A DNA stretch of 29,706 bases, taken from Zygophlyctis sp. KS116. Taxonomy: Eukaryota > Fungi > Chytridiomycota. The translations under genes were made by a program, and so were the position numbers. The stretch is taken from the NCBI GenBank assembly GCA_054661495.1, contig BAAFSQ010000112.1:1-29706 (forward strand), given 5' to 3'. Below the pieces are notes generated by a model. That model was not told the DNA's origin. It did not search any database and worked only from the letters and a program-made list of their open reading frames with translations. Shown here piece after piece: positions 1 to 29,706 of this stretch; the first letter of the stretch is position 1; every line of letters starts with the position of its first letter.

Positions 1-785
1 TGCAGTCAGAGATAAATGCCGAGCCTTTGGCAAGCTTGTTTGGATCACAAAAGTAAGTTATATATTGCATACAATCATAGGTTGGATTGTAGTTATTATC
101 TGCTGTGCAAAAAATCCCATGGTTTCCGCCTAAGTTTATCGAGCCTAAGATTTTCGAGCCTATAAAGGCACCTGTTTGTTTTCTTCTGACAATTTTTGTA
201 AGGCATTCTGCAGGGGTTCCAGCCGGGGGAAGACCTGCTGGAAGAGAGGCCCAATTCCCATCACTATATACAGTAACATTCGTGTTTTGGTAATATCTAT
301 AAAGTGTTAATTAGTACAAAATACACTTCCAATCCACATCTTACAAACAGGCTACCTGACAATATCGGATTGGAGCTCAAATTCTTTGAATTAATCAAAA
401 TAGAATTACAGTGATTTGAGTGAGGGCATACCTCCAAGCAATTTAGGAATTGTTCCTGATAATGCATTGCTATTCAAATAACTATCATTAGCTGTTTGTT
501 TCCCTACAGTGTTTGTAAGCTTGTAAGATTTCCAATCGATGGCGGAATGGAGTTTTTCAGACTTTTAGATTCCCAATTTATGCCAATAATTGACGAACCA
601 GAACAAGTTACTCCTGTCATGGAACAACAAGCAGTACTACTAGTAGGAGAAACATCAGTAGTTTTCCCCATCAATTTCCAAATTCGGACAACCCAACAGC
701 ATTGATGGGATGTTGAAGTGCAAGTAGGAGCAGTAGTGGCCTGAGACTCTACTCCTGCGATCAATACAGAGAGAGTAAATACTAG
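1..785 (-). pseudogene. Secreted LRR family gene A; lacks its start codon and runs off the window edge
   Basis: Translates as ..LVFTLSVLIAGVESQ, then the Cys cap CCWVVRIWKLMGKTT..TACC and LRRs (72-nt exon 410-481 YLNSNALSGTIPKLLGGMPSLKSL). Introns at 482-507, 384-409 and 297-324. An in-frame TAA and no ATG lie upstream, where IMP3-derived sequence is joined. The acceptor at 384 is 1 nt out of frame; an alternative AG at 376 would rescue it. Confidence 0.75.
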
Positions 786-794
786 CCTTTTTTA

Positions 795-846
795 ACAAAT
801 CAACCTTTTTTAAGAGTTTAGATTCATGAAATTCAAGTTTTCTCAT
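795..846 (-). pseudogene. Duplicated 5' fragment of IMP3 ([17 protein letters not shown]) joined out of frame to LRR gene A
   Basis: Identical to 6122-6173, the first 17 codons of IMP3. Confidence 0.85.
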
Positions 847-1388
847 TGAGAATTTGAAACTAAACCTGGACCTCAACTTTTGACTCTTTTCTTTTAGGAA
901 TTTTGTAGGGTTATTCGCAGGTTGATAATATATTTTGCAATATATTACTCACTTGAACAATCTCTTCGTGTTTATCAAAATCCATTGACTTCTTTCACGA
1001 CTAAATCTAGATTCATGTGTTCCAGATATATGCAGCACCTCTAACGACAGATAATGGGACATTCACATTTGTACCATCGGACATGACATAATATTCATTC
1101 GTGAGAATCTGATTGGTTGCATCGTTGCATTTCTGTGAAGTTGGATTTCCACCTGTAATAAACTTTGCACAAGAGTTGATGTAACTCTTCCAATTGGAGT
1201 TGAGATTGTTCCGAACACTAAGGACTTTTGAATGACAGTCACTCCAGCTAGAGAATACTGGAGTAGTGGTTAGACAATATGCGCCAATAAGATTAATGCA
1301 ATCTTGATATGGGCGTAAAGTTGTCGTATTTGTGTTGCAAGTAAATAAAAACCCACTCTTTGTATACGATAACACTGGGGCACGTTTT
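795..1388. repeat. Direct repeat copy 1 (~594 bp): IMP3 5' end and upstream region plus the C-terminal coding module of an LRR gene
   Basis: Aligns to 6122-6714. Positions 795-1009 and 1226-1388 are identical; 1010-1225 has roughly a dozen differences. Confidence 0.95.
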
Positions 1389-2207
1389 TTGAGTGATTGA
1401 GAAACTACTGCAGTGGCAAGACATGCGATTGGTGTGTTTGAAGAAGGAAAATATCCAACCGGACTAACTTCATTTGCACATCCACAAATTTTCACACCCG
1501 TATTTGTATTACTTTCCCCATAGTTTCCAAGGGCACTATTTATCTTAATCATATTGTATTACACTGATGTTCTACAGCTTGGGGTAAAAGCTCCACTTAA
1601 GGATGGATTGTTGTTAAGATAACTTTCATTTTAAATTTAGAAAATAATTACATGTCACGCAAATTTACCAAGTTTCCAATCGAATCAGGAATTAATCCTG
1701 AAAGTTGATTCCTGTTAAGAAAACTAAAAATTAAGTACAAAAAATATTTACAGCTTCTTCAGCGTAGTCAAATCTCCAATTTCTCGTGGAATCGGCCCTG
1801 AGAGCCTATTATCTCGAAGATCACTTTAATTTAAGTTTATAAAATAAATACAGTTTAGTCAAACTCTTCAAATTTCCAATCGTAGAAGGAATTTGATTAG
1901 AGAGGTCTTTCCCACTCCACTTAATGGCGGTAACTTTATTTGTAGAATCACAAGTCACACCAGTCATTGAGCAACAAGCAGTACTACTAGTAGGAGAAAT
2001 ATTAGTATATTTCCCCATCAATCGCCATGATCGGACAACCCAACAGCATTGAGGAGAAGTTGGAGTGCAAGTAGTGGAAGAAGATTCGGAAGATTTCTTT
2101 GAGTCTTTTTTAGCTGAACTGGAAGAAGATTTCTTAGACTCTACTCCTGCAATTAATGCAGAGAGAGCCAATGCTAGGATAATATTCTTGAGAGCTATAG
2201 AAAGCAT
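1013..2207 (-). CDS. Secreted LRR protein B (signal peptide, Ser/Lys linker, Cys cap, ~4 LRRs, KKR, 6-Cys C-terminal domain)
   Basis: Five exons with introns at 1824-1851, 1724-1751, 1623-1651 and 1536-1562. Two 72-nt exons read DLRDNRLSGPIPREIGDLTTLKKL and FLNRNQLSGLIPDSIGNLVNLRDI. The spliced frame is open; no transmembrane or kinase domain is seen. Confidence 0.9.
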
Positions 2208-2331
2208 TTGTTTATTGTTTATTGTTTAAGGGATTTGTTTACATTGATTGTACTTAATAGTACGCTTTCTTTAAGTGAGTGGCGTTCCTCAAGATGTCCG
2301 AAACCCCGGTGTCTCAGTCATTGACCTAGGC

Positions 2332-2410
2332 TTTAGTAATAAGATTTATCAAGATTTAGTAATAAGATTTAGTAATAAGCGTGCATCGCCTAGTTGAACT
2401 GCCTAGTTGA
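2332..2410. repeat. Short tandem duplications in a divergent promoter
   Basis: TTTAGTAATAAG at 2332, 2355 and 2368; GCCTAGTTGA at 2388 and 2401. Confidence 0.8.
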
Positions 2411-2457
2411 GAGGCCTTGTCAGATCGCGACGAGACAAGAGAAATTAAGCTTTTGTT

Positions 2458-3555
2458 ATGGTTGCGTCATTGACTGAGCTTTTGGAGAAAACAACAGTTA
2501 AAGACCTTTTAAAGTCTTCTACTACAAAGGAATTAATAGTCATACAAGGCAATACATCAGCAAAAGATGCATGTACTATTCTTTCAAATAATAGAATAAA
2601 TTCTGCTGTAAATTTATAATTTTAAAAAGTTAGCCCGTTCAAGACGAAAAAACTGGAGATTTGTTGGGCGTTTTCGACTATTCAGACTTGGTCAAATTTA
2701 CTCTGGAAAGTTTTCATAAAATTCCAAAGGACGATGCACTGCAAGTCGATGTTTCAATGGTATTCTAATGTTTGTGTTTAGATTTAGGAGTTGACAGACA
2801 GGGTCAAGGGCTCAATTCCTTCTGAACCAGTTTGTTCAGTAATTAGAAATTCTAAAACTGCTGCAAATTGGGGTTTTATTCTTGCTACGAGTACTCTTAA
2901 AGACGCTATTAAACTTCTTGTGGAGAATAAATGGCATCGTCTCTTGGTTGTGGAAGAAATTGTGGATAATGGTCTAAAAACTCGAAAATTTACTGGAGTC
3001 GTGTCCGAAACTCTAATTATTTCCTATATAGCTAATAATTTTGTTGTTAAATCTCCAACAGATTGGAATATTGGAGAACATGCTGTTAAAGACTTGAATA
3101 TTATAAATAAGGAAGTTGTAGGGGTAAAACCTGATGAATCTGTTCTGGATGCTCTAAAACTCTTGTATACTAAAAAGGTTCATGCTCTTGCTATAATTGG
3201 AAATAATTTGAGTTCTGGATTACCAGAGGTATTTAATTTTTAAAAATATTTAATTTAAAAGTTGTTGGGATCACTGTCAATGAGTGATATAAAGGAAATT
3301 TTTGGAGTTCGTGCAGGATGGCGTAAACTCTTTGATCAAAGTTTTCAATTTTTCCAATTTTTAAGAATGGAACAAGGTTTAATCAAGGGTAGAGACTCTG
3401 TACCGTCATTCACTATAACTCCAGACACTAGTCTTTTAAATGTGGTTAAAAAAATGGCTGCTGTAAAGTCTCATCAAGTTTGGGTGGTTGAATCTAGTAG
3501 TCATGATTTAGTTGGAGTGATTTCTGTTGCTGATGTTATGCCTTTGTTGGTTTAA
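2458..3555 (+). CDS. CBS-domain protein (four CBS repeats; Sds23/Sds24 or AMPK-gamma-like)
   Basis: ATG at 2458; introns at 2608-2633, 2760-2787 and 3229-3261 give an open frame. CBS motifs include NRINSAPV..GVFDYSDL, KWHRLLVV..GVVSET, KKVHALAI..GSLSMSDI and HQVWVV..GVISVADV. Confidence 0.85.
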
Positions 3556-3762
3556 GAGAAATTTAAACGGAATTTGTTTTTGAGTTTTATTGTGTAAATG
3601 CACTCCTGCCAGTTTTAATGATCACCCTGTTGTCTTCTTAATCTATATTCTTTGACCACGTTTACAGTAAATTAAGAAAAGTATGTCCGAATATTAAAAA
3701 ACAGTATTAAAAAGATTTAATCTCTCTTTAAACCGAATAAAATCTGTCCGAAAAATCTGAAA

Positions 3763-4804
3763 ATGACAAATTACTTTAATGTGGGCGCATTCTTTGTGCT
3801 ATTTAGGGAATCGGTAGAAGCTGCTGTAATACTATCGGTTCTTTTGGCGTTTGTGGACCGCTCAGTTAGTGACAATGAGACTCAAAAGTCTTTAAAAAAA
3901 CAAGTTTGGTGGGGTACATTGGCCGGAATTGTAATTTCTTTAATAATTGGTGTTTCTCTAACGGTGACATTTTATGTACTGGGAAAAGATGTTTTTGGAG
4001 ATGCCGAACCTCTTTGGGAGGGAATTCTTCAATCTTTGGCTGTGATTTTGTTAACTTGGTTGGCGTTTAGAATGCTTCAAGTTAATTCATTAATTGCAAA
4101 ATGGGAAGGGAAAATACAAAATCATTTAAATGAAAGAAATATGATGGAAAAAGGAATTCCTTATTTTTCAAATGCGTATTCACTTTTTATTTTAGCATTT
4201 ACTGTTGTAATTAGAGAAGGATTGGAAGCAGTTATTTTTATTGCGGGAGTATGCTTTTATTATTTTGAAAAATAGGTTGGGCAAGCGGATCCCGTTTCTC
4301 TAATTATACCTTCTATCGTTGGATTATTTACAGGGTTAACAGTTGGATATGTATTATACAAGGGATCTTCAAGAGTGAATCTTGGTCTATTCTTTAAAAT
4401 TTCCTTTTGGATTATTCTGTTTATTGCTGCAGGGCTAGCTGCTAGAGCTGCACATGAAATTGAAGAGTATGTGTTTGAAACTGCATCTTCTGGAGAGGAA
4501 TCTACAAGAGTTTTATGGGATGTTTCAGGATGTTGTTCTCAAAAAACAAATGGATTTTTTCAAATTATGAATGCTCTTGTTGGATGGAGAAGTATTGCTA
4601 CAGTAACTTTTTTTAAATTTTAGAATTTAGATTGCAACCGTTTCTGTATATTTCTCTTATTGGTTCGTGGTCGGACTAATTGCACTTTTCCTGAATCTCA
4701 AAAACTCAAAAAAATCCTTTATTCCAAACAATCCAGAATCGATTGATCAGCAACAAGAAAAAGAAATGGATGATGTACATACAATAGTCGAGACTGAAAT
4801 TTAA
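3763..4804 (+). CDS. FTR1: High-affinity iron permease (FTR1/FTH1 family)
   Basis: Two REXXE motifs (FRESVE, IREGLE) and multiple hydrophobic segments. Introns at 4249-4275 and 4603-4630; stop TAA at 4802-4804. Confidence 0.92.
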
Positions 4805-4813
4805 AGTTAAAAT

Positions 4814-4851
4814 CATATAATTTTAAAAGGAACATATAATTTTAAAAGGAA
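4814..4851. repeat. Perfect 19-bp tandem duplication in the 73-bp FTR1/DJ-1 spacer
   Basis: CATATAATTTTAAAAGGAA occurs twice in tandem. Confidence 0.85.
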
Positions 4852-4877
4852 TTTATTGAGCGTTTAGAGTTTTAAAA

Positions 4878-5494
4878 ATGGTTTCTGCTAAAAAAGTCTT
4901 GATATTGATTACCAATGGTACAGAGGAAATAGAAGCGAGTAATTAACTTTATTAAGAAAATTAGCCGTTCCTGTTGATGTTTTGAGAAGAGCAAAAGTTA
5001 GTGTGACTTTGGCAGGTTTAGAGTCTGCATTACCAGTTAAAGGTGCAAATCAAATGATTTTGACGCCCGATATTGCATTGGATGAAATAACTGATTTGGA
5101 GTCTTTTGATATGATTGTTCTACCTGGAGGGAATCTTGGCGCAAAGTAATTTCTAAAATCAAATAATTTTAGAGCCTTTGAGAGTTGCACTAAACTTCAT
5201 TCTATTCTTAAAAACTTTGAAGATCAAGGGAAATGGATCACTGCTATTTGTGCAGCTCCCATTGCTCTAAAGGCTGCAAAGATTGGATTTAAGAAACGAT
5301 TAACTTGTTATCCTTCAGTCAAGGAATTTATTGTCCGAGACTATGAATATTGTCATGAAGACGTTGTTATAGATGGGAAAATGATTACTTCTAGAGGACC
5401 TGGAACTTCTTTCAAGTTTGCAATGACTCTAGTTAAAGTCTTGGTCAATGATGACATGGTAAACACTCTCAAAACAGGAATGTTGCTTGATTAG
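4878..5494 (+). CDS. DJ-1/PfpI family protein (PARK7/YajL type); absent from the ORF track
   Basis: Spliced translation with introns at 4939-4964 and 5146-5172: MVSAKKVLILITNGTEEIEATVPVDVLRRA..DMIVLPGGNLGA..AICAAP..TCYPS..ITSRGPGTS. The catalytic Glu and Cys are present. Confidence 0.93.
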
Positions 5495-5549
5495 AATTTA
5501 GAATTTAGAGAAATCTAGGAAAATATATTTGTAAGAGATTTAAATAGTC

Positions 5550-6173
5550 TTATAGTAAATCATAATCGTCCAACTAGTTTTAAGTCTAAAATCAAATACC
5601 TTGTCATTGTAATCAAGTATTTTAGTCTTGATTTTGGATGAATCCACCCAAGTTACAAAATCTTCTCTAGATCTAGTCACTAAAAACGCAGGATCAGTAA
5701 TTGTATCTGTTCCTACTCTAACATGGCCTTGTTCTATATAAATAGATGCTTGACGAATCGATTCTGCCATTTTAAGTCTAGTCATGACAACCGGCAATCG
5801 TCGACTATTGAATCAAGAAATTTCGGACTTACCGACAGAAACTAGAGACTGTGGCCTTTTCACAAGTAGATAATGATTTTTCTCCAGTTATTAAACCCAA
5901 TTGGTACAATTTAGTAATCAATGCATCAGAGATTTTAGATCGGAAGGGATCTTTTGGATGCAGATGAGATATTTTAGTGCTCAACTTTTTTATGATTCCA
6001 ACTAATCGGTTGTATCTAGGGTTATAAATGAGTTATTACTGATGATAGTCTGATCGATTGGTCAAATGATACTTTTTAATGACTAGAGCTTCTCTAGGAT
6101 TCTCATCCTTCCATGTCCCATACAAATCAACCTTTTTTAAGAGTTTAGATTCATGAAATTCAAGTTTTCTCAT
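5550..6173 (-). CDS. IMP3: U3 snoRNP protein Imp3 (uS4 family)
   Basis: Reads [63 protein letters not shown]. Introns at 6016-6039, 5805-5832 and 5574-5599. Confidence 0.95.
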
Positions 6174-6714
6174 TGAGAATTTGAAACTAAACCTGGACCT
6201 CAACTTTTGACTCTTTTCTTTTAGGAATTTTGTAGGGTTATTCGCAGGTTGATAATATATTTTGCAATATATTACTCACTTGAACAATCTCTTCGTGTTT
6301 ATCAAAATCCATTGACTTCTTTCACGACTAAATCTATTTTACGTGCTCCAGATGTATGCAGCACCTCTAACGACGGATAATGGAACATTCACATTTGTAC
6401 CATCGGACATGACATAATATTCATTCGTGAGAATCTGATTGGTTGCATCGTTGCATCTCTGTGAAGTTGGATTTCCTCCTGTAATAAACTTTGCACAAGA
6501 ATTGATGTAACTCTTCCAATTGGAGTTGAGATTGTCCCGAACACTACGGATTTTTGAATGACAGTCACTCCAGCTAGAGAATACTGGAGTAGTGGTTAGA
6601 CAATATGCGCCAATAAGATTAATGCAATCTTGATATGGGCGTAAAGTTGTCGTATTTGTGTTGCAAGTAAATAAAAACCCACTCTTTGTATACGATAACA
6701 CTGGGGCACGTTTT
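6122..6714. repeat. Direct repeat copy 2 (counterpart of 795-1388)
   Basis: Direct alignment with 795-1388. Confidence 0.95.
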
Positions 6715-7977
6715 CTAACTGTAGTAATGCCACTACTTATTTCTGATGCAAGACATTCAATTGGCGTGTCTGCAGCAGGGAAATAACCAACAGGACTTTC
6801 TTCATTCGCACATCCACAAAGGGTCACATTGGTGTTTCCTATGGTACTATTATATTAAATCCAAGATTATTACACTTTCATGCCACAATTTTTTGGAAAC
6901 AATGCTCCAGTAAGGTTTAGATTACCAAAGAGTCGACTATAATATTAGATTTAGTAAATAACTTACAGAGAAGTTAAAAGTTTCAAATTTCCAATTTCTG
7001 CGGGAATTCTGCCTGAAAGCTGATTTCTACCTAGATTGCTTTAATTTAAAATGAATAAGATATTTACAGCACAGTCAAGTTTGATAAATTTTCAAACGTT
7101 TGAGGAATATATCCAGATAGATTGTTTTGACGAAGTAAACTGTAATTTAAAATCAGCTAAATACTTACAGCTGAATCAGCTTTGGTAATCTTCCAATTTC
7201 TGAAGGAATCGGCCCTGAGAGGTTATTGAAGGAAAGATTTCTTGAAATAAGAATGATGAAACTATTTACAGAATGGTGAGATTTGCTAAATTTCCTATTG
7301 TAGTAGGAATTCGCCCTGACAATTGATTGGAGGCAAGATTTCTAAATTTTTAATTTTTGAAAGAGTTACAGTTTAGTCAATTCTTTTAAATTTCCTATCG
7401 CAGAAGTAATTTGTCCAGAAAATGCATTATCTTGAAGAAAACTTTTAAATCATTTCTTAGAAACTTACGCAGTTCTTAAATTGATCAAATTGCCAAATGA
7501 TGAAGGGATCGTGTCATTTAACTGATTGTTTCTAAGAACTCTACAAATTCAGATCAAAAGCATTACAGTCTGGTAAGGTTTTTCAAATTCCAAATAGATA
7601 AAGGAATTGGTCCAGATAATTCGTTAGAGTGAAGAGATCTATGTACATATTAATATTAATCGAAAGTACAGAACCGTCAAACCGATCAAATTTCCAATTG
7701 ATGGAGGAATTGGGCCGGTTAAGTTTTTACTGCTCCAAAAGATTTTTTTAATTCTGTTTTGAGAATCACAAGATATCCCATTCATTGGCAAAGTGCAGCA
7801 GCGATCATCAGTAGAGCTAATGCCATTTGGAGTAGTTTTCCCCATCAATTGCCATGATCGGACAACCCAACAGCAATCAGGAGATGATGAAGTGCAGTTA
7901 GCCTGAGACTCCACTCCAGTGATCAATGCAGATAGAGTGAATGATAGTAAAGAGAGCTTAAGATCGATAGAAAACAT
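6339..7977 (-). CDS. Secreted LRR protein C (signal peptide, Cys cap, ~9 LRRs, RKR, 6-Cys C-terminal domain)
   Basis: Ten exons. Seven consecutive 72-nt exons (7567-7638, 7469-7540, 7370-7441, 7270-7341, 7169-7240, 7068-7139, 6967-7038) each encode one xLxxNxLSGxIPxxIGNLxxLxxL repeat. Introns are 26-31 nt and all phase 2. Confidence 0.92.
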
Positions 7978-8160
7978 TTTTTGTAGAGGAGGGGGTGGAT
8001 GATGGTGGCGTTTGTTGAGTTTGGCGAATCTGGTTTTCTCAATCGGACATCCCTAGATAAAACGTGAGATTTAAGACATGTCCGCAATCCATCTTCTAAA
8101 ATAATGATGATTAATCACTGCATATAATTATAAAAGTTACAAGTTTTACTCTAATTTCTT

Positions 8161-11100
8161 TTAATCCAACGATTGATTCCTTATAATATTAAGGATCTCA
8201 CGTCTATCTCTGAGCCATTCGCTAAATAACTGTCTTTTTGTCTCGGGAGGAGATATTTCAGCTGAAGCAAGGCCGTTGCGAGAACTACTTGACCATATTT
8301 CTAGTAGATAATCAGCAAATGCAATAAGATAAAAGTAACGAACCAAGTAATTACATCCTAATTCAAACATCATATTATATCTCTTAGATCCAACTTCCAA
8401 AGCATCGATTCGTAACTTGTAATCAGTTATAGCAACTCTAAGATTTTGCATTTGGTCACATAAGTCTATTGCCTTGTCGGTAAGCCGTTTAGCTAATTTT
8501 CCATATTCAAGTACCGCAATAAGTTGCAGAACCACTTTCCATTCTCCTGCTTTGTTTCGTGATCTCATATCATCGATAGAGTCTGTCAGCCCTTGTGTTT
8601 CATACTCATCGAACCCACTAAAAGAAGTTTCTGGAGATAAAGAACCGCCTACAAGACTCATATTCCCCATTATCATTTGCAGCAAGGTTGTTATTACCAT
8701 GGCAGTTGTAGTTCTACCACGCCTTTTGATTAAAGTCAAAAAAATTACCCTTGTTGGCAATTAAATATCACATCTGTTCCAGGCGTCATGCTTAAGACTC
8801 TGTCTACTAGCTGATCTACAACTTTTGGAATCGGAGACTGCTCATCCGTAATAGGAATTCGCAAATAATTTACACAGTATCCTTCCTCTTGAATAGATTT
8901 ATATACTTCTAACGGTGTTTGGACGTCCTGTGCCTTAACTGTTTCCCAAATAGGCTTTAAATATGAACAATAATTCTACTTACTACAATAGAAAATCTAT
9001 TTCCTTCAACATGCTCTTCATGAAGAAGGACTCTACCACCAAAAGTTTTGATTTCGGATAAAATATCTAATTTCATTTGTGCCTCCATTAATTCGACCCT
9101 TTCTCTAGCGATTCCTGTTGCCTCTAAATTTTTTAGGGGATCAGGAAACAGTCGCAATACGTAAGGCCGGCCGTTAACATAAATCACAGGCTCTTCTCGT
9201 AAACTTGTCCATAGAACTTTGCGATTTCCAGGAGAGCAGCTCCCTATTTTCTGTAAAACTCTCCTTATTGCATCTTTGGTGGGCATAGCGATTCCATAAA
9301 GACTAGATTGATTTAAATCCACAATCTGACTTTGTGTCCGATTAATTGGCGAACTTGAATCTAGAGCCCCTACTGATGCTACTCTTGATTGAATTGTTGT
9401 GCTTCCATGGAGCCGAACCACTGATAATGCTATTCTTCTGAAATTAGGAGCACCTCTTATTAAAAGCTTGAATAGTTACCTTCAATCTTTTCAGGAAGAG
9501 ACATTTTTTGACTTCCTGGAAATATGTCAAACTTTCTTATTTATAATGTATAATATACCTTGATTATAGTTCCTTGAGCAACAACGGCACCGTGCCTCCC
9601 ATTAACAACATCCTTGACTTCATTAGTAAGAGCAAGACCATCACCAGGAATTAAATCCTTGACAGGAGTCAATGCCCTGATACTCGCCGTATCTAACTCG
9701 CGACGAATGGATTCTAATTCGGGATGTTTGGAATACCACGCCGAGAATTTAGCCATTTTATCTGCACTTTGAGGGGCAGCCTGGTTCAGAAAGCTTTGAA
9801 ACACAATCAAAAGAAAATATCTCTTAAGTTGTACCATTCCCTTTTCTAGAAGTCGCTTCTTTTGGCCTTCGTCTGTACAAGTCTCGGCAGCTAAACGGCT
9901 TTCCTCAATCATGTTACGCAGATTTATACTCGAACTACAATCATCAATTACGTTATCCACAATTCGCTTGCATTCCAATCCATTTCGAATAACTCGTAAA
10001 AGGGAGTGTGTTGACTCGTAGTTCGTCCGATTCTCGCTAGATTCTTTATCATTTGGAGCAGTTCCATTGAAGCAATGCATTATCAAAGATGCTATAACTA
10101 CCTAATTAAGAATGTAAAATTACCAGTTCCCGTGGTAGATCGGCCAGATCCCATTTGGCAATTCAAAACAATGGAAGATTTTTCTAAATTGATGCGTGTC
10201 ATAATACCGAGAAGCAAATCAATATCAACTAAATCTGGCGGATTTTCGGCAGTTATAGGAACTCTAAAATATTCGATTTTTAGATTACTAGTCCGAGGCA
10301 CTTCTGATTCTAGAATGCGTTGTATTTCTTCGTTTTGAACAATAGAGATAACCTCCTTAATTGTAGAAATTGCATCCGAAAGACAATCTTCCCAAATAGG
10401 AACTATAGAGCCGTCGCAGTTTTCTCCGTGAAGTAATATTCTGTTTTTGTAAATTAGAATCTCCTGCTGGACGTCCTCCTTGAGCCTGGTCTCAAAAGTC
10501 TCCAATCGAGAAGGCGTTATCCCAGAGTACGTATTAGTATTCCTTATTGTCAAGTATTGATCTCTTAAAACATAAGGAATACCATTTATATAAATCAACG
10601 GTTCTTCACGCAAGTTAATCCATATCAGCTTTTCACCTTCTGCAAAATGATTTTCTACGGCTTTTATAACATTTTGCATCCCCTTTAGAGTAGGTTGTGC
10701 AACACCATATATACGAAAATTTGGAACTTTTCTATTATTAAGTTGATCATATATACCTAAAATTTGCCGCACCTTCAATTCCATTTGTTTCGGAAGGTTG
10801 AGACCACTGATCTATTTTTAAGATAGAATAAGAAACAAGAACAGAGCCATGTCTAGATTTTAGGACATGCTGTTCGAATTCATTGGCTAATGGGCGAGGT
10901 ATAGTACTTCCCCATCCAGAGATTTCACCGTCTTCGACCAACGAACTTAAATCTTCTATCGGGCGAAAAAGATGAAGTTTAGAGCCTTCTACTCTCATTT
11001 TTAACAACACACTTGAAATTTCTATGCTGTAAAAAAATGTTTTTACCATTTCTCCCTTTAATCCAATTACTAAATATCAAATTAAATCCATTCTCGCAAT

Positions 11101-12415
11101 TTTCAGATACATAAGAGCAAAAAGCCAAAAGAAAAAAATATCGTTCCAAACAGCCTACGGCTTTGCTCAGAGTTGAAGCAGACCCATTCACATAGTATTT
11201 TATACGATACATCAAAATTATTTCTCTGATATTTTGCATCAAATCACCTGTTTGTTTAGTATTTCTAGTTTACATCGATCTATTATTTCATCTAAAAATC
11301 TCTTATCAGACTGACCGTTATTTAAAATCCCGACGAGCTGTAGAACAGACTGATAATTCCCTAAAACTGCATTCTGTAAATCATCAATAAGTCGACCTCT
11401 TGCAAGAGTCCATGCAATTGTAGAGGTTGACTGTGATAAACCTTGAATTTAACTTTTTAAAAATACCTCTTTCCAACATTTGTACTAAACGAAGCATTGT
11501 TTTTAAACTACTTTGAGGCAAGTTATCTGAAAATATTAGCGGATCTGTCTTTGTTTTATTAAGAATCTGAGATCGACGTAATATCATTGCAATAACCATT
11601 GCAAAAGTTGTCCGACCCTTTTTAATCAACAATTTTTTGCTTAAATTACCACCCCCATTCCACAATTAAAAACTAAAGCATCATCAAACTCACATTTCTT
11701 GATAATATCTACATAATCATCTATATAGTGATCTTCTGGTGCTTGCTCTGGTGAAATTGGTATCCTTATATAATTAATAGTATGCCCTTATCAAGATTAA
11801 ATCAACCAATTACCTTGAGCATTTAAACTTTCAAACAATTCCTTTGGAGTCTGTAAATCTGTAATAGATGTCCACATTGGAACAATTTTCCTATCTTCGA
11901 CTTCTTCATGTACCAATAAAAGATTATTCCACTTTGAAAGTTCCTTATTAATATCTTGCTTTAATCTATCTTCCATTGCCTCTAATCTAGACGCAGAAAT
12001 CCCCTGATAGGTTTTAATATTTTCAAAAGGAGTATGAATATCTCTTAGCACAAACGGTTTCCTTTTAGTTAAAATTACAATTTGGATACCTGTTAATATA
12101 AATCAATGGTTCTTCTCTAGCAGAAAACCAATAAGTCATTCTCTTCTGATCTGCATCAGAATTCATTTGTAATAAATTCAAGATTGTAAGAATTCCTGAG
12201 AATGTCGGTTGTGCAACTCCAAAAATGTTCAAATCGGCCATTCTAAAGTTGGGTGCACCATGTAGTACAAAATCCGGTCTTGACTCGATTCCAGTATCAA
12301 AATGATCCGATTTAAGTATTAATTGTCGGGCTAAAACCGACCCATTTCTATTTTTAACAACTGACTGTATAGAGAGTAATAGCTCCTTTGGATTCTTGGT
12401 TTTGAGCTCCTTCAT
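8161..12415 (-). CDS. Paladin-like phosphatase with three PTP-like phytase (inositol hexakisphosphate) domains
   Basis: Three repeats of GAPNFR..QPT..REEPxIY(I/V)N.P(Y/F)VLR..YxR(I/V)PI..CX5R, with motifs CGMGVGR, CQMGSGR and CQQGRGR. Twelve introns of 25-32 nt. The start could instead be 12505 or 12484. Confidence 0.9.
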
Positions 12416-12422
12416 ACAATTG

Positions 12423-12460
12423 TTTCGCGTCAAGTTGGTGTACTTTTCGCGTTTTCGCGT
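12423..12460. promoter_or_regulatory. Cluster of three TTTCGCGT (E2F/SCB/MCB-like) sites
   Basis: Located at 12423-12430, 12445-12452 and 12453-12460, just upstream of ATG 12415. Confidence 0.45.
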
Positions 12461-12773
12461 CCAGCGTCTTGTCTGCTGCTGCATCTTGACATGATATAAT
12501 TTCATCCTTTTTCTAAAAAAATAAAATTATTTACTAATATTTAACTAAAATTAAAATAATGCTAATCTTGAGGTGTTTCCTTGCTTCAAGGAAAAATGTT
12601 CAAATCTGAAATTCTTGGGATGTATTTTTAAATTTAAATCTAAGGGATCAGACTCAAATTCACTGAAATTTTTCTATATAAGAGTTTGAAAGAGATTACA
12701 AATACTAAAAAATTCCCGACATGGGACATTTAGAATGAAACGTCATGGAGACTTTTCGGACAAAGTATAAAAA

Positions 12774-13838
12774 ATGTCACAGTTTAAAAGACTATTTCGA
12801 ATTTTAAGTTATTTATCAATCATTGTACTACTTTTTACAGTCTGCGTAATGGTATTTCTAAAAAAGGGAGACTATGAATGGGTTTCAGTCTCAGAATATC
12901 GTAAAGTGTATTCACCAAATCATAAAAATTCATTTTCGGACATATCTTTCAGACCTTTAAACAAGGATCCAAATTTAGATGAGATTGTAAAAAAGCATAA
13001 TTTTCTAGCAATTACTTATGCTAGTTCTATTAATGACAAGTTTTGTAAAACTCTATACTCTTCAATTTCAAATAAAGTACCATTAATGGTTGTTGGACTT
13101 GAAGAATCATCAGATAAATTAAATAAAGTTCCAACTTTTGGTAAAATATCTAATCAACTCTTGGCCAAGTATCCTGATATAACTCTAATATTCATGGATG
13201 GATTTGATGTTTTATTTCAACAAGGACCAACAGAAATTCTAAAGAAATATAAAGAAATCAACAAAGCTCTAGTATATAGTGCAGAAAAAAATTGTTGGCC
13301 AGGAGGAAATCAGACTTATTGTGACGTATATCCTAGAAATATTAAAGTAGAAGAAATGTACAACTCTACTCAAATTCCAAATGAAAGCCCAGAAGTAAAT
13401 TGGCCTGTTCGTTTTTTAAATAGTGGACTCATGATTGGACCAGTTTCAGAAACTACAAAATTCTTTAAAGAGGCAGTCGAGTATATTCAAAAAGGATATT
13501 CCGACGATCAAGAAATAGCCAGTTTAATATTTACATCTGAAAAACTAGACATGACTATTGACTATCATTCTAGTCTCTTTCAAAGCATGTGGAATTCTAA
13601 TAGTGATTTAGAGATAAATCCTAAAACCGGACATTTTGAAAACATTCGTACACGGACATATCCATCTGCATTACATTTCAATGGAGATAAAGATGGATTT
13701 GAACCTACAGAATCTAAACTGTGGTATAATCAGAATCAATTCCAAGACCAGTCTGAAACTCGTGAAACTGAATTGAATTTGAATGGATTTTTTATTCCAA
13801 ATGGGACGTTTATCCCCTTTAAAGAAAATTGTCGATAA
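12774..13838 (+). CDS. Type II membrane glycosyltransferase, PLOD/LH3 GT-domain-like; intronless
   Basis: N-terminal transmembrane anchor plus motifs FMDGFDVLF, YSAEKNCWP, RFLNSG.MIG, DDQ, IDYHSSLFQ and HFNG. Confidence 0.8.
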   Translation: MSQFKRLFRILSYLSIIVLLFTVCVMVFLKKGDYEWVSVSEYRKVYSPNHKNSFSDISFRPLNKDPNLDEIVKKHNFLAITYASSINDKFCKTLYSSISNKVPLMVVGLEESSDKLNKVPTFGKISNQLLAKYPDITLIFMDGFDVLFQQGPTEILKKYKEINKALVYSAEKNCWPGGNQTYCDVYPRNIKVEEMYNSTQIPNESPEVNWPVRFLNSGLMIGPVSETTKFFKEAVEYIQKGYSDDQEIASLIFTSEKLDMTIDYHSSLFQSMWNSNSDLEINPKTGHFENIRTRTYPSALHFNGDKDGFEPTESKLWYNQNQFQDQSETRETELNLNGFFIPNGTFIPFKENCR

Positions 13839-13938
13839 TTTTATTAGCTTTTATTAGCTTTTATGAGATTATAATGAGATTATTATGAGATTAGCAAGTC
13901 ATGACGTACTTTCTTAGGTCGAGGTAGGCGGTGGAAAA

Positions 13939-14564
13939 ATGTCTTCAGGAATTGTCCCAACGCTACAAAACATTGTTGCAACTGTTAATTTAGACTGCAG
14001 ACTTGACTTGAAGACAATTGCCCTTCATGCCAGAAATGCCGAATATAATCCAAAGGTTTAATTCCATTTTTGACTCTAGAGATTCTCTGCCGTCGTCATG
14101 AGAATTAGAGAACCTAAAACAACTGCATTAATCTTTGCCTCTGGTAAAATGGTTATTACTGGGGCAAAGTCTGAGGAAATGGCAAAATTAGCTGCCAGAA
14201 AGTATGCTAGAATTATTCAAAAATTGGGATTTCAAGCAAAGTTTTTGGATTTCAAGATTCAAAATATTGTAGGGAGTTGTGATGTCAAATTCCCAATTAG
14301 GTTGGAGGGTCTAGCATACTCTCATGGTCATTTTTCAAGTGTATTTTTTCTCAATTGTCTTAAAATAGTATGAACCAGAATTATTTCCTGGACTCATTTA
14401 TAGAATGGTTAAACCTAAAGTTGTATTATTAATTTTTGTGTCTGGAAAAGTAGTATTGACTGGGGCTAAAGTAATAATGTTTTTTTAATTTGCAGGTCAG
14501 GGAAGATATATATCAGGCCTTTGAAAGCATTTATCCAGTACTAACAGAGTTTAGAAAACCTTGA
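13939..14564 (+). CDS. SPT15: TATA-binding protein (182 aa, core only)
   Basis: Reads [65 protein letters not shown]. Introns at 14056-14079, 14341-14368 and 14471-14495. Confidence 0.97.
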
Positions 14565-14595
14565 CATTTTTTAAACCTTGCACTAGAATTGAGAA

Positions 14596-14850
14596 ATGTT
14601 GCCAGTTGCTTGTGAGAATACAGTCTCTCTATTGCGGACATGCATAGAATCTTCAACTTTTATGCAGAAATTGAGTCATAATTGCAAACAGTTTCAGATT
14701 GATCATGAGCATTGTATGGAAGTAGAGGTGAGTTACTTTGTGTAAAGGTAGATGAAAAAAGTTGTAAAGGACAATCAGGAAAAGGCAAAGGAGACTAAAA
14801 AGAAATGGGCTGAAAAAAATAAAGAATTTGGGATATCAACTCCAGTTTGA
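14596..14850 (+). CDS. Twin CX9C protein, CMC family (Cmc2-like COX assembly factor), 76 aa; absent from the ORF track
   Basis: Reads MLPVACENTVSLLRTCIESSTFMQKLSHNCKQFQIDHEHCMEVE|MKKVVKDNQEKAKETKKKWAEKNKEFGISTPV*, a C-X9-C-X13-C-X9-C pattern. Intron at 14728-14751 (GTGAGT..TAG). Confidence 0.8.
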
Positions 14851-14851
14851 T

Positions 14852-17976
<3,125 letters not shown>

Positions 17977-17986
17977 TTAATTTCAA

Positions 17987-18012
17987 TTTCGCGATCGGAA
18001 GTAGTTCGGACA
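17987..18012. promoter_or_regulatory. MCM4 upstream elements: TTTCGCG (E2F/SCB-like) and TCGGACA
   Basis: TTTCGCG at 17987-17993 lies 10 bp from the ATG; TCGGACA is at 18006-18012. MCM genes are established G1/S-phase targets. Confidence 0.45.
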
Positions 18013-18100
18013 AGTCAAAATCTGATTCTTGCAAAATTATATTAGTGATCATTGATTGACAATTATTATTCAGATTCCTAGAAAGAACCGATTTTTAACT

Positions 18101-20064
18101 TTATCGTTTATCCTTTGCATGCATTGTTATCCACGTACCCAACTTGAATGCAACCAGAATTGAAATCAAAATAGCAGCCCAGACTCCATACTTTACATCA
18201 TCATGCTCAAAGTATTTCATGACATCTTCTCCAGTAAAGGTACAACCAGTAGCATTAGAAGGAGGAACCATACAAGCACATCCAGATGGACTGCCTGGTG
18301 ATGGAGCACAATTAAAAGTAAGACCAGTCATTTCATTCTTCAACAAGGCCTCAAAAGAATACTTTTGGAAGTCGATGTAATGAAATGTATAGCGCCAACC
18401 TGCAGGAACATCAGACACTTTAAGCAAAGCAAATCCTTGAACAACCTATGATATTAAATAAACAAACAGTACCATCCATAAACCATTCAGGAACGCAGAA
18501 ATGGTAAGAGAGGCAACGAAAATTGGGATCAGTGCAGAAATAAAAATGACCTGGGCCTCTGCAACATTTAGCATTAAAAACATATATCCCATAAAGATGA
18601 AAAAGTTATCTGCTTCTTGCTGGAGTCCCATGCAGAAATATCCTACTATACTAAAGGATATAGCTATAATAGCAAGAAAAGGAAGTGATACTAGGTAATT
18701 TGACAACAGATATGATTCAATTGAATAAAGACCATTAGCCCTACGTAATTAAATATATAATTTCATACTTTTCTCTTAAAAACACATGACGTTCCTCCAG
18801 GAATGCTGGAATACCAGCAACAGACATAAAACTAAGAAAAGCAACCGAAAAGTAAATAGCAATCATTCTGTTTACAACATCAGCCTGATCATATCCTAAG
18901 CGAAGCCATGTTGTACCCATCAAAATCGCAAGACCCAAATACATTGCAACTCTTACCCAATAAGAAAGAGGGTTCTTAGCCGCATTAAGGAATGCACGAT
19001 TCATTAAAATACCAGTCTGATAAGCGAATGAATTTGTATAACCATAGTTGGAAACCAACTCTTCTTTCAGTTTCTTTGATATTTCAATATCTTTCAAAAT
19101 TATACTAGATCTGACAGATTCATTGAAGCCTTTAATCAACTGATCTACCCGCTCCTCACCATTAGTCTTTTCTTCCATGAAATCAGTATTAGTAAGTCTC
19201 AAATAGACATCGCAAGGATTAGCATGATTTGGAATTGGTTGACCAAGATCAGCAAAATGTTGTATAGCAGCTTCACGCTCTCCGAAATACACCGTTTGTC
19301 CATTTGCAATAATCAAGAGATGAGAAAACAATTCAAAAGTTTCTGTGCTGGGTTGATGAATTGTAGCCATTACTGTACAGTTTTTATTGTCAGCAAGACG
19401 TTTAATTGATTCAATCACTGAATAGGCAGCAACAGAATCTAGACCTGATGTTGGTTCATCTAAAAACAAAAGACCTCCCTTCATTCCAATCAACTGAGAT
19501 GCGACAGATACTCTACGAACTTGCCCACCAGAGCATCCTTTTGTTAAAGGAGTACCTATAATAGTATTTTCAACATCCTTTAAACCGAATTCTACCAACA
19601 ATTCATCAACAATTTTTTCCTTTTCCTCTCTTGAAGTTGATTGAGCAAGATTGAAATGAGCAGCATATCTTAAAGTTTCTCCAACAGTTAAACTTCCAAA
19701 CAATGCATCCTCCTGCGTACAGTATTTTGAGACATGCTTCATTTTAACATCTGATCTTCCATTGACATAGATATTTCCAGTCATTTGATTTGAAGCTTTT
19801 CTTCCAGCAATGACATCTAAAAATGTAGATTTTCCAGCCCCAGAAGCACCAATCACTGCACAAACATTTCCAGGCTTTAAAATCCCATTCTATAGTTTAT
19901 GCATTGTATCTTACCATATTACTAATAATCTGTTTATCTTGTCCGGTCTTTTGATCTTTAACAGAGAATGATACATTCTCCCATGCCAAAGTAAAAGATG
20001 ATTTGGCCTTAAGGGTATGATCCAAGACGATCATTGTCTCTGAAGAAGTCTCTGATTCAACCAT
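18101..20064 (-). CDS. ABCG half-size transporter (NBD followed by TMD)
   Basis: Walker A GASGAGKST, signature CSGGQ, Walker B LFLDEPTSGLD, TIHQPS and an ABC2 membrane domain. Introns at 19890-19914, 18741-18768 and 18446-18472. Confidence 0.95.
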
Positions 20065-20293
20065 TTTTTTGAATTATTAAAAGAGAAAATCGTCTAGAGC
20101 GCTGATCCAAAGAAATTTGAAGTGCTTTGACATGAATTTATTAAAAATTTTGTTGCTTAACGATCAATTATTAAAAATTTACTGCTGATCCAATATTTTT
20201 ATAGTTTATACCCTAACTTTTCAAATAACCCTTGCAAGAACTGACACTAGACTCTCCCCTGAGCATTTCGTCTAATTTCCTAGTCAAAATTAG

Positions 20294-20656
20294 TCAAATT
20301 AGTTTCCCCATCTTGTCCAATTCTTTGAGAAAAAGAGTTTTAGCACGAAGCCGCTCATCTTTAACTTTTTTAGTATATTCCTTGTACAAGTCTATTTCCT
20401 GTATCTGATCAGTGATTCTAAAAGAAAATTGTGAGATTGTTGACGGCATATCAAAGAGAATATCAGATTTTTCTATTGTATGGTTTGATTCATTGACACT
20501 CTTTGAGAATCCAGCCAATTTCTTTGAAACTTTAATCTTTTCAGTCTTTTTCAAGTTGGCATCACTTACTCCTGACACCCTTTTCTTTGATTTAGTCTTT
20601 AGAACTAGAGGAGTTTCAGAGTCTGAAGAGTCAGTCTTGATTCTCTTTTGCTTCAT
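20294..20656 (-). CDS. Hypothetical Lys-rich protein (120 aa)
   Basis: Open frame MKQKRIKTDSSDSETPLV..KELDKMGKLI fills the gap between ABCG and TAF8. No family recognised. Confidence 0.5.
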   Translation of the reverse strand: MKQKRIKTDSSDSETPLVLKTKSKKRVSGVSDANLKKTEKIKVSKKLAGFSKSVNESNHTIEKSDILFDMPSTISQFSFRITDQIQEIDLYKEYTKKVKDERLRAKTLFLKELDKMGKLI

Positions 20657-20750
20657 TAGGCGTAGGAGCAGGCTAAATTGACGTACTGTAACTGTAACTT
20701 GAGTAAGTCTAAATCTCAAAAAGTCAAGATTAAAATTACAAATTATAATT

Positions 20751-21404
20751 CTAGTCATCCATCCCTTCATCATCCATCCCTTCATCTTCTAAATCCCTTT
20801 TAATTCCTTTAGAAATCTGATGAGAGTAATTTATAAGACTTAAATCTCTTTTTGGAACCAAAGCTTCCGTTTTAACCATTTTCCTAATTTTACTTGGTAA
20901 ACTTTTAAGAGGAACCAGACGTTTAAGATTATCTTCTACTTGTCTGATTTGAGATGTGCGCTTTTTTATAACTCTTAAATACAAAGGATCAGGAGTAAAT
21001 GACATTTCAGTCGCTCTAAAAGTATGTTCTGAAGGGAAATTAGGAAGATGATTTTCCCAATAGCAAGGAAGGTTTTTGTAAGTTCTGATTGAAATCGGTT
21101 TAAAAAGAGGTTGAACTGGAGCAGGTATTGAAAATAAAAGTGGTTTTAAAAGTGTCCGATTCTTAAAATCAAATAATTCCTGTAAAATATTGTCACAAGA
21201 CAATAAAACAAGAGATACATCTGCTAAATTGACAGAGTTTCTTCCTGAAACTAGTGCTGCATTTCTACATTGAATTCCTAATGACAAGAGAGAATTAGAG
21301 AAGAGAGAGCATAGGTATGATAATGCTTTTTTAGATATGATTATATCTCCCAAAACCAATTTGAACAATTGACAGAGCAATGGCTCCAAATGCGATTCAT
21401 TCAT
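20751..21404 (-). CDS. TAF8: TFIID subunit 8-like protein (histone fold plus TAF8 C-terminal motif)
   Basis: Bromodomain-associated histone fold (AALVSGRNSVNLADV) and the motif HLPNFPSEHTFRAT..RQVEDNLKRL. Confidence 0.75.
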   Translation of the reverse strand: MNESHLEPLLCQLFKLVLGDIIISKKALSYLCSLFSNSLLSLGIQCRNAALVSGRNSVNLADVSLVLLSCDNILQELFDFKNRTLLKPLLFSIPAPVQPLFKPISIRTYKNLPCYWENHLPNFPSEHTFRATEMSFTPDPLYLRVIKKRTSQIRQVEDNLKRLVPLKSLPSKIRKMVKTEALVPKRDLSLINYSHQISKGIKRDLEDEGMDDEGMDD

Positions 21405-21446
21405 TCTTTAACGCCTGGACCTCGTCATTTGGACGGTCTGGACTTG

Positions 21447-22282
21447 ATGACTGGACACCGATTTATTGCCAAGACAGACAATATTAATGACTTGAATTCT
21501 CTTCTCAAACCTCTAGGAAATAAAGTCGGCAATGTTGTCATTTCAGACGATGGATTGCAGTTTGCGATTGAAGTTGATAAAGTTTTGCTGATTCAGACAT
21601 GGATTCCAAGAGAAATATTTCATGATTGGACCGCTGATGAATTGGAATTTTCTATTGATTTGGGGAATTTGTTGGATTCTATTCATGTTTTTTCAACTCT
21701 AAATTTATTATTAGAGACTAGTAGTGAATCTAATGATTTGATACTGACTAGTGAGAATGATGATTTATGCACTAGAATAGCATTAAAGAAATATGATAAA
21801 ATTGCTCTAAATACTAGTTTATTAGTGTTTAGTGACTCTGATCTATGTTCGAAAATTATTTTAAAGGTAATTTTAATCTTCAAAGTATAGTCGAGTTTGT
21901 TAAGAGATGTATTGGTAGATTTGGACACGTCTTGTAATTTGATAAGTTTTGTCGTGTCTGGAAATGGGTTGATAATTCGTACTGTTGGGTCATTTGGAGA
22001 AACGGAAATTGAATTTGAAAAGGAATCAAATGTTTTTGATTCCTTTGATTTCTTTGGAAATAATCAAAGTTTTACAGTCTCTTTTAATTTTTGTCTGTTT
22101 AAACAATGTTTAAAGGCACTTTTAAATTCAAAGAAAACTTGCATCAGGATAAATTATGATGGGATTCTCTCTTTGCAGTTTATGATTCTTCTTTCGGATG
22201 AATCAAAATCATCGTTTATTGAATTTGCTGTACTCAATATGCATCATCTAATTAATAGATTACTCCGGCAGTGTCAGATTGA
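21447..22282 (+). CDS. RAD1: 9-1-1 checkpoint clamp subunit of the Rad1/Rec1/ScRad17 family
   Basis: Reads FIAKTDNINDLNSLLKPL..DGLQFAIE..IPREIF..GSFGETEIEF..KALLNSKKTCIRINYDGILSLQFMI..FIEF. Introns at 21867-21890 and 22230-22258. Confidence 0.85.
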
Positions 22283-22393
22283 AATTTTTTATGCTTCAAT
22301 GGACTTTTGGGTTGCATCAATTAAAAACTAGAATAAAAAAGGATTCAGACAAAATTCAATACGCTTCTATAATGATTTATAAGTGAATGTAAT

Positions 22394-22915
22394 TTAGAAT
22401 CCACAAGAAAAACTGCCACACAAAATGGTATCCCATGAAAAGAAAGAACTGCCTTTTGGGGCATTAGCTAGAGCAATCTTCTCTGCAATTTTTGGATTGT
22501 ATTTTTGTCTATTTTTTTTATGGACTATATTTCCTTTTGGGATTATTCCTTTATTGCTATTTGGGATTTCTTGGATGGTTGGATTGGGATCAACTGATAC
22601 ATGTCTATTAGTGTTTTTGACAGCGTTTGGTGACTTTAGAATTGAGCGGAGAGTTCTTTGAGTTGGTGGAGTTTGCTGAACATGTTTAACTCCAATAAAC
22701 TTGCCGGTTAAAGGATCATAAACTTTAAACATGTTTGATCCTGGAGCCGTTGGCGGATTGAATGAATTGTGAGAATCAGGAAGTCCACTACCTTTGATCG
22801 TTGACTGTGCGGTGTCAACAAGTTCATCCCCTTGGCGAATGATACTCTTTATCATTCCGAATGGAGCACTAAGCACAACTGAAGAGTAAAGGATGCAATG
22901 TAAAATAAAAATCAT
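22394..22915 (-). CDS. Putative secreted protein (173 aa) with one SILK/RVxF-like module
   Basis: Signal-like start MIFILHCILYSSVVLSA-PF and module RSILKSPNAVKNTNRHVSVDPNPTIQEIP. Intronless. Confidence 0.7.
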   Translation of the reverse strand: MIFILHCILYSSVVLSAPFGMIKSIIRQGDELVDTAQSTIKGSGLPDSHNSFNPPTAPGSNMFKVYDPLTGKFIGVKHVQQTPPTQRTLRSILKSPNAVKNTNRHVSVDPNPTIQEIPNSNKGIIPKGNIVHKKNRQKYNPKIAEKIALANAPKGSSFFSWDTILCGSFSCGF

Positions 22916-23158
22916 TTTGTAACAAGTCTTGCGGCATGTTGTTGGCGCTCTTATGCAAGGGACGGCATGAGGCGGCGACCTTATTGATACTATATCAGTC
23001 GGACAAGTTATAAATTCAGAATAAGCATTACTTCTATTGATACTGTAAATAAAATAACTTATGAAAATGAAAAAGACAAACTTGTTCTGTAATGTTAAAA
23101 TTATAAAAGAGCCGCAAAAAGGGATGGATCCATCCTAGTGTGAGCTTTTCCTCTTGCA

Positions 23159-23788
23159 TTACCAGTTTAATTCTTTAGTTTTGTGAATTTGGTGATTCTT
23201 TCTTTGAGGAATAAGTCGGATTTCCAAATCAGTTGAAAATGTCGCATGTTTTTCAGTGTTTTTGTCTGACTTGGAAGCCTTTAGAATAGACTGGACATGT
23301 TGTATTGGCGGAGAATCGGTATCAGATCCAGAAAAGGGTGCACGGTATGGGCCCTGATGTGGTGCAGGCAGTTCTCCCGGCAGTACAGTGGACCTGGGAA
23401 CTCTTTGAGGTCGATTTCTAGTAAGTTTCAAAAGATTGTGATATCGAGGGATCACTCTGACTCCATAGTCAGCAGAAAATGTTACTTGTTTTCTTGTTTT
23501 CTCCCCAGTATTGTATGTCCGAAGAATTGAAGGCGGTAACGTCCTTTGATGCGGTGCATGTAAATCAAAGGAGGACTCATCAGGAGAGCCATGCGACATC
23601 CTTGAAGGTAGCTGAGTGTCTGAAGATTCCAATCTATTTCTCAAAGGAGGATTGCTGGGTTTAATAGGGGGTGGTATTGCGATCAGTTTTCCAGATGCTT
23701 CATCGATGTCAAAGTACTTTATTCCCCAGCCAAAGGAGGCACTAAACACTAAAGAAGAGTGTAGTAAGGCAAAGAAGATCTGTTTCAT
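23159..23788 (-). CDS. Putative secreted protein (209 aa), paralog of 22394-22915, with two SILK/RVxF-like modules
   Basis: ATG at 23788 gives MKQIFFALLHSSLVFSA-SF. Modules are PSILRTYNTGEKTRKQVTFSADYGVRVIP and QSILKASKSDKNTEKHATFSTDLEIRLIP. Confidence 0.7.
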   Translation of the reverse strand: MKQIFFALLHSSLVFSASFGWGIKYFDIDEASGKLIAIPPPIKPSNPPLRNRLESSDTQLPSRMSHGSPDESSFDLHAPHQRTLPPSILRTYNTGEKTRKQVTFSADYGVRVIPRYHNLLKLTRNRPQRVPRSTVLPGELPAPHQGPYRAPFSGSDTDSPPIQHVQSILKASKSDKNTEKHATFSTDLEIRLIPQRKNHQIHKTKELNW

Positions 23789-23950
23789 TATTATGAAGGA
23801 AGTTCCAGTGCTTGCCGCATCAGCGGCATGTGGTTTTAAATTCTGATGTCTCAAAATTCAGCCTAAAATCTGGATTTAATATTAATGCTCAAACAATATT
23901 AATCAAGCATTCCAGTAATGGACCTACGGATTGCATCAATGACATCTTTT

Positions 23951-24215
23951 CAAAAAAAGGATTCTGACAAAATTCAATACGTTGGAAAATGATTTATAAC
24001 TTAAAAACAATTTGTTCAGATTTAGAATCCACAAAATAGAAATTAAATCCCATGAAAAGAAAGTAATATCTTTTGGGCCATTAGCGATGTGTTTCTGGAT
24101 ACCCTGTTCGGGAACATTTAGATATTTGCGTTGGAGTTGTTCTAGATATTTGCGTTGGAGTGGAACTTGTGTCAAGTGTATCATTTTTAAAATCCTTTAT
24201 GATTTACCAGTGATG
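23951..24215 (-). pseudogene. Degraded third copy of the secreted-protein family (3' end and 3' flank)
   Basis: 23951-24086 aligns with ~22336-22468 (AAAGGATTC.GACAAAATTCAATACG, ATTTAGAATCCACAA, ATCCCATGAAAAGAAAG; peptide ANGPK..FFSWD). It has an upstream in-frame stop and a 24-bp-period duplication at 24119-24161. Confidence 0.7.
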
Positions 24216-24479
24216 TGAGATTGATTTGAGTGCAAGTTTAAATCTTGATTATGCGGAAAATCCTTCAATAAATATGATTTAATTTGTCCATTACCGTCTT
24301 CAAAAGGACCTGCTTCCAAGAGTAATGTAGCTGTAGCACAAGTTATTGTATATGCTGTAACGTTTCATCTGCTCAGATAATGCGTTTCATTCAAAGATTT
24401 CAACCGAGGGCGTGTAAATCTAGAAAGGAAGATCGAAATATTCGTATGCGCCGATAATGCATTATGATAATATGCCATT

Positions 24480-24850
24480 AGATTTCGAAATTCTTAAAGA
24501 TGGGTTTATCAAAGGTAAATCAATTCCACTGTATGATGATTTTTTTACTTGTGGACCCCTGAAGCTTCCAGGAATCTACTACTAATGGCCGGAGCTGCTG
24601 AAGTGGATGTTTTAAGATGTTTTTGTACTGTTGATTCATTTTGTTATAGTTTCTATGAACGTATAAATGATTTATCAAACAAGGAATCGTTTAAATTACA
24701 AAAGCAGTCTGATCACAAAAGAACATCTTTCTTGGATAGGTCAGACGAATATGAAAGAAAGGCCCATGAATTCGTACCACACGATATACTTTGGTTATAA
24801 TGTCTTTCGAAAATGGTCTTGTGTAACAACTGAATGCACCCCGTTTGCTT
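24480..24850 (+). pseudogene. Possible degraded fragment of an AAA-ATPase-like/PD-(D/E)XK family gene
   Basis: Short patches in different frames (NLLLMAG, NSYHTIYFG) resemble this family. Weak support. Confidence 0.25.
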
Positions 24851-24959
24851 AATGTCCGAAATAAATTGAGTGTTGAGTGAACTTGGGAAAAGCGCATAGT
24901 ATTCATGGAATTTAAGAAGCAGTAAAACAACTTATAATTCCTTAAATTTCAGACTAGAC

Positions 24960-25260
24960 ATTTCTTTCCTTGCTCCAACTAAAAACATTGGCAGTTGGAA
25001 AGATCATCAACATACTTATTTTCAATAATTTGCTGCAAAGCCTTTTCAGCATCCATTTCAAGACTGTCTTTACTGATTGACTTTATGACCTCGAAAACTA
25101 TAGCTTTTTTGAGCTTTTGAAATTCAATTCTGACATCATAACGACCATGTCCAGATTCTTTGTTGGATGATACTATCATGTCTTCAGCACCGTAAAATGT
25201 TGTGAAGAAACATCCAAAGTAGTTTCATGGATGACGCATCATAAGAATGGCATACTTTGA
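24960..25260 (-). pseudogene. PD-(D/E)XK nuclease domain fragment (DUF1703/PDDEXK_9-like, usually C-terminal to an AAA-ATPase-like domain)
   Basis: Reads YFGCFFTTFYGAEDMIVSSNKESGHGRYDVRIEF..IVFEVIK..LEMDAEKALQQIIENKY, with the frame broken on both sides. Confidence 0.7.
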
Positions 25261-25301
25261 TAGCCGACTGGAAATGTTGACCAGTTTGACTCAACTGTAA
25301 C

Positions 25302-25369
25302 GTTTTACAGTCTCTTTTAATTTTTGTCTGTTTAAAAACTGTTTAAAGGCAATTTTAAATTCATAGAAA
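25302..25369 (+). repeat. 68-bp copy of RAD1 coding sequence 22069-22136
   Basis: Ungapped alignment with 4 mismatches. Confidence 0.9.
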
Positions 25370-26074
25370 TAACCCTTTAAAATTGCCTTACTAACTCCGA
25401 GTCTGAATGTTCTTTTTTTGCAAAGGATTTATGGAATTTTAGATTAATAAAGCTTTTAATGATACCAAATATCTTTGTTGCATATAGTAAAAAGCAGTAC
25501 TTGAAATTCAGGTCCAAATGGAAGGAAATTTGTTTTGCAGATAAAGTTTTGATACCATACTATGCTGATAAATTATCAATAACTCTTTTCAATAACGTAT
25601 CATGTGCGGTTGAATGGCAATATATTCCCTAATCAGTCAACTGCTTGCCTTAATCTTTTTATGGAATTCCTAAAGACATTGATCCTAGTCTAGTATTTTC
25701 AGAGGGAAAATAGTGATTTTCATATGGTAGATCTTAATTCCATCTTTGTTTTGGTATCCATTTAGCTAGAGCATGGATAAAATGATTCATCATTTCTAAT
25801 TTCATATCACTCTTGCCTGTGTAATGCTTGGAGTATTCTTACTGGACCTAAGTTGATGGATCTTTACAAATGACGGATGTATCAACAATTAGCATGTTCA
25901 CGTTGGATATTAAGTAGCGGCCACTTTGTATATTTTAGTACTTTGTTATCCACGCAGTTCTAATGGAGGATTGATAATTTACGAGATGTTAATATTCATT
26001 GAATTATAATTTATGAGATATTAAAAGAGAATATTGTAGACACGCACTAGCCATTTGTGCAAAATAATTGTACG

Positions 26075-26560
26075 ATAGGATTATTGTCTTAACTCTCCGA
26101 ATTGTAATCGACGTGGATGTCGATATACACATTAAAGTGATCGTAATCGACCACAAAGTAATGGACCTACATGTTCCATTTGCGAACGTCCAGGTCACTA
26201 ATGTTTTGACCGTCGACAATAGGAAAACGGCGAGAAAAAAGAAATAAAAGACTTATCTTCTTCGCTCGATCCTTTTAAAATGAGTCCACAAAAAAGTGTT
26301 ACCACATATCCAGTCCTTATAGTAGCTCGGTCCAGTCAGGATTCCCCTGTATTTGTTGTACTACAGCTAAGTAAAGTCAATGTTATTACCTCCATGGACA
26401 CAGGAGCCGCAGTCAACTATATATCTAAAAAGTTATGGGAAAGTCTGAAGATGTTACTCAATGTCACAATAGCAGAAGCTCCAAGAGTAAAAGTCTTCGT
26501 TATCGACCAGCTGAATCAAGACTGTATCCTTGGTTATCCAGCCATGAGACGTCCTCAATT
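26075..26560 (+). mobile_element. Ty3/gypsy-like gag-protease remnant
   Basis: One frame, with stops, carries a CCCH-like YCLNSPNCNRRGCRYTH, a decayed knuckle CSICERPGH*CFDR, and a retropepsin MDTGAAVNYIS..DCILGYPAM. Confidence 0.65.
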
Positions 26561-26686
26561 GCTCACAGAAATTGTTAATTTTACTCTCTTAATGGACGCA
26601 AACGTTGAAGAGAGTCTTCTTACCTTAACTTCTCGTTATTTAATTCAATTACTTCTGATGGGTTATCTGGTAGCAATCTCTCTCTA

Positions 26687-28150
26687 ATGTTACTTTTCGT
26701 CAAACCACCTAATGAACTTCTTTCAGTTCGATCTGAATTAATGCAGAATAAGTCTACTTCTTTTGACTCTGCAAAATTACGAGTTCTACAAGAACTCCGA
26801 AACTTTAAATACAAAGAAAATGATACTACTTCTGCTCTCCTGACACTAGTTAAACTATGTAATAAGCACAAAACTAGAGCAAGTAAGCAGTATCCCATTG
26901 ATCGATGTTTTGGTTGTCATCTACATCTTAAACTTGTGTGCACTTCTTGTGAGGATGCTGGATTTAAAGATTTTTATCATCAAGCTGGCTCTTACAGATG
27001 CTCGCAAAATAAACGATTAAAGACTACTCGTGTCTTCCTCCGGATTCTGAGTGGTTTCTCGACTCCGGTTGTACACAACATATGACAGGGGGGACTGCAC
27101 ATTGTACTAGCCTTAAACCTGGCTCTGTTCTCTTCTGGCATCGGATCTCTGAAATAAGGAAATTTACAGCTTACTTATTTATTACTGTGTCAGTCATCTG
27201 TTCCGAATCTTCTATCTGTCAGTACCCTGGCTAATCGCGGCTATGTCACAATTTTTGATGATAAAGGATCTATTACGATTCCTCAGTCTGAAGATTTACT
27301 TTTTTTGCTGGAACAGTTAAAATATACATTAATAATTAATACTCGTTTAAACAAAATTTTTTAGGGTAAGGGTTATGGTTTTTACCCTAACCTACTGTTT
27401 GTCCTGGTGAATTATTTGAAGCCGATTATCAAGGCCCCTTTTATACGATCTCTTATGATTCTAAAAATGGCAATGTCAAATTTGTCGATGTAGCTACCAA
27501 GTATGTCTTCATTAAGTGCCTACATGGAAAAAAATCTTAAGATATTGCTAATTTTTTAAAACGATTCATAATCAACTTAAAACCCGATACAATCTCAGCT
27601 GTCTCAGAACTGATGGTGGAACAGAATTTCAAGTTTAATTGTCAATTTATTTGCAACAAGAGGGTATTATGCACCAATTAGGTGATGCTTATAAGCATCA
27701 TCAGCCAGCCTGTGCGGAAAGATCTCATCGTAGTATTTTGGAAAAGGCTCGTTCTATTTTACTCGCATCTAAATTGCCAGCTACTTTTTATACTGCTGCA
27801 CTTGAATACGCCACAAATATTGTTAATCGTATCCCACGAATGGGCCAGTCTAAGTCACCATACGAGCTGCTTTTTGTTTCTGCACCCAGTATTACTGACT
27901 TTATACCTTTTGGTTCAATTGCATATGCTGATGATCCTCTTAAAAGCCGAACCAATAAATTAAACTCCTCCGGTACTAGATGTCGTTTCCTGGGATATGG
28001 TAATGTTTATTGTCAAACTACAACTCACAAAAGCTATACGTTGTTGCGAGAAGATACTCACAAGATTACTTAATCTTCAGATGTAAACTTGGATTCAAAT
28101 GCCGAACGAACAGCTTTTCCTGATGATACTGTTTGTAACACCTTTGACCC
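26687..28150 (+). mobile_element. Degenerate Ty1/copia LTR-retrotransposon remnant (gag, protease, integrase)
   Basis: Cys/His-rich gag end; protease EWFLDSGCTQHMTG at ~27050-27090 in a shifted frame; NLLSVSTL. Integrase motifs ADYQGPF, FVDVATKY, LRTDGGTEF and AERSHRSILEKARSIL..VNRIP. Stops and frameshifts are present; no RT or LTR recognised. Confidence 0.88.
27361..27394. repeat. Telomere-like inverted repeat inside the copia remnant
   Basis: TTAGGGTAA (27361-27369) pairs with TTACCCTAA (27382-27390) around a 12-nt loop. Confidence 0.6.
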
Positions 28151-28718
28151 CTGGTAGCTTTAATCTTCAGACATGATTTTATAAACAACAATTTGAAGTC
28201 TTTGAAGCTTTTCCAAATGTTTGATGGCATATCAATAGATTCAATAACTGATTCTATGAAAGTGCCGATTATTCATTATTGCTATGATTTGCAACCTGTT
28301 ACCGTTTTGCGAAATCAACTACCATTTTTTAGAGCGTATGCCATGACTGAAAGGTTTTTTAAGGCCCCTAGATCATTCTTGTCGCAGAAACCAAGCACTC
28401 AAGTATTGAAGTTACGGATTTAATATCTGGGAAGGATTTATAAAGCCATTATTTACAAATCAGAGTTAGATTCTTTTAATCTTTCAGTAATTGTCTCATT
28501 TTCAATGATCCATATAAAATTGTCATTTAGTCTGAACGACAACTGATATTCGTAATAATCTGGCAGACATTCAACTGCAATGAAAATGGTACACAATCCA
28601 TCATGTTTTTTGTTCCTATCTGCGTCAGATGTGGTGACTAAGTAAAATCAAGACTGACCAGCTTGGTTTGAAGGGTTAGGTTAGAAAGTAGCCTAAGTTT
28701 CCCAAAAATCTTTTTGAA

Positions 28719-28990
28719 TCAAATGAGACTTGAAAAGGCATATTTCATCAATGCGTCAAAATCAGTGAACTTATTAGGAAAATAGGAAGAGACAAGCTCG
28801 GACAAAATGAGTCTTTCCAAGATAAACCAATAAGGTACGCTGGTTGGTAAATTAGGCAGTAATATAGTTTCAAGAATTACTAATCCCAAGCCTATGGACC
28901 GAAAGCATTTTCGAACAAATTTTAATTTATTTAAAGAATCATTTGATATAGAACTGCACTCATCCATCATGAAGATACTTGCCCCTGATG
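28719..28990 (-). pseudogene. Possible degraded NTPase-like gene fragment
   Basis: Walker-B-like IFMMDEC followed by LNKLKFVRKCFRSIGLGLVIL; no intact gene context. Confidence 0.2.
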
Positions 28991-29706
28991 AATTTCAGAA
29001 CCGTGTCTGCTTTACCATCAAATCTCGAATATATTTGCAACTTTGAGGGCAAATATCACATGAGTTGAAGCAAAATTATTAATTAATTCGTAAATAAACC
29101 CAGACACGGATAGTTTTTCTCGATACAGAGAAACACAATTTGGAGATGCAGCATCTCATAGTATAAAGCCTGATCAGTCGACAAATAATAATGAACTACT
29201 TGTAAAATTGCGGTAAATTTTTTATTTTTTATCACCGCTGGACTCTTTTGTCAAAATCGGACGAGCTGGTACCATCTTGTTCAACAATCGATAGAGATAC
29301 CAAACTTTGTATAGAGTGAGATAAAATATATGAAACGTAAAGTACCAAATTATAGGTAAGGCTTAGGCTATAAGAGATTTATGATACTTTTCTAATTTAG
29401 CGGATTTATCCGGACCATTATCTGAAAATGCTCTTTGAGAGAAAGATAATAAAGTTTTTTAGTCTTTAAGTGATTGTTTGTCTAAACTTTCATAAATATG
29501 ATGTGAGTGTATTGCATATAAAAAAAATATGTGAGCTTAATCGACCGAAAATATTTTTCATGACGTAGGTTCAACTCTCAAGCAAATTTTATTTTTCAAC
29601 TTTCAACTTTCGGAATATTTAAATTATATTAGGAACATTTAATTACAGCTGATTGGTCAAATTTAAAAATTACGTCATTCTAATAACAAAACGCGATTTT
29701 TGAGGT

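What the first reader, a model, noticed from the sequence alone, without database searches (positions are those of the whole stretch)
6339..7977. Fungal secreted LRR family with one plant-type LRR per 72-nt exon and variable repeat number (candidate exon-shuffling recognition repertoire)
Seen: genes A (1-785), B (1013-2207) and C share a signal peptide ending GVES and a CCWVVRxWxLMGK..CC cap. They carry 1, 2 and 7 internal exons of exactly 72 nt, each one LRR flanked by phase-2 introns at the same repeat position, so any exon can be gained, lost or skipped in frame. Variation concentrates in the xLxxN positions (SLHSN, VLRNN, FLQDN, NLASN, NLSFN, LLRQN, NLGRN) while SGxIP..IGNL is mostly conserved. 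Established: this is the 'plant-specific' extracellular LRR consensus; those x positions form the binding surface; and one-LRR-per-exon layouts occur in ERECTA-type receptor kinases and Ectocarpus ROCO genes. Inference: a diversifying secreted recognition or decoy system in a fungus, with no transmembrane or kinase domain.
Basis: partly seen in the sequence, partly recalled or inferred. Interest (0 to 1): 0.85.

Follow-up and report, generated by a model that had tools for sequence, protein, structure and literature searches.

The report
Chytrid secreted one-repeat-per-exon LRR family
An uncultured lake chytrid fungus carries about 70-90 genes for secreted leucine-rich-repeat binding proteins, each repeat on its own 72-base exon. 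Their binding face evolves faster than the neighbouring introns. Many, including this gene, end in a probably cleavable small domain of unknown fold. It looks like an arms-race recognition repertoire in a kingdom thought to lack one.

Summary
**Observation: confirmed.** Window 7977-6339 (minus strand) is an intact 10-exon gene. It encodes a signal peptide, a Cys cap and about nine plant-type 24-aa LRRs. Seven LRRs lie on exact 72-nt phase-2 exons split by 26-31-nt GT-AG introns.

**Organism:** a freshwater Rhizophydiales-like chytrid, 12.7 Mb assembly.

**Family size:** the cap occurs at 69-90 places. I found 300 such exons in 174 kb of sampled loci, in arrays of 1-23. Of 230 LRR junctions, 227 carry an intron.

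**Selection:** concave-face codons give omega 1.2-1.3, against 0.36-0.39 for the scaffold. Their dN is 2.25 times the intron divergence.

**Recombination:** related exons are scattered among genes. Genes B and C share a 97-100% identical tail and 3' flank behind diverged LRR arrays.

**Splicing:** intron-less family contigs in some environmental sample series indicate splicing. No RNA contig spans gene C's own LRR exons, and no exon skipping was seen.

**Verdict:** a diversifying secreted LRR repertoire that evolves by recombination of tandem exon-plus-intron units. Its ligand is unknown, and 'built for exon shuffling' is not shown. Gene A is a probable pseudogene. The scan found this family before on other DNA of this genome (s1-560669).

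The parts
6339..7977 (-). Gene C, complete CDS: 10 exons, 460 aa
   Evidence: Splice model with an open frame. RNA contigs match 7837-7957 and 6552-6683 exactly.
7906..7977 (-). Predicted signal peptide, 24 aa ending GVES
   Evidence: This is the only strongly hydrophobic 19-aa window of the protein. It is conserved across family caps. Cleavage is inferred, not tested.
7670..7905 (-). Cys cap (CCWVVRSW...CC...GISC) plus the first LRR; rest of exon 1
   Evidence: 17 invariant columns in 13 caps. No Pfam hit. The low-confidence model shows a helix plus strands, and its non-significant top fold hits are plant LRR ectodomains.
7567..7638 (-). 72-nt LRR exon 2
7469..7540 (-). 72-nt LRR exon 3
   Evidence: LRR_1 16.7 bits.
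7370..7441 (-). 72-nt LRR exon 4
7270..7341 (-). 72-nt LRR exon 5
   Evidence: LRR_1 15.1 bits.
7169..7240 (-). 72-nt LRR exon 6
   Evidence: LRR_1 16.9 bits.
7068..7139 (-). 72-nt LRR exon 7
   Evidence: LRR_8 15.3 bits.
6967..7038 (-). 72-nt LRR exon 8
   Evidence: LRR_1 14.4 bits.
6874..6936 (-). 63-nt exon 9: truncated last repeat (LxLxGNxNLTG...C), conserved in the family as a 57-63-nt exon
6717..6846 (-). Start of exon 10: LRR C-terminal cap (CGC...C) and linker
   Evidence: Alignment A2. Model pLDDT is 74-92 here.
6708..6716 (-). R-K-R with Val at P4: kexin-type dibasic site
   Evidence: An aliphatic-x-(K/R)-R motif is conserved in nearly all 38 aligned homologues, down to 25% identity. 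pLDDT dips at the linker. One proprotein-convertase P domain is present in the genome. Cleavage is inferred.
6342..6707 (-). 122-aa tail domain: six conserved Cys, five helices plus two hairpins, no known relative
6122..6715 (-). Block shared at 97-100% identity with gene B (about 790-1381): tail plus roughly 220 nt of 3' flank
   Evidence: Global alignment in 60-column bins shows a sharp break at the dibasic site.
1013..2207 (-). Gene B: same family, two 72-nt LRR exons, LKKR site and tail
   Evidence: The tail is 96% identical to gene C's tail.
1..785 (-). Gene A: same family, one 72-nt exon, no ATG, frame problem, tail runs off the window; probable pseudogene

Best explanation
Gene C is an intact member of a lineage-restricted family of secreted LRR proteins in an uncultured freshwater Rhizophydiales-like chytrid. 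The family has about 70-90 copies.

Shown:
- Each protein has a signal-peptide-like N-terminus, a Cys cap, 1 to about 24 plant-type 24-aa LRRs and a Cys C-cap.
- Almost every LRR lies on a 72-nt exon flanked by phase-2 introns of 23-31 nt, so the repeating DNA unit is about 100 nt.
- Arrays differ in unit number, and recent intragenic unit duplications exist.
- Related units are scattered among genes and positions.
- Genes B and C share a nearly identical tail and 3' flank behind diverged LRR arrays.
- Concave-face codons change faster than scaffold synonymous sites and faster than the introns.

Inferred:
- Arrays grow, shrink and become mosaics by in-register unequal recombination and gene conversion between units and between paralogues. 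The introns are passengers that were amplified with the unit.
- The proteins are extracellular binders whose ligand face is under diversifying selection. The likeliest setting is an antagonistic interaction with a host, prey or competing microbe, acting as an adhesin, a PGIP-like inhibitor or an effector.
- In gene C and about a quarter of sampled members, a kexin-type protease cuts at the conserved LxKR site and frees or exposes a six-Cys helical domain of unknown activity.
- Other members carry a membrane anchor or a Thr-rich stalk instead. The LRR array therefore acts as a portable binding module joined to different C-terminal modules.
For: - Gene models.
- Chance control: 10 exons observed against 0.25 expected.
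- Family size: 90 cap places, 69 of them at E<1e-10, many in tandem.
- Exon census: 300 exons, arrays of 1-23, 227 introns of 23-31 nt, and only 3 intron-less junctions.
- LRR class: consensus; 32-44% identity to plant LRR-RLK ectodomains; sub-threshold LRR_1 or LRR_8 hits on 5 of 7 single exons.
- Taxon: the neighbouring ABCG gene is 56-64% identical to Globomyces, Terramyces, Boothiomyces, Kappamyces and Polyrhizophydium.
- Selection, 56 reciprocal pairs: omega face 1.19 (0.83-1.75) against scaffold 0.36.
- Selection, 196 MST edges: 1.30 (1.12-1.54) against 0.39.
- Selection against introns: dN at the face is 2.25 times intron divergence (CI 1.8-2.8).
- Mosaicism: the nearest exon lies in another gene at another index for 72% of exons. 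Only 6 of 43 adjacent pairs keep adjacent nearest neighbours, while intron identity tracks exon identity.
- Recombination examples: the L011 block duplication, a hybrid exon in L062, and the B/C breakpoint at the dibasic site.
- Tail: conserved LxKR and six Cys; model pLDDT 90; 29 places in the genome; only 99 of 1.84 billion representatives match, and the long ones are LRR plus tail.
- A P-domain convertase gene is present.
- Expression and splicing: an exact RNA contig on exon 1 and one on the tail, and a spliced 33-nt intron in the neighbouring gene. Intron-less against intron-bearing family contigs sort by sample series. About 30 nt per junction is missing in L087 relative to L084.
- Alternative C-termini.
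Against: - No ligand, localisation or cleavage data exist.
- Omega at the face is only modestly above 1, and the reciprocal-pair confidence interval includes 1.
- MST edges are not independent. Tiny introns are constrained by splice signals, so they underestimate the neutral rate.
- Exon nearest-neighbour assignments rest on 72 nt with a strongly conserved scaffold.
- No RNA contig spans gene C's own LRR exons. That the intron-less contigs are transcripts is inferred from the by-sample split, not from sample records, and they carry no poly(A) tails.
- In one other metagenome (X4), gene C's LRR region shows one difference in about 850 nt and no repeat-number joint. It is therefore not hypervariable between those populations.
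- The signal peptide is judged by eye and hydropathy only.
Confidence: 0.6

Rival explanations
1. This is an ordinary structural or adhesive surface-protein family, for example for the zoospore or sporangium wall or for substrate attachment. Its tandem repeats drift in number and sequence under relaxed constraint. There is no arms race.
For: The reciprocal-pair omega at the face is 1.19 with a confidence interval that includes 1. Some members have a Thr-rich stalk or a membrane anchor. Gene C shows little variation in metagenome X4.
Against: Face dN exceeds intron divergence 2.25-fold and scaffold dS 2.6-fold. MST omega is 1.30 with a confidence interval above 1. The scaffold is under clear purifying selection, so the genes are not decaying.
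Confidence: 0.17
2. The tail is the active secreted product, such as a toxin, signal or carrier. The LRR array is mainly its pro-domain, chaperone or targeting part, and kexin removes it.
For: The LxKR site is conserved down to 25% identity. The tail also occurs without an LRR, and in tandem within one frame, at C27, C93 and P0003. The tail block was recently copied between genes B and C.
Against: Most sampled family members lack the tail and end in other modules. Selection signatures lie on the LRR face. A pro-domain would not need 1-24 variable repeats.
Confidence: 0.12
3. These are host-mimicking decoys. The LRR ectodomain was acquired by horizontal transfer from an algal or plant-type LRR receptor, and it is secreted to soak up host ligands or block host receptors.
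For: The repeats are of the plant-specific class and are 32-44% identical to plant LRR-RLK ectodomains. The cap carries a GVxC motif reminiscent of plant N-caps. The cap is not found in named chytrid proteins.
Against: Similarity is at consensus level and is equally high to bacterial LRR proteins. No donor was identified. The introns are of the chytrid's own tiny type.
Confidence: 0.06
4. This is a combinatorial repertoire made at the RNA or somatic DNA level. In-frame exon skipping, or programmed cassette assembly like lamprey VLRs, would yield many binders per gene.
For: All 72-nt exons are symmetric (phase 2 on both sides), so any could be skipped in frame.
Against: No joint skipping an exon was seen. 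Introns of 23-31 nt imply intron definition, under which retention rather than exon skipping is the usual error. In 220 of 227 cases a retained intron gives an immediate in-frame stop. DNA contigs of another sample show the same germline layout.
Confidence: 0.04

Closest known systems
Ectocarpus LRR-ROCO candidate immune receptors (Zambounis et al. 2012, PMC3341825; also PMC11378527)
   Same: Each 24-aa LRR lies on its own 72-nt exon: 222 such exons there, at least 300 sampled here. Exon number is variable, exon relationships are scrambled, and positive selection falls on solvent-exposed LRR residues.
   Different: Those proteins are intracellular LRR-ROC-COR GTPases of a brown alga with ordinary introns. 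Here the proteins are secreted, lack any signalling domain, belong to a fungus, have 23-31-nt introns, and often carry a kexin site plus an orphan tail.
Plant polygalacturonase-inhibiting proteins and LRR receptor-like proteins (own knowledge; PGIP-PG complex 8ikw appears among the weak fold hits)
   Same: Signal peptide, Cys-rich N- and C-caps, about 10 plant-specific 24-aa LRRs, no kinase. The concave beta-sheet serves as the variable binding face. Some chytrid members also carry a single transmembrane anchor, as RLPs do.
   Different: PGIP genes have few or no introns and a fixed repeat number, and the families are small. They have no LxKR site and no tail. The chytrid cap is not recognised by Pfam LRRNT_2.
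High-copy LRR orthogroups reported in chytrid genomes (Ettinger et al. 2026, PMC13618815). Background: LRR receptors are nearly absent from Fungi (Soanes and Talbot 2010, PMC2939053).
   Same: Plant-type LRR proteins are among the most abundant gene families of an aquatic chytrid and are shared with other chytrids. A role in host or environment sensing is suspected.
   Different: That paper annotates them as LRR-RLKs or an LRR effector at orthogroup level. It does not describe exon structure, the cap, the selection pattern, the kexin site or the tail. The cap and tail of this family were found only in unnamed environmental proteins.
Bacterial LRR virulence families: Listeria internalins and IpaH/SspH effectors (own knowledge)
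   Same: Multigene families with an N-cap, a variable number of LRRs as the target-binding part, and exchangeable C-terminal modules such as an anchor or an effector domain.
   Different: Those are prokaryotic, have different LRR classes and no introns. Their C-terminal domains have known functions.
Kex2-processed secreted proteins of fungi (own knowledge)
   Same: A signal peptide followed by a conserved aliphatic-x-K-R site that separates modules of a secreted precursor.
   Different: Known examples are mostly short repeated peptides or pro-peptides. An LRR solenoid upstream of the site has not, to my knowledge, been described.
Lamprey variable lymphocyte receptors (own knowledge)
   Same: An LRR repertoire whose diversity lies in the number and face residues of the LRR modules.
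   Different: VLRs are assembled somatically from cassettes. Here every array is germline-encoded, and there is no sign of assembly.

Membership tests
Plant-specific (PS) class LRR proteins | 24-residue repeats matching LxxLxLxxNxLSGxIPxxLGxLxx | tested here: met
   In the consensus of 300 exons, L, N, L, G, I, P, I, G and L are each present in at least 249 of 300. Relatives hit LRR_1, LRR_8 and LRR_14 and plant LRR-RLK ectodomains. Single exons of gene C score 14-17 bits on LRR_1 or LRR_8.
Plant-specific (PS) class LRR proteins | N-terminal Cys cap of the LRRNT_2 type (PF08263) | tested here: inconclusive
   No Pfam hit at E<=1. A CC...GVxC motif and a helix-then-strand model are present at pLDDT 62. 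Plant ectodomains dominate the fold hits, but none is significant.
LRR receptor-like kinases | Transmembrane helix and a cytoplasmic protein kinase domain | tested here: not met
   Gene C has no hydrophobic 19-aa window beyond the signal peptide. The last exon has no Pfam domain. Some paralogues have a TM helix, but only a short tail follows it.
Ectocarpus-type exon-shuffled LRR receptors (LRR-ROCO) | One LRR per 72-nt symmetric exon, with variable exon number among paralogues | tested here: met
Ectocarpus-type exon-shuffled LRR receptors (LRR-ROCO) | ROC-COR GTPase signalling module and an intracellular location | tested here: not met
   A signal peptide is present. No ROC/COR or other Pfam domain is found in exon 1 or exon 10.
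Kexin (Kex2)-processed secreted precursors | Secretory signal plus a conserved dibasic site with an aliphatic P4 residue in an exposed linker | tested here: met
   LxKR-type motif in nearly all 38 aligned homologues. The linker shows the lowest pLDDT outside the N-terminal end of the modelled exon. A convertase P domain is present in the genome.
Kexin (Kex2)-processed secreted precursors | Actual cleavage at the site | not testable with these tools
   Needs protein work.
Genes under diversifying selection | dN/dS above 1 at ligand-face codons | tested here: inconclusive
   1.19 (0.83-1.75) on 56 independent pairs. 1.30 (1.12-1.54) on 196 non-independent MST edges. dN at the face is 2.25 times intron divergence. 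No likelihood site model was run.
Known fold families, for the tail domain | Significant sequence or structure match to a described family | tested here: not met
   Pfam none. PDB profile search best E 0.36. Foldseek PDB best E 1.9. VIA-align best Z 3.3 over 48,161 chains. ESM Atlas TM at most 0.39. Atlas features gave no hit.

The most novel reading that the evidence does not exclude
Aquatic chytrids possess a germline-encoded, rapidly recombining extracellular recognition repertoire. It is the functional counterpart of plant RLP/PGIP or brown-algal LRR arsenals, in a kingdom held to lack LRR receptors. LRR arrays made of exon-plus-mini-intron units are matched to exchangeable output modules: a kexin-released domain of a new fold, a membrane anchor, or a stalk. 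The repertoire determines host range or microbial antagonism in lakes.
Probability: 0.3. Interest if true: 0.8.

Novelty: new variant of a known kind. Interest (0 to 1): 0.62.

Why it matters
Fungi are textbook examples of organisms without expanded LRR receptor families (PMC2939053). Chytrid parasites control phytoplankton blooms, yet nothing is known about how they recognise hosts.

A family of 70-90 members makes up roughly 1% of a 12.7-Mb genome. It is secreted, and its binding face evolves faster than its introns. That makes it a concrete candidate for host or microbe recognition. It can be tested by binding assays and tracked in lake metagenomes and metatranscriptomes, where it is already visible.

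It is also a second, independent case, after Ectocarpus, of one-LRR-per-72-nt-exon arrays. Here the introns are so small that the case bears on whether such layouts are selected for shuffling or are simply amplified repeat units. The LxKR-linked six-Cys tail is a well-modelled domain with no detectable relative, so it is a target for structural and functional work.

Tried and rejected
- Tandem Repeats Finder sees no ~100-nt period in gene C, because the units are too diverged.
- Pfam gives nothing for the cap exon, the last exon, or the alternative C-terminal exons of paralogues.
- Four structure or sequence searches with the tail model or profile found no relative. Atlas features found none either.
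- The cap model is of low confidence, and its fold hits are not significant.
- I looked for database proteins that are spliced products of this genome's own family genes. None was found.
- RNA contigs of three metatranscriptomes cover only exon 1 and the tail of gene C. Splicing of its LRR exons and exon skipping therefore remain untested.
- No poly(A) tails were found on the intron-less contigs.
- Gene-pair collinearity test: only 3 of 496 pairs share three or more exon matches at 85% or higher, which is too few for a formal congruence test.
- A systematic scan for hybrid exons found none at strict thresholds. Only the L062 case, found by eye, holds.
The Ectocarpus statement was confirmed.
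- The spliced (joined) protein of gene C was not sent to any search, fold or family tool. Exons were searched one by one by reference. The joined translation was computed only inside scripts, to check the reading frame and hydropathy.
- A complex prediction was not run, because no binding claim is made.
Full report
**1.

On the minus strand, an ATG at 7977 opens a gene that ends with TAA at 6339. Its exons are 308, seven times 72, 63 and 508 nt. The nine introns are 26-31 nt, all GT-AG and all in phase 2, and the spliced frame is open for 460 aa.

Gene B (2207-1013) has exons of 356, 72, 72, 60 and 523 nt. Gene A (785-1) has one 72-nt exon. The whole window contains exactly ten LRR-like AG-72nt-GT exons, against 0.25 expected in shuffled copies.

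Gene A lacks a start codon and has a frame problem at its penultimate exon, so it is probably a pseudogene.

The joined protein was never sent to a search tool. Exons were searched one by one by reference, and the joined frame was checked only inside scripts.

**2. What the protein is**

- Exon 1 encodes a 24-aa hydrophobic leader ending GVES. This is the only hydrophobic 19-aa window of the protein.
- A cap with paired Cys-Cys motifs follows. It is highly conserved across the family but unknown to Pfam.
- About nine 24-aa repeats of the plant-specific LRR class come next. The family consensus is clear. Five of the seven single exons give sub-threshold LRR_1 or LRR_8 hits of 14-17 bits each. 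Full-length relatives pass Pfam LRR models and are 32-44% identical to plant LRR-RLK ectodomains.
- The last exon encodes a C-cap (CGC...C), a linker, a V-R-K-R site at 6716-6708 and a 122-aa domain.

In an alignment of 38 homologues, down to 25% identity, an aliphatic-x-(K/R)-R motif precedes a domain with six conserved Cys plus conserved P, W and Y. AlphaFold models this exon at pLDDT 90, with the lowest confidence outside the N-terminal end at the linker.

No relative of this domain was found by any method:

| Search | Best result |
|---|---|
| Pfam | no hit |
| PDB profile search | E 0.36 |
| Foldseek against PDB | E 1.9 |
| VIA-align, 48,161 chains | Z 3.3 |
| ESM Atlas structures | TM at most 0.39 |
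| ESM Atlas features | no hit |

The genome encodes one proprotein-convertase P domain. Kexin-type cleavage between the LRR part and the tail is therefore a reasonable inference, not a demonstrated fact.

**3. The organism**

The assembly is 12.7 Mb in 1175 contigs. The ABCG half-transporter in the window is 56-64% identical to proteins of Globomyces, Terramyces, Boothiomyces, Kappamyces and Polyrhizophydium, all Rhizophydiales chytrids. It is 42-47% identical to other fungi.

Near-identical DNA occurs in freshwater and lake metagenomes from at least ten studies. Neighbouring genes are ordinary: CBS-domain, FTR1 permease and DJ-1/PfpI. They have the same tiny introns, and an RNA contig shows one of these, 33 nt long, spliced out.

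**4. The family**

- The cap exon matches 90 places in the genome, 69 of them at E<1e-10. Many lie in tandem and many on short contigs.
- In 174 kb of fetched family loci I found 300 LRR exons of exactly 72 nt, in arrays of 1 to 23. They are separated by 227 introns of 23-31 nt, with a mode of 28-29.
- Only 3 adjacent LRRs lack an intron between them.
- The introns share a strong consensus. In 220 of 227 cases an unspliced intron would give an in-frame stop.
- The tail occurs at 29 or more places, and in about 19 of 70 sampled cap-bearing genes.
- Other members end in a transmembrane helix with a short basic tail, a Thr-rich stalk, a second cap-LRR module, or an unknown 178-aa domain.
- Outside this genome, the tail exon matches only 99 of 1.84 billion representative proteins. 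All are unnamed environmental sequences, and the long ones are LRR plus tail.
- The cap was found only in three unnamed proteins of the searched length range, and in 35 metagenome loci.

**5. How it evolves**

*Variation and selection*
- Variation sits at exon codons 1, 3, 4, 22 and 23, which form the xxLxLxx concave face.
- Nei-Gojobori counts on 56 reciprocal-nearest exon pairs give omega 1.19 (0.83-1.75) at these codons, against 0.36 (0.28-0.46) elsewhere.
- On 196 minimum-spanning-tree edges the values are 1.30 (1.12-1.54) against 0.39.
- In unit pairs chosen by exon similarity, face dN is 2.25 times the divergence of the adjoining intron (CI 1.8-2.8) and 2.6 times scaffold dS.
- I read this as moderate support for diversifying selection. 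The caveats are non-independent edges, constrained mini-introns and the absence of a likelihood site model.

*Repeat turnover is visible directly*
- One gene has a two-unit block duplicated with identical introns (L011).
- One exon is a hybrid of two adjacent exons of its paralogues, so the crossover lay inside an exon (L062).

*Relationships are scrambled*
- The nearest relative of an exon lies in another gene at another position for 72% of exons.
- Only 6 of 43 adjacent exon pairs keep adjacent nearest neighbours, while intron similarity rises with exon similarity. This shows that the relationships are real.

*In the window itself*
- Genes B and C are 97-100% identical from the dibasic site through 220 nt of 3' flank. 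Upstream they are about 70% identical or unalignable.
- This is a recent transfer of the tail module between genes, and its far end truncates gene A.

*Interpretation*
These patterns fit unequal recombination and gene conversion of a roughly 100-nt exon-plus-intron unit. They do not require intron-mediated exon shuffling. With 23-31-nt introns, exon skipping is unlikely.

**6. Expression**

One lake metatranscriptome holds contigs identical to 7837-7957 (exon 1) and 6552-6683 (tail). Other RNA contigs on the cap and tail differ by a few letters and diverge upstream of the dibasic site, so they come from paralogues. None spans gene C's LRR exons.

Among 35 related environmental loci, some sample series hold only continuous 400-776-aa frames with LRRs at 72-nt spacing. 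Other series hold 72-nt exons with roughly 30-nt spacers. One pair aligns with about 30 nt missing at each LRR junction of the continuous form. In that pair the cap is 95% identical, the LRRs 73-78% and the tail 82%.

The simplest reading is that the continuous contigs are spliced transcripts. I could not see the sample records, and the contigs carry no poly(A). In metagenome X4, gene C's LRR region shows one difference in about 850 nt and no repeat-number joint.

**7. Comparison and novelty**

- The closest described system is the Ectocarpus LRR-ROCO family, with 72-nt LRR exons, scrambled exon trees and positive selection at exposed residues (PMC3341825). Those proteins are intracellular GTPases.
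- In protein architecture, gene C resembles plant PGIPs and receptor-like proteins.
- Fungi were reported to lack LRR receptor expansions (PMC2939053).
- A 2026 paper notes high-copy LRR orthogroups in chytrids, without describing their structure (PMC13618815).
- This scan had already reported the same family from another piece of this genome (s1-560669). Its main claims agree with what I measured here.

I class the finding as a new variant of a known kind. The ligand, the role of the tail and any RNA-level diversification remain open.

Noticed in passing
window 1-785 (minus): Gene A is a 5'-truncated family member with no ATG. Using the homologous acceptor, its penultimate exon is 59 nt and shifts the frame. 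It is probably a pseudogene created when the tail-plus-flank block was copied next to it.
   Followed up: partly
window 790-1381 and 6122-6715: A block of about 600 bp (tail domain plus 3' flank) is shared at 97-100% identity between genes B and C. A third copy with a 96% identical tail lies on contig C648. The breakpoint falls exactly at the dibasic site.
   Followed up: yes
L033:6588-6791:+ and L042:4567-4845:-: These family members have a last exon that encodes a transmembrane helix followed by a short basic cytoplasmic tail. They are receptor-like-protein versions of the same LRR module.
   Followed up: partly
L044:1204-2454:+, L056, L045:2512-3045:-: Other C-terminal layouts occur. One is a Thr-rich mucin-like stalk followed by a second cap-LRR module in one frame. 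Another is an internal second cap. A third is a 178-aa beta-rich domain with no Pfam hit.
   Followed up: partly
G000 C27:5149-5907 and C93:25145-25882; protein P0003: The tail domain also occurs twice in tandem inside single open frames, with no LRR part detected.
   Followed up: no
LRR arrays of loci L004-L070: The mini-introns of the arrays share a strong consensus: GTAATT at the 5' end, a CTAA branch-like core, and AAAG at the 3' end, with most positions 80-95% conserved. Lengths divisible by three are under-represented, at 23%. Almost all would give an immediate stop codon if retained.
   Followed up: partly
window 3227-3259: An RNA contig from a freshwater metatranscriptome shows the 33-nt intron of the neighbouring CBS-domain gene removed. 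This confirms that such tiny introns are spliced in this organism.
   Followed up: yes
G000 C84:20240-20527: A weak cap-like match lies inside a 1348-aa open frame, possibly a much larger relative.
   Followed up: no
window 10101-10784, 12774-13835, 18744-19856, 20754-21404: Other genes in the window are a PTP-like phytase domain, a PLOD-type glycosyltransferase domain, an ABCG half-transporter and TAF8. Several open frames of 170-230 aa have no Pfam hit (8164-8760, 9544-10086, 17314-17976, 22397-22915, 23162-23854).
   Followed up: no
window 2387: Metagenome X4 carries a 13-nt insertion in a short direct-repeat region upstream of the CBS-domain gene. It is an ordinary strain difference.
   Followed up: no

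Follow-up and report, generated by a model that had tools for sequence, protein, structure and literature searches.

Two adjacent genes, W1 and W2, raise the question of whether a secreted protein can carry the docking motifs of protein phosphatase 1 (PP1), an enzyme of the cytosol and nucleus, and in which cell such motifs would then be used. Both genes lie on the minus strand of the window, i.e. the whole stretch of 29,706 nucleotides that was analysed, whose genome carries eukaryotic housekeeping genes (TAF8, Rad1 and the PP1 catalytic subunit, PP1c) and introns of 24-30 nt. The features referred to below are as follows.

22394..22915, minus strand: W1 gene, 173 aa, ATG at 22915, single exon, one cassette (ORF list)
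22562..22645, minus strand: W1 cassette, aa 91-118, SILK-x8-NRHVSV-x5-IQEIP, with Val in place of Phe/Trp (translation)
22679..22735, minus strand: W1 beta-hairpin, aa 61-79, VYDPLTGKFIGV (AF2 strands 61-66 and 73-79)
22862..22915, minus strand: W1 signal-peptide-like leader, aa 1-18 (rule-based N-terminus analysis and AF2)
23159..23788, minus strand: W2 gene, 209 aa from ATG 23788, single exon, two cassettes (ORF list)
23207..23290, minus strand: W2 cassette 2, aa 167-194, SILK-x8-EKHATF-x5-IRLIP (translation)
23447..23530, minus strand: W2 cassette 1, aa 87-114, SILR-x8-RKQVTF-x5-VRVIP, canonical RVxF (translation and pattern tests)
23672..23719, minus strand: W2 short beta-hairpin motif, aa 24-39, with a similar one in W1 (AF2 strands)
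23735..23788, minus strand: W2 signal-peptide-like leader, aa 1-18 (rule-based N-terminus analysis and AF2)
23914..24085, minus strand: remnant copy of the W1 3' end and its downstream sequence, upstream of W2 (direct repeats D4, D6 and D8)

Two intronless genes share a 28-residue cassette

A first-pass annotation had described two intact, intronless reading frames that resemble each other in little except a module of about 28 aa. Both frames were found with the positions and start codons listed above, as single exons with 0 candidate ultra-short introns inside either ORF, and BLASTP between the two products was significant across the cassette only (E values of 2e-4 and 9e-3). The three copies of the cassette, one in W1 and two in W2, read exactly as that annotation had given them. 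By eye, both proteins also have leaders that look alike and a short hairpin motif in common. The three direct repeats behind the remnant copy upstream of W2 are 83-97% identical, and an FFSWD fragment is visible in it on translation. The C-terminus of W1 forms a moderately hydrophobic tail, and W1 could possibly be retained at the fungal surface.

The cassette combines three PP1-type motifs in order

The consensus of the cassette, over 28 aa, is SIL[KR]-x8-xxxVxF-x5-Phi-x-x-IP. SILK, RVxF and hydrophobic pair were found in this order in at most 2e-4 of shuffled proteins (composition-preserving shuffles), and RVxF by itself occurred by chance in 14-32% of shuffled sequences. A strict DNA pattern of the cassette matched only W2 and the paralogue C195a in the 12.7-Mb genome, plus two spurious sites, and the reversed pattern, used as a control in the same genome, gave 0 matches.

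Each copy was scored against a loose definition of RVxF, [RK]x0-1[VIL]{P}[FW], and against the stricter Hendrickx and Meiselbach forms. All three definitions were passed by W2 cassette 1 (KQVTF) and by C904b (RKVTF), and only the loose one by C195a (RDVQF). W1 (RHVSV), C195b (THVRF), C263 (THVLF) and, in the window, W2 cassette 2, which has Ala, failed; the basic residue of RVxF is absent from C195b and C263. Three of the seven cassette copies in the genome thus agree with an RVxF definition. Within W1 and W2, only RKQVTF had been called fully canonical, and EKHATF and NRHVSV indeed fail the definitions.

SILR or SILK stands 11 residues before the Val in W1, in both copies of W2 and in C195a, PILK takes its place in C195b, and C904b has no SILK; the spacing from the Leu of SILK to the Val of RVxF is 13 residues. 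In complete cassettes the hydrophobic pair consists of V/I at +6 and Phi-I at +8 and +9 after RVxF, followed by an invariant Pro. The PP1 motif definitions do not account for two further invariant elements, a Thr (in KNT) and the Ile-Pro. The anchor residues of the three PP1 motifs are retained across paralogues that are otherwise not alignable.

Leader and predicted structure

Every member of the family opens with a signal-peptide-like segment of 15-18 aa, whose shortness and polarity would not allow it to cross a membrane. The signal-peptide-like N-termini that had been noted in W1 and W2 were recovered, by rule-based prediction, in all eight complete members analysed, each having a 12-aa hydrophobic core and a small -3/-1 site at residues 15-18. 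In the W2 leader the 12-aa core scores 0.33, the 19-aa window costs +3.6 kcal/mol and small -3/-1 sites are found at residues 16-18. The 19-aa insertion energy exceeded +2.6 kcal/mol in all eight complete members, and the leader is therefore predicted not to be a membrane anchor. As the main reading, an anchor was rejected on these energies and the AxA-like sites, and it is kept as an alternative below. In two of the members, in-frame stops precede the ATG by 1-3 codons.

In the AF2 models of W1 and W2, structure was limited to short helices and one hairpin, with no globular domain. Helices covered the leaders (residues 2-17 in W2 and 2-14 in W1), strands were placed at 25-28 and 35-38 in W2, and the W1 hairpin strands (61-66 and 73-79) reached a pLDDT of 87-88. 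Across all three W1 and W2 cassettes pLDDT was below 50 in single-sequence AF2, which is a weak test with an alignment of no depth, and disorder is predicted for the cassette regions.

A putative docking site for PP1 and its possible site of action

Our leading reading, in which we place somewhat less than even confidence, is that these are secreted, disordered proteins predicted to bind PP1 after delivery into another cell. W1 and W2 would be two of about ten genes of a lineage-restricted family in an uncultured freshwater chytrid-like fungus, whose small, largely disordered products would enter the secretory pathway via a cleavable N-terminal signal peptide. The 28-aa cassette would form a composite docking site for the PP1 catalytic subunit, in which SILK would insert its Ile-Leu into the SILK pocket and [RK]x0-1VxF its Val and Phe into the RVxF groove, with V/I-x-Phi-I-P further downstream continuing the strand as a hydrophobic-pair (PhiPhi) motif. 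Because PP1 is cytosolic and nuclear, the proteins would act only after delivery into another cell, presumably that of an algal host, where as foreign PP1-interacting proteins they might inhibit host PP1, sequester it or direct it to other targets; the two cassettes of W2 could hold two phosphatase molecules. The first-pass annotation had interpreted the pair as candidate PP1-hijacking effectors, and this interpretation is partly supported. Two of the refuting conditions it had named, a missing signal peptide and a module not kept in further paralogues, were checked, and neither came true. Signal-peptide cleavage, PP1 binding, translocation into another cell and an effect on the host are inferences.

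We know of no translocation signal in chytrids. All members carry the signal-peptide-like leader and would not start out in the compartment of PP1, so that access to it would need translocation or non-cleavage of the leader; the genome's own PP1c, one canonical copy whose docking-groove sequence is intact, has no leader. According to a statement in PMC3792071 that cites Hendrickx 2009, SILK lies N-terminal to RVxF in PP1 regulators. Where RVxF or SILK matches fall in a luminal or extracellular stretch, they are known to have no function, as for BM3 of LAP1B (PMC3792071).

It is possible, if on the doubtful side, that the proteins are disordered products secreted for a role outside the cell or in the secretory pathway, as part of wall, adhesive or matrix or as a ligand of an extracellular partner, that the cassette is conserved for that role, and that its likeness to PP1 motifs is coincidental. 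The chance frequency of RVxF and the failure of more than half of the cassette copies against its definitions would suit a coincidence, as would the fact that an earlier reader had scanned many windows for striking features, whereas the full ordered composite is so rare by chance per protein and is unique to the family in this genome. The invariant Thr and Ile-Pro, which the PP1 definitions do not cover, point the same way, yet it is precisely the PP1-motif anchor residues that are kept across unalignable paralogues, and the basic residue of RVxF moves but persists in orthologues (see below). Although signal-peptide features in all members and the hydrophobic tail of W1 are consistent with an extracellular role, the proteins have none of the cysteine-rich or glycosylated domains typical of wall and adhesion proteins.

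We regard it as unlikely that the cassette binds the fungus's own PP1, with the leader acting as an uncleaved or reverse signal anchor in the ER or the mitochondrial outer membrane, the remainder of the chain cytosolic, and the proteins serving as membrane-tethered PP1-targeting subunits. This arrangement would require no translocation step, the canonical PP1c with its intact groove would be available, and membrane tethering of PP1 is workable in the case of LpPIP (PMC12313075). In C195, C904 and C263 the flank after the hydrophobic segment (+2 to +5) is more positive than the N-terminal one (+2 to +3), and an N-out, C-in orientation is therefore favoured in these members; however, their uncharged runs span just 13-18 aa, and in W1 and W2 the same flank is net negative. 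Two features argue against an anchor: insertion energies over 19 aa of +2.7 to +8 kcal/mol, and the conserved AxA-like small residues with which every member's core ends, as expected of a signal peptidase site.

The cassette occurs in a lineage-restricted gene family

About ten members of the family were found in the genome, on six contigs; paralogues on four contigs beyond the window retain the same architecture, and tandem arrays are present. Conservation of the module in further paralogues, on which the first-pass annotation had made its reading depend, was borne out by C195a, C195b and the metagenomic orthologues, in which the cassette is kept. The genome scan for a leader combined with SILK-RVxF that it had suggested gave a leader in every cassette-bearing gene, and the strict pattern was unique to the family. 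C904b has a version of the cassette with RVxF only (RKVTF); the C904b/C263b gene consists of two exons, each of which was read separately.

That the family is undescribed is supported by an exhaustive profile search of 1.84 billion proteins, which returned relatives in its own lineage and no family member outside it. The matches P0007 (a WD40 protein, matched via a VxFSPDG motif), P0008 and P0010 were judged spurious on inspection. Word-based protein searches with W2, C195b and C195c matched same-lineage relatives only, at 59-98% identity. Pfam hmmscan of eight family proteins, at E values up to 1, gave no relevant family and neither IPP-2 nor PP1c_bdg; a PDB profile search with the cassette gave 0 matches, and none of the ESM Atlas look-alikes of W2 was usable.

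Many members carry a second, undescribed motif, R-S-N-A-F-D-E-acidic (RSNAFDE), whose repeats are absent from W1 and W2. C195c and the C904b/C263b gene carry up to five tandem units behind the signal peptide, with an Arg in front of each unit (KR, RR, PR or QR), and in C195a, C18 and C70 the motif stands at the extreme C-terminus. We do not claim it as the 'AF-pocket' motif of RRP1B (RVAF, PMC9813921), the context being different (R-x-x-A-F versus R-x-A-F).

We consider it very improbable that the proteins are precursors of secreted peptides, in which a Kex2-like protease, cutting at basic residues, would release the R|SNAFDE-acidic repeats, and the cassette would belong to a pro-region or to another released peptide. 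The Arg before each tandem unit behind the signal peptide and the C-terminal placement of the motif would fit such processing, but the sites are mostly not dibasic, no basic pair flanks the cassette, W1 and W2 are devoid of the repeats, and no processing or modifying enzymes were seen adjoining the genes. Under the reading as PP1-directed effectors, an extended form is conceivable but doubtful, in which the cassette, in one or two copies, would capture the PP1 of the host alga and, in those members that combine it with RSNAFDE-acidic, the latter would recruit another host factor; the proteins would then be modular scaffolds that mimic short linear motifs, and the first chytrid effector family with a predicted host target.

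Orthologues and selection

Orthologues of W2 were found in other metagenomes (P0001, 90% identity; P0002, 79% identity), as were relatives of W1 (P0005 and P0011-P0014, from ENA and JGI). Values of dN/dS were 0.38 for W1 and 0.40 for W2 (range 0.38-0.41) compared to 0.08 for the adjacent Rad1; these are therefore real, fast-evolving genes, and both are under purifying selection. Despite the duplication debris at the locus and the lack of any match in the Pfam, PDB or Atlas searches, it is hardly credible that the ORFs are non-functional, i.e. chance ORFs or decaying duplicates, as at least five independent metagenomic relatives have them uninterrupted, at dN/dS of about 0.4 and dS up to 0.29, and paralogues on four more contigs have the same architecture.

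All substitutions in the cassettes of the W2 orthologues fall at 'x' positions, bar one Val/Ala change. This change lies in cassette 2, where EKHATF is replaced by EKHVTF and EKQVTF in the two orthologues, the Ala at the Val position being confined to this strain; both orthologous versions pass as RVxF. Cassette 1 reads RKQVIF and RNKVTF in the orthologues; from RKQVTF to RNKVTF the basic residue has moved and [RK]x0-1VxF is kept, a compensatory shift from RKQV to RNKV. The W1 cassette is invariant in five relatives, with RHVSV in every relative seen. Among three close orthologues of W2, 11/56 sites were variable in the cassettes versus 42/153 in the rest of the protein, with no significant extra conservation (p = 0.29). 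The hairpin unit of W1 is duplicated in the L012 relative, and the copy number of W1 differs between strains. Collectively, lineage restriction, fast evolution, tandem duplication and the difference in copy number between strains fit an effector-like evolutionary mode.

Significance and comparison with known systems

To our knowledge, which includes a limited literature search, no chytrid effector has a known host target. If the cassette binds PP1, these proteins of about 200 aa would offer a directly testable entry into host manipulation by chytrids, since peptides and point mutants, as well as the universally conserved target, can readily be obtained. Fungi would then join viruses, an oomycete and a bacterium in hijacking PP1 by motif mimicry, in the first case with a full three-motif cassette instead of RVxF alone. 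Should PP1 not be bound, the family would still be a clear case of secreted disordered proteins that share a conserved linear motif whose partner is yet to be found.

PP1 is captured by PPP1R15/GADD34 and by viral ICP34.5 and DP71L, the viral ones acting by motif mimicry; these proteins have an eIF2-alpha recruiting region, no SILK and no signal peptide. Their local pattern, RVxF-S-x4-V-x-Phi-Phi, resembles VRF-SP-x3-VRLIP of C195b.

Like the cassette, Inhibitor-2, the KNL1 N-terminus and SBG1 place SILK N-terminal to RVxF in a disordered chain, and a hydrophobic pair 5-8 residues after RVxF, the commonest arrangement in PP1 regulators, is also seen in the cassette. Plant SBG1 is an experimentally validated small regulator of about 129 aa with a Leu-to-Val spacing of 16 (PMC13652734), to which the 13 of the cassette comes close, and in RRP1B a SILK-like motif comes after RVxF (PMC9813921), opposite to the order in the cassette. 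Inhibitor-2, KNL1, SBG1 and RRP1B are cytosolic or nuclear and have no signal peptide, whereas the chytrid proteins have a leader and no IPP-2 match. The only match outside the family in the exhaustive profile search was P0009 (E 6e-4, borderline), a 585-aa ORF on a 911-kb metagenomic contig with SILK-x11-KSLRF-x5-IREI, twice. Its order agrees with that of the cassette and its spacing nearly so, but it has neither a signal peptide nor other similarity and is probably an independent, convergent instance.

The RXLR effector Pi04314 of Phytophthora infestans has a signal peptide and a KVTF (R/KVxF) motif and is a foreign PP1-interacting protein that forms host-pathogen holoenzymes (PMC4740116). 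It shares with the chytrid family a signal peptide and an R/KVxF-type motif, PP1 binding being shown for Pi04314 and predicted for the chytrid proteins. Pi04314 comes from an oomycete and has an RXLR-EER leader, a folded WY domain and a single KVTF without SILK, whereas predicted disorder, the lack of any Pfam domain and a full SILK-RVxF-PhiPhi cassette (twice in W2) characterize the chytrid proteins, which show no sequence homology to it. Neither an RXLR-EER leader within about 60 aa of the signal peptide nor a WY fold was found in W1 and W2 by Pfam or in the AF2 models. The only R-x-L-R, RTLR at aa 87-90 of W1, directly before SILK, was discarded as an RXLR motif and judged a coincidence; it is RTLP in W2 and absent from other members. 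LpPIP (Lpg1625) of Legionella pneumophila recruits active host PP1 via an RVxF in a disordered segment (PMC12313075); unlike the chytrid family, it is bacterial, uses a type IV secretion system, is tail-anchored to mitochondria and has RVxF only. The proposed mechanism is thus plausibly of a known kind, with Pi04314 and LpPIP as precedents that use RVxF only, and what would be new here is the predicted full cassette.

The W1/W2 locus

The window, AT-rich eukaryotic DNA of about 35% G+C, encodes both TAF8 and Rad1, the latter interrupted by a 24-nt GTAAT..TAG intron (21866-21889). Two neighbouring genes, W1 and W2, had been described in the first-pass annotation as intronless ORFs with three modules; both ORFs proved intact, a search for candidate ultra-short introns inside them found none, and all three copies of the 28-aa cassette, SIL[KR]-x8-xxxVxF-x5-Phi-x-x-IP (one in W1, two in W2), read exactly as given there. 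That the two proteins share little except this module held in BLASTP, where similarity was significant across the module only (E 2e-4, 9e-3), but by eye the N-terminal leaders are similar too, and both proteins have a short hairpin motif, which reads VYDPLTGKFIGV in W1 and YFDIDEASGKLIAI in W2.

Features of the W1/W2 locus (window positions)
22394-22915, minus strand: W1, intact ORF of 173 aa, directly downstream of Rad1
23159-23788, minus strand: W2, intact ORF of 209 aa from ATG 23788, with W1 directly downstream of Rad1
22394-22450: C-terminal tail of W1, moderately hydrophobic, Cys- and Phe-rich, FFSWDTILCGSFSCGF
22679-22735: beta-hairpin unit V-Y-D-x-x-T-G-x-x-I-G-V in W1, common to both genes
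23672-23719: the same unit in W2
23914-24085: remnant of the W1 3' end and W1 downstream sequence, upstream of W2, 83-97% identity
25299-25369: stray Rad1 fragment of 71 nt, 93% identity, 3.2 kb from its source

The locus is evidently undergoing duplication and decay. In a sister-strain contig (L011) the gene order is W2, two identical tandem W1 copies and Rad1; the window has the W1 remnant upstream of W2 instead, so copy number differs between close strains.

Family members in the genome

The 12.7-Mb assembly of the window was searched with a module profile and then with a leader-region profile. As the reading in the first-pass annotation required, the module recurred in further paralogues, namely in a tandem pair on contig C195 (100 and 182 aa) and, partial or decayed, on C904, C263, C18 and C70. 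The module profile recovered the C195 pair and one gene each on C904 and C263, and the leader-region profile added a third C195 gene and those on C18 and C70. The C904 locus also bears C904a, an ORF of 133 aa that has the leader, GILR and a single RSNAFDE unit (see below), and the family thus stands at about 10 genes on six contigs. Sister-strain contig L025 showed that a single gene (C904b/C263b) comprises the C904 gene and the terminal repeat ORF of C263; it looks truncated because its 30-nt GTAAT..CAG intron (L009:1407-1436 and L025:150-179) contains an in-frame TAA, an apparent stop; its exons were read separately and the joined model was excluded.

Complete cassettes are carried by W1, W2 (twice), C195a and C195b (as PILK), and C904b retains only the RVxF half, in canonical form (RKVTF). 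Decayed versions occur on C263 (THVLF), C70 (QRVTSA) and C18 (QRATSA), and degenerate cassettes make up half. A hydrophobic leader is present in every cassette-bearing gene. Across the whole genome a strict cassette DNA pattern matched W2 and C195a only, plus two spurious sites (one with a stop codon), and its reversed control gave 0 matches. The family evolves by birth and death.

Features on further DNA pieces
L013:3790-4029, minus strand: C263 member, 79 aa, with leader and K-N-T-E-T-H-V-L-F-S-P kept, then divergent and ending early; may be a decaying copy
L014:2-679, minus strand; L013:4349-4840, minus strand; L009:288-686, plus strand; L019:1501-1740, plus strand; L020:1369-1599, minus strand: ORFs with R-[SN]-[NY]-A-F-D-E-acidic
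L024:1426-2241, minus strand: PPZ-like phosphatase with a long N-terminal extension containing K-S-I-L-K-D, starting Met-Gly, a possible myristoylation site
L022:3001-4758, plus strand: P0009, 585-aa ORF on a 911-kb metagenomic contig, unrelated to the family

The cassette and PP1 docking motifs

Three RVxF definitions (one loose, two strict) were applied to the cassettes by regular expression. KQVTF (first cassette of W2) and RKVTF (C904b) passed all three and RDVQF (C195a) the loose one only, whereas EKHATF, RHVSV, THVRF and THVLF failed every definition applied, which bears out RKQVTF as the sole canonical module among the window's three. The second W2 cassette reads EKHVTF or EKQVTF in orthologues, so its Ala is peculiar to the window's strain; the first reads RKQVIF or RNKVTF, so that [RK]x0-1VxF is retained though the basic residue shifts one place. 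Every other substitution in these two cassettes affects a position that is not constrained. The PP1 anchor residues of the cassette are retained, but over their whole length the cassettes showed no significant excess of conservation over the rest of W2 (p = 0.29, three close sequences only).

Several features favour PP1 docking. RVxF with its V-x-Phi-Phi extension resembles the PPP1R15/ICP34.5 pattern. The ordered three-part composite arose in at most 2e-4 of composition-preserving shuffles, and AF2 models give pLDDT below 50 around the cassettes, where disorder is predicted. SILK before RVxF, as had been pointed out, is the order stated for PP1 regulators in PMC3792071 (citing Hendrickx 2009), and V-x-Phi-Phi five residues after RVxF is the commonest extension (PMC9813921). 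In the cassette 13 residues separate Leu and Val by the same measure that gives 16, a similar spacing, in SBG1, a plant regulator of 129 aa for which SILK- and RVxF-dependent PP1 binding and inhibition were shown experimentally (PMC13652734).

Counting against PP1 docking are two invariant elements outside every PP1 definition, the Thr of KNT and the Ile-Pro, and also the Val-for-Phe of W1, fixed in all relatives. A non-PP1 extracellular function, with the motif likeness coincidental, is a serious if rather unlikely alternative.

The genome encodes one ordinary PP1 catalytic subunit (contig C17, groove-forming segments intact, no leader) and also a PPZ-like enzyme.

The leader

The signal-peptide-like N-termini reported for W1 and W2 were analysed by rules in eight complete members, with Hessa scale values. 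All eight start Met-Lys(-Lys) except W1 and C195c, and have a core of 12 hydrophobic residues (summed values -2.1 to +0.9 kcal/mol) and small residues at -3/-1 (ASA, TSA, TAA, ASS, SAS) at positions 15-18. In C195a and C195b the ATG is preceded, at a distance of 1-3 codons, by an in-frame stop, so that the leader is really N-terminal. In AF2 models the leader forms a short helix. It has the features of a cleaved signal peptide and would presumably be cleaved.

Genuine docking of the fungus's own PP1 by a membrane-tethered, cytosol-facing protein seems unlikely: a reverse signal anchor is conceivable from the net positive flank after the leader in C195-type members, but over 19 residues the insertion energy in the eight members is +2.7 to +8 kcal/mol, too high for a transmembrane helix.

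Other sequence elements

A second conserved short motif, R-[SN]-[NY]-A-F-D-E-acidic, is present in 1-5 copies in most members, namely C195a, C195c, C904a, C904b/C263b and the C18 and C70 genes, often at the extreme C-terminus and always after Arg (KR, RR, PR or QR). It matched no known linear motif; it may serve for docking, like the cassette, or mark a unit for processing. That the proteins are Kex2-type peptide precursors we judge highly improbable.

The W1 hairpin was modelled confidently by AF2 (pLDDT 87-88), and its repeat number varies, since the 79%-identity relative on L012 has the unit twice in its W1 (L012:1288-1536). The W1 tail, also recognisable in the remnant copy (24040-24085), might act as a lipid-anchor or GPI-type signal or else help the protein associate with membranes, which would bear on the departure of W1 from the fungal surface.

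Gene reality and relatives elsewhere

Word-based searches recovered W2 orthologues at 90% identity in an ENA lake-type metagenome (P0001) and at 79% in a Logan assembly (P0002), and four further W1 variants were present in ENA and JGI data. Pairwise dN/dS was 0.40-0.41 for W2 and 0.38 for W1 (dS up to 0.29), vs 0.08 for the adjoining Rad1 exon, so the ORFs are coding and under purifying but relaxed selection. W1 and W2 are real genes, and it is hardly credible that they are non-genes.

No relatives were found in Pfam, PDB (profile search) or the ESM Atlas. When 1.84 billion cluster representatives were searched exhaustively in HMMER with a profile of the cassette (E <= 1e-3), nine proteins were returned, five of them the lineage's own and three spurious (WD40 and low-complexity sequence). 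The ninth, P0009 (E 6e-4), carries SILK-x11-KSLRF-x5-IREI twice without a leader and probably arrived at the same docking grammar independently. On current data, the family is thus confined to this lineage. Its proteins were found not to belong to the RXLR-WY, IPP-2 or PPP1R15 families; on sequence grounds it belongs to no described family, in line with the suggestion that it was undescribed.

Comparison with known PP1-interacting strategies

The likeliest reading, which we propose tentatively, is of secreted disordered proteins that dock PP1 through the cassette and would hence work inside another cell, as PP1-interacting proteins foreign to it; we infer PP1 binding, delivery into a host and a consequence for that host. 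Capturing PP1 by motif mimicry is already known as a principle. New, if true, would be a fungal secreted family with a full SILK-RVxF-PhiPhi cassette, sometimes doubled, plus a second, unexplained motif. Precedents for such a strategy, proven by experiment, are Phytophthora Pi04314 (PMC4740116) and Legionella LpPIP (PMC12313075), both of which have RVxF alone.
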